Origin: Limisphaerales bacterium | GTDB lineage: Bacteria; Verrucomicrobiota; Verrucomicrobiia; Limisphaerales; PALSA-1396 | Assembly: GCA_003140275.1 (NCBI GenBank) | Contig: PLJQ01000069.1 | Coordinates: forward strand, 1 to 44,161 | Reading direction: 5' to 3' | Length of the DNA stretch: 44,161 nucleotides | Part shown: positions 1-44,161 of the stretch, one piece after another | How positions within the stretch are numbered: the first letter of the stretch is position 1 | Layout of the letters: each line of letters starts with the position of its first letter | Notes under the pieces: generated by a model | Seen by the model: only the letters and a program-made list of their open reading frames with translations | Database searches by the model: none | Told to the model about the DNA's origin: nothing | Translations under genes and position numbers: made by a program

Positions 1-815
1 ACGGTGGCCGGGTCGCTGCCGGAGCTGATGGGCAGTGTCAATTGCGACGTCTTGGTATCATGGGCGCCTTGAAAAACATCCGTGCCGCCGGCGATTCCGG
101 AGTGGTCCGGATCACCCCCCACGGGTCCATTAATGAGAGTTCCGGCGGCCGTAACGTCACTTTGAAAGGTGAGGCTGGCCTCGGGATTCAGATAAATGTT
201 CTGGTTGCCGTTGACGCGGCCCGTGACGGTCATGTCCGGCCCCGGTTCAATTTCCAGGTCCACGTTGTAGAAAATGGCGAATTGAAAGGCCGGGATGCTG
301 GTCAACTGCACGCTTTGTTGAACCCCTGCCGAGACATCGAACAGGGACTGGCTTTCGCGGGCGTAGGATTTGATCTGATAGGTGTCGTTGAAACCCACGA
401 GTCCGGCATACTTGGAATTCAGCACGGTAAAGTTGGTCCGGCTGCCGGGGACCGAGCTGATGTAGGTCTGGCTGGTGTTGCCTTGCCCATCACTGAAAAC
501 ATAGGGACTCCAATAGCTGTTTTCGCTGGTCGTGGGGACCAGGCTATGGTAGCCGGAAATCCCAGCATAAACCGCGCCTCCACCATTGATGCCTTGAAAG
601 TCCCTGGCGAGGCGGGTAAGAACTTTTTCAGTCGCTGCCTCAGCCGCGGCCGTGGTCCGCCAATACTGGTTGTTGCGGCCAATCGTGCGGGCGCTGGTTG
701 TGCTCCAGGCGAGCACGCTGGCAAGCCCCAAGAACGCGGTCCCAATCAGGATCATCACCAGCATCAGGGAAGAGCCTTCGTCGGTCTTGCGGCTGCGGGT
801 CAGGGTTGGGTTCAT
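1..815 (-). CDS. PilX-N-like pilus/pseudopilus assembly protein, N-terminal 271 codons only (the ORF runs off the left edge and is absent from the supplied ORF track because no stop lies in the window)
   Basis: My own translation of the minus strand from the ATG at 813-815 gives MNPTLTRSRKTDEGSSLMLVMILIGTAFLGLASVLAWSTTSARTIGRNNQYWRTTAAAEAATEKVLTRLARDF... It stays open with no stop down to position 1. It has a short charged leader followed by one hydrophobic helix, like the 3411-4694 product. It starts 8 nt after the stop of the upstream prepilin-type gene. The listed plus-strand ORF 42-827 is its antisense shadow. Confidence 0.7.
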   Translation of the reverse strand, partial: MNPTLTRSRKTDEGSSLMLVMILIGTAFLGLASVLAWSTTSARTIGRNNQYWRTTAAAEAATEKVLTRLARDFQGINGGGAVYAGISGYHSLVPTTSENSYWSPYVFSDGQGNTSQTYISSVPGSRTNFTVLNSKYAGLVGFNDTYQIKSYARESQSLFDVSAGVQQSVQLTSIPAFQFAIFYNVDLEIEPGPDMTVTGRVNGNQNIYLNPEASLTFQSDVTAAGTLINGPVGGDPDHSGIAGGTDVFQGAHDTKTSQLTLPISSGSDPAT

Positions 816-823
816 GACGATTA

Positions 824-1453
824 TTAGAATACGCGGGGGGTTGTTTTCGTTGAAATCTGGTAGTAATCAAAGTAGGATCCACCTCCGATATTTACGGTTG
901 GATACTGAAGTTGATAAAACTGAAGCTTGAAGGCAATCACCCGGTTATTCTGGCTGTTGGTCAGGGTATTGCCAAAGGCGTCCTCGCAGGCAAAGGGGGT
1001 GCTGTTCGTGATGTAGCTGGCCACGACGGTGGGAGTCTTGGTGGCGCTGTCCGTCCGCTGCAGTTGGTTGCTGTTTGAATTCCGGTAATATAGAACGAAG
1101 GAGTTGGTATTCGTCGTGCCGTAAATTTGAACGGCGCTGCCCACCTGAAGCTGGCCGGGGGCGCATTCCGTGAAATCGGACAACCCCAGATTGCTGTTGC
1201 CAATCTTGATGGTTTTGGCGGCCCGAATTTCCGTGGACAAAAGGTTGATCGCCTTGCGCGCGTCGTCGCTCGCGCCCAGTTTGGCCTTGGATAATTGGAA
1301 GAGCCGCATTCCGAACGCCTGGCAAGCGAGCACGCCGGCCAGAACCATGATCATGATGGTGCTGGCGATGAGCACTTCCGGCAGCGTGAAGGCGGGTTGC
1401 CGAAACCTCAGGCGCGCGTGGAAACTCGAGGATTTGAAAGGTGTCGTTTTCAT
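824..1453 (-). CDS. Prepilin-type N-terminal cleavage/methylation domain protein (PulJ/PilW-like minor pseudopilin)
   Basis: The motif RQPA|FTLPEVLIASTIMIMVLAGV is a class III signal peptide with an E at +5 and a hydrophobic helix. I chose the start at MKTTPFKSS (ATG 1451-1453), which overlaps the upstream stop as ATGA. The listed ORF start at 1519 is probably an extension. Confidence 0.8.
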   Translation of the reverse strand: MKTTPFKSSSFHARLRFRQPAFTLPEVLIASTIMIMVLAGVLACQAFGMRLFQLSKAKLGASDDARKAINLLSTEIRAAKTIKIGNSNLGLSDFTECAPGQLQVGSAVQIYGTTNTNSFVLYYRNSNSNQLQRTDSATKTPTVVASYITNSTPFACEDAFGNTLTNSQNNRVIAFKLQFYQLQYPTVNIGGGSYFDYYQISTKTTPRVF

Positions 1454-1932
1454 TGGTCGGGAGCGCGATAAGTGGCCACGGTGTTGGTGTACACCCGTTG
1501 GCCGGACGACCAGACGCAATCGACCCGGATCAGTTTCAGGGGATACCCGCCACTGGAAACATCGCTGATCGTGGTAATACTCGTGGCATAGGCAATATTG
1601 GTGCCTGAGACCGGGATATCCAGGATGTTGGTGGCAACCGTCGGAAAATTGCCGGCGGTCACCTCATCGACGATGGGCGAGCGCCGCAAGTCCCATTGTG
1701 CCGCCCGTGTTTGTTCAAGCCGTTGAGTGGCCAAAGACTGGGCGGCCAGCGAGTAGGCTGACCACTCCGCCTGACGAGTGGCAAAGATGTAACCTGAAAC
1801 CACCCCGCCCAGCGACATGACCGTGACTGCCATGGAGATGAGAGTCTCGGCCAGGGTGTACGCCCGCTGCGATCGGGCGCAGCCTCGGCCTGGCGCGTTC
1901 GCGATTGTTTGGCTTGAGGTTCTTAGTTTCAT
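1450..1932 (-). CDS. Prepilin-type N-terminal cleavage/methylation domain protein (small GspH/I-like pseudopilin)
   Basis: The motif SQRA|YTLAETLISMAVTVMSLGG is present. The start is taken at MKLRTSS (1932). This is the first gene of the minus-strand triad. Confidence 0.8.
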   Translation of the reverse strand: MKLRTSSQTIANAPGRGCARSQRAYTLAETLISMAVTVMSLGGVVSGYIFATRQAEWSAYSLAAQSLATQRLEQTRAAQWDLRRSPIVDEVTAGNFPTVATNILDIPVSGTNIAYATSITTISDVSSGGYPLKLIRVDCVWSSGQRVYTNTVATYRAPDQ

Positions 1933-2426
1933 TTGAGCGTGTTTAGTTCGGCACATTTATGTCTCATATTTCATCCTAGGAATTCATGACATAGCCACGC
2001 GAGAGACCGACGTTACGCAAGTTTCCCACCAAAGTTTCAGACAGTGAGAATGCTCTTTTGGAAGCGCATGAGTTTAGCCAAATTGTTCCGTTTATCTTCA
2101 TTTTTCTCCAGCCACTACCTGTTGAATCAGCTCAAAATTGTTTTGACCGCTTTTAAGTCAGCAATTGCTTTGCCACATCATAAATGAGAGTCGGACAGTC
2201 GAACAGATGGCCAAACTTCTTATCCAACATTCACCAATCAAGGTTGTTCGGCAAACTTGTCAACCTGTTGATTCAAAGAGAACTCTGAACGAAAGTCGGT
2301 AACAATCGCGCCTTGCTTACTTCGGGATGGTCCTCCCATAGGACATAAATTGTCTCGACTTTGGACGGTGGCTCTGGAATGATTTGATTGTTCCGGGATA
2401 AACTCGAACATAGGGTCTGGATGATA
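1933..2426. promoter_or_regulatory. AT-rich divergent intergenic region between the two pseudopilin triads (presumed bidirectional promoter region)
   Basis: There is about 0.5 kb without a convincing ORF, and it is visibly more AT-rich than its flanks. Genes diverge from it on both strands. Confidence 0.4.
2112..2245 (+). repeat. Noncoding repeat, copy A (partner at 4721-4860)
   Basis: By-eye alignment of the core tcaaaattgttttgaccgcttttaagtcagcaattgctttgccacatcataaatgagagtcggacag against ttcaaattgtttttgtccaacgttgagtcggcaaatgctttgtcacttcatcattaactcccgacaaag. Both copies are in the same orientation and continue into atggcCAaacttcttatcc / atggcGActttatcc. Confidence 0.5.
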
Positions 2427-2894
2427 ATGGAACTGAAAAATAAGCGAGCGGGACGCCGCGGGGTCAGCGCCTTCACACTGACTGAAGTGCTGGTGGGGGT
2501 GGCTGTTTCAGGGATTATGTTTAGCTCGATTCTAGTCTGCATCACCAACGGATTTGCGTCCGTTCAAGTGAACCGCGAAGACTCGCGGGCAACCCAGATA
2601 TTGGTCGAGAAAATGGAGATGATCCGACTCTATAACTGGAACCAAACCACCGGCAACGATCCCAACACCTGCGTGCCCGCAAGCTTCACGGCCCCATTTT
2701 ACCCGGATTCGGCGAACGGCGGACTGCTCTACTCAGGAACGGTGAGTATCACCAATGCGCCCATCACGGAAACGTATGCCAGCGACTTGAGGTTGGTCAC
2801 AATTGGTGTGGCCTGGACTTCCCGCAATGTGGCGCACACCCGGTCAATGATGACCTACGTGTCAAAATATGGTCTCCAAAACCACATTTACTAA
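2427..2894 (+). CDS. Prepilin-type N-terminal cleavage/methylation domain protein (small pseudopilin, paralog of 1450-1932)
   Basis: The motif GVSA|FTLTEVLVGVAVSGIMF is present. The start is taken at MELKNKRAGRRG (2427). The C-terminal beta-strand pattern resembles that of 1450-1932. Confidence 0.8.
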   Translation: MELKNKRAGRRGVSAFTLTEVLVGVAVSGIMFSSILVCITNGFASVQVNREDSRATQILVEKMEMIRLYNWNQTTGNDPNTCVPASFTAPFYPDSANGGLLYSGTVSITNAPITETYASDLRLVTIGVAWTSRNVAHTRSMMTYVSKYGLQNHIY

Positions 2895-3414
2895 GGAGCA
2901 GGAGGCTGCGTTCACCCTGGTTGAGGTCATGGTGGGCTGTGGGCTGGGTTTGCTGGTGTTGGCGGTTGTCCTTTCGTTTGTCTTCTACAGTGGCCGCAGT
3001 TTCGCGGCCCTGACAAATTATATGGACCTGGATCAGCGCACCCAAATGGCCTTGGACAAGATGTCGCGAGAAATTCGACAGGTGAACATGTTGACCGCCT
3101 ATTCCTCGACCAATCTGACTTTTCAGGACTACGATGGCGCGACTCTGCAATATGTGTATGACGCGAATACGCAAACCTTGACGCGAATCAAAACCGGCGA
3201 GGCCACCACCACGAATTTGATCGGGTGCGATTCACTCTCCTTCTCTATTTTTCAGCGAACACCGAGCAACAACACGTTCCAGCCGTATCCAACCACGACG
3301 GTGACCGAAACCAAGCTGGTCGAACTTACCTGGAATTGTTCCCGGAAAGTTCTCGGGACGACCGCCAACACCGAGGTCATGCAGTCCGCCAAAGTCGTGA
3401 TCCGCAAGAAATGA
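2869..3414 (+). CDS. Prepilin-type N-terminal cleavage/methylation domain protein (PulJ/PilW-like, paralog of 824-1453)
   Basis: The motif EQEAA|FTLVEVMVGCGLGLLVLAVV is followed by ...ALDKMSREIRQ, typical of J-type pseudopilins. It overlaps the upstream gene by 26 nt. Confidence 0.8.
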   Translation: MVSKTTFTKEQEAAFTLVEVMVGCGLGLLVLAVVLSFVFYSGRSFAALTNYMDLDQRTQMALDKMSREIRQVNMLTAYSSTNLTFQDYDGATLQYVYDANTQTLTRIKTGEATTTNLIGCDSLSFSIFQRTPSNNTFQPYPTTTVTETKLVELTWNCSRKVLGTTANTEVMQSAKVVIRKK

Positions 3415-4694
3415 AAGCGCTCCACCTTGCCTCTGCTCAGTCGCGGCGCGGCAGCGTGCTGGTCACGGCGCTGGTTTTCGGCGCCGTTGCAGGCATCATG
3501 CTGGCAGCTTGCCTCCAGTTGATCGAGTCACGGCGCGTTTCCGTGATGCGTTCCCATGCCTGGAACAGTGCGATCCCCGTGCTGGAAGCCGGCATCGAGG
3601 AAGCCTTCACGCATCTGAAAATTGACAATTTTGACCTGACCGCCAACGGTTGGGAGAACATCTCAGCAGGTGTTTATCAGAAGTCCCGGACTAATTCCGA
3701 CAGTAGTTACTTTATCACTACTATTTCCAACACCACTGGAGCACCGGTCATTTTCTCGCAAGGCTTTGTGCCGTTGCCGCTCGTGGGGGGATACGTTTCG
3801 CGTCAGGTTCAGGTGAGTACGATAAATCGAGTGACCTTTAACAATGCCATGGCCGCCGTGAACCAAATTATCCTGAACGACGACGCGGTTGTTGACAGTT
3901 TCGATTCCACCGATCCCAGCTACTCCACCAACGGATTCTACGACCCAACCAAGCGTAAATCGGGTGGCGGCATGGTTACCAATTCCAAGGTGACGGACGC
4001 GATCCATGTGGACGCGGGCCACATCTACGGCAAAGTCAACACGGGTCCCGGAGGCACGGTCACGGTTGACTCCAACGGCGGGGTGGGCGACTACACATGG
4101 AGCAGCACCCATCCCGGCGAAATTCAGTCAGGGATGATTAGTGACGACATGAATGTCGCCTATGCGGACCAAGCCTTGCCTTCATCCTGGTCGCCCGTTC
4201 CACCGTCGAGCGGATCGTACAGCGGCACGAATTACACTTATGTTTTGAACGATGGTCAATACACCTTGGGTTCGATCTCTATAGGCGAAGACATGTCCAT
4301 TCTGGCCAAAGGAGATTGTATTCTGTATGTCAACGGCAACTTCACGGTTAGCGGCGACGGTTTTGTTTATATTGCGCCCGGCAGCAGCCTGAAACTTTAC
4401 GTGAGCGGCAGCGGAACCATATCCGGAGGCGGCATCGTCAACCGCACCCAGCTCGCCGCGAATATGTCTTATATCGGTTTGCCGAGCAGCACCACCTTGA
4501 CTATCAGCGGGCGTGCCGCGTTTATCGGCACGATCAACGCTCCCCAAGCTGACTTTACCGACAGCGGCTCCGGTGCCCTGTATGGCGCGGCAATTGTGAA
4601 ATCCTTCAACAACCGCGGCGGCGGCGCCGTCCATTACGATGAGGGCCTGGAAGGCGGCGGAAATCTGACCATCACGTCCTATCGGGAACTGTGA
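3411..4694 (+). CDS. PilX-N-like pilus/pseudopilus assembly protein with a beta-helix-like C-terminal region
   Basis: The start is taken at MKALHLASAQSRRGSVLVTALVFGAVAGIMLAACL (ATG 3411, ATGA overlap with the upstream stop). The C-terminus has G/S/T-rich repeats, ...YVNGNFTVSGDGFVYIAPGSSLKLYVSGSGTISGGG...INAPQADFTDSGSGALYGAAIV...VHYDEGL. The listed ORF start at 3225 is an upstream extension. Confidence 0.75.
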   Translation: MKALHLASAQSRRGSVLVTALVFGAVAGIMLAACLQLIESRRVSVMRSHAWNSAIPVLEAGIEEAFTHLKIDNFDLTANGWENISAGVYQKSRTNSDSSYFITTISNTTGAPVIFSQGFVPLPLVGGYVSRQVQVSTINRVTFNNAMAAVNQIILNDDAVVDSFDSTDPSYSTNGFYDPTKRKSGGGMVTNSKVTDAIHVDAGHIYGKVNTGPGGTVTVDSNGGVGDYTWSSTHPGEIQSGMISDDMNVAYADQALPSSWSPVPPSSGSYSGTNYTYVLNDGQYTLGSISIGEDMSILAKGDCILYVNGNFTVSGDGFVYIAPGSSLKLYVSGSGTISGGGIVNRTQLAANMSYIGLPSSTTLTISGRAAFIGTINAPQADFTDSGSGALYGAAIVKSFNNRGGGAVHYDEGLEGGGNLTITSYREL

Positions 4695-4720
4695 GGCAGG
4701 TTCGGACGGAAAGGTTTCCG

Positions 4721-4860
4721 CCAACCACAATCAGTCCGAATTAATTTCAAATTGTTTTTGTCCAACGTTGAGTCGGCAAATGCTTTGTCACTTCATCATT
4801 AACTCCCGACAAAGAGTAAGGAAAATGGCGACTTTATCCGACCGACCAACGCGAAGTCAT
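4721..4860 (+). repeat. Noncoding repeat, copy B (partner at 2112-2245)
   Basis: See copy A. Copy B lies in the convergent gap between the end of the plus-strand pseudopilin operon and the end of the DUF1501 gene, so it has no downstream protein gene. Confidence 0.5.
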
Positions 4861-4992
4861 GCCGAGTGGTTTTTCACAATGTAACATTGAATGATGCGAA
4901 CCGTCTGTAACTGCCGCCTATTGAACCGAAGGTGAGCCGTATCGGGCCGGGCCGGTGGCCTTGGTGTCCAATTTCTTTTTCATAGCTCCGGC

Positions 4993-6537
4993 TCAGGTCG
5001 TGATGATTTCTTCTATAATGTGGCCATGAACATCTGTCAACCGGCGGTCGATGCCGTTGTGGCGGAAGGTCAGTTTGCTGTGGTCGATGCCGAGCAGGCG
5101 CAACACCGTCGCGTGAACGTCGTAGCAATAGGTCGGGTTCACTGCCGCTTTGTAAGACCACTCGTCACTTTCGCCGTAGCTCACGCCGCCTTTGACGCCG
5201 CCGCCGGCGAGCCACGTCGTGAACGTGAACGGATTGTGATCGCGTCCTTTCGCGCCTTGACTGCACGGCATACGACCAAATTCCGTCGTCCACAGCACGA
5301 CGGTGTCGTCGAGCAGGCCGCGAACTTTGAGGTCTTTGATGAGCGCCGCTGCCGGTTTGTCCATGCTGGTTGCCATGTCGAGATGGTCCCGGGCCAAATC
5401 TTCGTGGCTGTCCCAGTTGCGGCGGGGAAAACCGTTGTCCGCGCCGCTCCAAAGTTGGACAAAGCGGACGCCGCGTTCGAGCAGCCGGCGGGCGATCAAA
5501 CAGCTCCGCCCAAAATCCCCGGTGATTTTTTCATCGAGACCATAAAGTGATTTCGTGGCGTCGGACTCGCCGGACAGGTCCATCACCTCCGGCGCGCTGA
5601 GTTGCAGCTTGGCGGCGAGTTCGAAGGAGGCAATGCGGGCGTCGAGCCGCGAATCACCGTCCCGGGTGGCGAGATGCTGCTGGTTCAATTTTTGCAGCAA
5701 CGCCAGTCCGTCCTTCTCGCTCTGTGGAGTGATGAACTTGGCCGAGTCCGGCGGGAACAGGTCGAAAATTGGATTGGGTTTTCCGACGCGAATCATCGTG
5801 CCTTGATGCGCGGCGGGCAGAAAACCGGAACTCCAATTGGCCGGGCCGTTCGGCGCGAAGCCGCGCGGGTCGGGCAGCACAACGAACGTTGGCAGGTTGT
5901 TATTCAGGCTGCCGAGGCCGTAGGAAATCCAGGCCCCCATGTGCGGAAAGCCGGGCAGCACAAACCCGGTATTCTGCATGTAAGTTGCCGGGCCGTGGAC
6001 GTTCGATTTGCTGATCATGGAATGAATGAAGGCGATGTCGTCGGCGCACGAGCCAATGTGCGGAACGAGGTTGTTGATCCATTTGCCGCATTGGCCATAC
6101 TGTTTCCAGTTCCACGGACTTTTCATGCAATTGCCCGGATTGCTTTGAAACAGTTCCACCTTTTCGCCGGGATCAAATTTTTCACCGTGACGTTTGATCA
6201 GCGCAGGTTTGTAATCAAACGTGTCGCACTGGCTGGCGGCGCCAGACATGAAAAGTTGCACGACCCGCTTCGCCTTGGCGGGATGATGCAGTCCTTTCAA
6301 GACGCCTGCCGTGGTCGCGCTCGGAGGAGCGCGGGAGGAATCTATTTCCGCGGCGAGCAAACCTTCCGTTGCCAGCAGATGCGTGAGCGCAATGCCGCCC
6401 AGCCCGCCGCCGAAACGCCAGAGAAACTCACGGCGGTCGATGAGGCTCGTATCTTCCGCACCAAGCGACATGGGGCTTTCTTGCGAGGAGCAAACGTGAC
6501 AGTTATTTGGGTTCATGGCTGCGGTTTCCTCAATCAA
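4993..6537 (-). CDS. DUF1501 domain-containing protein (sulfatase-fold, Tat-signal)
   Basis: It has a twin-arginine-like leader, DRREFLWRFGGGLGGIALTHLLA. The body is typical of PVC DUF1501 proteins (...WDSHEDL...TTEFGRMP...GRDHNP...). It lies directly downstream of a DUF1553 gene, which is the canonical pairing. The start is uncertain (6537 or the internal Met at 6516). Confidence 0.85.
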   Translation of the reverse strand: MIEETAAMNPNNCHVCSSQESPMSLGAEDTSLIDRREFLWRFGGGLGGIALTHLLATEGLLAAEIDSSRAPPSATTAGVLKGLHHPAKAKRVVQLFMSGAASQCDTFDYKPALIKRHGEKFDPGEKVELFQSNPGNCMKSPWNWKQYGQCGKWINNLVPHIGSCADDIAFIHSMISKSNVHGPATYMQNTGFVLPGFPHMGAWISYGLGSLNNNLPTFVVLPDPRGFAPNGPANWSSGFLPAAHQGTMIRVGKPNPIFDLFPPDSAKFITPQSEKDGLALLQKLNQQHLATRDGDSRLDARIASFELAAKLQLSAPEVMDLSGESDATKSLYGLDEKITGDFGRSCLIARRLLERGVRFVQLWSGADNGFPRRNWDSHEDLARDHLDMATSMDKPAAALIKDLKVRGLLDDTVVLWTTEFGRMPCSQGAKGRDHNPFTFTTWLAGGGVKGGVSYGESDEWSYKAAVNPTYCYDVHATVLRLLGIDHSKLTFRHNGIDRRLTDVHGHIIEEIITT

Positions 6538-9500
6538 TAAACAAAAACTCGTTACTGTTGAAGATCAGGCGGCAAAGATTCGGCAGCCCATATTTTTGCG
6601 CGTAAGCGACAAGGAGTTTCGATTCGTCACCACGCGGCTGGCGGTTTAACGCCAGTTGATAAGCCGCCCCGATCTGCTTCGATGGATTGTTGCTCATGCT
6701 GCTGATGCGCTCGGCGAAGTGTTCCGTTTGTTTGAGGACGAATGGGTCGTTCAGCAACGCCAGCGCCTGGAGTGCGGTGATGGTGGTGTTGCGTCGTGGC
6801 GTGAGCAACGACGGATCGGCGCTGTCGAGGCAATCCATGAACGGATCGGGCACGCTGCGCACAATGAACCGGTAAATGCTGCGACGATAACTTCCCGCGC
6901 TGTCCACATCAAAGCGCGTGTAATCGTACACTGGCGAATGATCGTCCTTGAAATAAAACTGCTGAACGGACGGGCCGCCCATCATCGGGTCGAGCTTGCC
7001 GTTGACAAACAAAATGGCGTCGCGCACGGACTCGGCGTCGAGGCGTTGCCGGTTCATACGCCAGAGGAAACGGTTGTCGCCATCGGTGTGCGCGTATTGA
7101 GGATTGTTGGCGGAGGATTGACGGTAAGTCGAGCTGGTGACGATGAGCTTGTGCAGTTGTTTCAGTGATTCGCCGTTGTCAAGAAACCAGTAAGCGAGCC
7201 AATCCAGCAGTTCGGGATGAGTCGGCAACGAGCCCATGTGGCCAAAGTCGTTGGGAGTATCAACGATGCCGCGACCGAAATGATACTGCCAGACGCGGTT
7301 GACGATGGAGCGGCGCGTCAAAAGATTTTTCGGATCAGTGATCCAATGGGCGAGCGCGGCACGCCGGCTGCCCTCGTTGTTTGAATCAACGCCCTCCAAA
7401 CGGTTGGCCAGACCGGCGAGGCATGAGAGCGCCGCCGGGGCCATGAGTTTGCCAGGTCGCTTCACATCGCCGCGGGAGAGCAGATGAACCGGTCGCGACT
7501 TTTCGACGGGATGAAAACTGCCTTCAGCGGCAAAATCATTCGCAGCGGCATAAACGATTTTCGGCGGCGGCAGTGTGGCGAACTGACTTTTCACTTCCGC
7601 CAAACGGTCAGTTGCTTCGCGAAGTTGGTTCTTCGCCGGCTCGTCCAGCAGCGCTCCCACCAGCGCTTTGCGTTCCCCTTCCAGTTGCGTCACGGTATCC
7701 TCGATTTCCTTCCGCTTCGCCTGGTGAGCATCGGATTCCTTCACGTCACCCAGGCGGTTGCGGCTGCTGAAATCGTCCACGAGAAATGCCTTGGCCCAGC
7801 GTCCACTTTCAATGGAATCGAGCGATGTGACCGTGGCGCCAAGGGCAACGTTTTTGTTTTTGGAAATGGCCTGTAGTTCGCTGAGCGCAAAAATATAATC
7901 CTTTGTGCGTTCCCAAAGTTTGGTGGCGGTCACCCGAATGAAACGCGCGCTGTGGTTGGTGGCGGAAATGACAACCGGTTTGTCCGACGGATTCGTAAAG
8001 TCCGCGGCGGTGTGATCGGCAAGCGCAGTCGGGTTCGCGAAGGTTGCGTCATCCGCCACGTCCAATCGGAAGCGCACCGGAAACCCAAATCCGGGCGTGT
8101 CGGCGAAGTCAGTGGGCCGGGCTGGAAACAGACGGATTTCATCGAGCGGCACACTTTTTCCAAGATCAACCTGCACCCATTTTAGAACGTCGGGGGAGGA
8201 TTCAATGCCGCTGTGGTACCCGTTGCCAGGGCTGGTTTTTGTTCGCTTGGGCAGCGACGCCAGCTTGACGTCTTGTTCCTTCAGTTTCACGTCCAGCTTT
8301 TCGATGTCAGGGCTGGTGACTTTGGCGACGATCTCGTTCAACGATTTTAGTTTGGCTTCGAGCGATTTCTTTTCAGTGTTCAATGTTTTGCGTTGCGCAA
8401 AAATCTTTTTGTCCGTGTCAAACTGCCGATTCGCGCGATCGACTCCGGCGAAGACTGCTTGCAGGCTGTAGTAATCCGCCTGCGTGATGGGGTCGAACTT
8501 GTGGTCGTGACAGCGCGCGCAATGTACTGTGAGACTCTGAAAGGTGGACATGGCCGTCATCACCATGTCATCGCGGTCATTGTAACGGGCGATCAAACCG
8601 TCGGTCTTGCTCTCGGGCAGTTCGACGTGACCGACAAAATCCCACGGGCCGGCAGCGATGAAACCCACGGCGGGAATTTTATCCGGTTCGTCAAGGAACA
8701 ACACGTCACCCGCCAATTGCTCCTGGACGAATCGCGAATAAGGCGTGTCATCGTTGAAAGATTTGATGACGTAATCGCGATACGGCCAGGCATTGAGACG
8801 CGGCTTGTCCTTGTCGTAGCCGTGGGATTCACCGTAATGAACGACATCGAGCCAGTGTCTTCCCCACCGCTCTCCGTAACGGGGTGAATCCAGAAGGCGA
8901 TCCACCAACAATTCGTAGCTGTCCGTCCGTCGGTCGGCGATGAAAGCGGCGACTTCCTCCGGTGTGGGTGGCAATCCGATCAGATCAAAGCTGAGGCGGC
9001 GAATCAGAGTCCGTCGGTCGGCTTCGGGCGACGGTTTCAACTTTTCCTTTTCCAATCGCGCCAGCACGAAATTGTCGATCGAATTGCGCACCCATTTTTT
9101 GTTTTGGACTTTTGGAATCGCCGGGCGACTGGCGGGTTGAAAGACCCAGTAATCGCTTTTCGCTTTGACCTTCGCCGCGTCGATGCCATCCGGCCATTGG
9201 GCGCCCTGGTCGATCCACGCGCGTAACAGTCCGATTTGCGCGGCAGTCAGGCGGTCGCCTTTGGGGGGCATCTGCAAGTCTTCCACGAGGCCGGCAACAA
9301 AATGAATCAACGAACTTTCGGCGCTCTTGCCGGGTAGAATGTCGCGACCGCGCTCGCCGCCTTTCAACGCGCCGGTTTTGACATCGAGTCGAAACTCGGA
9401 TTTCTGTTTTTCCGGGCCGTGACACTTGTAACAGTTGGCTTCGAAGATGGGTCGGATGTCTTTGACAAACTCGACAGGCCTGGCGAACGGAGGCGGCAGT

Positions 9501-9637
9501 TTCGATGCATCACCAAGTGTCGGAGTGGCGGGCAACGACTTGAGCGCGCCACCCAGAACCAGCGTCAAAATCAACCAACCCGTTGATGGTTGGCTGATGC
9601 GCCGCCGCGTTCCGTTGATCAGGCCGCGTGCGTGCAT
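6530..9637 (-). CDS. PSCyt1/DUF1549/DUF1553 (PSD1) protein with planctomycete-type cytochrome c motif and a discoidin-like insert
   Basis: The heme motif [17 protein letters not shown] sits near the N-terminus. DUF1549-like (...[36 protein letters not shown]) and DUF1553-like (...[18 protein letters not shown]...) blocks are present. A central segment, [25 protein letters not shown]...[12 protein letters not shown], resembles an F5/8 type C domain. Confidence 0.9.
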   Translation of the reverse strand: [1035 protein letters not shown]

Positions 9638-9661
9638 ACACAGTTTTAATGCAAAGTTGAT

Positions 9662-11041
9662 CTATACGAATTTACCGGGATTCAAGATGTCGCGCGGATC
9701 AAGGGCCATTTTAATCGCTCGATGCAACGAGCGCAACTCTGGGGACGCCGCCATCGGCCACCACGGTTTCTTCGCGAGACCGATTCCATGTTCGCCGGTG
9801 ATCACGCCGTCCCACGCCAGCACCTGTTTGAAAAGTTCGTCCAATGCGGCGTCGCATCGCTTTCTCGCGCCCGATTGGGTGAGGTCCACCATGACATTGA
9901 CGTGAATGTTTCCGTCACCGGCGTGACCGAAGCAGGCAATGGGCAGGCCGTGTTTCTTTTGCAGCTTCGCCGCGAAGTGAAACAGTTTTTTCAGACCCCC
10001 GCGCGGAACCACAATGTCCTCATTCAACTTGGTCAGGCCAGTGTCGCGCAACGATGCCGAGAATTCGCGGCGTAACTGCCAAAGATTTTCGCACGGGGCA
10101 TTTCCGTAAGCGCGTTGAACGAACCGCGGATGTTGGTGGCGGACGATCTTCTCCAATTCCCGGATTTCGGTTCGTACGGACTTCTCCTGGCCGTCGAGTT
10201 CCACGATCAAGTGGGCCTCGCAACCTTCGAGCCGCTGGCTGCCCGTTCGTTTACGCGCCGCCGCGAGCGTGAACTCGTCGGCAATCTCCAACGCGCATGG
10301 CAAAAGCCCGGCGTGGAAAATGGCGCGGATGGTTTTCGCGGCATCTTTCATGGCGCCAAATCCGATGGCCAGACAGGCGCGGAAAGGGGGCAGGGGAAGC
10401 AGCTTCAACGTGGCTTCCGTCACCACGCCGAGCAAACCTTCCGAACCGACAAACAGCCGCGCAAGGTCAAAGCCGGTTTTGTTTTTGTGCGTGCGGCTTC
10501 CAAGTTGTACGATCGAACCGTCGGCCAGCACCACTTCAAGTCCGAGCACGTAATCGCGAGTGACACCATATTTGAGGCAACGCGGCCCGCCGGCATTGGT
10601 GGCGATGTTGCCGCCAAGGGTGCAATCGGCCCGGCTGGCCGGGTCGGGTGGATAAAACAATCCACGCTTCTCAACGGCTTCCTGCAAGTGTTGCGTGATG
10701 ACGCCGGGTTGAACCACGGCCACAAAGTCGTCCGCATGAATCTCCTTGATGCGATTCATGTGTATCAACGACAGCACAATCCCGCCGCGTGAAGGCACAC
10801 AACCGCCGACATAACCAAAGCCGGCACCGCGCGCGGTTACGGGAATCCTGTGTTGGTGCGCAAAGCGAAGCAGCGTGGCTACGGACCTGGCGCTGCGTGG
10901 GAACACAACCGCGTCAGGATTATGCGCGGCAAACCATTTGTCGCCAGAGTGTTTTTCGCAGGTGGATTCGTCGAAACGGATTTCTCCGGCGGACAGGAGT
11001 TGTTGCAAGCGGGAGAGCGCCTTGAGCCGGGAGGATTTCAT
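9662..11041 (-). CDS. FAD-linked oxidase (GlcD / D-lactate dehydrogenase family)
   Basis: The FAD-binding PCMH-type region is PVTARGAGFGYVGGCVP...GGNIATNAGG. The C-terminal FAD-oxidase_C-like region is GHAGDGNIHVNV...GVITGEHGIGLAK. Confidence 0.85.
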   Translation of the reverse strand: MKSSRLKALSRLQQLLSAGEIRFDESTCEKHSGDKWFAAHNPDAVVFPRSARSVATLLRFAHQHRIPVTARGAGFGYVGGCVPSRGGIVLSLIHMNRIKEIHADDFVAVVQPGVITQHLQEAVEKRGLFYPPDPASRADCTLGGNIATNAGGPRCLKYGVTRDYVLGLEVVLADGSIVQLGSRTHKNKTGFDLARLFVGSEGLLGVVTEATLKLLPLPPFRACLAIGFGAMKDAAKTIRAIFHAGLLPCALEIADEFTLAAARKRTGSQRLEGCEAHLIVELDGQEKSVRTEIRELEKIVRHQHPRFVQRAYGNAPCENLWQLRREFSASLRDTGLTKLNEDIVVPRGGLKKLFHFAAKLQKKHGLPIACFGHAGDGNIHVNVMVDLTQSGARKRCDAALDELFKQVLAWDGVITGEHGIGLAKKPWWPMAASPELRSLHRAIKMALDPRDILNPGKFV

Positions 11042-11262
11042 TCAGCAGGCGCATCGTCGTCGGCGAGAAACGCCTTGGCTTCCTCGGCTTCCTCGCACGG
11101 AACTTGGACGCGGATGCCGCCGATGGCCATCGAATAACCGTCCATGCTCAACGCCGCCAGTTCGTCCGCCACGATGGCTTGAAAGCCGGCTGCGTCGAGC
11201 CGGGAGCGAACCAGTTGTGCATCCGCCGGATTGAACGCCTTGAAGATGGTTACGAGTGACAT
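11038..11262 (-). CDS. DUF2007-like small protein (putative signal-transducing fold)
   Basis: The start is taken at MSLVTIFKAFNPADAQLVRSRLDAAGFQA..., which fits the 16-nt gap after the upstream stop at 11279. Its stop overlaps the GlcD-like start as ATGA. The listed ORF start at 11400 would overlap the upstream gene. Confidence 0.6.
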   Translation of the reverse strand: MSLVTIFKAFNPADAQLVRSRLDAAGFQAIVADELAALSMDGYSMAIGGIRVQVPCEEAEEAKAFLADDDAPAE

Positions 11263-11278
11263 TGGAGCGAGGCCTGAT

Positions 11279-12286
11279 TCATGCAGCCATCGGGGTCTTG
11301 AGGTCAGCGAACACGATGACGCCGGCGCCGGTCTGCAGCAGGGTTTGCACCTGCACCTGCACCTGCTGGCCGATGAGGGTTTGCGCTTGATTGACGACAA
11401 CCATCGTGCCGTCGCTCAGGTAACCCACGCCCTGCCCCTTGTCCTTGCCTTCTCGGACGATGCGCAGTGACAGCGTTTCGCCGGGTAAAAGCAACGGCTT
11501 GAGTGATTTTGACAACTCGTTCAGGTTGACGTAATTGACCGACTGCAGTTCAGCGATTTTGCCGAGATTGAAATCGTTGGTGAATAGTTTGGCTTTTAAA
11601 TTGCGGGCGAGCCGCACCAGTTTGGCATCCACTTCCGCTTCCTCGGGAAAATCGCCTTCGTGGATTTTGACTTCGTTGTTGGTGTTGCGCTGGATGCGAT
11701 TAAGCACTTCCACTCCGCGCCGCCCGCGCGCCCGGCGGATGGGGTCGTCCGAATCGGCGATGTGCTGCAACTCCCGCAGCACGAAACGAGGAACAACGAT
11801 CAGACCTTCGATGAAATTCGCTTCGATCAGGTCGGCGATCCGGCCGTCGATGATCACGCTGGTGTCGAGCAACAGCAGATTGTCCGGCTTGTTCTGCGGG
11901 GCGAAGCGAACGTACGGGATGATGAGCGAGAAGTCCTCCTTGTTGCTGCGCATCGCCAGCACGATGCCGATGTAGCCGAAGCCGAGGAACACCCCGAGCC
12001 GGATCAGCCAGCGGGTCTTCGCATCCACAAACTCAAACAAACCAGACCGGTCAATCACCAGCGCGATCACCACGCCCAGCAGCAATCCAAAAGTTGTGGA
12101 CGAAAAGGCCCGAAGCGAAAACCCCTTCAACATTTCATCGATGGCGATCAGCAACATTCCAAAACCAAAACCGATCATCATGCCGACGGTGCCATTGGAG
12201 ATCATCTCCGGGCGGACTTGCGTGATGGCAAATCCGGCGATGGTGCATAACGACAAAAACAATGCGCGAATGGACCAAAGAGCCAT
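11279..12286 (-). CDS. Membrane-anchored PIN + TRAM domain protein (YacL-like)
   Basis: Four N-terminal hydrophobic helices are followed by a PIN block (LLLLDTSVIIDGRIADLI...VVPRFVLRELQHIADS). A C-terminal TRAM-like block follows (GETLSLRIVREGKDKGQGVGYLSDGTMVVV). Confidence 0.8.
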   Translation of the reverse strand: MALWSIRALFLSLCTIAGFAITQVRPEMISNGTVGMMIGFGFGMLLIAIDEMLKGFSLRAFSSTTFGLLLGVVIALVIDRSGLFEFVDAKTRWLIRLGVFLGFGYIGIVLAMRSNKEDFSLIIPYVRFAPQNKPDNLLLLDTSVIIDGRIADLIEANFIEGLIVVPRFVLRELQHIADSDDPIRRARGRRGVEVLNRIQRNTNNEVKIHEGDFPEEAEVDAKLVRLARNLKAKLFTNDFNLGKIAELQSVNYVNLNELSKSLKPLLLPGETLSLRIVREGKDKGQGVGYLSDGTMVVVNQAQTLIGQQVQVQVQTLLQTGAGVIVFADLKTPMAA

Positions 12287-12289
12287 AAG

Positions 12290-13279
12290 TCAATTGAACG
12301 GGTTTTTCGGCGGATACAACACTTGATTGGTTGGCGATTCAGTTCGTGCCGCTTTTGGTTTCCATAAAATGCCCCACAGTCCGAGCCGGTTCAAATTGCT
12401 GCTGGTGACCGCCAGGTTGCTGGCCAGCATGGACACATGGTTTTTCAGTTCTTCGTCTTTGATCAGGCCGCCCGCCAGACCGTGGCCCGCCTGCAACTCG
12501 TCCAGGAGATGTTTCAACACAACGGTCGAGGATTCAATATTATTAACCGCAGTTGAGATTTGCGCACTGTTGGTTTTTACAACCTCCTGGAGTTCGTCAC
12601 CCACCACATTAAGCTGCCCGGAGAATCGAAACACGTTGCTCACCGAGGCGTCGATTGCGGCGCGGTTGGTTTCCAATAACGTGTTCATACCGTCCACCGT
12701 GGTCAGCGCGCGTTCAGCAACCAGCCGGAAGTTTCCCACCGTGATCGAGAGATTCGTCAAGGTCTGTTCGTTGAGCACCAGCCGGTCAATGCGCGTCATG
12801 GCGTCGTCGAGCTTCTTCGCGGTTTCGTCGATGCGCTGGATGAAACCGGCCGCGGAGCGGGCCACTTCCTGGAGGTTGAACGGCTCGGGCGATTCCACTT
12901 CATCACCGTCGTTCAAACGCGGCCCGGTATTGTCGCCCGGAATGATGCCCACATACTGGTCGCCCAAAAAACCGGATTGTTCGATCACAAACCGCGCGTC
13001 GCGATGGACTTTGAAGTCGCTGTAAATCTTGAGATAAATGTAAACGTGTTTGCCGTTGGGCAAAAGCTCGATGCGCGACACCGTGCCCACCGGCACGCCG
13101 GACATCAACACGCCCGCCCGCGCCTTGATGCCGCCCACGTTGCTGGATTTGAGACGCAACACATAGGTCGAGCGGAAGAAGGTCGTGCCCTTGCTGAATT
13201 GCAAGAGCAGGACTGCCAGCAGCACCAGGCCGATGGCGACGAACAGCCCCACTTTCTTTTCGTGGTTCGATTTGGCCAT
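12290..13279 (-). CDS. mlaD: MlaD/MCE-family substrate-binding protein
   Basis: An N-terminal anchor (KKVGLFVAIGLVLLAVLLL) precedes the MCE core (GGIKARAGVLMSGVPVGTVSRIEL...). It is the third gene of an MlaE-MlaF-MlaD arrangement. Confidence 0.8.
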   Translation of the reverse strand: MAKSNHEKKVGLFVAIGLVLLAVLLLQFSKGTTFFRSTYVLRLKSSNVGGIKARAGVLMSGVPVGTVSRIELLPNGKHVYIYLKIYSDFKVHRDARFVIEQSGFLGDQYVGIIPGDNTGPRLNDGDEVESPEPFNLQEVARSAAGFIQRIDETAKKLDDAMTRIDRLVLNEQTLTNLSITVGNFRLVAERALTTVDGMNTLLETNRAAIDASVSNVFRFSGQLNVVGDELQEVVKTNSAQISTAVNNIESSTVVLKHLLDELQAGHGLAGGLIKDEELKNHVSMLASNLAVTSSNLNRLGLWGILWKPKAARTESPTNQVLYPPKNPFN

Positions 13280-13280
13280 G

Positions 13281-14027
13281 TTAAAAATAAAGTTCTTTGG
13301 GATCGGAAATGCCGTTGACGAAACGGTTCACCACCGGGTCCTGCGATCGAAAAATCTCATCCGGCGTGCCGGTCACATAAATTTTCCCGCGGTGCAGCAT
13401 CATGATGCGCTGACCGATCCGCCGCGCGCTGCGCATGTCGTGCGTCACCACCACGGTCGTCACCTTCAGCCGCTCGCACACGCGCAAAATGAGCTGGTCG
13501 ATGCTGTCCGCCACAATCGGGTCCAGTCCCGTGGTCGGCTCGTCGTAGAGCACGATCTCCGGTTGATAAACAATCGCCCGGGCCAGGCCCACCCGTTTGC
13601 GCATGCCGCCGGACAACTCCGACGGTTTTTTTTCTTCGACGCCGGGCAACTCCACCATGTCGAGCGCTTCACCGATCTTTTTCGCAATCTCGGCTTCCGT
13701 CAGTTTTCCCAACCGGCGCAAGGCGAAGCCGACATTTTCCGCGACCGTCATCGAGTCGAACAGCGCCGCGCCCTGAAACAACATGCCGAACTTGTGACGC
13801 ACCCGCAGTAACTGGCGTTCATTCATCCGGCCAAGGTTTTCACCGTCCACCAGCACTTCGCCTTCCTCCGAAGTCAATAGTCCGATCAAATGTTTCAGTA
13901 AAATGCTTTTGCCACAACCGCTGCGCCCGATGATGACGACGGATTCGCCCGTTTCAATCCGAAAACTTACTCCGTCCAGCACCCGCTGCGGACCGAAACT
14001 CTTTTTCAAATCCCGGACCTCGATCAT
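13281..14027 (-). CDS. mlaF: ABC transporter ATP-binding protein (MlaF-like)
   Basis: The start is taken at MIEVRDLKKSFG (ATGA overlap with the permease stop). Walker A is GRSGCGKS, the signature is LSGGMRKRVGLARA, and Walker B is VLYDEPTTGLD. The listed ORF start at 14261 is an extension into the upstream gene. Confidence 0.9.
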   Translation of the reverse strand: MIEVRDLKKSFGPQRVLDGVSFRIETGESVVIIGRSGCGKSILLKHLIGLLTSEEGEVLVDGENLGRMNERQLLRVRHKFGMLFQGAALFDSMTVAENVGFALRRLGKLTEAEIAKKIGEALDMVELPGVEEKKPSELSGGMRKRVGLARAIVYQPEIVLYDEPTTGLDPIVADSIDQLILRVCERLKVTTVVVTHDMRSARRIGQRIMMLHRGKIYVTGTPDEIFRSQDPVVNRFVNGISDPKELYF

Positions 14028-14824
14028 AAGTAACTCAACAGTTCGCCGAGGGAGATTGTGAGAAAGAAATTGGAGATCAAAATGGTGATGGAAGAATACA
14101 CCACCGCTTCGGTCGTGGCGCGGCCCACGCCTTCCGCTCCTTCGCCGCAACTCATCCCCTTGTAACAACCGATCACCGCCACGATGCCGCCGAAGATGAA
14201 CGACTTGATCACGCCGATCATCACATCCGTCGCGACCGTGTACTTCAGCATGTTTTGCCACAAGTAGGTCGGATCAATGCCCAGCAAAGAAACGCCCAGC
14301 ACGTAACCCGCCCCAATCCCCAGCGCGATTGCCTCTGCGTTCAACAATGGCACGGCGATGATTGCCGACAACAACCGCGGCACCACCAGATAATCGACCG
14401 GATGCGTGGCCAGCGTGCGCAACGCGTCGATCTGCTCGGTCACCTTCATGGTGCCCAGTTCGGCGGCCATCGCGGCGCCGACGCGTCCTGCCACCATCAA
14501 CGCCGTCAGCACCGGGCCGAGTTCGCTCGCCATCGAAACGCTCACGACCGCCAGTGTGGCGGTGTCCATCCTGACCTTGTGAAATTGAAAATAAGTCTGC
14601 GCGCAGAGCACCATGCCGGTGAACGCGCCGGTGATCAGCACAACCGATTGGGATTTTACGCCGATGAAATGAAGCTGATAGATCAGGTCACGCCACGTGA
14701 TTTTGCGGGTGAACAGGGAATGGACCGCCTCCTGGCACAGCAAGGTGATCCGTCCCAATCCTTGCAACCACTCCGCGATCCACTTGTTGGAGAAGAAATT
14801 CATTGGCACTAAAAATCCTACCAA
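14024..14824 (-). CDS. mlaE: ABC transporter permease (MlaE-like)
   Basis: It is a polytopic membrane protein with the typical MlaE blocks ELGPVLTALMVAGRVGAAMAAELGTMKVTEQIDAL. Confidence 0.85.
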   Translation of the reverse strand: MVGFLVPMNFFSNKWIAEWLQGLGRITLLCQEAVHSLFTRKITWRDLIYQLHFIGVKSQSVVLITGAFTGMVLCAQTYFQFHKVRMDTATLAVVSVSMASELGPVLTALMVAGRVGAAMAAELGTMKVTEQIDALRTLATHPVDYLVVPRLLSAIIAVPLLNAEAIALGIGAGYVLGVSLLGIDPTYLWQNMLKYTVATDVMIGVIKSFIFGGIVAVIGCYKGMSCGEGAEGVGRATTEAVVYSSITILISNFFLTISLGELLSYL

Positions 14825-15024
14825 AGGGAAGGGGACTTGGCCAGAGATTGATTGAGCGAACTGAGTGTAGATTATCGGCGGAGAAAAAATGACGACTCAG
14901 AAAATCATTGCACCAAGTGCTCAACACACCAAGGCCAGTACATTTATTACTTACTTTCCGATTTGTCGAGATGAAGTAGGAACATTTTAGGAACCTTTCC
15001 AGGATGGATATTTTTCCGTTTCTC

Positions 15025-16881
15025 CTAATTCTCCCGGCCGCTGACGACGCGCGCAAAGTAGCCTTTCCTTTGCAACAGTTCCGCAGGACTGCCGGATTCT
15101 GTCAACCGCCCCTCTTCCAACACCAGAACTTTATCCACGCGCCGTATGGTGGTGGATCGGTGGGCGACGATGAGTGTCGTGCGGCCGCGCATCAGTTCAA
15201 ACATGCTGGCGACGACTTGGGTTTCGCTTTCCGCATCCAGCGCGCTGGTCGGTTCATCGAGCAACAGGATGGGTGCATCTTTGAGAAAGGCGCGCGCGAG
15301 GTTAATGCGTTGACGTTCGCCGACGCTCAATTGGACGGCGCCTTCGCCGACGATGGTCTGATATTTCTGCGGCAGTTTTTCAATGAAAGAGTGTGCATTG
15401 GCTGCGCGGGAGGCGGCTTCAATTTCAGCGGTGGTCGCGTCGGGTTTGCCGTAGCTGATGTTTTCCGCCAACGTTGTCGGAAGCAAAATCGGCTCTTGCA
15501 GAACGAGCGCAATTTGAGCGCGCAAATCACGTAGCCGCAGTTCCCGCAGATCGACTCCATCCAATCGAACGACGCCCAAAGTCGGATCGAAGAAGCGCGG
15601 TAGCAGACTGAGCAACGTGCTCTTACCGACGCCGCTCGGACCAATGATAGCGGCAGATTCACCGGGGCGCAGGGTGAAGTTTACGTCACGCAAAACTAAT
15701 TGTTCTTTTTGGTAACCGAATGAGACGTGATCGAAACTGATTTCACCATGAACAGACAGAGGTTCGTTGGCGTTCTGCGTGGCGCGTTCTGCGTGAGGCT
15801 GAATGTCCGACTCATAAAGGCTCTGTGGACTTTGAACTTTAAGCTTTGAACTTTGAATCGCCCGTGTGTGCGGCGCATCCTTCACTTCCTCCGGCGTATC
15901 AAGAATTTCGAAGACCCGTTGGGCGCCGGTGCCAGCGGTGGCGACCGTAGCGCCGACATGAGAAAGTTGGTTGAGCGGTTCGTAGAGTTGCGCCAGGTAG
16001 GCAAGAAAGATCAATAGTTGACCGACGGTCAGCTTGTTCTGCAGAACCTGGTGACTGCCGAGCCAGACGATGGCGGCAGTGCCAAGTCCAAAAACCACAG
16101 AGATCGCCAGCCAATAGAGCAGCTCCGAGCCGTGTTGGGAAAGTCGTTTTTCCTGCGCTACCGCGGTTTGCTGGGTGAATCTCGACTCTTCAAAATCCTC
16201 GCGGTTGTAACTCTGGATGAGCGGCAGCGCGACGATGTTTTGTTGCACGAGGGAAGTGACCTGACTGTCGGCTTGTTGCGCCACCACGCCGCGTTCGCGC
16301 ATTTGCCGGCCGAATATTTTCATGGCGAGCAGAAGCAGAGGAACGGTCGCCACGGCTACGAGTGTCATGGCCATATTCATCCGACACATCACGATGACCA
16401 TCAGCACCAGCGAGAACAGAGCGGTGCCGAAGGTGATCATCCCTTGCTGAAACAACGTCTGAAACGAATAAGCGTCCCACGAGGCGCGATAGATCAGGTC
16501 GCCGGTTTTCGTGCCTTGATGAAAGCGAAACGAGAACCGTTGGAGGCAGGCAAAAACTTCATTGCGGACGCGCCGCAATCCGCCCAACCCGACCTGAATG
16601 GCCAGATAATTTTGTGTGGCAGAGAGGAGGCCTTGGCCCAGGTGAAGGGCGAAGATGGCGGCGCTGAAAAGCATCACCAGCCAGGCTTTGGCGGCCTGAC
16701 CGTCCCATTCGCCCAGCCAATGCGGGAACGGTTTCTCGCCAATGACCGAGTCAATGATCAAAGCCAGCGGCCACGGCTTCAGCAAGTTTGCGCCGGCGCT
16801 CAGGAGCAAGAGCGCGAACACGACCGCGATTCGCGGAGCGTCTGGACGAAAGTATTGCAAGGAACGGAGCAAATTCTTCAT
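15025..16881 (-). CDS. ABC exporter, fused TMD-NBD (MsbA/ABCB-type)
   Basis: A six-helix TMD is followed by an NBD. Walker A is GPSGVGKST, the signature is LSVGERQRINLARA, and Walker B is LLLDEPTSALD. There is an extra low-complexity linker at about aa 339-377. Confidence 0.9.
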   Translation of the reverse strand: MKNLLRSLQYFRPDAPRIAVVFALLLLSAGANLLKPWPLALIIDSVIGEKPFPHWLGEWDGQAAKAWLVMLFSAAIFALHLGQGLLSATQNYLAIQVGLGGLRRVRNEVFACLQRFSFRFHQGTKTGDLIYRASWDAYSFQTLFQQGMITFGTALFSLVLMVIVMCRMNMAMTLVAVATVPLLLLAMKIFGRQMRERGVVAQQADSQVTSLVQQNIVALPLIQSYNREDFEESRFTQQTAVAQEKRLSQHGSELLYWLAISVVFGLGTAAIVWLGSHQVLQNKLTVGQLLIFLAYLAQLYEPLNQLSHVGATVATAGTGAQRVFEILDTPEEVKDAPHTRAIQSSKLKVQSPQSLYESDIQPHAERATQNANEPLSVHGEISFDHVSFGYQKEQLVLRDVNFTLRPGESAAIIGPSGVGKSTLLSLLPRFFDPTLGVVRLDGVDLRELRLRDLRAQIALVLQEPILLPTTLAENISYGKPDATTAEIEAASRAANAHSFIEKLPQKYQTIVGEGAVQLSVGERQRINLARAFLKDAPILLLDEPTSALDAESETQVVASMFELMRGRTTLIVAHRSTTIRRVDKVLVLEEGRLTESGSPAELLQRKGYFARVVSGREN

Positions 16882-16943
16882 CGATGAGCGAGAAGGTATG
16901 AAGTGCGGGCCAAAGAATCGAGTGTTTACCTAAAACTTTCAGC

Positions 16944-17591
16944 TCACACTTCTTCATCCAGGTTTTCCCATTCCGGATAGACTTCCGGCTTAAGCTGGCC
17001 GCGGCGAATCAGCTCCTGTAGATCGCGGATGATGGTGCGACGCGCCACGCTGAATTCGCGCGCCAATGCGGAAATGTTGGGACGCTCTTTGGACTGGGCG
17101 AGAAACTGGCGGATTTGGTTCTGCCGGCTCAAGCGCTCGGTCGAGCGGCTGAATAATTCCTGGGCGTCGATGCGTTTGGAGCGTTCCAACGCTTCGAATT
17201 GGCGCACTACCTCAACCTCGCCGCATTCTTTAAGTGCCGTCGCAACGGTTTGTTTCAACTCGCGCACATCGACCGGTTTGGTGATGCAATAATGGGCGCG
17301 GCGCGGCCCCTGCAACGCGTGGATTTGTTGGTGCACTTCCAAGGCCCCGGAGACAATGATGATCGGAACAAATGGAAGGAGTTCCTTGAATTGTGGCAAA
17401 AAATCCAGACCGAGTTCGCCTTCGGCCAACACATGATCGAGAATCAGCAAGTCGGGTGGACTCGTGGCGATGGCGGCAATCGCTTCACTGCCGGTTTGGA
17501 CGCGCGCCAATTTGTGTTTGGCAAGCGCCTCCTCGTAAATCTCGTATTGCAGATCGTCGTCTTCAACAATCAGAATTTGTTTCTCTTTCAT
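16944..17591 (-). CDS. Response regulator, receiver domain plus C-terminal HTH (DeoR/HTH_11-like)
   Basis: The receiver region reads ILIVEDDD...DLLILDHVL...IIIVSG...KP. The C-terminal helix-turn-helix reads ISALAREFSVARRTIIRDLQELIRRG. Confidence 0.85.
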   Translation of the reverse strand: MKEKQILIVEDDDLQYEIYEEALAKHKLARVQTGSEAIAAIATSPPDLLILDHVLAEGELGLDFLPQFKELLPFVPIIIVSGALEVHQQIHALQGPRRAHYCITKPVDVRELKQTVATALKECGEVEVVRQFEALERSKRIDAQELFSRSTERLSRQNQIRQFLAQSKERPNISALAREFSVARRTIIRDLQELIRRGQLKPEVYPEWENLDEEV

Positions 17592-17633
17592 GCGCGGCGC
17601 CGTTTGACAGTTAAACTCATCGCGACTTCTGAT

Positions 17634-20600
17634 TCAAGCCGGCGCGTCGGCGGGCAATTCCCGGACGGGAATCAGAATGGTGAACGTGCTGCCGTTTCCC
17701 ACGGCGGATTCTACCATCAATCCACAACCTATTTTCCGCGCCAGTTCATAAACCATGGACAATCCCAGACCCGTGCCGCGACGTGCGGAAAAGCCCTTGG
17801 TGGTGAAAAATGGTTCAAAGATTCGTGGCATGATCTCTGGCGCGATGCCGCACCCAAAATCCTTCACCGCAATGAAAACGTACTTCGTCGCGCCAGCGGG
17901 TTGTAGGACCAGGTTCGTCGGTAATCGCGTTACTTCGCCGATCTTTAAAATGACACGACCCGGCCCGGCATAGGCATCAGCGGCGTTGAAGATGAAATTC
18001 AACAGCATTTGTTGAATGAAATCCTTGACGGTGGAAACTTTCGGCTGCGTGGTGGCTGGTTCGAATTGAATCTGCGCTTCCCGCTGAAAACGGTCGCCCA
18101 GCAGGGTAGCGGTTTCCTCCACGATGGCATTGACGTCGCACAGCACTGGCTGTTGATCGGAGGTCTGGCTGAAACCGAGCATCGCCTTCACGATACCCGT
18201 GCCCTGATCGACCACCAACTTGATGCGGTCGAGGCGGGTCCGGGTTTTTTCGCGGTTCTCCAAATTGTCTTCGATGATTTGCGCCGAGCCTTTGATGATG
18301 GAGAGAATACTGTTAAAATCGTGGGCAATGCCGGCCGCCAGCGTGCCGAGCGCCGTCATCTTCTGGCTTTGCAATAATTCCTGGTTGGCTTTCTCCAGTT
18401 GGCCGGTCCGCAACGCCACGATTTTTTCCACTTCGGCGTAGCTGCGCGCCAACTGACGGTGACGGTTGAGCGCGAGTGCCGCAAAAAAGAGCGCGATCGC
18501 CAACCCGGCCAGGGCAATGAGTACCAGCCGCGTTTCCTGGTACCACGGCAGCGCCACGGCAAATTCCAACAACGCGGGTTTGTTGTCCACGTTTCCGTTA
18601 CGGTCCATCGCACGCACTTGAAAATTATGGGTCCCGGCCTTTAACTCCGGAAATGAAACACTGATTTCGGTTTGGTAGGGCGACCACTCCTGCTGATCGA
18701 GGCGATAGGAGTAGAGTAAGCGTTCCGCCGGCGCAAATTTCCACTTGTCCCGTCCGCCAAATACCAACGTTACAACTGCTTCGGCGGAAGCATTTTTCTC
18801 GTTGATCACTTTCTGGATGAAGGTTCGCGGCGGGTCAATATCCGCTTCGGGATGATATACGCTCAGGCCGCGCGACGTGCCGGCCCAGATGCGCCCTTGC
18901 CGGTCTTCAAAGATTTCGCCGACCATCGCGCCGGGCAAGCCTTCCTCGACGGAATTTAAAGTCCACTCACCTTTGAAAAAGCGATGCATGCCATTGTTGT
19001 CGGCGGCCCAGACGCTCCCATCGCGGCTTTTGAGCAAGCTGTTTACCCGATCAAAACCGGAGTGGACAATCGACCATTGTTTCCCGTCGAATTGCCAGAT
19101 TCTATTCCGTCCACCGCACCAGATTTTCCCTTCTTCAATCTCCGCGATACAAAGCGTTCCGTCCGGCGCGTGGCCGTCCGCGGAGTCAAAGGTTTGCCAT
19201 TTGGTGTCGTGCTGGCAGGCCACGCCGCCATTGCCGCCCAACCAAATTCTTCCGTTTCGCGCAGTGAATAGGAAATAAAGTTCGCTGCCGAGATTCAAAT
19301 CCGCAGGCGGGTTCGGAAACGGATGAAAGACTTTGCCGTCGTAAATTTCCAGCCGGTAGTTGTCGGTCTTTTCTTGGTTGGGAAAAGTCTGCACACAAAG
19401 TGTACCGTCATCAAGTTGGCCGATCAATTTGGTCCGCGCCGTCAAGGGTCGTGAAACAAGGCTGAACGATTCAGTCGGTGGATCAAATCGCAACAGCTTT
19501 CCGCCGCCTTCCATTACTATGCTGCCATCGGGGGGACTAAAGAGCGCGTCGGTCGCTTGAAAATTGATTTCCAGATTGTCCGGGAAGCCATGGGTTTTCC
19601 AATGGTCATCCTGGAGCACGTTCAACGAAGTGGCATTGGCGAACCAGAGCCGACCCGCGCGATCTTCCCGAATCGAATGCACGAGCGAATTCAGGTGGCG
19701 AACGGCGGCGGGAGTACGCCAGGTCAATGGCGCGTAACGAAACAATCCCTCGGAAGTGGCCAGCCAGAAAATACCATTAGGTTCCGTCGCGACGTCGAAA
19801 TAAGAACCCGCCGAAACTTCTTCGTCTTCGATGATCTGCGCGCCGTCCGCTTCAAAGTGAAACAATGAATTGATGGTGGTGAATCGAAAGCGGTTGTCCG
19901 CATCGCGCCAGGCATGGCGAATTTTCTCCCCGCGCGCTTCGCGAACAGTCCACTGCCGCCCGTCAAAATAGACCAGCGCCTTGTGGTGAGTGGCCAACGA
20001 CTCGGCCACGGTTGTGATGCCGCCCTGGTCATCTTCGACTGGCGACTTCAAATCCTCAACCTGAAGCTGTGCCTCCAAAATAAACTCCTGCCATTCGGTT
20101 TCTGCATTCAAAACGCGGCCCGCTCCCGGAAATCGGCCAAGACCTTTCATGCCACTTATCCAAACGCCGCCCTCCCGCGCGGCAATCAGGTCCAAAAATT
20201 TTCCCAGCCGGGTCTGGTTCACATGACGAATGACGGTGGTTTTCGGTTGAAACTCGTTGTCGAATTCCATCAATCGATCCGTCAACAAAAACAACACGTG
20301 CCCCTGCTTCATCGGCACGAGCGACACCGGCCAGGTTTGGCGCAGGGCGTTCGCTTGGTATTCAGCGCGGATTTCGTTGATCGGATAACGAATCCACGTT
20401 CCGTCACGATATTCCTGCAGCCCCTCCGGATAGACAGCCCAAAGTTGTCCAGCCCGGCCTTCATACACCCGGTAATTTCCGACTCCCGGTGAAGGAATGG
20501 ATTTCACCTCATAACCATCGAACCAATTGATCGTATCTACGTCGAAATGTCTGACCCAGACATTGCCGCGTGGGCTTACCGTCACCGACGTGGTAAACGA

Positions 20601-20729
20601 TTCCGTCAACCCATCGGCCGCTTTGAACGCCCGCCAATTTGACGCCCGCTGCGCCCAACTGGCTGCCGGCATCGTGCATAAAGCACCAAGCAAAATCGGA
20701 AACCAACGTGCAGGCGACATTTGTTTCAT
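17634..20729 (-). CDS. Sensor histidine kinase with large periplasmic two-component-regulator beta-propeller / Y_Y_Y sensor
   Basis: The start is taken at MKQMSPARWFPILLGALCTMPAASWAQ (a signal-like leader). Repeated ..G.lW.gt..Gl propeller motifs are followed by a TM segment (LVLIALAGLAIALFFAALAL). The H-box is AGIAHDFNSIL and the HATPase_c G-boxes are DFGCGI...GTGLGLS. Confidence 0.85.
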   Translation of the reverse strand: MKQMSPARWFPILLGALCTMPAASWAQRASNWRAFKAADGLTESFTTSVTVSPRGNVWVRHFDVDTINWFDGYEVKSIPSPGVGNYRVYEGRAGQLWAVYPEGLQEYRDGTWIRYPINEIRAEYQANALRQTWPVSLVPMKQGHVLFLLTDRLMEFDNEFQPKTTVIRHVNQTRLGKFLDLIAAREGGVWISGMKGLGRFPGAGRVLNAETEWQEFILEAQLQVEDLKSPVEDDQGGITTVAESLATHHKALVYFDGRQWTVREARGEKIRHAWRDADNRFRFTTINSLFHFEADGAQIIEDEEVSAGSYFDVATEPNGIFWLATSEGLFRYAPLTWRTPAAVRHLNSLVHSIREDRAGRLWFANATSLNVLQDDHWKTHGFPDNLEINFQATDALFSPPDGSIVMEGGGKLLRFDPPTESFSLVSRPLTARTKLIGQLDDGTLCVQTFPNQEKTDNYRLEIYDGKVFHPFPNPPADLNLGSELYFLFTARNGRIWLGGNGGVACQHDTKWQTFDSADGHAPDGTLCIAEIEEGKIWCGGRNRIWQFDGKQWSIVHSGFDRVNSLLKSRDGSVWAADNNGMHRFFKGEWTLNSVEEGLPGAMVGEIFEDRQGRIWAGTSRGLSVYHPEADIDPPRTFIQKVINEKNASAEAVVTLVFGGRDKWKFAPAERLLYSYRLDQQEWSPYQTEISVSFPELKAGTHNFQVRAMDRNGNVDNKPALLEFAVALPWYQETRLVLIALAGLAIALFFAALALNRHRQLARSYAEVEKIVALRTGQLEKANQELLQSQKMTALGTLAAGIAHDFNSILSIIKGSAQIIEDNLENREKTRTRLDRIKLVVDQGTGIVKAMLGFSQTSDQQPVLCDVNAIVEETATLLGDRFQREAQIQFEPATTQPKVSTVKDFIQQMLLNFIFNAADAYAGPGRVILKIGEVTRLPTNLVLQPAGATKYVFIAVKDFGCGIAPEIMPRIFEPFFTTKGFSARRGTGLGLSMVYELARKIGCGLMVESAVGNGSTFTILIPVRELPADAPA

Positions 20730-21147
20730 CAAGTTCAATCGAACGGTGAACGACAAAACGATTGCCCGGACAAACGGCAACATCAAGCCTGCTTTTGAGT
20801 GTGCGACCAAACGCACAGGGGATGCCCGCAAATTCACAATTCGGAGTGAACGTAGAAAACTCGAATATTCTCAGCCGCTGGCCTCGGTTCGGTTAGTTCA
20901 TTCTCCGCGCGTCACTGCGGTCTTAGCTTTGCCAGCTTAAAACGTCGTTGCTCATTACCTGGCCAAACTTATTTTGTCATTCCCATTTCATTTTTATTGG
21001 GTTCTCATACGTCAGATTTATTAGCGATTTCTTTCAGCCCGATTCTGATTTTACTCGGGTGTTTCCATCATCCTGAATCGTTAAAATTTTCTTTCGGCGC
21101 AACTCGGAAAGGGAGTAGGGTCTCACCGGATTTCCGAATCAGAGATT
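20730..21147. promoter_or_regulatory. Divergent intergenic region between the sensor kinase operon and the giant ThuA/dehydrogenase-like gene
   Basis: This is 418 nt that is noncoding by my reading and AT-rich in the 20940-21080 portion. Genes diverge from it on both strands. Confidence 0.3.
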
Positions 21148-24100
21148 ATGAAACGAAAATGTGCCTTCGCTCTCGCGCTGATTATTTCCCTCACGCCGCT
21201 ACTTGCCCAACAGAACAAGCCGCTCCGCGTCTTTATCCGCGCCGGCGAGAAAACGCACGGGCCGGCCGGCAACGGTCAGCACGACGGCCCGCTCTTTCTG
21301 AAGGAATGGAAGGTGATGCTCAATCAACGTGGCACGAAGTGCGATGGCGCGATTGGTTTTCCGACGGCCACGCAACTGGAGAACACGGACGTGCTGGTCA
21401 TGTATTCGGCGGAAGGCGGCACGATCAAGCCGGAAGACCGCGCAAACCTTGACAAGTTTCTCAAGCGCGGCGGCGGCATTGTCGCGTTGCATGACTCGGT
21501 TTGTGGCAACGATCCGCAATGGTTCAAGACCATCATTGGCGGCGCGTGGGAGCACGGACACTCGAAGTGGTTCGAAGGCGACATTTCGTTTTACTACCTC
21601 GATCAGCAGAACCCGATCACCGATGAATGCTCGAACTTCGATTTCAACGACGAAATTTACTGGGACCTGCACCTGATGCCGGAGGCGAAAATCCTCGCCG
21701 CCTCCTGGTCGCCGGACAAACGAAACATGAAGAACGGGCAACCGTTTCCGCACATTTACGATGTCATCCCGCAGATGTGGACTTACGAGAAGGACAATTA
21801 CCGCGCGTTCGTGTGCATTCCTGGTCATCACTACAAATCGTTCAACCTGCCGCATTTTCGCGCCGTCGTCCTGCGCGGCATCGCCTGGGCCGGCAAGCGC
21901 GATGTTAATTCGCTTTGCAGCAAGGAAGAACTCTCCAACCTGCGTTATCCTGAAGGCGGCCCTACGGTTCCGGAAAAAGCCGCTGCGAAACTCGAACTTC
22001 ATCCTGATTTCAACATCAAACTGGTCGCCGCGGAACCGCTCATCAACAAGCCGATTGCGCTCGACTGGGACTCCGCCGGGCGGCTGTGGGTGGCCGAAAC
22101 GCCGGAGTATCCCAACGGACGTCGCGGCATCAAGCCCGACCAGAGCGCCGCACCCTGGAAAGACCACGGCGGATTGGACGACACACCCGGCAAGCAAGAA
22201 CGTCCGGCGCACGACCGCATCAGCATTCTCCGGGACACGAATGGTGACGGGCGCATGGATAAAAAGGAAATCTTCTACGAGGGATTGGAATTGGTCACGG
22301 GATTTGTCTTTTACCGCGATGGCGTGATTGTGTCGCAAGCGCCGGACATCCTCTGGTTGCGCGACACGAATGGGGATGGGAAGGCGGACCGGGTGGAAAA
22401 GCTTTACACCGGTCTCGGCACTTTCGACACGCACGCCGTGATCAATAATTTGCGTTGGGGTTACGATGGCTGGATTTATGCGACGCATGGTTACAGCGGC
22501 AGCGATCACGTAAAGAACGGCGGGGGCGACAAGGACTTTGGCCGTATCAACTCCGGCGTCGTGCGCTTCAAGCCGGACGGCAGCGCGTTCGAGCAGTATT
22601 GCTCGAAAGGCGGCAACACATGGGGTCTGGACTTTGGCTGGGAAAACGAACTCTTTTTCACCCAGCCGACCAGCGGCGACCTGCTCATGAACGTTGTCCT
22701 TCCGGAAGACGTTTTGGCGCGCGGGAAGGTCGGCAACACGACGAGTTTCAAGATCGTAAAGAAAAGCCCAAAATCTTTCCCGCTCATAAAATCTGAGAAC
22801 CTGGCTTATGTGCAAATTGATTTGGTTGGCTCATTCACGGCGGCCGCCGGTTGCGCCATTTACGACGGCGGTACGTGGCCGGGCGAGTGGCGCTACAATT
22901 ATTTCACGACCGAGCCAACCATCAACATCGTCCATCACGAAGTCGTGACGCCTGAGGGCGTGAGCTACACTGCGAACAAAACTCGGGAAGCGGAATTCAT
23001 CGGCTCGCACGATCTTTGGTTCCGCCCGATTGAAACGCGCATCGGGCCGGACGGCGCGCTTTACATTCTCGATTTCTACAACCAAGCCGTGATCCACAAC
23101 GACACGCGCGGCCCCAAGCACAATGGCGTCAACGCCGCGGTACGACCGGATCGCGATCATTACTTCGGGCGCATCTGGCGCGTCGATCACAAGCAAGCAA
23201 AGGAGCTTGTGGTGCCGAATCTGGCAACGGCGTCGCCCGAACAACTCGTCAAGGCGCTGGAGCATCCCAATCGCGCGGTGCGGATGACAGCGCAACGGTT
23301 ATTGAGTGAGAGCGCTGACGCGGCAGCCGCCTTCAAGCCAAGTGACAGGTTGAAACCCAAGTATGCGCCAGATAACGCCCGCGCGGCGAACAAACAGCCG
23401 TTGATAAGATTTAGTGAGCGAGGAGATAGTGCGACTGTCTCCAAATTACGTAATTTGTTAAAATCCAAGGATGCGCCGGAATATGCCCGCATTCATGCAC
23501 TCTGGCTTTTGGAGTCCATGGGCAGATTAGGCACACTCGAGTTAATCTCTGGCATCAACGACACCGCGCCGGCCATAAGCAAGAATGCGCTTCAAATCGC
23601 CGCGGAGAATCCCTTGACCCTTGGTTATGGGCCAAAACTTGGAATTTCGATTCTTCCGCGCCTCAAAAATTCCGATCCACGCACGCGGCTTGCAGCCATT
23701 GTCGCTCTCGGTGCGTTTCCGACGACTGAAGAAATTAGGCGCAAGGCGGCCTTGCGCACAGACGGCCTGACGAACGCTTTTCCAGTAACCCGAAAGATCA
23801 CGGAAGAATTGGTGGCGATTTACCCGGACTTGCAAGACCAGTGGTCACAGTCTGCCGTCGTCGCTGTCGGTGCGAAAGCACCGACCATTTTCCTCAGCGC
23901 AGCATTGACCGCGACAAATCCTGAGCCATTGATTAGTTTGGTTGGTGAGTTAAGCAAGCAAGTGGCGTCAAAACAGGATGCCGGACTTGCCGCGCAACTG
24001 GTGGCTTCAATTGCCGCTGAAGCCGCCTCCGCCGACGCCCTCAAACAAATCGTTTTGGAAAACCTGGCCAAAGGATTGAAACCGGAGACATTCCCCGTGT

Positions 24101-26418
24101 GGACACCGGAATTACAGAAGGCGTTTCAATCTTTGCTCGCTTCGGCCAACCCCGTCGTGCCTGCCGCCGCTCTTCCGCTCATTGCTCGCTGGGACAAAAG
24201 CGGTGCGTTGTCAGGCGACTTAAAATCCCTCGTGGCGAAGCTCACTTCCCAATTAAACGACGCCTCGCAACCTGACGAACACCGCGCCCAGGTCGTTATT
24301 AGTTTGCTGGCCGTGCGTCAGATGAATGCGGACGTTCTGCCATCCGTTGCCAGAATTTTCGGCTCGTCCGGTTCGCCGGCTTTGCAACGCCGGGTCATTG
24401 AATCGCTTGGTGCCACCGCGGATTCGTCCGTTGGCTCAATCCTTGTTGTGGCGCATCCTAAACTTTCGCCGGAGTTGCAGGAAGCGGCTTTTGGTCAATT
24501 GATCAAACGTGCTGATTGGTCGCTGGCGCTGGTTGAAGCCCTCAAGAGCGGTCAAATCAACCTCACCACGCTCGGCCCGGCGGCGATCCACCGTTTGCGG
24601 ACTCACAGCGACAATAACGTGGCCCAGCGCGCCAACGCCGTCATCGACGAATTGCGCGGGCCGGAAGTGAAAGAAAAGAACGAACTTATCGCGAAGTTCA
24701 CACCACTCGTTGAGAAACCGGGCGACGTTGAAAACGGCCACAAACTATTCACGCAAAATTGCGCCACTTGTCACAAGTTCAATGGCGAAGGCAAAGACCT
24801 TGCGCCTGATCTCACCGGCATGGGCGTGCATGGTGCGCCAGAGTTGCTCGTCCACGTGCTTGATCCGAACCGCGTGGTGGAGCCGAGCTTCATTTCTTAC
24901 AGCGTTGAGACGAAGGATGGCCAGTCGTTCGACGGGATCATTGCTCGCGAAAACAAAACCAGCGTGATGCTGCGCAACGCCAGCGGCGACGTGGAAGTTA
25001 AGACCGCCGATATTAAATCGCGTCGCAACACCGGTCTCTCACTCATGCCGAACGGATTTGAGGCGCTGGGGGGCGACGGTTTGCGCGACCTGCTGGGTTA
25101 CATCTGCGCCGGTGAAGCGAAATATCGCGTGCTCGATCTCAAGCCCGCGTTCACCGCCGACAGCCGGAAGGGCATTTACATTACTCAGGAAAGTCTGGCG
25201 GAAACGCTGGAGTTCAGAAAATTCGGATTGATCAAGGCCGGCGATGTTCCGTTTGAGATCGTCAATCCGGCCAAAACCACGACCGGCAATAACGTAATCG
25301 TTCTCAAGGGCGGCAGTGGTTTTGCCAAAACGCTCGCGCAAAAAGTTGAGATTACAAACGTGGGCGTCAAAGCGAGCAAACTGCATTTCCTCGGCGGCGT
25401 GGGTGGCTGGGCCTGGCCTTGCTGCGGCGACAGCAAGAATGAAAATCTGCCGGTCGCCAAAGTTGAGGTTCAATACGCCGACGGGCAGCGCGAGGAAATT
25501 ATTTTGAAGAACGGCGTGGAGTTCGTGGATTACATCAACGCAAGTTATGAAGTGCCCGGCTCGAAACAAGTGCCGGACTTGGTGACGCATGGCCAGGTCC
25601 GCTGGTTCACGAAAGCATTAAGACACCCGGCGGTCATTCAAAAAATCACCCTGGAAAGTTTCGATAATATCGTCGCGCCAACGTTCGTGGGCATCACGGC
25701 AGAACTGGCGGAGGCTGACCCAAAGCAGATTTCTTCGACGGTAGCTCCGGGGAATTTCAGTAACGGCGTTTCATCCATTGTCACCAGAGTATTGATCGTG
25801 GGTGGCGGGAGTTCGCACGATTTTGGCAGCTGGTTTAACCAGGCGGACGCCGCCACGTTAATTGCAACCGGCAACGCGATGGTGAACTACACGGAACAAA
25901 TCCCCACTATTTTACCCGCGCTGCAAGAACTTGACGTGCTGTATCTGAGCAACAATCAGCCGATGACCGATCCCGCGCTGCGGAAAGGAATTTTTGAATT
26001 TGCCGACTCAGGAAAAGGCTTGCTGCTGGTGCATCCGGCCCTTTGGTACAACTGGAAAGATTGGCCGGAATATAATCGTGTGCTGGTCGGCGGCGGCGCC
26101 AAGAGTCACGATAAGTTCGGTGAGTTTGAAGTCACCGTGATTGAACCTGCTCATCCGCTCATGGCGGGTGTTCCGATGAATTTCAAAATCACGGACGAGC
26201 TGTACAATTTCATTCAAGACGAGCAGGGGACACCTCTTCAGGTCCTGGCAACGGGCAAGAGTCCAATCACCGGCAAAACGTTCCCGGTTGTCTGGATCAC
26301 GAAACATCCAAAAGCGCGCATCGTTTGCATTACGTTGGGTCACGATGGCAACGCGCACGAACATCCTTCCTACAAAACGGTTCTCCAAAACAGTCTGAAG
26401 TGGGCGGCGGGCAAATAA
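21148..26418 (+). CDS. Giant secreted fusion protein: ThuA-like domain, membrane-bound-dehydrogenase-like beta-propeller, HEAT repeats, PVC-type CxxCH heme-binding domain, second ThuA-like domain
   Basis: The signal peptide is MKRKCAFALALIISLTPLLAQQ. The N-terminal ThuA-like region is LRVFIRAGEKTHG...GGGIVALHD. The propeller region includes ...LWVAETPEYPNG...DTNGDGKAD...GNTWGLDFG. HEAT-like repeats include HPNRAVRMTAQRLL and DPRTRLAAIVALG. The heme motif CATCH lies at 24760-24774 in GHKLFTQNCATCHKFNGEG. The C-terminal ThuA-like region is VLIVGGGSSHDF...LGHDGNAHEH. Confidence 0.85.
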   Translation: MKRKCAFALALIISLTPLLAQQNKPLRVFIRAGEKTHGPAGNGQHDGPLFLKEWKVMLNQRGTKCDGAIGFPTATQLENTDVLVMYSAEGGTIKPEDRANLDKFLKRGGGIVALHDSVCGNDPQWFKTIIGGAWEHGHSKWFEGDISFYYLDQQNPITDECSNFDFNDEIYWDLHLMPEAKILAASWSPDKRNMKNGQPFPHIYDVIPQMWTYEKDNYRAFVCIPGHHYKSFNLPHFRAVVLRGIAWAGKRDVNSLCSKEELSNLRYPEGGPTVPEKAAAKLELHPDFNIKLVAAEPLINKPIALDWDSAGRLWVAETPEYPNGRRGIKPDQSAAPWKDHGGLDDTPGKQERPAHDRISILRDTNGDGRMDKKEIFYEGLELVTGFVFYRDGVIVSQAPDILWLRDTNGDGKADRVEKLYTGLGTFDTHAVINNLRWGYDGWIYATHGYSGSDHVKNGGGDKDFGRINSGVVRFKPDGSAFEQYCSKGGNTWGLDFGWENELFFTQPTSGDLLMNVVLPEDVLARGKVGNTTSFKIVKKSPKSFPLIKSENLAYVQIDLVGSFTAAAGCAIYDGGTWPGEWRYNYFTTEPTINIVHHEVVTPEGVSYTANKTREAEFIGSHDLWFRPIETRIGPDGALYILDFYNQAVIHNDTRGPKHNGVNAAVRPDRDHYFGRIWRVDHKQAKELVVPNLATASPEQLVKALEHPNRAVRMTAQRLLSESADAAAAFKPSDRLKPKYAPDNARAANKQPLIRFSERGDSATVSKLRNLLKSKDAPEYARIHALWLLESMGRLGTLELISGINDTAPAISKNALQIAAENPLTLGYGPKLGISILPRLKNSDPRTRLAAIVALGAFPTTEEIRRKAALRTDGLTNAFPVTRKITEELVAIYPDLQDQWSQSAVVAVGAKAPTIFLSAALTATNPEPLISLVGELSKQVASKQDAGLAAQLVASIAAEAASADALKQIVLENLAKGLKPETFPVWTPELQKAFQSLLASANPVVPAAALPLIARWDKSGALSGDLKSLVAKLTSQLNDASQPDEHRAQVVISLLAVRQMNADVLPSVARIFGSSGSPALQRRVIESLGATADSSVGSILVVAHPKLSPELQEAAFGQLIKRADWSLALVEALKSGQINLTTLGPAAIHRLRTHSDNNVAQRANAVIDELRGPEVKEKNELIAKFTPLVEKPGDVENGHKLFTQNCATCHKFNGEGKDLAPDLTGMGVHGAPELLVHVLDPNRVVEPSFISYSVETKDGQSFDGIIARENKTSVMLRNASGDVEVKTADIKSRRNTGLSLMPNGFEALGGDGLRDLLGYICAGEAKYRVLDLKPAFTADSRKGIYITQESLAETLEFRKFGLIKAGDVPFEIVNPAKTTTGNNVIVLKGGSGFAKTLAQKVEITNVGVKASKLHFLGGVGGWAWPCCGDSKNENLPVAKVEVQYADGQREEIILKNGVEFVDYINASYEVPGSKQVPDLVTHGQVRWFTKALRHPAVIQKITLESFDNIVAPTFVGITAELAEADPKQISSTVAPGNFSNGVSSIVTRVLIVGGGSSHDFGSWFNQADAATLIATGNAMVNYTEQIPTILPALQELDVLYLSNNQPMTDPALRKGIFEFADSGKGLLLVHPALWYNWKDWPEYNRVLVGGGAKSHDKFGEFEVTVIEPAHPLMAGVPMNFKITDELYNFIQDEQGTPLQVLATGKSPITGKTFPVVWITKHPKARIVCITLGHDGNAHEHPSYKTVLQNSLKWAAGK

Positions 26419-26499
26419 TCAGCGGAGTTGAGCGCATAAACTCATCAACGTTAAGCAATACTTGACGGTAGCCGGCGAAAACCAAACACTTTCTATACT

Positions 26500-27795
26500 A
26501 TGCAACTAACACGACTGCTCGCGCTTTTCATCGCTGCCTTCTCCCTCGTCGCCAATGCTCAACCCCTCGAGCAGAAGCCCGCCGATTCTTATTTCGAGAA
26601 ATTCAAGCCGGTCAAGGCGCCACAACCTTCCCATCTGGTTTTGCAGACAGGCGATCGTCTGGCGATTTGCGGCGATTCCATCACCGAGCAGAAGATGTAT
26701 TCGCGGATTATGGAAACCTACCTCACGGTTTGCGTCCCCGAATTGGAGATCACGGTGCGCCAATACGGCTGGGGCGGCGAGAGGGCGCCGGGTTTTCTCG
26801 CTCGCATGACCAATGATTGTCTGCGGTTCAGGCCCACCATTGCCACGACTTGCTATGGCATGAATGACCATGGCTACCGCGCCTACGCGCCGGAGATCGG
26901 GCAGCGTTATCGCGAAGCCTCCATCGCAGTCGTCGAAGCTTTCAAACATGATGGCGCGCGAGTGATCCTCGGCTCGCCGGGCTGTGTTGGGCCGAAAGTG
27001 CCGTGGGCCAAGGGTTCAGCGGAGGAGTTGAATTTGAATCTCTGCGAACTGCGCAACCTCGACATCGAAATTGCGCAGGCAGAGAGGATTGGTTTTGCGG
27101 ACGTCTTTTGGCCGATGTTAACGACGGAATTTGCCGCGCACCAGAAATACGGTCCGGATTATTTGATCGCGGGCAAGGATGCCGTGCATCCGGGTTGGGC
27201 CGGGCATCTCGTCATGGCTTACGCGTTCTTGAAAGCGTTCGATCTGGACGGCGAGATCGGCACCATCACGGTGAACCTGGGTTCACAAAAAGCAAGCGTC
27301 TCTGCCGGGCACGAATTGTTGGCCTTCAAAGACGGCGAAGTGCAAATCAAGAGCCGGCGTTATCCGTTTTGCGCCGCGGGCGGCGATGTGGCGAAGGACG
27401 ACAACATCCGTTCAGCCATGACGCTGATTCCATTCAATCAGGAATTGAACCGGCTGACATTGCTGGTCAAGGGTGGAACGGTGAAGAATTACAAAGTGAC
27501 GTGGGGCGCGGAAACCAAATCTTACTCCGCCGATCAATTGGCCCAAGGGGTAAATTTGGCCGCGGACTTCGCGGCGAATCCGTTCTCCGAGGCGTTTGCA
27601 AAAGTGGACGCTGCCGTGACCGCCAAGCAGAACTACGAAACCAAACAAATCAAACAACTGTTTCACGGTGAAGAAGGCAAAGTGGACATGGCTGCAACCG
27701 TGGCATTGACAGAACAAGCCCGCGTTCCACTGGCCGACGCGATCCGGCAAGCCTTCGTGCCGGTAACCCACACGATCAAGATCGCAGCCGAGTGA
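26500..27795 (+). CDS. SGNH/GDSL-family hydrolase, secreted
   Basis: The signal peptide is MQLTRLLALFIAAFSLVANAQ. Block I is LAICGDSITEQ, and later blocks include GMNDHG and DAVHPG (catalytic D-x-x-H). Confidence 0.8.
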   Translation: MQLTRLLALFIAAFSLVANAQPLEQKPADSYFEKFKPVKAPQPSHLVLQTGDRLAICGDSITEQKMYSRIMETYLTVCVPELEITVRQYGWGGERAPGFLARMTNDCLRFRPTIATTCYGMNDHGYRAYAPEIGQRYREASIAVVEAFKHDGARVILGSPGCVGPKVPWAKGSAEELNLNLCELRNLDIEIAQAERIGFADVFWPMLTTEFAAHQKYGPDYLIAGKDAVHPGWAGHLVMAYAFLKAFDLDGEIGTITVNLGSQKASVSAGHELLAFKDGEVQIKSRRYPFCAAGGDVAKDDNIRSAMTLIPFNQELNRLTLLVKGGTVKNYKVTWGAETKSYSADQLAQGVNLAADFAANPFSEAFAKVDAAVTAKQNYETKQIKQLFHGEEGKVDMAATVALTEQARVPLADAIRQAFVPVTHTIKIAAE

Positions 27796-29175
27796 TCAAT
27801 CGCGGCGAAGGGCCTGAATGGGATCCAGCTTCGCGGCTTTGAACGCGGGGAACAATCCGGCGATGATTCCCACGCCAGCGCTGAAGAGCATCGCAATCAC
27901 CATGACTTCCGGCTTGATGACCGGCGCGTTTTGCGACGGGGCCATGATGGTCACCAACTCCACCACGTTGTAGGAAGCGAACAATCCCAACAGAGCCCCC
28001 ACCACGGCGATGACGACTGCCTCCACCAGGATTTGCAGGAAGATGGCGGAACCCGTCGCGCCAACCGCTTTGCAAATACCGATCTCCCGGATGCGTTCGT
28101 TGATGCTGGCCAGCATGATGTTCATGATCCCAATGCCGCCTACCAACAGGCTGATGCCGGCAATGATGCCGCCGCTCAATCGCGCTTTGTGAATCTGCGT
28201 GTTGATGTTTTCAATCTGATTTTCCTGCGTCTGGAAACTGAAGTCCTCAATCCCTTTGTGCGTGAGCAAAAGAACATTGCGGACCTGTTGCAACGCCGGC
28301 TCCAACAAATCCAGACTGGCCACCTTCATGTCGATGTCCGTCAGGCGCGGATCCGGAATGCTGTTCGTGCCGGTGGCGGAGCGGAACTTGAGCCACATCG
28401 TGTTCAACGGAATGTAAATGGTGTAGTTTTTGCTGTAGAAAGCCCAGCCGCCGCGTCCGCCCCAGCCGCGCTTTCGCACCGGGCCGGCGCGCTTCTCGGC
28501 CGGTTTCGATTTCGCCAACTCCCGCTCTTTGCGTTCCTGTTCGCTCTCGTAATGGGTGAACATGCCTACGATGGTGAACGGCTGGCCATTGATGTTGATG
28601 AGTTCGCCGATGGGGACGATTTCCTGTCCGGTTTTTTCCGGGTTGCCAAACAACTCATCGCGAATGCCGGTGCCGATTACACACACGCTGTTGGCGTTCT
28701 CTTCGTCAAGCTCGTTGAAGAAACGCCCGTGCTCCAGCGTATGAAGATTCATGTCCAACACCGCCGGCCAGACACCGACACACTCCGATGGGTTCACCAT
28801 TTTGTCGCCATGCGTGATGGTGACGTACTCTTGAAACGCCATCTCCGGTGAGACGAGGCGGATGAGCGGCGCGCTTTTCCGCAACGCCTGCACATCGACC
28901 ATGGTTCTTCCGGGCGCTTCGTCGGCCCGATGTTCCTGGTAGGCGGGCACGGGCTGTTGTTGTAGCAACACCTTGTCCGCGCCGCCCGTGGCGATCATCG
29001 TTTCCTTCATGCCGTTTTCCATGCCGGCGACCACCGCCGCCATTGCCACCAAGCTGGCCACGCCCAGGATGATGCCCTGCATGGTGAGCAGCGAACGAAA
29101 CTTATGCGCCCAGACTTCCTTGAACCCGATCAAAATGGCGTTCAGAAAATTCATGATTTCGATTCGCACGAACAA
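27796..29175 (-). CDS. ABC transporter permease, MacB/FtsX-type with periplasmic domain (copy 2)
   Basis: The MacB_PCD-like N-terminal half is followed by an FtsX C-terminal half, ISLLVGGIGIMNIMLASINERIREIGICKAVGA. It is a paralog of the adjacent 29176-30558 gene. Confidence 0.9.
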   Translation of the reverse strand: MFVRIEIMNFLNAILIGFKEVWAHKFRSLLTMQGIILGVASLVAMAAVVAGMENGMKETMIATGGADKVLLQQQPVPAYQEHRADEAPGRTMVDVQALRKSAPLIRLVSPEMAFQEYVTITHGDKMVNPSECVGVWPAVLDMNLHTLEHGRFFNELDEENANSVCVIGTGIRDELFGNPEKTGQEIVPIGELININGQPFTIVGMFTHYESEQERKERELAKSKPAEKRAGPVRKRGWGGRGGWAFYSKNYTIYIPLNTMWLKFRSATGTNSIPDPRLTDIDMKVASLDLLEPALQQVRNVLLLTHKGIEDFSFQTQENQIENINTQIHKARLSGGIIAGISLLVGGIGIMNIMLASINERIREIGICKAVGATGSAIFLQILVEAVVIAVVGALLGLFASYNVVELVTIMAPSQNAPVIKPEVMVIAMLFSAGVGIIAGLFPAFKAAKLDPIQALRRD

Positions 29176-30558
29176 TCATTCATATCGTAACGCCACAATC
29201 GGATCGAGCCGGGCGGCCTTAAAGGCGGGAATCAAACCGGCAAGAATGCCGATGCAAACGCTGAAGCCAAACGCTATTGCCATGGCGGTGACCGTGATGA
29301 CGGGATCATTGCCCGTAGGCGAAAACGAACTCATTGATCTTACCAGCGCGTATGACCCCGCCAGTCCGGCCAGCCCGCCGACCACCGCGATCACCACGCT
29401 TTCCACCAGGATTTGAATAAACACGGCACCCGTGCCGGCGCCGACCGCTTTGCGGATGCCGATTTCGCGAATCCGTCCGGAGATGCTGGCGAGCATGATG
29501 TTCATAATGCCGATTCCGCCGACCAACAAACTGATGCCGGCGATGATCGAGCCGCTCATCCGGGCATTTCTGACAAAGGTGTCGATGTTTTCGGCCCACT
29601 CCTCCTGCGTGCGAAAATAAAAGTCTTCGATTCCCTTGTGCGTGCTCATGAGCACGTTGCGGATTTGTTGCAGGGCGGCGTTCAAGTGTTCGACCTCCGC
29701 GACTTTGACTTCCAGGACGGACAGTCGCGGGTCTGCCGCTGCGACAGTCGCGCCCCAGCCGCCCGGGCCAGCGGTGCCACCGGCGCGGAATTTGATCCAA
29801 ATCGTGTTGAGTGGTATCAACACGGAGGCGTTCTTCAGTTTGAAGGCCCAATTTTGGCTGGTGGTGCCCCAGCCGCGACTGCGGGCGGGTCCGGTCTTGT
29901 TCGGTTCGGCTTGCTGAAGCGCAAGTTCCCGTTGCTTGCGGTCCTGTTCGTTCTCGTAATGCTGAAACATGCCGATGATGGTGAGAGATTGGCCATTGAT
30001 GTTGATGGTTTCGCCCAACGGAATGATTTCGTGGCCGACCTGCTGCGGGGAACCAAAAATCTCGTCGCGCACCTCCGTGCCGATGACACAAACACTGCGC
30101 GCCATCTCGTCGTCAATCTCGTTGAACATTCGGCCGTGCTCGACGACGTGTTCGTACATCTCGATTGCCACCGGCCAGACGCCCGTGCAGACCCAGGGCC
30201 GGTAGGTTTTGCCATTGGCCGAGACGGTTGCGCCGTACAAACGCATTTCGGGAGAGACAAGCGCAGCCAGGGGAGCGCTGGATTGGAGGGCATAGACGTC
30301 GTTCAGGGTCACGCCCACGGCCTGGTCGGTCAGGTATCGCTGATAGATGGGTACTTTCTGTGCCTCAATCCGGATTTTTTGCAGGCCGCCGATGGCGACC
30401 AACGCTTCCTTGGCGCCGATCTCAATGCCTTTGACCATCGCGGACATCGCGACCAGACTCGAAACGCCGAGAATGATGCCCAGCATCGTGAGCACGGAGC
30501 GGAATTTGTGCGCCCAGATTTCTTTGAACCCGATGACGATGGCATTCCAAAGATTCAT
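29176..30558 (-). CDS. ABC transporter permease, MacB/FtsX-type with periplasmic domain (copy 1)
   Basis: It shares the architecture of 27796-29175, with ISLLVGGIGIMNIMLASISGRIREIGIRKAVGA. Its stop abuts the start of the downstream copy. Confidence 0.9.
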   Translation of the reverse strand: MNLWNAIVIGFKEIWAHKFRSVLTMLGIILGVSSLVAMSAMVKGIEIGAKEALVAIGGLQKIRIEAQKVPIYQRYLTDQAVGVTLNDVYALQSSAPLAALVSPEMRLYGATVSANGKTYRPWVCTGVWPVAIEMYEHVVEHGRMFNEIDDEMARSVCVIGTEVRDEIFGSPQQVGHEIIPLGETININGQSLTIIGMFQHYENEQDRKQRELALQQAEPNKTGPARSRGWGTTSQNWAFKLKNASVLIPLNTIWIKFRAGGTAGPGGWGATVAAADPRLSVLEVKVAEVEHLNAALQQIRNVLMSTHKGIEDFYFRTQEEWAENIDTFVRNARMSGSIIAGISLLVGGIGIMNIMLASISGRIREIGIRKAVGAGTGAVFIQILVESVVIAVVGGLAGLAGSYALVRSMSSFSPTGNDPVITVTAMAIAFGFSVCIGILAGLIPAFKAARLDPIVALRYE

Positions 30559-30566
30559 TTGACCTG

Positions 30567-31283
30567 TCAGAATGTCCGCGCCACCCGGTCCAGTCCCGCC
30601 AACCTCGCATCCACCTTTTCCGCGATCTTGCCATCGCGTATTTCAATCCGGCGTGGTGTGACGGCGGCAATTTCCGGATCGTGCGTGACGAGAATGACGG
30701 TGCTGCCTTCGCGGCTCAGTTTGCAGAAAAGTTGCAGGATGGCTTCGCCGGTGTTGGTGTCGAGATTGCCCGTCGGCTCGTCCGCAAAAATGATTTTGGG
30801 TGAATTGACCAATGCGCGGGCGATGGCAACGCGTTGCTGCTGCCCCCCGGAAAGTTGCGAGGGACGATGTTTGCTCCGGTTCTCCAGGTCCACCATTTTG
30901 AGCGCCGCCACGGCGCGCTCATGTCGTTCGCGCGCGGACACGCCGCTGTAAACCATGGGCAACTCCACGTTCTGTAACACGTTCAATTTCGGGAGCAGAT
31001 TGAAGAACTGGAAAACAAACCCGATTTTGCGATTGCGAATGCGGGCCAGTTCGCGCGGCGACGCGCCCTGAATCATGGTGCCGTCCAGTTTGATGGTGCC
31101 GCTGGTGGGAGAGTCCAGGCAGCCCAGGATGTGCATCAGCGTGGATTTGCCGCTGCCGGACGGGCCGATGATGGAGATAAACTCGCCGGATTCGATGTCG
31201 AGCGAAACGTTGTCCAGCGCGCGAATCTCCTCCCCGCCCAGGTGGTAGATTTTGCTGACGTTGCGAAGTTCCACCAATGACAT
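30567..31283 (-). CDS. ABC transporter ATP-binding protein (MacB/LolD-type NBD, separate polypeptide)
   Basis: Walker A is GPSGSGKST, the signature is LSGGQQQRVAIARAL, and Walker B is IIFADEPTGNLD. The H-loop is VTHD. Confidence 0.95.
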   Translation of the reverse strand: MSLVELRNVSKIYHLGGEEIRALDNVSLDIESGEFISIIGPSGSGKSTLMHILGCLDSPTSGTIKLDGTMIQGASPRELARIRNRKIGFVFQFFNLLPKLNVLQNVELPMVYSGVSARERHERAVAALKMVDLENRSKHRPSQLSGGQQQRVAIARALVNSPKIIFADEPTGNLDTNTGEAILQLFCKLSREGSTVILVTHDPEIAAVTPRRIEIRDGKIAEKVDARLAGLDRVARTF

Positions 31284-31300
31284 GATACAAGAAAAGTTTG

Positions 31301-32530
31301 CTAACGAGTGGTCGTGCCGCCACCGGAAGGCGATTTGCCCGCAGTCCCGGGGCTGGTGCCGTTGGTACCGCTACCCGACTTGCCGATGCCTGCCTCCGTT
31401 TTGTTCGTGTGCGCGCCGGTCGGACTTCTGGCCAGTTTTGCAAGTTCGTCTTTTGGCAATTCCAATGCCACCACTTCATCGGCCGACAGTCCCTTTACCA
31501 CTTCGGCGTAGAAAAAATCAGAGACGCCTATCTGCACCGGCCGCCGTTCGTAAGTGTCGTCTTTCTTCACGTACACAAAACGTTCGTTCTGCTGCGTTTC
31601 CTCATTCTGCTCGGTGAACACCGCCGCGAGCGACACCGCCAGCACGTTGTCCTTCGAAGCCACAGGGATTTTGATGTTGGCCGTCATGCCGGGCCGGATT
31701 CGCTTATCGACATCGCGAAGCAGGATGCGGGTCGCGAAACCTTTGATGTTGTTCTTGATGGTGGCTTGGGGCGCGACGCGTTCGACGGTGCCGGTGACGT
31801 TAAGTCCGGTCACGGCCTCCACCTGCACTTCCACCTGCTGGTCCGATTTCAAACGGGATACGTCGGCCTGATTGACATGGGCGTTGATGACCATTTCGTT
31901 AAGGTTGGCGATGGTCAAAACTTCAGTTCCGCCGGCCACCCCGGCGGAGCCGGACACCGCTTGCCCGACCGAAACCGGGCGGGTCAGAATCGTGCAATCA
32001 AATGGGGCGAGGATTTTTGTTTTGGTGAGTTCGTATTCAACCAGGCCGAGGTCTTTCTCAACTTTCTGGAGGGAATTCTTGGCGAGGTCATATTCGGTCT
32101 TGGTGTCATCGAACAACTCCTGAGAAATCAGCTTCTCTTTGTAAAGCTCCAGGCTGCGTTCATAGCCGCGCCTGGTTTTTTCCACATTCAATCTCGCTGC
32201 CTCAATGGAAATCAGGGTCGAAGAGCGTTGGGTCTGCAAGTCTTGATCGTCGAGGGTGAACAAAATGCTGCCTTTCTTGACCTGGTCGCCAATATCAACC
32301 GACAAAAAATTGATCTTCCCGTTGATCTCTGGTCGGACAGAGACTTGATCCGCCGGGCCGATTTCGCCGGCGGCATTGACGGCAAAATGGATGTCGCGCG
32401 ATTCAACGACCGCGGTGGTGGGTCGAGCCGTTGCACCGTTGGCATGGTTGGTTTTTCCCCAACTTTTCCAAAGATAAAAGCCGCCACCGATCACCGCCAG
32501 AACCGCCAGTAAAACCAACAGTTTTTTCAT
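31301..32530 (-). CDS. Periplasmic adaptor subunit (HlyD/MacA family)
   Basis: The start is taken at MKKLLVLLAVLAVIGGGFYLW. It shows a biotinyl-lipoyl-like, coiled-coil and beta-barrel pattern, with a G/S/T-rich C-terminal tail. It is the first gene of the efflux operon. Confidence 0.85.
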   Translation of the reverse strand: MKKLLVLLAVLAVIGGGFYLWKSWGKTNHANGATARPTTAVVESRDIHFAVNAAGEIGPADQVSVRPEINGKINFLSVDIGDQVKKGSILFTLDDQDLQTQRSSTLISIEAARLNVEKTRRGYERSLELYKEKLISQELFDDTKTEYDLAKNSLQKVEKDLGLVEYELTKTKILAPFDCTILTRPVSVGQAVSGSAGVAGGTEVLTIANLNEMVINAHVNQADVSRLKSDQQVEVQVEAVTGLNVTGTVERVAPQATIKNNIKGFATRILLRDVDKRIRPGMTANIKIPVASKDNVLAVSLAAVFTEQNEETQQNERFVYVKKDDTYERRPVQIGVSDFFYAEVVKGLSADEVVALELPKDELAKLARSPTGAHTNKTEAGIGKSGSGTNGTSPGTAGKSPSGGGTTTR

Positions 32531-32733
32531 GTGTTCAAGAGTGCGTAAAGTAGTCTCTTCAAAAGTTACGCGCAAACGCGAACTTCAGAGACTGAGAAAG
32601 CGGATGCGCTTGTAATCCTTGAAACGATTGGCAGCCGGTCAAAGTTACCTTTGTTTTGGAAAAGCGTGCCTCTCCGCGCACTCGGGCAAGGCGCTATTCA
32701 CAGGGGCGATTCAGTTTCCAGGACCAAAACCCC

Positions 32734-34170
32734 CTAATTCCGCACCGTCTTCGGTTCGAACTTGTAGGGCAATACATCCGGCGCCACGCTGACTTGAGTG
32801 GTGAACTTAAAGGGCTCCGAGTTGCCATTGTTGTAGGTCAACTCAACAAAAAACGCGGTCCAGCCTTTGTCCGGCTTGGGCACTTTGCCGATGTAAATCC
32901 CGCCGCCCTCGCTGGTGAGGGGTGTGCTCTTGTAAGCCGGGCCAATTTTTTCGAGACGGAAATCCCGCGCGTCGGGATTCGTCGCCTGCCAGAGTTTCAC
33001 TTCGGACGGTTTGTCGATGCTTTTCACGTGCAGGGAACCGTCCTTCTCCAACGTCCAGGAAAACTCCGGGAGGTGTGCGCCGGTCAGGATTGCATTGTAA
33101 CAGGCCAGCAACGTTTGCCAGGCATCCGAGCCTCGGAGCGAGTGGTCCGCATTCGGGACATAGCGAAGATATTTTGTTCCCGGCAGATCTTTAAAGTAAA
33201 ACTGTGATGAGTCCGGCAGGAAAAACTGGTCGCCGCCCGCATTAATGATGAACTTGGGCATCGTCAGTCGGTCACGGTATTCATACGGTTCTTCGATTTT
33301 CATCAGCGCCCGATATTCCGGTGTGCCAGTCCAATCCATGACTCCCATCGCCACATAATCCCCCACCGCCGGCGCCCAAAAACCGTAAGCCTCCCAGTGA
33401 TGTTTGAAGGAGGCTTCACTGTTCAGCAAGTCGATGACAAAAGGAACAATGGCGATGACCCGTTTATCGACCGCAGCCGTCGTCCAAGTCGTCCAACCAC
33501 GCTTGGAGCCGCCCGCCACAACGAAGGAATCGACCTTGACCCTGCCGCCTTCCGGGCTGGCGAAAAATGCGGTTACCGTGTCCATCGCCCGCACGGCGCT
33601 TTTGGTCATGGGCAGACGCGCCGGCCATTTGGCATCGCCGGTGCGAAGGAATTTGTCCCAGGTGTAAGCGATGAAAGAATCTTCGGAGCGGCCCGTTGTT
33701 TCGCCGGCAAACGTGAGGGGTTGGTTGGGCACCATTCGCAATTCAGTGACGATGGATTTCGTTTTGACCGCAGTTTGAATGATGTTGGCTTCCGCGGACT
33801 TGGGCGCAGAGCTGTTATTGTTGCCGCCGGTGATGAACAACAGCGATTTGGAACTCGTCACGTTGTCCGGTTTGACCATGACCATCCAATGTTTCCAAAT
33901 GGGGCGGTTCACTTCATTCGTGGTCAGGTAGGCCTGCGAGGTCATTTCCAAAATGTAAGTGGTCTGCCCCTCGCCTTTGACGGTGTCCACGAGGTGATAG
34001 CTGTAATTTGGGTCGGGCTTGGCGACGTATTTGTCGAGGGGCGTCAGTGGGCCGGTGGCCGCCGAATGAGAAGCGGGCTGCGCGTAGCCGGTCAGCGACA
34101 ATCCGAGGATCAGCGAGAAAAAAACGCGGGCCCGGTTTGTAAGACTCTTGTTGGAACGATCTAATTTCAT
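32734..34170 (-). CDS. PhoPQ-activated pathogenicity-related protein family (PqaA-type, alpha/beta-hydrolase-like), secreted
   Basis: It has a signal peptide, and the family-typical blocks WKHWM.M.KP..., LFITGG.N, PNQPL.F...R.ED..IAYTW..F, and AGGSKRGWTTWTTAAVDKRV.AIVP.VID.LN. Confidence 0.75.
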   Translation of the reverse strand: MKLDRSNKSLTNRARVFFSLILGLSLTGYAQPASHSAATGPLTPLDKYVAKPDPNYSYHLVDTVKGEGQTTYILEMTSQAYLTTNEVNRPIWKHWMVMVKPDNVTSSKSLLFITGGNNNSSAPKSAEANIIQTAVKTKSIVTELRMVPNQPLTFAGETTGRSEDSFIAYTWDKFLRTGDAKWPARLPMTKSAVRAMDTVTAFFASPEGGRVKVDSFVVAGGSKRGWTTWTTAAVDKRVIAIVPFVIDLLNSEASFKHHWEAYGFWAPAVGDYVAMGVMDWTGTPEYRALMKIEEPYEYRDRLTMPKFIINAGGDQFFLPDSSQFYFKDLPGTKYLRYVPNADHSLRGSDAWQTLLACYNAILTGAHLPEFSWTLEKDGSLHVKSIDKPSEVKLWQATNPDARDFRLEKIGPAYKSTPLTSEGGGIYIGKVPKPDKGWTAFFVELTYNNGNSEPFKFTTQVSVAPDVLPYKFEPKTVRN

Positions 34171-34355
34171 AAATTGTGAATCAAAATGTCATCGCCTTAA
34201 TAAACGGTTAACGGAAACACGCCGCTTAAAAGCACTGTTCTTGCCCGCGATGTCAATCCCGTTTTGTTCTATCTGAACCGAATCCTGGTATATGAGCCGG
34301 ATCAGCCGGCTTGGTTTGGACGGAAAGGCATCCTTTTGGATTCAAAATGTATTTC

Positions 34356-35351
34356 TCACTTTGCCGGAAGTTTTACCTTCGCCAGGTAAATACTTGTCTT
34401 GCCCTCGTGCGAGGAATAATAACTGACCCAGAGTAAACCATCGTGCCAGACGAGACCTGGATAGCTGTTGTCGCCGCCGGAAGGAAGTTTAAGGAATTCG
34501 GTAAGCTTGCCGGCATCGGCCTCCACCCACATCAACGCCGTACGCGCGCCACCGTCATAAAGCCGAACGGCGGCAACGATCCTGCCATCCGGCAGCCAAA
34601 GCATCCTCGGCCCGCCGATTTTCACCTCAAGGTCTTTCCACTGCCACTCCGTGTACGGCGGCTTCGCGACGCCCAATTTGCCCGCTGACTTTTCACCGTC
34701 ACGACGGAGCAGGCAGAGCGCGGTATCATCGGGTAGAAAGATGATCGAGGATTCATTCGGATGGCCCTCGGCAAAAAGGTTTGACACCAGCGTATCGAAT
34801 CGCCGGCCATCCTTGCTCGTGTAAAGCCGGATGGATTTTTCCGCGGTCGTGTCGTAGCCAACGCTGTAGGCGGTCTGCTTATGCCACGTGGTTCGCCAAA
34901 GCCAGAAATTCGGATCGCCAATCTTGACCGGCGTGCTCCACTTCCTTCCGTCACTGGAAAACCAGGCGAATGACTGGTGCTTGAACTCCGCCGGTTGATG
35001 CAACGCGCCGGCGCCACTCAACATCAACTGGCCTTTTGGAGTGATCGTGATCTTGGCATCGCGCAAATCGCTTTTGTCGTCGGTAATCAGCGCGGCGGAG
35101 GTCCAGATCCTGCCGTCCTTGGACGTGATGATTCGCAATGCGCCGTCGGGTGAAACATGGGCTTTGCCTTCACGGAAAACGCAAAACCAATTGCCTTTGA
35201 ACCGAACCAGATCGGTGAATGCATTATGCGGCGACTGGTCCCAGATTTTGCGGACTTCGACGAGTTCAACTTGATTGGTTGATTCAGCAAAGAAGGTTCC
35301 AAAGAAGTCAGTGACGAGAAAACAGAGAAGTGCAATCGATTTTGTGGTCAT
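34356..35351 (-). CDS. BNR/Asp-box repeat protein, sialidase-like beta-propeller, secreted
   Basis: It has a signal peptide, and Asp-box-like motifs ITSKDGRIWT, FSSDGRKWST and YTSKDGRRFD at propeller-like spacing. Confidence 0.7.
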   Translation of the reverse strand: MTTKSIALLCFLVTDFFGTFFAESTNQVELVEVRKIWDQSPHNAFTDLVRFKGNWFCVFREGKAHVSPDGALRIITSKDGRIWTSAALITDDKSDLRDAKITITPKGQLMLSGAGALHQPAEFKHQSFAWFSSDGRKWSTPVKIGDPNFWLWRTTWHKQTAYSVGYDTTAEKSIRLYTSKDGRRFDTLVSNLFAEGHPNESSIIFLPDDTALCLLRRDGEKSAGKLGVAKPPYTEWQWKDLEVKIGGPRMLWLPDGRIVAAVRLYDGGARTALMWVEADAGKLTEFLKLPSGGDNSYPGLVWHDGLLWVSYYSSHEGKTSIYLAKVKLPAK

Positions 35352-35386
35352 AAGACCTAAATTCAGTCCCTTGTGGCTGCAAATTA

Positions 35387-35722
35387 TTAGCGACTGCCGA
35401 TCACAAGTTCAACGGCAATAACGAACAGCAGCAATGCAAAAGTTGCTACGGATATTTTGAGATCGACCTTTCCTTTTGTTTCGCCCAAACCAAAATAAAT
35501 CCCCAAACCATTCCATAAAAATAATCCAACCGGAAAAGCGATCACGCCAAACACGATCAGCAGCCATTGCCGGGCGGTGCTTGAGCGGATTCGGCAGACG
35601 GAAGAATGGAAGCGACCGGGCAAAAAGAAAACAAGCTGAGAGCGAAAATTCTCCCGGCTGTGTAGCCGCCGAGATAACGAGGCGGAGTGGGCCATGAGCG
35701 TTTCATGAGTTGTTTGAACCAA
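35387..35722 (-). CDS. Hypothetical small membrane protein (two predicted TM helices)
   Basis: The ORF fills the gap between two minus-strand genes. The C-terminal half has two clear hydrophobic helices, WLLIVFGVIAFPVGLFLW and ISVATFALLLFVIAVELVI. The N-terminal half is Arg/Ser-rich, and the true start is uncertain. Confidence 0.35.
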   Translation of the reverse strand: MVQTTHETLMAHSASLSRRLHSRENFRSQLVFFLPGRFHSSVCRIRSSTARQWLLIVFGVIAFPVGLFLWNGLGIYFGLGETKGKVDLKISVATFALLLFVIAVELVIGSR

Positions 35723-35750
35723 ATACAGTGCGTCCTGTTACACGTGCATC

Positions 35751-37208
35751 CTACTTCGCTGTTTTCGCGCCAGGATCGTAATTCGGATTGGGATTCATCA
35801 TTTGGGCTTTCACATCGCGACGCCACGCATCGAGTTTCCTTTCCAGCTCCATTGCCTTGTCCGGCATCTTGTCAGCCAGATTGCTTTTTTCGCTGATGTC
35901 GTGCTCGAGATCGTAAAGCTCCAAGTGTCCGTCTTCGTAAAACTCAATCAGCTTATAGTCGCCCTGACGAATAACCCCGCCCGGCTTGCCGCCTTGGTTT
36001 GCGTAATGCGGATAATGCCAGTAAAGCGCGTCGCGCTTGAAGCCGTCTGCCTGCTTGAGCAGCGGCACGAGACTTAACCCATCGACAGGCTGTTGGGGTT
36101 TGATTTCGGCCATCTCAAGAATGGTTGGAAAAAAATCGATGCTGCAAACCGGCGTGTGGCAAACGCTGCCGGGTTGAACGACACCGGGCCAACGCACAAT
36201 CAACGGCTCGCGAATGCCGCCTTCATACAAATAGCCTTTGCCCGCCCGCAACGGAGCGTTACTTGTTGATGGCGTGTTCGGACCTTCTTTCACTGACAGG
36301 CCGCCGTTGTCCGACATGAAAAAAATGACCGTGTTGTCGGCAAGTTTGAGTTGCTCCAACTTTTTCATCACGTGCCCGACACAGTCGTCCACGCTCTGGA
36401 TCAACGCCGCATAGAGCGCATTCGTGTGAGTCTGGCCCGGCTGAGCGGCGGTTTTGAATTTGGCGATGAGTTCCAATTTGGCCGCCAGCGGAATATGAAC
36501 GGCGTAGTGCGCCAGATAGAGGAAAAATGGTTTGGCTCTGTTGTTTTCAATGAATGTTTCAGCTTCGGCGGTGAGCCGGTCGGTGAGGTATTCTCCCGGT
36601 TCACCGTCGTCGAGCGACGGAATGCTGCGATTGGCGTTGCGATACGGGTGGAAATAACTGGGGGGCGAACCGGCATCATTGCCGGCGATGTTCACATCAA
36701 ACCCCTGATCCTCCGGACTGAAACCTTTGCCCCCGAGATGCCATTTGCCAATGCTCGCCGAAACGTAGCCTGCCGGCTTCAATGCCTCGGCCAGCGTCAT
36801 TTCGTTCAACGGCAGTTGCTTCAAGAAATCGGGACGCAACAACCTTTGCGAAGGTCCGTCGCCGCGACCGGGAAGCCAGTCGGTCAGATGAAGTCGCGCG
36901 GGATATTTGCCAGTCAGAATGCTGGCGCGTGTCGGCGAACACACCGGGCAGGCAGCGTAAGCCGCGGTGAATTTCATTCCTCGCGAGGCGAGCCGGTCGA
37001 TGTTTGGCGTCTTGTAAAATGTGCTGCCGAAACAACCGAGATCCGTCCAGCCCAGATCGTCGATCAAAATGAAAACGATGTTGGGCTTAAGAGTTTGTTT
37101 TGAGACATCGGGGGGTGTTGCTGTCAATGGCGAAGCAGCAAACAAAACTGCCAAAGCGAGCAGCGGTATCGCGCTGAAAGGAAACTGAGTTTGATCTGCC
37201 CGTTTCAT
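35751..37208 (-). CDS. Formylglycine-dependent sulfatase (arylsulfatase A family), secreted
   Basis: The start is taken at MKRADQTQFPF... The active-site signature is CPVCSPTRASILTGKYP, preceded by the metal-binding block FILIDDLGWTD. Confidence 0.9.
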   Translation of the reverse strand: MKRADQTQFPFSAIPLLALAVLFAASPLTATPPDVSKQTLKPNIVFILIDDLGWTDLGCFGSTFYKTPNIDRLASRGMKFTAAYAACPVCSPTRASILTGKYPARLHLTDWLPGRGDGPSQRLLRPDFLKQLPLNEMTLAEALKPAGYVSASIGKWHLGGKGFSPEDQGFDVNIAGNDAGSPPSYFHPYRNANRSIPSLDDGEPGEYLTDRLTAEAETFIENNRAKPFFLYLAHYAVHIPLAAKLELIAKFKTAAQPGQTHTNALYAALIQSVDDCVGHVMKKLEQLKLADNTVIFFMSDNGGLSVKEGPNTPSTSNAPLRAGKGYLYEGGIREPLIVRWPGVVQPGSVCHTPVCSIDFFPTILEMAEIKPQQPVDGLSLVPLLKQADGFKRDALYWHYPHYANQGGKPGGVIRQGDYKLIEFYEDGHLELYDLEHDISEKSNLADKMPDKAMELERKLDAWRRDVKAQMMNPNPNYDPGAKTAK

Positions 37209-37314
37209 AATTTGTTGGCCGTAGCTGGTGACCTGCACATTTACCAATGCGGGACGATCGCGTCCACAGCGTTCAATCGCCGGCAGAGGTCCACCACCAC
37301 CGGCAAAGTCATCG

Positions 37315-38766
37315 CTATCGGTTCTGCGCCTGGGCGGACCGTCTGTTTTGTTCAGCGAGTTGCACCTGTCCGTTCATTTCGTCGTAGAACGCTTTCAATC
37401 GTTTGACCACGTCGGGATGTTGGCCGGCGACGTCGTGTTGTTCGGCCGCATCGGATTCCAGATCAAACAACGACATCGCCTTGGTTTCGTCGCCGGTCAA
37501 CACGCCGGGATATTGACTGGGGTGAGCCTGCTCAAACGGCGCAAGAATCGTGACCCCGTCCGGTGCGCGTTGATCGATCCATTTTTCGTCGGGCTTCCAC
37601 TGCTTTGGCTTGTTGGGTGCAATTACGTGCAGTTTCCACTGGCCGCTGCGGACCGTGTAAAGCTTCGGGCCTTGCATCGCGAACAGCGCTTCATGCGGAC
37701 TTTTTGCATTGGAAGTCAGCAATGGGAAAATGTCTTTGCCGTCGATGACGCGGTCTTGGGGAATCGGAATCCCGGCGGCGGTCAGCACCGTCACGAAGAT
37801 GTCAATCATGATGGCCGGTTCGTGGCCGACGTGGCCGGCGGGGATTTTTCCAGGCCACCGCGCAATCAACGGTTCGCGGATGCCGCCTTCCCACGTGTTG
37901 CTCTTCATGCCGCGCAAGCCGCCCGTGCTGCCGCCGTACCACGGACCGTTGTCGCTGGTGAAAATGACGAGCGTCTTCTCGTCCAACCCAAGCTCCTTCA
38001 GCTTCGCGAGAATCTGGCCGACGCTCCAATCCAGTTCCGTCACCGCGTCGCCGTAAAGTCCGCCGCCGCTTTTCTTGTAAAAGGACTCCGATGCGGCCAG
38101 CGGCTTGTGCGGCATCGCTTCCGGAAAATAAATGAAAAACGGTCGCTTGCGATTGCGCTCGATGAAAGCCAGCGCGCGTTCGGTGTAGCGTTTGGTGAGC
38201 GTCGCCTGGACGACCGGATACTCCACGACCTTCTCGCCGTCGAGCACCTGCACGGGCCGCATATCATTGCTGTAAAGGATGCCCAAGTATTCATCAAAAC
38301 CATGGCGCGTTGGATAGAATTCCGGCTTGTGGCCGAGATGCCACTTGCCGATACAGATGGTTTTGTAGCCTGCTTTCTGGAACGCCTGGCCGAGGGTGAT
38401 TTCGGATGCCGGAATGCCAATGTTGTTGATGCCCGCGTCCGGCGCGGGATTGTTCACGATACCACTGCGGAATTGATACCGCCCGGTCATCAGTGCCGCC
38501 CGAGATGGCGCGCAATATGGGCATGCGCTGTAAAATTGCGTCAGCCGCGCGCCTTCATTCGCCATGCGATCGAGATTCGGGGTCTTGAATTGCGGATGCC
38601 CATAACAGCCGAGATCGCCGTAACCCAGGTCATCGGCAAGAATTACAATGACGTTCGGTTTGCCGGTGGCAGCGGCCAATTTTTCCCCGGCGTTAAAAAA
38701 TGCGGTAAAGATGAGCAGGTTAGCCGCCATCAAACGCAACCGTTTCAGGAATGGCTTCGATTTCAT
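37315..38766 (-). CDS. Formylglycine-dependent sulfatase (arylsulfatase family), secreted
   Basis: The metal-binding block is VILADDLGYGDLGCYG. The signature is CPYCAPSRAALMTGRY, with a downstream GKWHLGH block. Confidence 0.9.
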   Translation of the reverse strand: MKSKPFLKRLRLMAANLLIFTAFFNAGEKLAAATGKPNVIVILADDLGYGDLGCYGHPQFKTPNLDRMANEGARLTQFYSACPYCAPSRAALMTGRYQFRSGIVNNPAPDAGINNIGIPASEITLGQAFQKAGYKTICIGKWHLGHKPEFYPTRHGFDEYLGILYSNDMRPVQVLDGEKVVEYPVVQATLTKRYTERALAFIERNRKRPFFIYFPEAMPHKPLAASESFYKKSGGGLYGDAVTELDWSVGQILAKLKELGLDEKTLVIFTSDNGPWYGGSTGGLRGMKSNTWEGGIREPLIARWPGKIPAGHVGHEPAIMIDIFVTVLTAAGIPIPQDRVIDGKDIFPLLTSNAKSPHEALFAMQGPKLYTVRSGQWKLHVIAPNKPKQWKPDEKWIDQRAPDGVTILAPFEQAHPSQYPGVLTGDETKAMSLFDLESDAAEQHDVAGQHPDVVKRLKAFYDEMNGQVQLAEQNRRSAQAQNR

Positions 38767-38810
38767 AAGTCGAGAAAAGTTTATTTCGCGTCGGCGCTCG
38801 CTGTCACGGC

Positions 38811-39953
38811 TTAATCACGCTTTCGGCTCGCGAGAAACTCTGTGATGAGCGCTGCCGCCGTTTCGTCGCAAGCCTTTGCCGCTTCGTCGCCGCCTTGATT
38901 GGTCGCCACCAGCACCGCGAAGTCGCGCAATGGTGCCATCCAGACGACAGCGAAGTTTTGATTGTTGCTGCCGTTGTGTGTCAGAACGCGTCCGCCGCCC
39001 CAGTTGCGATTCGCGACTCCCCAGCCGAACGCGTAATCGCCCCCGAACATCGGCGTGTGCAGCTTTCTGAAAGTTTCTGGCTTCAACAGGCCGACCCGGT
39101 TCGTCTCGCCGCGCACGTGGACGGCGGCGTATTTCGCCCAGTCTCCAAGCGAACAATGCACCGTTCCGGCCGGGCCGATGACCGGAGGATTGTCGCTGCG
39201 CGGGCCGGGAGCGATGGCGTGATGGTTCGTTCCTTCCAGCGTGTGTTGCCAGGGCTGATCAATTTTACCGGGCGTGCCCATGGCGCCGAATCCCGCGCTG
39301 GTCATTCCCAGCGGCTTGAACAACATTCGCGTCATCAGGTCTTCCCACGAAGCGTTCATTGCTTTTTCAGCCATCGCGCCGGCGACGACGTAACCCATGT
39401 TGGAATAAATGTGTTTTTCTCCCGGCCTGGCCTCTGGCGGTGAGCGCAGCGCCAGCTCGAGGTAAGCTCGTCGCTGTTCGCGCCGCGTGCCGGGAAGGTT
39501 GTGCAGGTCGGGAAACGTTTTACCCGGTGGCAGGGTTTCGTGAGGAAACCCGCCGCGATGCGAGAGAAGTTGTTCCAGCGTCACGTCCTGATATTGCGGC
39601 TGCATCGACGAGCTGAGTTCCGGGAAAACGTTCGCGATGGTTGTATCCCAGGAGAGCCGGCCTTGTTCCACCAACAGGCCAATCAGCGTGGCGGTCATCG
39701 ACTTGGTGCATGATCCGATGTGGAAGGGGTCAGCGCTCGTGACCTTGACATGCTCGCCGTATTTTCGAAAGCCGACGGCGCCGATTGCAACGGTGCGTCC
39801 GCCCTGCACCACCGCTGCCGCCAACGCCGGCAGATCATGTTGCTTGCGAATCGGATCGAGCAACCGGTCAATGTCTTCGTTCGGCGCCGCACCCCGCGAA
39901 GAGATTGTGAGCAGATTAAAAATGCCAAGGAAGAGAAGAAGACTGCTCCTCAT
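38811..39953 (-). CDS. Beta-lactamase-family serine hydrolase (class C / PBP4*-like), secreted
   Basis: The start is taken at MRSSLLLFLGIFNLLTISSRGAAP (signal peptide). The S-x-x-K motif is in FHIGSCTKSMTATLIG, and a YSN motif is in HIYSNMGY. The listed ORF start at 40112 is an Arg/Pro-rich extension. Confidence 0.85.
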   Translation of the reverse strand: MRSSLLLFLGIFNLLTISSRGAAPNEDIDRLLDPIRKQHDLPALAAAVVQGGRTVAIGAVGFRKYGEHVKVTSADPFHIGSCTKSMTATLIGLLVEQGRLSWDTTIANVFPELSSSMQPQYQDVTLEQLLSHRGGFPHETLPPGKTFPDLHNLPGTRREQRRAYLELALRSPPEARPGEKHIYSNMGYVVAGAMAEKAMNASWEDLMTRMLFKPLGMTSAGFGAMGTPGKIDQPWQHTLEGTNHHAIAPGPRSDNPPVIGPAGTVHCSLGDWAKYAAVHVRGETNRVGLLKPETFRKLHTPMFGGDYAFGWGVANRNWGGGRVLTHNGSNNQNFAVVWMAPLRDFAVLVATNQGGDEAAKACDETAAALITEFLASRKRD

Positions 39954-40116
39954 GGAGCCTGCGGCGGCAACGTTTTCCCTTCCGGCCCTCATCCTCGGGG
40001 GAGGGCGTGAGCTGGTCCACTTGCGCTCGGGCCTTCGCCACCGCAACACTCGTTGTTTCATGGGCGGGCTGCCGCGCCCGTCCGAATTCAGTTGGGAAAT
40101 CCGCGCGTTCATGGAT

Positions 40117-40566
40117 TCATGAACTGGATTGGAGTTTCGTTTTGACGCGGTTCAACAACTCCTGATACGGCCCGCGTCTGTAGTGGATTGGCTGCGCTTC
40201 TTCCACGGAACGGTCGCCCACATCGCGCACCATGAATGCCTCGCAGTGCAGCAAATGTGTGCCGTTGTTCTGGACATCGACGTGGATAATCACGCGGATC
40301 GTCACACCGGAGTCCCAGCCACCGTAAGCCAGGTTGTTCACCGCGCCGCCGGGCTTTTCAAAGGTCGCCGCCAGAACGGAATTAGTCTTCAAGCGATAGC
40401 CGTTTTCCTTGAAAACCTCGACCGTCGCCTGCCTGATTTCGGCACCCGTGCGTCCGTCAATCTCCACCCAGGCGAGACTGCCCTGGCCCGCTGGTGGCGG
40501 CGTCTGACAACCGGCCAGGAACAACAATGCAAGCAGCAGACCCAGGAGGAAGATAAAAGATTTCAT
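40117..40566 (-). CDS. Hypothetical lipoprotein
   Basis: The lipobox is in MKSFIFLLGLLLALLFLAGC|QTPP. I recognise no family. Confidence 0.7.
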   Translation of the reverse strand: MKSFIFLLGLLLALLFLAGCQTPPPAGQGSLAWVEIDGRTGAEIRQATVEVFKENGYRLKTNSVLAATFEKPGGAVNNLAYGGWDSGVTIRVIIHVDVQNNGTHLLHCEAFMVRDVGDRSVEEAQPIHYRRGPYQELLNRVKTKLQSSS

Positions 40567-40572
40567 GCGGTT

Positions 40573-40773
40573 TCACTTGGTGCGATTTAACAGTTCTGAT
40601 GCGGGTTCATCGGCGGGGTTTTGGGGGACGAGTTTGCCCGCGAAGGCGCGGGCGAGGAGGGAGGACGTGAGCTTGCAGACTTGCCCGCGCGCCTTGGCCA
40701 ACCGCACTTCAAGCTGGTTGGCCAGCGCAAACAATCCCTCCACTCGCCGCACGATTTCCTGTTCTTCAACCAT
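40573..40773 (-). pseudogene. hsdS: hsdS C-terminal conserved-region fragment (66 codons)
   Basis: MVEEQEIVRRVEGLFALANQLEVRLAKARGQVCKLTSSLLARAFAGKLVPQNPADEPASELL aligns almost residue-for-residue with the tail of the intact HsdS at 41590-42921 (LPEQQVIVRRVEGLFALADQLEVRLAKARGQVGKLTPSLLALAFAGQLVPQDLSDEPAEKLL). No target-recognition domain precedes it. Confidence 0.65.
40621..40763. repeat. Direct repeat, distal copy (hsdS 3' conserved region)
   Basis: This 143-nt stretch matches 41668-41810 with about a dozen mismatches by hand count (roughly 92%). Weaker similarity continues to about 40590 / 41637. Confidence 0.85.
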
Positions 40774-41587
40774 CTTCCGCTCCTGAAATGTTTGTGCCCG
40801 TTCCAGAGCCGATAATGAATTCGGCCGACGATAACTGTCCTGACGATGACACAGACAAGTTTGCTCTCACTTGTTTAGTCACGTCGTAGTTCAAATTCTT
40901 CACGGCAGCGTTCCATGACACTGGCCTCCAACCATGCTTCGCTGGCATGCTCTTTCGGAGATCTGCAAAGCACCGCTCCAACCGCGCTTCGAGTTCGCGC
41001 AGTATCTTTGAGACTCCCGTGGAAACGAACTCAAAGTCGGTAGATTTAAGTTCTTGCCAGAGCATTTTATCGTTCCAGTGCTTTGGCGTTTCTCCTAGTG
41101 CTGGAACAGCGAGAGCGTTGTAAACCCACTTCATTGGGACTTTAGGCCCGTGCAGCACGATGTGTCGATCCTTCCAATACTCGTCAAAAGGCTTGAGCAA
41201 GTCGGGCCTGTCCAATTCTCCCGCGACAGCTTTCACCATGTCATGTATTCGGCCCATGTGTGAATGGAACGCCATCCAAAGATTGAGGTTCTGCGCATAG
41301 CTCCTGAAGCCCGTAATCTCGGTGATTTTGTGCAGGTCGTCCTCGATCTCCCAACATAGGGCAAGGCTCTCCAGAATTGTGTAAATGCGCTGCCATTGCT
41401 TTTCACGTGAATCGAGGACCTCCCGCTCCACGCCAGCCATCGGTAGCGCGTGTGCATGCCCATCATTGCCGATATATTCCGCCCAGACTTTCGCATAGGA
41501 GGGGATCACCGCCGCAATCCGGTCAGCAAATTGTTGCTCAACCAAGTCACCGTCTGATTTCAGTTTTACAATTGTTTCTTCCGACAT
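40766..41587 (-). CDS. Uncharacterised 273-aa protein embedded in the type I R-M locus; candidate HEPN-like (R-x4-H) defence effector
   Basis: The start is taken at MSEETIVKLKSDG (ATG 41585-41587), 2 nt after the hsdS stop. The composition looks helical. There is a single KDRHIVLHG motif (R141..H146, nt 41150-41167). The C-terminal tail is Ser/Gly-rich. Calling it a CDS is fairly safe, but the functional label is an inference. Confidence 0.65.
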   Translation of the reverse strand: MSEETIVKLKSDGDLVEQQFADRIAAVIPSYAKVWAEYIGNDGHAHALPMAGVEREVLDSREKQWQRIYTILESLALCWEIEDDLHKITEITGFRSYAQNLNLWMAFHSHMGRIHDMVKAVAGELDRPDLLKPFDEYWKDRHIVLHGPKVPMKWVYNALAVPALGETPKHWNDKMLWQELKSTDFEFVSTGVSKILRELEARLERCFADLRKSMPAKHGWRPVSWNAAVKNLNYDVTKQVRANLSVSSSGQLSSAEFIIGSGTGTNISGAEDG

Positions 41588-41589
41588 GG

Positions 41590-42921
41590 CTAATTGGCGT
41601 TTCGTTTCGAGTTTGTTTCGACACCGATGCACTCCAACAATTTCTCGGCTGGTTCGTCGCTGAGGTCTTGGGGGACGAGTTGGCCGGCGAAGGCGAGGGC
41701 GAGGAGGGAGGGCGTGAGTTTCCCCACTTGCCCGCGCGCCTTGGCCAACCGCACCTCAAGCTGGTCGGCAAGCGCAAACAATCCCTCCACTCGCCGCACG
41801 ATTACCTGTTGCTCGGGGAGCGGACAAATTCTGACTTCCAGTTTCCGAAGCTGCGTCGTGTTGATTCGTGGGCGAGTTGCACCGTGAACCTCCTCGACCA
41901 ACGTGTTGTAGGATTTCTGGCTGATGAGTTGGAAAACGAGATATTGCCGGTCAACCAATTCCAGATTCGGGCGCAAACAGAAACAGTCAGCTTTAGCGAC
42001 GGCCTTCGTTGACAACTTGGGCAGCACGCAAGCACGCACTTCTTCGGAGATGAACGAGGCGAAGATGATGTCTCCCTCACCCACCGTATGCCTTTTCAGC
42101 GTCTCGTATTTCTCCCGACTGATGAACGTCTCCTTCTCGCCGATAAACCGAAGCTGCCCGATGTTCTCCAAACGAACCACACGGACGCCAGACTCTGTGT
42201 AGTCGTCGCTTTTTAAATTCGAGCCGAACGGGCCGTCGAAGATTCCGCCCTTTGGAATGAGGTCTTCAACGGTTGTTTTTCGCCAGCCACGCGGCAGTTC
42301 ATCGTCTTGTAGGGTGTCCTCGGTTGGATTCTCCTCCCGCCAATCGGCGGTGAGGCGGCCGGAGCAGGCGGCGGCGAGGACGGATTGGCGAAAGCGCTTG
42401 AGCAGGACGGGAATCTTCGCCAGCCGCCGTTGGCTGGCGTCCACTTTGCCCAACAGCGTCTCCAGCTTCGCCACAATCCGCCGCTGCTCGGTGAGCGGAG
42501 CGAGGCGAACGGGAATCCGATTCATTGCTCCCTGCGTTAGCTTGAGGCGTGTCGTTCCATTCACGTATTCGTGAAAATCGAACCGATCCAGGAAGTGCTT
42601 GAGATACTGATTTGAAGAAACTCCCGACTTGGCGCTGAGAACGTGGGCATGGTTGTTAACCCAACTCTTGCCCCGAATGATGTAGGCGATGGGTTTTGAC
42701 TTGTCGAAGAATGGCGCACCGTCTTCGCCGATTAGCAAAAGCTCCGCATCGAACAAAGCTTTATCAATCCAACCAACTTGCCCTGTCGCGCCGTAGTAGG
42801 GCACATCACCTTCGCGCTTGGCACGTTCGTCTGAGTTAACGGGCACTCGCTGGTTATCGAGAACGTCCACACATTCTCGCAACTCGACTTCAGCCCACCC
42901 ATTCGGAAGCTCGTCGCTCAT
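41590..42921 (-). CDS. hsdS: Type I restriction-modification specificity subunit HsdS (two TRDs)
   Basis: The N-terminus reads LPNGWAEVELRECVDVLDNQRVPV. The central conserved helix is PLTEQRRIVAKLETLLGKVDASQRRLAKI...FRQSVLAAACSGRLT. The second TRD begins LPRGWRKTTVEDL. The C-terminal conserved helix is PLPEQQVIVRRVEGLFALADQLEVRLAKA. Confidence 0.9.
   Translation of the reverse strand: MSDELPNGWAEVELRECVDVLDNQRVPVNSDERAKREGDVPYYGATGQVGWIDKALFDAELLLIGEDGAPFFDKSKPIAYIIRGKSWVNNHAHVLSAKSGVSSNQYLKHFLDRFDFHEYVNGTTRLKLTQGAMNRIPVRLAPLTEQRRIVAKLETLLGKVDASQRRLAKIPVLLKRFRQSVLAAACSGRLTADWREENPTEDTLQDDELPRGWRKTTVEDLIPKGGIFDGPFGSNLKSDDYTESGVRVVRLENIGQLRFIGEKETFISREKYETLKRHTVGEGDIIFASFISEEVRACVLPKLSTKAVAKADCFCLRPNLELVDRQYLVFQLISQKSYNTLVEEVHGATRPRINTTQLRKLEVRICPLPEQQVIVRRVEGLFALADQLEVRLAKARGQVGKLTPSLLALAFAGQLVPQDLSDEPAEKLLECIGVETNSKRNAN
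41668..41810. repeat. Direct repeat, proximal copy (inside the 3' end of the intact hsdS)
   Basis: See 40621-40763. The two copies are 1047 nt apart and in the same orientation. Confidence 0.85.
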
Positions 42922-42945
42922 TTCCCCACGCCTCCGTTCGTGCTT

Positions 42946-43144
42946 GTCCCGCAGGGGCGCCCGAAAATAGCCCAGCGATTTATCGCTGGGTTAACGTGCC
43001 CCCAAATCCTCCAAGCCCCCGAGGGGCGAAAGAAAATGTCGGAGAACAAATCCGGGTTCTGTCGTCCCCGACGGGACTCGTGCCGTTTTCGCACCGAAAC
43101 CCACCGTTGAAACGGTGGGCTATTTTCGTTCGTCCCTACGGGAC
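42946..43144. repeat. REP/MITE-like element: two inverted ~85-nt hairpin-rich units
   Basis: Unit 1 (plus orientation, from 42946) reads gtcccgcaggggcgcccgaaaatagCCCAGCGAtttaTCGCTGGGtt... Unit 2 (minus orientation, from 43144) reads gtcccgtagggacgaacgaaaatagCCCACCGTttcaACGGTGGGtt... The 8-bp stems at 42971-42990 and 43100-43119 differ at two positions with compensatory changes. Extra 5-bp GC hairpins lie at 43015-43027, 43064-43077 and 43132-43144. Confidence 0.65.
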
Positions 43145-43162
43145 GTTGAAAGCGAGCAAGGT

Positions 43163-43471
43163 TCATACGCGTTTCTTCCAATGGCGGTCATGCCGGGCGG
43201 CATGGAGCACGGCGGCAATAACCACGAGGTTTTCCGTTTCGATGACTTCGTAAATCACGCGATAAGGAAAGCGCTGCGGGTAGCGCCAACGGATATTCTT
43301 CCGAGGGTGCTGTCGGCAGTTCAGAAGCGGGTTGTCCGCCAGTGCGTCGAGAACCTGAATCAGCGCCTCGCGGAATTCAGTGCCCAGTCCTTCCTGCCGG
43401 GCTTCATACCATTCAGCAGCGTCGGCGATGTCGCCTTGCGCTTCCGGGCGAACCACCACGCGCCAGTTCAT
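43163..43471 (-). CDS. Type II toxin, ParE/RelE superfamily
   Basis: The sequence MNWRVVVRPEAQGDIADAAEWYEARQEGLGTEF...FPYRVIYEVIETENLVVIAAVLHAARHD fits the ParE-like pattern (..A..Dl..i..y... / .PY.iiY.v....v.i.av.H..r.). It is about 100 aa and overlaps the upstream antitoxin by 4 nt. Confidence 0.8.
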   Translation of the reverse strand: MNWRVVVRPEAQGDIADAAEWYEARQEGLGTEFREALIQVLDALADNPLLNCRQHPRKNIRWRYPQRFPYRVIYEVIETENLVVIAAVLHAARHDRHWKKRV

Positions 43472-43677
43472 GTTTGAGAGCGAAGGCGGCGCTTCATTTC
43501 TTCCAGCGGCACGGAGGAATCGGGATTGGCCCGGTGAGCCGCCAGACGAGATTCGACCAGCGCCTCGTCGGCTTCCGAGAGTGGCAGGTCTTCCAGTTCC
43601 AACAGCTTGCCGAACACGGCCCGGCGCTCGGTCTCTGTCAGCTTGGGCAGTTCGTTGATGATTTCGGTCGCGCTCAT
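43468..43677 (-). CDS. Antitoxin, 'putative addiction module component' family
   Basis: It is 69 aa and reads MSATEIINELPKLTETERRAVFGKLLELEDLPLSEADEALVESRLAAHRANPDSSVPLEEM. That matches the typical L..L...ER..L...L..SL... / R......p......eev layout. It has an ATGA overlap with the toxin gene. Confidence 0.75.
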   Translation of the reverse strand: MSATEIINELPKLTETERRAVFGKLLELEDLPLSEADEALVESRLAAHRANPDSSVPLEEMKRRLRSQT

Positions 43678-43683
43678 GGTTGA

Positions 43684-43712
43684 AATCTAACCGGTAGGCT
43701 GGGGATTGTCAG
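43684..43712 (-). promoter_or_regulatory. Possible sigma70-type promoter for the TA pair (and possibly hsdS)
   Basis: The minus strand reads CTGACA-17 nt-TAGATT, then 6 nt (tcaacc), then the antitoxin ATG. The -35 element is at 43707-43712 and the -10 element at 43684-43689. This is a consensus match only. Confidence 0.25.
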
Positions 43713-43756
43713 GATGAAATTTCTCACTTTCTCACTCACCCACTTTCCCACATGCC

Positions 43757-44161
43757 TCATCTCTCCACGCCCTCTTCCTTTTCCACCAGCGCGACAATTT
43801 CCCGGAGGTCCTCCACCACGGCTTCGAGTTCGGTGATGGCTTCGGCGGCGAGGTCCTGTGGTTCGGGCAATTCGTCGGCGTCTTCGAGCGAGTCGTCCTT
43901 GAGCCAGATGACATCGAGCTTGTAGCCGCGTTCCTTGATGTCAGAGATATGGAACTTGCGGAAGCGCCCAGTCTCGCCGCCATCGGTCCGTTTGCTCAAG
44001 CCGTTGGGGTCTTTGCCGTAGGCTTTTTCAAATTCTTCAAAGTGCGCCGCCGTGAGCGGGCGGTCTTTCTTGGTGATGCCGGGGACGTTGGTGCGGGCGT
44101 CGTAAATCCACACGGTCTTGGTCGGCGTCCCCTTGGTGAAGAAGACGACGTTCGCCTTGAC
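43757..44161 (-). CDS. hsdM: Type I R-M DNA methyltransferase HsdM, C-terminal 134 codons (the gene continues beyond the right edge)
   Basis: The frame is open from the window edge: VKANVVFFTKGTPTKTVWIYDARTNVPGITKKDRPLTAAHFEEFEKAYG...YKLDVIWLKDDSLEDADELPEP. This is the characteristic HsdM C-terminal tail, and it lies upstream of hsdS on the same strand. Confidence 0.85.
   Translation of the reverse strand, partial: VKANVVFFTKGTPTKTVWIYDARTNVPGITKKDRPLTAAHFEEFEKAYGKDPNGLSKRTDGGETGRFRKFHISDIKERGYKLDVIWLKDDSLEDADELPEPQDLAAEAITELEAVVEDLREIVALVEKEEGVER

Follow-up and report, generated by a model that had tools for sequence, protein, structure and literature searches.

Ribonucleases of the HEPN type are a recognized companion of restriction systems, and at least 16 HEPN clades linked to restriction-modification were listed in 2013 (PMC3710099). 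In HEPN proteins, the residue that follows the conserved R is polar, mostly N, D, or H, and the Rx4-6H motif is placed at the end of helix 3, running into the start of a loop (PMC3710099). The anticodon nucleases PrrC and RloC are latent RNases that are freed once phage neutralize the restriction enzyme. ApeA (PDB 9HXL and 9HXN) is an anti-phage HEPN tRNase of 550 to 600 aa that forms decamers; besides N-terminal and Mid domains, it has large HEPN insertions, and its catalytic Arg has been validated experimentally (R502 in Ec2ApeA and R521 in Ec1ApeA).

We analyzed a 44,161-nucleotide stretch of DNA from a Limisphaerales bacterium (contig PLJQ01000069.1, assembly GCA_003140275.1; referred to as the window), in which a 273-aa open reading frame, here called the target gene, follows a type I hsdS gene. 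We hold it to be rather probable that the target gene encodes a stand-alone, metal-independent endoribonuclease of the HEPN type, which would act as the "second layer" effector of an abortive infection response and would represent a previously undescribed family.

The target gene and its neighbors in the window

The features that bear on this reading, in order from hsdM, are as follows.

43757..44113, minus strand: hsdM, type I methyltransferase, C-terminal part (PADLOC MTase_I, 2.7e-31); the gene probably runs on past the window end
43468..43677, minus strand: antitoxin of ParE (Unstab_antitox, 2.3e-4, below the Pfam gathering threshold)
43163..43471, minus strand: ParE toxin (Pfam ParE_toxin, 4.1e-12)
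41590..42921, minus strand: hsdS, type I specificity subunit of 443 aa with two target-recognition domains (Pfam Methylase_S, 1.6e-23; PADLOC Specificity_I, 5.7e-80)
41648..41810, minus strand: direct repeat copy A, 163 nt, the conserved 3' coding region inside intact hsdS
40766..41587, minus strand: target gene, 273 aa, from the ORF list, with its ATG at 41587 and its stop included at 40766
41150..41167, minus strand: codons R141-H-I-V-L-H146, putative catalytic Rx4H motif of the HEPN type, with R141 and H146 present in all 118 family members examined
40573..40773, minus strand: hsdS 3'-end remnant, a 66-codon ORF (tblastn, 80% amino acid identity to the hsdS C terminus)
40601-40763, minus strand: direct repeat copy B, within the hsdS remnant
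40117..40566, minus strand: lipoprotein-like ORF, 149 aa, no significant Pfam match, between the remnant that holds copy B and the possible third remnant
40000..40045, minus strand: possible third, degenerate hsdS 3' remnant, a weak match with translation AKARAQVDQLTPS

The hsdS stop codon (TAG) occupies positions 41592-41590, and the gap to the ATG of the target gene is exactly 2 nt, a spacing from which we infer that the two genes are cotranscribed. An alternative GTG start at 41632 would yield a protein of 288 aa; the ATG at 41587 is preferred because homologs begin there. Two plus-strand ORFs (40947..41123 and 41377..42012) were rejected since conservation supports only the minus-strand ORF. 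Within the window, no promoter belonging to the target gene itself was seen, and three promoter-like matches inside the ORF, versus 1.2 expected, are consistent with chance. A terminator-like site lies within the 3' end of the ORF and makes read-through past it less certain. The GC content of the ORF (0.50 to 0.525) is 7 to 10 points below that of its surroundings (0.57 to 0.62 in the adjoining genes), and in 102 of 118 family members an xSG[ST] motif is found in the Ser/Gly-rich tail of the protein. The original prediction, made from the letters of the sequence, had described this same-strand position 2 nt 3' of hsdS, the low GC content, the Ser/Gly-rich tail, and a KDRHIVLHG segment with R141-x4-H146 at nt 41150-41167, and it was accurate on all of these points (the R141 codon is nt 41167-41165 and the H146 codon is nt 41152-41150).

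Family conservation, profile searches, and predicted structure

By eye, the protein had been assigned to no family and, should the HEPN call fail, was to be regarded as an ORFan. The lack of an assignment persists in database searches, where the target protein had no match at an E value of ≤1 in Pfam, PADLOC, or NCBIfam. The ORFan label has to be given up. The protein has 34 close homologs, and the family consists of 231 representative clusters (50% identity) at E ≤ 1e-3, or 145 clusters at E ≤ 1e-10. A profile search of 5.8 billion proteins found no further relatives and reached no Pfam-annotated protein, and a scan of genome collection loci with one of two family alignments recovered only 3 loci. 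When 118 members were scanned against Pfam, PADLOC, PHROGs, and NCBIfam, the result was scattered single-member noise, and no member matched a housekeeping family, the outcome that had been named as contrary to a defense role, or any other family. Judged by sequence comparison, the target gene thus founds an undescribed protein family. Since none of Pfam, NCBIfam, PADLOC, and PHROGs includes this family, current defense-finding pipelines miss it.

A single R-x4-H is expected about 0.4 times by chance in a protein of 273 aa (an estimate), which is roughly what is seen; the motif is meaningful because it is conserved. R141 and H146 do not vary among 30 close homologs and, together with Y69, form the only three invariant columns among 118 diverse homologs, across which mean column identity is 17%. 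The family consensus of the motif is Y..RN.VLHG.K.P. At position 142, 61 members have N, 26 have H, 21 have S, 9 have C, and 1 has V, so that one of the first three residues follows the conserved R in 108 of 118 cases, in agreement with the HEPN rule for a polar residue at this position.

An AlphaFold2 model of the target protein was built on 118 sequences (pLDDT, 88.6; pTM, 0.83). It bears out the earlier description of the protein as predominantly helical, with long helices predicted at residues 55-87, 94-125, 132-146, and 188-218. The third long helix (132-146) has the Rx4H motif at its C-terminal end, running into the loop before the last helix, and in this predicted structure the placement matches the one published for HEPN proteins. 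The model is divided into a conserved N-terminal part of ~50 aa, a helical core (aa ~55 to 218), and a C-terminal tail predicted to be disordered. HEPN domains bear a conserved acidic residue in the second helix. The corresponding helix of the model, 94-125, contains D116, conserved in 117 of the 118 members; E73, within helix 55-87, is conserved in 82 of them. The conserved polar residues of the N-terminal part, D14, E17, N41, and D42, could be part of another active site.

Structure searches returned generic helical bundles. No match fell below E = 0.27 when two AlphaFold2 models were compared with the PDB and the first model was compared with BFVD by Foldseek; against the PDB, neither model gave a match below E = 0.59. 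HepT ranked third and was the sole toxin among the top matches, with an E value that is not significant (0.94) and a TM score of 0.40 normalized on the matched Foldseek target structure; FliS and designed proteins scored similarly. Profile searches gave a comparable picture. A HEPN match at E ≤ 1 was found for none of the 118 members in Pfam, and none was found in PADLOC. Searches of the PDB with two family alignments yielded nothing significant (best E = 1.1), and the only defense protein among the matches was ApeA (9hxl, E = 1.1), whose YRQRNIVLHG is paired with YqqRNiVLHG of the family. Alignment of the family by hhalign to an ApeA-HEPN profile of 32 sequences, derived from ApeA genes recovered from E. 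coli genomes, gave P = 0.0026 and a probability of 11% over 27 motif columns only, and neither global nor low-mact alignment produced anything reliable beyond these 27 columns. Alignments to single HEPN sequences of neighboring loci (AbiU2, AbiJ/Abi_C, and DUF4145) all had probabilities of <1%.

These searches bear directly on whether the protein is an all-helical hydrolase or nuclease of another kind, in which the HEPN-like R-x4-H would be convergent; it would still be a defense or toxin effector, with a site built from H12-G13-D14, E17, N41-D42, H110, D116, and H146. Helical metal-binding folds exist, and such an enzyme would account for the near-invariant residues outside the Rx4H motif (G13, D14, E17, Y31, W35, G40, N41, D42, and G43) as well as for the lack of a significant HEPN profile or fold match. 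However, no HD, DinB, or other Pfam family was matched among the 118 members, the sole sub-threshold database links are to HEPN proteins, and a motif that closes the third long helix, with a polar residue following its R and a G following its H, fits HEPN specifically. We therefore regard an enzyme of another kind as unlikely. The HEPN-like reading of the original prediction retains the motif, the topology, and the genomic context in its favor, including the predicted bundle of long helices and the invariance of R141 and H146, but Foldseek gave no significant match, and known HEPN families were matched significantly neither by profile nor by structure. On the strength of motif, topology, and context, HEPN membership is the most likely assignment.

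Genomic neighborhoods and hsdS 3' repeats

Neighborhoods were counted in ~21 distinct loci of the ~230 family clusters, and among these loci the association with restriction systems and other defense genes, which the original prediction had proposed to look for, is strong. In ~10 of the 21 loci, the family gene lies directly downstream, on the same strand, of type I, type III-like, McrBC, or HsdR genes. It directly follows a type I hsdS in the window and in L022, L024, L025, L027/28, and L035, a ResIII-SLFN-methyltransferase operon in L001, McrBC in L012, and, in L041, an HsdR gene whose product has an N-terminal DUF4145. Other neighbors of family genes are HEPN_AbiU2 (5.5e-21), AbiJ/Abi_C (3e-22), SIR2_2, MazF, ParE, and VapBC-like genes, with an AbiU2 gene in tandem with the family member in L022 and an AbiJ-like gene 3' of it in L018/L035. 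Genes embedded in or appended to restriction-modification systems can be recognized through "guilt by embedding," and here the genes are on the same strand, at the operon end, and recurrent across systems. Close members also occur 3' of ribonucleotide reductase (L008) and argG (L010), and some members stand alone in conjugative or mobile elements. Distant members (24 to 32% identity) have mixed contexts, some without any defense gene, such as a LytTR two-component system (L048) and an aminotransferase (L052).

Tight coupling, at the 3' end, to operons of three kinds of restriction system, together with the homology of the hsdM-hsdS-ORF module as a whole between the window and L024, would also suit a noncatalytic accessory or regulatory subunit of restriction systems, in which the conserved R and H serve binding. 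Such a protein could bind DNA or restriction-modification proteins, and its role might be that of a sensor, an assembly factor, or an anti-anti-restriction factor. However, type I, type III-like, and McrBC systems are mechanistically unrelated, which disfavors a specific protein partner, and family members also occur 3' of the unrelated genes for ribonucleotide reductase and argG or alone in conjugative or mobile elements. Strictly invariant R and H five residues apart are, moreover, typical of catalysis. We consider an accessory subunit quite unlikely.

The surroundings of the target gene suggest how it came to lie behind hsdS. Repeat copies A and B, 163 nt long and 89% identical without gaps, flank the gene, and the hsdS remnant that holds copy B starts at the target gene stop codon. 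The possible third remnant rests on a 41-nt match of 78 to 80% identity that is under the tblastn threshold, and the lipoprotein-like ORF next to it is possibly another cassette. The same hsdS 3'-repeat architecture is found in L027 (175 nt) and L035 (221 nt), and in L022 170-nt hsdS 3' repeats flank the AbiU2 gene. Taken with these sibling loci, the flanking repeat suggests that cassettes insert at the hsdS 3' end by recombination. In the window, the ParE toxin-antitoxin pair (43163..43677) is inserted between hsdM and hsdS, which in the sibling locus L024 overlap with no such pair between them. An att-like 20-mer of the L001 cassette is absent from the window, and a literature search for a precedent of hsdS 3' duplications flanking Abi cassettes returned nothing relevant.

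A broader proposal, which we put forward tentatively and hold to be possible rather than probable, is that the hsdS 3' end, and the 3' ends of other genes in related genomes, is a recombinational landing pad for promoterless single-gene defense or toxin cassettes. Each cassette would bring its own copy of the 3' end of its target, so that hsdS stays intact, the cargo comes under hsdS transcription, and the old 3' end is left downstream as a remnant. Repeated insertions would then give rise to an array like that of an integron, but with cassettes that carry no integrase; its members would be hsdS, the target family, AbiU2, and possibly the lipoprotein-like ORF. Excision between direct repeats would release a circular, transferable cassette.

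The direct repeats, and the toxin-antitoxin cassettes inserted in like manner in related genomes, would also suit a selfish gene whose addiction or toxin function secures its own retention, with no anti-phage benefit and a location that simply reflects how permissive defense islands and the hsdS 3' end are to insertion; this "genomic sink" argument is discussed in bioRxiv 10.1101/2024.01.29.577857. Against it, no cognate antitoxin gene travels along, the gene shows long-term co-conservation with hsdMS, and antiviral activity was found in 7 of 9 Hma-embedded candidate systems tested (Payne et al.). We judge a purely selfish gene to be very unlikely.

Proposed mechanism and comparison with known systems

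If the target protein is a HEPN RNase, it would be expected to dimerize as other HEPN proteins do, with two R141-x4-H146 motifs forming a composite active site in which D116, Y69, and the polar residue 142 may assist catalysis. The gene would have arrived as a small cassette recombined into the conserved hsdS 3' end, supplying a replacement 3' end and leaving the resident one downstream as the remnant, and it would most likely be expressed by read-through and translational coupling from hsdS. The enzyme would be inactive until infection, and candidates for its sensor or auto-inhibitory parts are the conserved stretch of ~50 residues at the N terminus and the disordered tail with its SG motif. 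Once activated, it would cleave RNA, either that of the phage or the tRNA, rRNA, or mRNA of the host, to products with 2',3'-cyclic phosphate ends, and translation would stop ahead of phage release.

The target gene is thus probably a new "second-line" anti-phage suicide gene. Recurrence of the family behind type I, type III-like, and type IV restriction genes makes it a useful model for studying how an RNase "back-up" comes to be triggered once restriction fails, and as a small, single gene with a sharply defined candidate site (R141, H146, D116, and Y69), it lends itself readily to mutagenesis and phage challenge. In several independent loci the hsdS 3' end is duplicated, in one of them around a bona fide AbiU2 gene, which hints that defense cassettes could be stacked on restriction operons by a simple recombination route, without disrupting them. 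If general, this route would help explain gene embedding in defense systems.

Among described HEPN proteins, HepT (PDB 6M6U, 7BXO, and 5YEP) has a four-helix core in which Rx4H closes helix 3, but it is only ~130 aa long and is always encoded next to an MNT antitoxin. The target gene adjoins no antitoxin or obvious regulator, and no nucleotidyltransferase gene adjoins it in the window or family genes in the other loci examined. Membership in HEPN/MNT type II toxin-antitoxin systems was rejected, the neighbors in the window being hsdS and the hsdS remnant. An NTP_transf_2 gene lies ~5 kb from the family gene in L012 and is unrelated. DUF4145 is a HEPN module tied to type I restriction-modification, where it is fused or adjacent to HsdR, as in L041, but it is ~90 aa long and usually fused to another protein, and no family member has a Pfam DUF4145 match. 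PrrC and RloC resemble the target gene as HEPN RNases encoded within or beside hsd genes. They differ from it in their N-terminal ABC-ATPase domain, whereas the target protein has no ATPase or other Pfam match and, at 273 aa, is too short, so membership in this group was rejected; the PrrC gene, furthermore, lies between hsd genes, and the target gene lies after hsdS.

The lactococcal-type proteins AbiU2, AbiJ/Abi_C, and AbiD/F are closer in form, being single-gene, helical stand-alone proteins of ~250 aa with a conserved Rx4-6H that are found in restriction-modification operons, and the AbiU2 gene of L022 fills the same kind of slot between hsdS 3' repeats. Sequence similarity of AbiU2 and AbiJ to the family is not detectable (hhalign probability, <1%; no Pfam match), and the copies seen here have motifs of R-x5-H in AbiU2 and R-x6-H in AbiJ, versus R-x4-H in the target family. 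ApeA is far larger and more elaborate than the 273-aa target protein, only its catalytic segment aligns, and membership in the ApeA family was rejected on the basis of this size and the lack of a Pfam HEPN_Apea or PADLOC ApeA match. Like the target gene, however, ApeA is a single gene without an antitoxin and has been reported embedded in restriction-modification operons. The motif of the family, Y-q-q-R-N-i-V-L-H-G-x-K-x-P, is near-identical to YRQRNIVLHG of Thr1ApeA and YRTRNLIVHTGKTP of Ec2ApeA, and the Arg of the family is paired with the validated catalytic Arg of ApeA.

The ORF and its type I restriction-modification locus

The original prediction of an ORF at 40766..41587 holds in its coordinates, and the ORF is real (ATG start, 273 aa); its strand has to be given as minus. 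Its other local claims were borne out. The gap between hsdS and the target ORF is 2 nt (hsdS TAG stop at 41592-41590, target ATG at 41587-41585), KDRHIVLHG lies where it had been located (R141 at nt 41167-41165, H146 at nt 41152-41150), and G+C content is reduced to 0.50-0.525 over the ORF versus 0.57-0.62 in the flanking genes. The genes upstream of the target are as follows:

41590..42921, minus strand: hsdS, 443 aa, directly upstream of the target (Pfam Methylase_S, 1.6e-23; PADLOC Specificity_I, 5.7e-80)
Upstream of hsdS: 240-nt spacer containing a 54-nt inverted repeat
43163..43677, minus strand: ParE toxin and antitoxin pair, between hsdM and hsdS
43757..44113, minus strand: C-terminal part of hsdM (PADLOC MTase_I, 2.7e-31)

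The hsdM-hsdS-ORF module is homologous to that of the metagenome locus L024, with identities of 74% for the hsdM C-terminus, 82% for the first target-recognition domain of hsdS, and 63% for the ORF. The two hsd genes of L024 overlap by 4 nt, with no toxin-antitoxin genes between them; the window has the ParE pair inserted at this point. The inverted-repeat arms between ParE and hsdS (42946-42999 and 43091-43144, 78% complementary) each carry a G+C-rich hairpin with a T-run after it, terminator-like on opposite strands, and could act as a terminator in both directions or represent a small repeat element. The target would share the transcript of hsdS. A scan of the window found no terminator-like site between hsdS and the target ORF, though one lies at 40787-40807, inside the 3' end of the ORF.

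Family conservation, predicted fold and HEPN-like features

The target protein has no match at E ≤ 1 in Pfam, PADLOC, or NCBIfam, in agreement with the initial failure to assign it to a family. When 118 family members were scanned singly against Pfam, PADLOC, PHROGs, and NCBIfam, the matches were sporadic noise, each confined to a single member, and profile searches of PDB sequences returned nothing significant. The fallback label of ORFan must nevertheless be dropped: a word-indexed search turned up 34 homologues, each of metagenomic origin (one named Verrucomicrobiae, another, P0034, named from a Deltaproteobacteria MAG), and HMMER, run exhaustively over 1.84 billion cluster representatives, detected 231 clusters at E ≤ 1e-3, 145 of them at E ≤ 1e-10. 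Judged by these sequence searches, this is a sizeable family that is absent from current libraries.

All 30 sequences in an alignment of close members share R141 and H146, and in a wider alignment of 118 diverse sequences, whose mean column identity is 17%, just three columns are invariant: Y69, R141, and H146. A single R-x4-H in one sequence is near chance level; the significance of this putative catalytic motif comes from its strict conservation. The family consensus around it is Y-x-x-R-N-x-V-L-H-G-x-K-x-P, with N (61/118), H (26/118), or S (21/118) at position 142. A second motif, G-R-I-R-D, contains D116 (117/118 members) and G112 (116/118), and the N-terminal 50 aa hold the near-invariant polar residues G13, D14, E17, Y31, W35, G40, N41, D42, and G43. 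The C-terminal tail (aa 234-273, window 40766-40885), predicted to be disordered, is otherwise unalignable, yet 102 of the 118 members have an xSG[ST] motif in it, against a background of 0.12 SG dipeptides per 45 aa in the rest of these proteins.

AlphaFold2 models were built from 30 sequences (pLDDT 77.8) and from 118 sequences (pLDDT 88.6, pTM 0.83). The latter upholds the expectation of a mainly helical protein, with long helices 55-87, 94-125, and 188-218 and a helix 132-146 that terminates exactly with R141...H146; short N-terminal helices (3-39), a small beta-hairpin (153-162), and a low-confidence tail from about residue 234 complete it. The HEPN core is a four-helix up-down bundle, with the Rx4-6H motif where helix 3 ends and its following loop starts, a polar N, D, or H after the motif R, and a conserved acidic residue in helix 2 (Anantharaman et al., PMC3710099). 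In its sequence and predicted secondary structure the target shows all these features, and to that extent the HEPN call stands. Foldseek matched nothing below E = 0.27 for both models against the PDB and for the first model against BFVD. The HEPN toxin HepT (6m6u) ranked third with the better model (E = 0.94), beside FliS and designed bundles. A helical hydrolase of some other kind, working through the further conserved His, Asp, and Glu positions, is an alternative that we consider unlikely.

The profile of family alignment A2 had three sub-threshold matches in the PDB, one of them the defence protein Thr1ApeA (9hxl, E = 1.1), whose ...LYRQRNIVLHG aligned to the family ...YqqRNiVLHG. Ec1ApeA and Ec2ApeA sequences were recovered from E. 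coli genomes, and the family profile aligns the motif Arg to R521 and R502, respectively, mutation of which abolishes ApeA defence (bioRxiv 10.64898/2026.01.26.701840). Comparison with a 32-sequence ApeA-HEPN profile by hhalign gave P = 0.0026 and a probability of 11% over only 27 motif-centred columns, and relaxed or global hhalign modes gave no reliable extension beyond these. ApeA thus has the catalytic signature in common with the family through links that are weak but pointed, and by sequence comparison the family is not demonstrably a member of ApeA or any other described HEPN family.

Genomic neighbourhoods

Neighbourhoods were surveyed at about 21 distinct loci. Family genes lie directly downstream of type I hsdS, on the same strand, in the window, L022/23, L024, L025/26, L027/28, and L035; the L029 gene is preceded by an hsdS 3' remnant alone. 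Also on the same strand, family genes lie 28 nt downstream of a ResIII/SLFN-AlbA_2/N6_N4 methyltransferase operon (L001), directly downstream of McrB-McrC (L012; member 28-31% identical), and directly downstream of an HsdR carrying DUF4145 (L041), where Nmad3 precedes and a SIR2_2 gene faces. Upstream of the McrBC genes, L012 2247-3228 holds an NTP_transf_2/Polbeta gene and then a 146-aa ORF without a family match, which looks like an MNT-HEPN-type toxin-antitoxin pair. Other neighbours include HEPN_AbiU2 (L022, 5.5e-21), an AbiJ-like Abi_C protein (L018/L035, 3e-22), MazF (L027), ParE (L001, L010), HicB (L008), a VapBC-like pair (L022), HIRAN (L034), and an integrase-like gene (L030).

Ribonucleotide reductase precedes the member in L008 and argG that in L010, and in L007/L021 the member is on its own in a conjugative element that has relaxase and coupling protein. 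The surroundings of distant members (24-32% identity) are mixed. They include a RadC/DUF5906 mobile element, a LytTR two-component system, and an AAA_21/PIN_2 region, and some are uninformative. The anticipated association with restriction and defence genes is strong in the clade containing the window and looser across the wider family, as is typical of Abi-like effectors encoded by single genes. An accessory protein of restriction-modification systems without catalytic activity would account for the places beside hsdS, HsdR, and McrB-McrC and less well for these other settings, and is quite improbable.

Repeats, proposed cassette insertion and proposed function

The target gene is bracketed by a gap-free 163-nt direct repeat (89% identity), within the following features:

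41648-41810, minus strand: repeat copy A, conserved 3' coding region of the intact hsdS
40601-40763, minus strand: repeat copy B, starting at the target-gene stop codon, within the remnant ORF
40573..40773, minus strand: hsdS remnant ORF, 66 codons; protein 80% identical to the hsdS C-terminus
40117..40566, minus strand: lipoprotein-like ORF, 149 aa, no family match, upstream of the possible third remnant
40000-40045, minus strand: possible third, short degenerate hsdS-3' remnant (translation AKARAQVDQLTPS; weak evidence)

Similar hsdS-3' repeats flank the family gene in L027/28 (175 nt, 81% identity; L027 834-1007/1824-1998) and L035 (221 nt, 82%; 3159-3379/4168-4387), and an hsdS remnant lies downstream of it in L018-20. 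In L022, ordered hsdS-AbiU2-hsdS remnant-family member, a 170-nt repeat (81%; 618-787/1645-1814) surrounds the AbiU2 gene. This recurrence in independent metagenome loci is suggestive of insertion by recombination that leaves hsdS intact. Immediately ahead of the family gene, the hsdS tail ends '...K(SS)xRNA...' in the window, L022, L024, and L025, while the downstream remnants have other endings, a hint that the 3' end of hsdS and the family gene travel together as a unit. If the third remnant is genuine, the lipoprotein-like ORF would also lie between remnants and may, on this weak evidence, be another cassette in a tandem array.

Comparable repeat-bracketed cassettes in related genomes carry toxin-antitoxin cargo. 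In L010, a ParDE cassette lies between argG and the family member, with a 114-nt argG 3'-end repeat (94% identical; 7185-7298/7883-7996); downstream of the member, 21-nt units (GCAGACCTGCA-like) are repeated in tandem in a long array (9143-9554). In L001, a ParE cassette of about 1 kb lies between direct repeats of about 370 nt (10875-11245/12286-12655), and L003 10875-11245 is the matching empty site. The left boundary of the L001 cassette is at a tandem 20-mer, GTC[GC]TCCATGTTAAGGGTCA, with similar sequence at the right end; this 20-mer is absent from the window. In the simplest reading, a circular or repeat-flanked cassette with a copy of the 3' end of the gene it targets would insert by recombination, leaving the host gene intact and putting the cargo under its transcription. 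That the target is a purely selfish cassette gene we think very improbable.

From motif, topology, and context we infer that the target is probably a stand-alone HEPN-type endoribonuclease, an abortive-infection back-up to the restriction system. The protein would stay latent until infection, when a dimer would cut RNA at its R141/H146 site. The family offers a clean, testable active-site hypothesis. HEPN genes joined to restriction-modification systems are already well known, with no fewer than 16 such HEPN clades listed in 2013 (PMC3710099), and the hsdS 3'-end duplication is the less expected element of the locus; a brief literature search found no precedent for such cassettes, and the pattern merits systematic follow-up. 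For the proposed mechanism, the analogues are PrrC, RloC, ApeA, and the lactococcal Abi HEPN proteins.

Follow-up and report, generated by a model that had tools for sequence, protein, structure and literature searches.

Orphan toxin/immunity arrays have reportedly been found downstream of rhs and cdiA, by Poole et al. in 2011 and by Koskiniemi et al. in 2014. These arrays have copies of a conserved part of the main gene further downstream, and each copy marks a displaced module; new modules enter beside the main gene by homologous recombination, without a dedicated recombinase, while the older ones are pushed distally and decay. Integron arrays are made of co-oriented, promoterless-looking single genes of varied functions, each of them followed by a repeated element. 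In the genomic islands at tRNA 3'-ends the insertion is made by an island-encoded site-specific integrase; the incoming replacement 3'-end keeps the target intact and the original 3'-end becomes the far-side direct repeat. Regarding the type I restriction-modification (R-M) genes themselves, the hsdS invertons and shufflons and the TRD domain movement involve inverted repeats, usually an invertase, and silent TRD copies (PMC7672463, PMC4948785, PMC3077401). Accessory defence genes embedded in type I operons have also been described, namely PrrC in EcoprrI (PMC12707154) and TgvAB in the VPI-2 of V. cholerae (PMC11411939), and their arrival and movement are largely unexplained. As far as we found, neither repeated hsdS 3'-ends as limits of the embedded genes nor an arrangement of these genes in arrays is described in these reports.

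Here we analyse a window of 44,161 nucleotides from a Limisphaerales bacterium (GCA_003140275.1 PLJQ01000069.1:1-44161), the whole stretch being meant by this word, in which hsdS is followed by an unrelated passenger gene and then by a second copy of its own 3'-end (Table 1). We consider it fairly probable that displaced hsdS tails of this kind mark cassettes moved by homologous recombination and that the window is a two-layer instance of it. The locus would thus resemble the rhs/cdiA arrays in its repeated main-gene piece, in the entry of new modules beside the main gene without a dedicated recombinase and in the distal decay, but the modules are whole unrelated genes instead of alternative C-terminal domains of the main protein, and the main gene encodes the specificity subunit of an R-M system. 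With the integron arrays it shares the co-oriented single genes, each followed by a repeated element, the varied passenger functions and a likely platform-proximal entry. However, no integrase or recombinase gene, intI included, is present among the called genes of the window's locus (near-identical contig L053) or of the related loci L045 and L050; the repeat is an in-frame hsdS coding sequence and not an attC palindrome, it has no general single-strand fold, and the exchange boundaries are spread within it, as in homologous recombination. The replacement of a 3'-end by an incoming one recalls the tRNA islands, although there is no integrase here and the insert is a single gene. As in the invertons and shufflons, conserved hsdS regions would be the recombination substrates and partial copies adjoin the expressed gene, but here the copies are in direct orientation and separated by whole foreign genes, the orphan one is devoid of any TRD and the locus has no recombinase; furthermore, the outcome in those systems is a new DNA specificity, whereas here it would be the gain or loss of a passenger gene. 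Like the operons with PrrC and TgvAB, the locus has its passengers inside a type I operon, and it is a heavily loaded example, with caspase-like and SIR2-like genes between hsdR and hsdM. A full-text literature search returned invertons, TRD movement and embedded genes, and no tail-delimited cassette arrays.

Table 1. Features of the hsdS locus, in coordinates of the window
Feature	Coordinates	Strand	Remarks
hsdM, 3' part, cut by the window end	43757..44161	-	N6_Mtase match; upstream of hsdS, same operon
parD-like antitoxin	43468-43677	-	PF09720 E = 2.3e-4, score just under the Pfam cutoff
parE toxin	43163-43471	-	PF05016 ParE_toxin E = 4.1e-12
Intact hsdS, 443 aa, TRD1-CR1-TRD2-CR2	41590..42921	-	PF01420 Methylase_S E = 1.6e-23, two stretches
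Proximal CR2 repeat copy	41648..41810	-	encodes the C-terminal conserved helix of the intact HsdS
Passenger gene 1, 273 codons + stop = 822 nt	40766..41587	-	ATG 2 nt past the hsdS TAG
Orphan hsdS CR2 tail ORF, 66 aa	40573..40773	-	PADLOC Specificity_I C-terminus E = 6.5e-21
Distal CR2 repeat copy	40601..40763	-	163 nt, 89% identical to 41648-41810
Passenger gene 2, predicted lipoprotein, 149 aa	40117..40566	-	N-terminal ...LLFLAGC; weak family matches only
Third, decayed CR2 stub (VAVAKARAQVDQLTPS)	39999..40047	-	in the intergenic space that follows the lipoprotein gene

By its gene content, namely a two-TRD HsdS, an HsdM and an HsdR, the locus is predicted to be a type I R-M system. The HsdS matches the NCBIfam type I S subunit with E = 2.4e-45, and both CR1 and CR2 are recognisable in its gene, where the consensus tail also aligns to 42307-42498. 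The complete HsdM (473 aa, with HsdM_N and N6_Mtase) is encoded in the near-identical (99.9%) contigs L040 and L053, and L053 also carries an hsdR of 893 aa with ResIII, EcoEI_R_C and a weak Helicase_C. The parD-like/parE pair (43163..43677, minus strand) is embedded between hsdM and hsdS. The hsdM gene itself is likely to be the left-hand homology region for the exchange of alleles or cassettes.

Regarding the repeat at the hsdS 3'-end, the search in the window returned the two copies as a direct-repeat family with a spacing of 1047. An earlier note on this DNA had counted by hand about 12 mismatches in 143 nt, and the alignment of 40621-40763 with 41668-41810 gives exactly 12 (91.6% identity); over the whole 163 nt the identity is 89%, and the corresponding pair in an independent assembly was recovered by BLASTN with E = 3.8e-54. 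The longest exact runs are 33, 29 and 15 nt, and beyond about 40596-40769 the ungapped similarity collapses. The proximal copy is, as had been claimed, the end of the 443-aa hsdS. All three CR2 copies of the window are direct, and no inverted repeat in the window involves any of them. The same bracket was found in other near-identical (at least 99.3%) contigs from different samples and assemblers, therefore an assembly artefact can be discarded. A gap of 10 N within the distal tail of one scaffold is an assembly effect.

Between the two window tails the identity is 92% over the conserved core and drops sharply in the 3' extension. Such uneven similarity is more in keeping with two related alleles than with a duplication that occurred recently in situ, and a conserved core with a divergent 3' extension is what would be expected of two alleles each shaped by selection. 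The bracket is thus supported as a recombination scar at a conserved region, and not as a chance repeat.

The 66-codon ORF had been taken for an hsdS tail with no TRD, and the PADLOC match upholds this, since it covers positions 381-442 of the 462 of the Specificity_I model. Its deviations from the family consensus amount to 7 of the 53 core positions (4/53 in the proximal tail). Judging from its sequence, its identification as a displaced hsdS 3'-end is supported. The TGA of passenger gene 1 overlaps the start of this ORF as ATGGTTGA, in agreement with the earlier description of an 822-nt gene lying between the repeats with its stop inside the first tail codons, and AGGAG is found 6 nt ahead of the ATG. 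A programmed frameshift fusing passenger and tail was also considered and rejected: the tail occupies the +1 frame in L010 as well as in the window, but a slippery site is lacking and the window tail has a plain ATG restart instead.

Furthermore, downstream of the lipoprotein gene there is a third CR2 stub of 42-48 nt, identical to the two tails at 33/42 and 34/42 nt. It is the only other site in the window that reaches 30/42, the best match over 200 shuffled windows being 29/42, and its tblastn E-value is 0.001, against 0.36 for the next, chance match. Therefore the lipoprotein gene is bracketed too, and in the window the farther tail is the more decayed one. For the same reason the empty site envisaged in the earlier note, with hsdS directly before the lipoprotein gene, is probably wrong.

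The course of events that we propose would be the following. A segment composed of an hsdS 3'-end plus a passenger gene would have entered by homologous recombination, with a crossover in the CR2-coding region, so that the incoming CR2 would now complete hsdS and the resident CR2 would have been pushed downstream of the passenger. The 66-codon ORF would be this displaced 3'-end, from the coiled-coil CR2 of an older hsdS allele, and the window would contain two layers of this kind, in the order hsdS, passenger 1, CR2 tail, lipoprotein gene and CR2 stub. As the CR2 segment is conserved among hsdS genes, its copies could act as portable homology arms, and no dedicated recombinase would be required for a genome to gain a cassette, exchange it with another genome or lose it by loop-out. 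We infer that the window's own bracket arose through recombination at tail homology, which would presumably be of the host RecA type, and that the proximal position would be the entry point. The first passenger-tail junction is left unexplained by this proposal.

The same anatomy was found in related type I loci. They come from a limited sample of uncultured organisms with a sparse named taxonomy, those named being verrucomicrobial, and the loci are probably verrucomicrobial as well. An hsdS with direct CR2 copies flanking a passenger is present in the window, L010, L012-14, L017, L021/22, L029, L045 and L050/51, and the bracket encloses at least six to eight unrelated passenger genes, with several junction types. 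In the recurrent architecture a direct CR2 copy of about 190 nt would come after every passenger, and several of the passengers are of defence or conflict type.

Where the passenger is a homologue of passenger 1, we could distinguish three junction types, which are up to about 70 nt apart. Type A is that of the window. Type B (L010, L012-14 and L029) has a common 1-nt deletion, and its tails are without the first 18 codons or so; L010 has only a distant ATG and none is evident in L012-14 and L029. The homology between L010 and L012 stops exactly at the stop codon of the orphan tail. Type C was found in L021/22, where the orphan tail is frameshifted. In L016-L020 the passenger comes after hsdS with no distal tail, a point against our proposal, and the order in L017 is hsdS, HEPN_AbiU2 (E = 5.5e-21), orphan tail and passenger 1 homologue.

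Among the other loci, L045 has the order hsdM, hsdS, AbiU2, tail, 421-aa gene, tail, 434-aa gene, tail, and its tail ORFs and passenger genes overlap at starts and stops. In L048/49 there are four tails, separated by DUF4231, SEC-C/DUF4407 and DUF6519 genes. The order in L050 is hsdR, FRG, hsdM, hsdS, 331-aa gene, tail and ThuA, and in L051 a further stub follows ThuA, plainly decayed like the distal stub of the window. Tail-only ORFs are also found: 202 of them (59-115 aa) are similar to the window tail at E <= 1e-5, and among the 120 listed the identity to it is 67-87% and at least 26 are on contigs of at least 5 kb. Nearly all begin at the CR2 boundary, and in many independent cassettes the junctions lie a few codons or less from it. 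This regular placement of the junctions is not predicted by random illegitimate joining.

Exchange can be seen in one locus pair, L050 and L051. Their passengers differ at 2 positions in about 1000 nt (99.8% identical), whereas the flanks are 15-20% diverged; the downstream flank has 10-27 differences per 100 nt, and upstream of the proximal tail the two loci are not alignable. The dS is 0.5 for ThuA and 0.004 for the passenger. The transitions fall inside the two tails (15 differences in the proximal one; 10 in the distal one, starting at 7073), at differing internal positions and not at one site. This points to a recent exchange of the passenger by homologous recombination, with the tails as arms. 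Likewise, in L017 and L018 the block of tail and passenger homologue is 92% identical, the hsdM genes are only 81% identical and the loci also differ in the presence of the AbiU2 cassette, which suggests recombination boundaries within the CR2 copies. All the available contigs of the window locus are of the same haplotype. Thus, the earlier idea of a cassette recombined into an older hsdS is supported in part by the displaced tail, the scar, the brackets of the related loci and the exchange between L050 and L051, although this does not extend to the switch that was attached to it.

An unlikely alternative, which nevertheless has some evidence in its favour, is that the orphan tails are functional micro-proteins, that is, free CR2 helices translationally coupled to the passenger, which could modulate the assembly of HsdM and HsdS or anchor the passenger protein to the R-M complex. 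Such a function would explain the retention of the tails. The AGGAG and the overlapping ATG of the window tail agree with it, as do the start-stop overlaps in L045 and the more than 200 intact tail-only ORFs that begin at the CR2 boundary. Furthermore, the dN/dS between the orthologous orphan tails of L010 and L012 is 0.26 at a dS of about 1, which suggests that the peptide is under constraint or that functional tails have repeatedly replaced these copies; this is also a point against our proposal. However, the orphan tails found through the passenger family include the frameshifted ones of L021/22 and the truncated ones of type B, several loci (L016-20) have the passenger and no distal tail, and the distal stubs of the window and L051 are plainly decayed. 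The orphan tails deviate from the consensus at 3-12 of the 53 core positions and the tails of hsdS genes at 1-4, that is, about three times more, non-conservative changes included, and this excess is expected for displaced copies. The dN/dS is 0.53 for the window pair and 0.5 for L050/L051, only mildly below 1. The earlier note had allowed for the 66-codon ORF being a conserved independent gene; tail-only ORFs do exist in such numbers, yet they resemble mildly decaying copies of functional tails.

It is also improbable, in our opinion, that the event was purely local, either a duplication of the hsdS 3'-end in situ or an illegitimate insertion of the passenger into a duplicated end, with copies that diverged afterwards and took no part in later recombination. 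Each of the window tails has its closest relative in the other one (80% over 198 nt, and at most 74% to any other tail), their dN/dS is compatible with one copy drifting, and no exchange or deletion variant was seen in this population. Actually, the closeness of the two tails counts against displacement by recombination, as it would also result from local duplication or intralocus gene conversion. On the other hand, the divergence along the repeat is strongly non-uniform, the same bracket encloses many unrelated passengers with several junction types, and the exchange boundaries of L050/L051 are in the tails, all of which argues against a purely local event.

The direct repeats could also delete what lies between them. 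A loop-out through the 33- and 29-nt exact runs, as had been proposed, is possible and would give an in-frame hybrid HsdS of 433 aa, but the deletion would go in one direction only. No empty-site or deletion variant is present among 13 contigs from this population, each of which has the cassette or ends within the shared run of 33 nt; all those long enough to tell retain the cassette. Breaks at repeats are typical of de Bruijn assemblers. The 90%-identity protein cluster of the hsdS has a single member, and no hybrid HsdS was found in the protein collection. The search for loop-out variants suggested in the earlier note thus had no positive outcome, and the event itself is not observed in this population. 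We give very little credence to a phase-variable switch in which frequent RecA-mediated loop-out toggles the passenger and swaps the HsdS tail. The direct repeats with their exact runs and the in-frame product would suit it, but a deletion between direct repeats is irreversible within a lineage, no sign of reversibility was seen, every contig long enough to tell keeps the cassette, and the 11% mismatch should depress recombination between the copies, such an effect of mismatch being an established property of RecA and mismatch-repair systems. Moreover, the known phase variation of hsdS uses inverted repeats (PMC7672463), and there are none here.

Finally, an integron-like insertion by a putative recombinase recognising a site at the CR2 start, possibly as folded single-stranded DNA, is very improbable: in many independent cassettes the junctions do cluster a few codons or less from where CR2 starts, and as single-stranded DNA the distal tail of the window has an unusually stable fold (z = -3.3 and -3.9), but 20 other tails have z near 0 with a marginal group difference (p = 0.054), the window locus, L045 and L050 have no integrase or recombinase gene within or next to them, the transitions in L050/L051 are at different internal positions of the tails, and the junction types A, B and C differ by up to about 70 nt. 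With only 1 of the 21 tails folding unusually well, an attC-like structure was rejected as a property of the tail family.

If displaced tails do act as portable homology arms, they would offer a concrete and testable route for embedded defence genes into type I R-M operons, in which any genome with a compatible hsdS would be a landing site and no mobile-element machinery would be needed. It would also explain the many short "restriction endonuclease subunit S" fragments in annotation pipelines. Going further, we put forward only tentatively that the CR2-coding end of hsdS might be a recombinase-free, integron-like platform. Defence and conflict genes would travel between type I loci as gene plus tail, enter beside hsdS and push the older cassettes outward, and the tails would be kept since cassettes with intact arms spread better, possibly also as translated free CR2 helices. 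Such a platform would be a general and so far undescribed way for type I R-M operons to collect embedded defence genes.

In practice, the genes between an hsdS and an orphan hsdS tail would be enriched in candidates for new defence functions, one of them being the 273-aa family of passenger gene 1. This gene had been called an ORFan, a label that does not hold, as it has 34 close homologues and its family comprises 332 representative clusters. The family is uncharacterised and all-alpha, it is frequently located at the 3'-end of R-M operons, and a motif R141-x4-H146 (Rx4H) is invariant in 30 close and 40 distant members. The AF2 model is all helical (pTM 0.75). The protein had no match in Pfam, PADLOC, NCBIfam or PHROG, nor in a PDB sequence profile search, and Foldseek of the model against PDB and BFVD gave nothing at E <= 0.001, helical bundles being hard cases. 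Among 40 diverse family members there was no match to a HEPN family, the Pfam scans giving only noise. Kinship with AbiU2 was also tried and rejected (hhalign probability of only 4.9% against an AbiU2 protein). From the invariant motif and the genomic context, the passenger may be HEPN-like, and it could be a defence effector.

The family is also found outside hsdS contexts, and those examined were after a type III-like methyltransferase, after a class II RNR, after ParE and in a relaxase region. No flanking repeats are present around these members, therefore the bracket is tied to hsdS and not to the passenger, and target-end duplication was rejected as a general trait of this gene. The locus has no plasmid match. 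One member of the family lies next to RNR on a contig that is listed as viral in IMG/VR.

The window holds one long direct-repeat family, which a repeat search delimits as two copies of 163 nt with 89% identity and a spacing of 1047. The earlier note had described 143-nt repeats with about 12 mismatches, and we counted exactly 12 differing positions. The similarity is gone within a few bases upstream of the start of 'GAACAGGAAATCGTG' and decays gradually toward the 3' side. As the note had also stated, the proximal copy forms the end of the intact hsdS, confirmed as a two-TRD gene, and the distal copy lies in a 66-codon ORF that is a tail fragment of hsdS, as shown by its match to the very C-terminal end of models of the type I specificity subunit (E = 6.5e-21). 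Between them lies a 273-aa gene (passenger 1), whose ATG starts 2 nt past the hsdS TAG. Its TGA overlaps the ATG of the 66-aa ORF as ATGGTTGA, with AGGAG 6 nt ahead of that ATG. All genes from hsdM through the lipoprotein gene are encoded on the minus strand.

Features of the hsd locus at the right end of the window
Feature	Position	Strand	Remark
hsdM, 3' end	43757 to window end	-	
parD-like antitoxin gene	43468-43677	-	
parE toxin gene	43163-43471	-	
RF01687 match	43100-43145	+	
RF01687 match	42945-42990	-	
hsdS, 443 aa	41590-42921	-	intact, two TRDs
Direct repeat, proximal copy	41648-41810		
Passenger 1, 273-aa ORF	40766-41587	-	
Direct repeat, distal copy	40601-40763		
66-aa tail ORF	40573-40773	-	type I specificity-subunit C-terminus
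Lipoprotein gene, 149 aa (passenger 2)	40117-40566	-	
Tail stub	39999-40047	-	

The same arrangement is present in contigs from several other samples and assemblers with 99.3-100% identity; an assembly artefact is ruled out. An independent scaffold of the same genome (L011) is interrupted by a 10-N gap within the distal tail at about 1396-1410 (window 40623-40652), and two Logan contigs have their start in the tail, within a 33-nt run common to both tails, as expected from graph branching at k = 31. We rejected both as structural variants; it is the repeat that makes the assemblies break here.

A third copy of the tail, a stub of 42-48 nt in the same orientation, lies just downstream of the lipoprotein gene. 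It reads 'VAVAKARAQVDQLTPS', the family consensus being 'VRLAKARGQVDKLTPS', and it is identical to the two tails at 33/42 and 34/42 nt, whereas shuffled windows reach at most 29/42 and the real window has no other site at 30/42 or above. Therefore, the lipoprotein gene is bracketed too, as a second passenger, and the order becomes hsdS, passenger 1, tail, passenger 2, tail stub. With the stub included, the hsd island reaches to about 40000 on its right side, and not just to 40573.

This architecture is recurrent. The window tail as query found 202 short proteins at E <= 1e-5; the 120 of them that were listed have 59-115 aa and are 67-87% identical to the window tail, and at least 26 of these are in contigs of at least 5 kb. 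These proteins have N-termini clustered around 'EQQEIVRRVEGLF' (within a few residues), where the C-terminal conserved region of HsdS (CR2) starts. Among the hsdS contexts of passenger 1 homologues there are three distinct junctions of the hsdS-passenger-tail bracket: type A is that of the window; in type B (loci L010, L012-14 and L029) the remnant runs from 'ADQIE' with a common 1-nt deletion, and the homology between L010 and L012 ends exactly at the stop codon of the orphan tail; in type C (L021/22) the remnant begins a few codons ahead of CR2 and has one frameshift. Loci L016-L020 carry hsdS and then the passenger 1 homologue without distal tail, and L017 has hsdS, an HEPN_AbiU2 gene (E = 5.5e-21), an orphan tail and the 273-aa gene. 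Longer arrays also occur: L045 reads hsdM, hsdS, AbiU2, tail, 421-aa gene, tail, 434-aa gene, tail, and L048/49 have four tails, separated by DUF4231, SEC-C/DUF4407 (with a ParE-like end) and DUF6519 genes. The window is one example of a recurrent cassette architecture that is apparently undescribed so far. We did not find it described in the full-text literature, the coverage of which was incomplete, and its novelty is therefore unproven.

A direct signature of exchange comes from two related loci. L050 reads hsdR, FRG, hsdM, hsdS, 331-aa gene, tail, ThuA, and L051 carries this cassette next to hsd genes that are degraded, and another decayed stub follows ThuA. In these otherwise diverged genomes, the 331-aa passenger shows 2 differences in about 1000 positions, while ThuA has a dS of 0.5, the downstream flank has 10-27 differences per 100 nt and the sequence upstream of the proximal tail is not alignable. 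The proximal tails have 15 differences, the last at 5980, and the distal tails 10, the first at 7073, so the recently shared tract starts at the end of one tail and stops inside the other. These are the boundaries that homologous recombination with the tails as arms predicts. L017 and L018, which differ by the AbiU2 cassette, may be a weaker case: their tail-plus-passenger block is 92% identical and their hsdM 81%.

In L051 (3856-6006) an hsdM fragment of 190 aa and an hsdS fragment of 156 aa are separated by a PemK toxin gene. The adjacent passenger cassette is still intact, tails included, and nearly identical to its L050 counterpart; it seems to outlast its host R-M system.

The best explanation, which we regard as probable, is that displaced hsdS tails delimit cassettes moved by homologous recombination; the tails would serve as homology arms for cassette exchange. 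Of 53 core positions, 3-12 differ from the family consensus in orphan tails and 1-4 in tails of hsdS genes; one orphan is frameshifted, type B orphans are without the first 18 or so codons and without a nearby start codon, and the most distal copies are stubs. These points favour reading the orphans as remnants. A live rival is that they are translated CR2 micro-proteins: the good start context of the window's tail ORF, the regular placement of junctions at the CR2 boundary and a dN/dS of 0.26 (at dS of about 1) between the orthologous type B orphans of L010 and L012 favour constraint on the peptide. Repeated replacement of orphans by functional tails during exchange would lower dN/dS too, and the value of 0.53 for the window pair is uninformative. 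Therefore, we rank tails as homology arms first, with micro-proteins retained as a rival.

An integron-like site-specific mechanism is unlikely, because there is no recombinase gene in the whole operon on a near-identical longer contig, the divergence transitions of L050/L051 are dispersed without a fixed site, and there is no general single-strand fold, only the distal window copy folding unusually well (z about -3.5). As single-stranded DNA, that copy (40640-40775) greatly exceeds its shuffled versions in folding (z = -3.3 and -3.9 for the two strands), and it contains a perfect inner inverted repeat of 9 nt, TGGCCAACC...GGTTGGCCA; no such fold is seen in the proximal copy or in 19 other tails tested, and it is possibly due to chance.

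The earlier note had read the locus as a recombination scar at the conserved region and as a possible on/off switch for passenger 1. The comparative data support and extend the first part but not the second. Loop-out is feasible, with exact runs of 33 and 29 nt shared by the repeats and an in-frame 433-aa product; it would be irreversible within a lineage, and a search for deletion variants of the cassette found none among the contigs of this population.

Regarding known systems, rhs/cdiA orphan modules are displaced downstream by homologous recombination at a conserved stub. They are the closest in behaviour to hsdS-tail cassettes, and integrons are the closest in array logic. The conserved regions of hsdS are recombination substrates in invertons and TRD domain movement (PMC7672463, PMC4948785, PMC3077401), as in the window architecture, which differs in its direct repeats, TRD-less copies and foreign genes between them. 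Genes embedded in type I operons are a known phenomenon (PMC12707154, PMC11411939), for which tail-delimited cassettes add a possible mechanism. The interest lies in a recurrent architecture with a direct exchange signature in a related pair of loci, testable with existing data.

Passenger 1 had been called an ORFan, a label that does not hold: it has 34 close homologues and 332 representative clusters (E <= 0.001). Its AF2 model is all-helical (pTM 0.75) and the family has seven invariant residues, two of which, R141 and H146, form an Rx4H motif; profile and structure searches detected no relation to any described family or solved fold. Homologues occur after a type III-like methyltransferase, a class II RNR or ParE, in a relaxase region and directly after hsdS, the commonest context in the closest clade; only hsdS contexts have flanking repeats. 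In L002-L005 (8001-8813) a homologue with 57% identity follows an 838-aa N6_N4_Mtase gene at a distance of 28 nt and has no flanking repeats; its operon includes a ResIII helicase and an SLFN/AlbA_2-HATPase_c_4 gene. Thus, a type III-like R-M or defence system is another travelling companion of the family.

The longer contig (L053), 99.9% identical and evidently of the same strain or population, gives the operon order hsdR (with an EcoEI_R_C domain), caspase-like, SIR2-like, hsdM, parD, parE, hsdS, 273-aa gene, tail, lipoprotein gene. The type I system of the locus is complete and carries a heavy load of embedded conflict-type genes. In L053 5056-7741, upstream of the window end, the slot between hsdR and hsdM holds the caspase-like gene (Peptidase_C14; PADLOC 'caspase', E = 2.8e-16) and the SIR2-like gene (PADLOC Aga_SIR2, E = 1.8e-19); in related loci the slot upstream of hsdM holds a gene of about 280-380 aa (343 aa in L010, FRG in L050, 379 aa in L045). 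The parD/parE pair is embedded between hsdM and hsdS, and ParE pairs also adjoin homologues of the 273-aa gene in the unrelated loci L002/3/5 and L008/9. The 240-nt gap between parE and hsdS contains the only Rfam matches of the whole window, an inverted pair of the Acido-Lenti-1 RNA motif (RF01687; 40.1 bits at 42945-42990 and 51.3 bits at 43100-43145, gathering score 37). Both copies also score as terminator-like hairpins, and the pair may lie at one edge of the parDE insertion.
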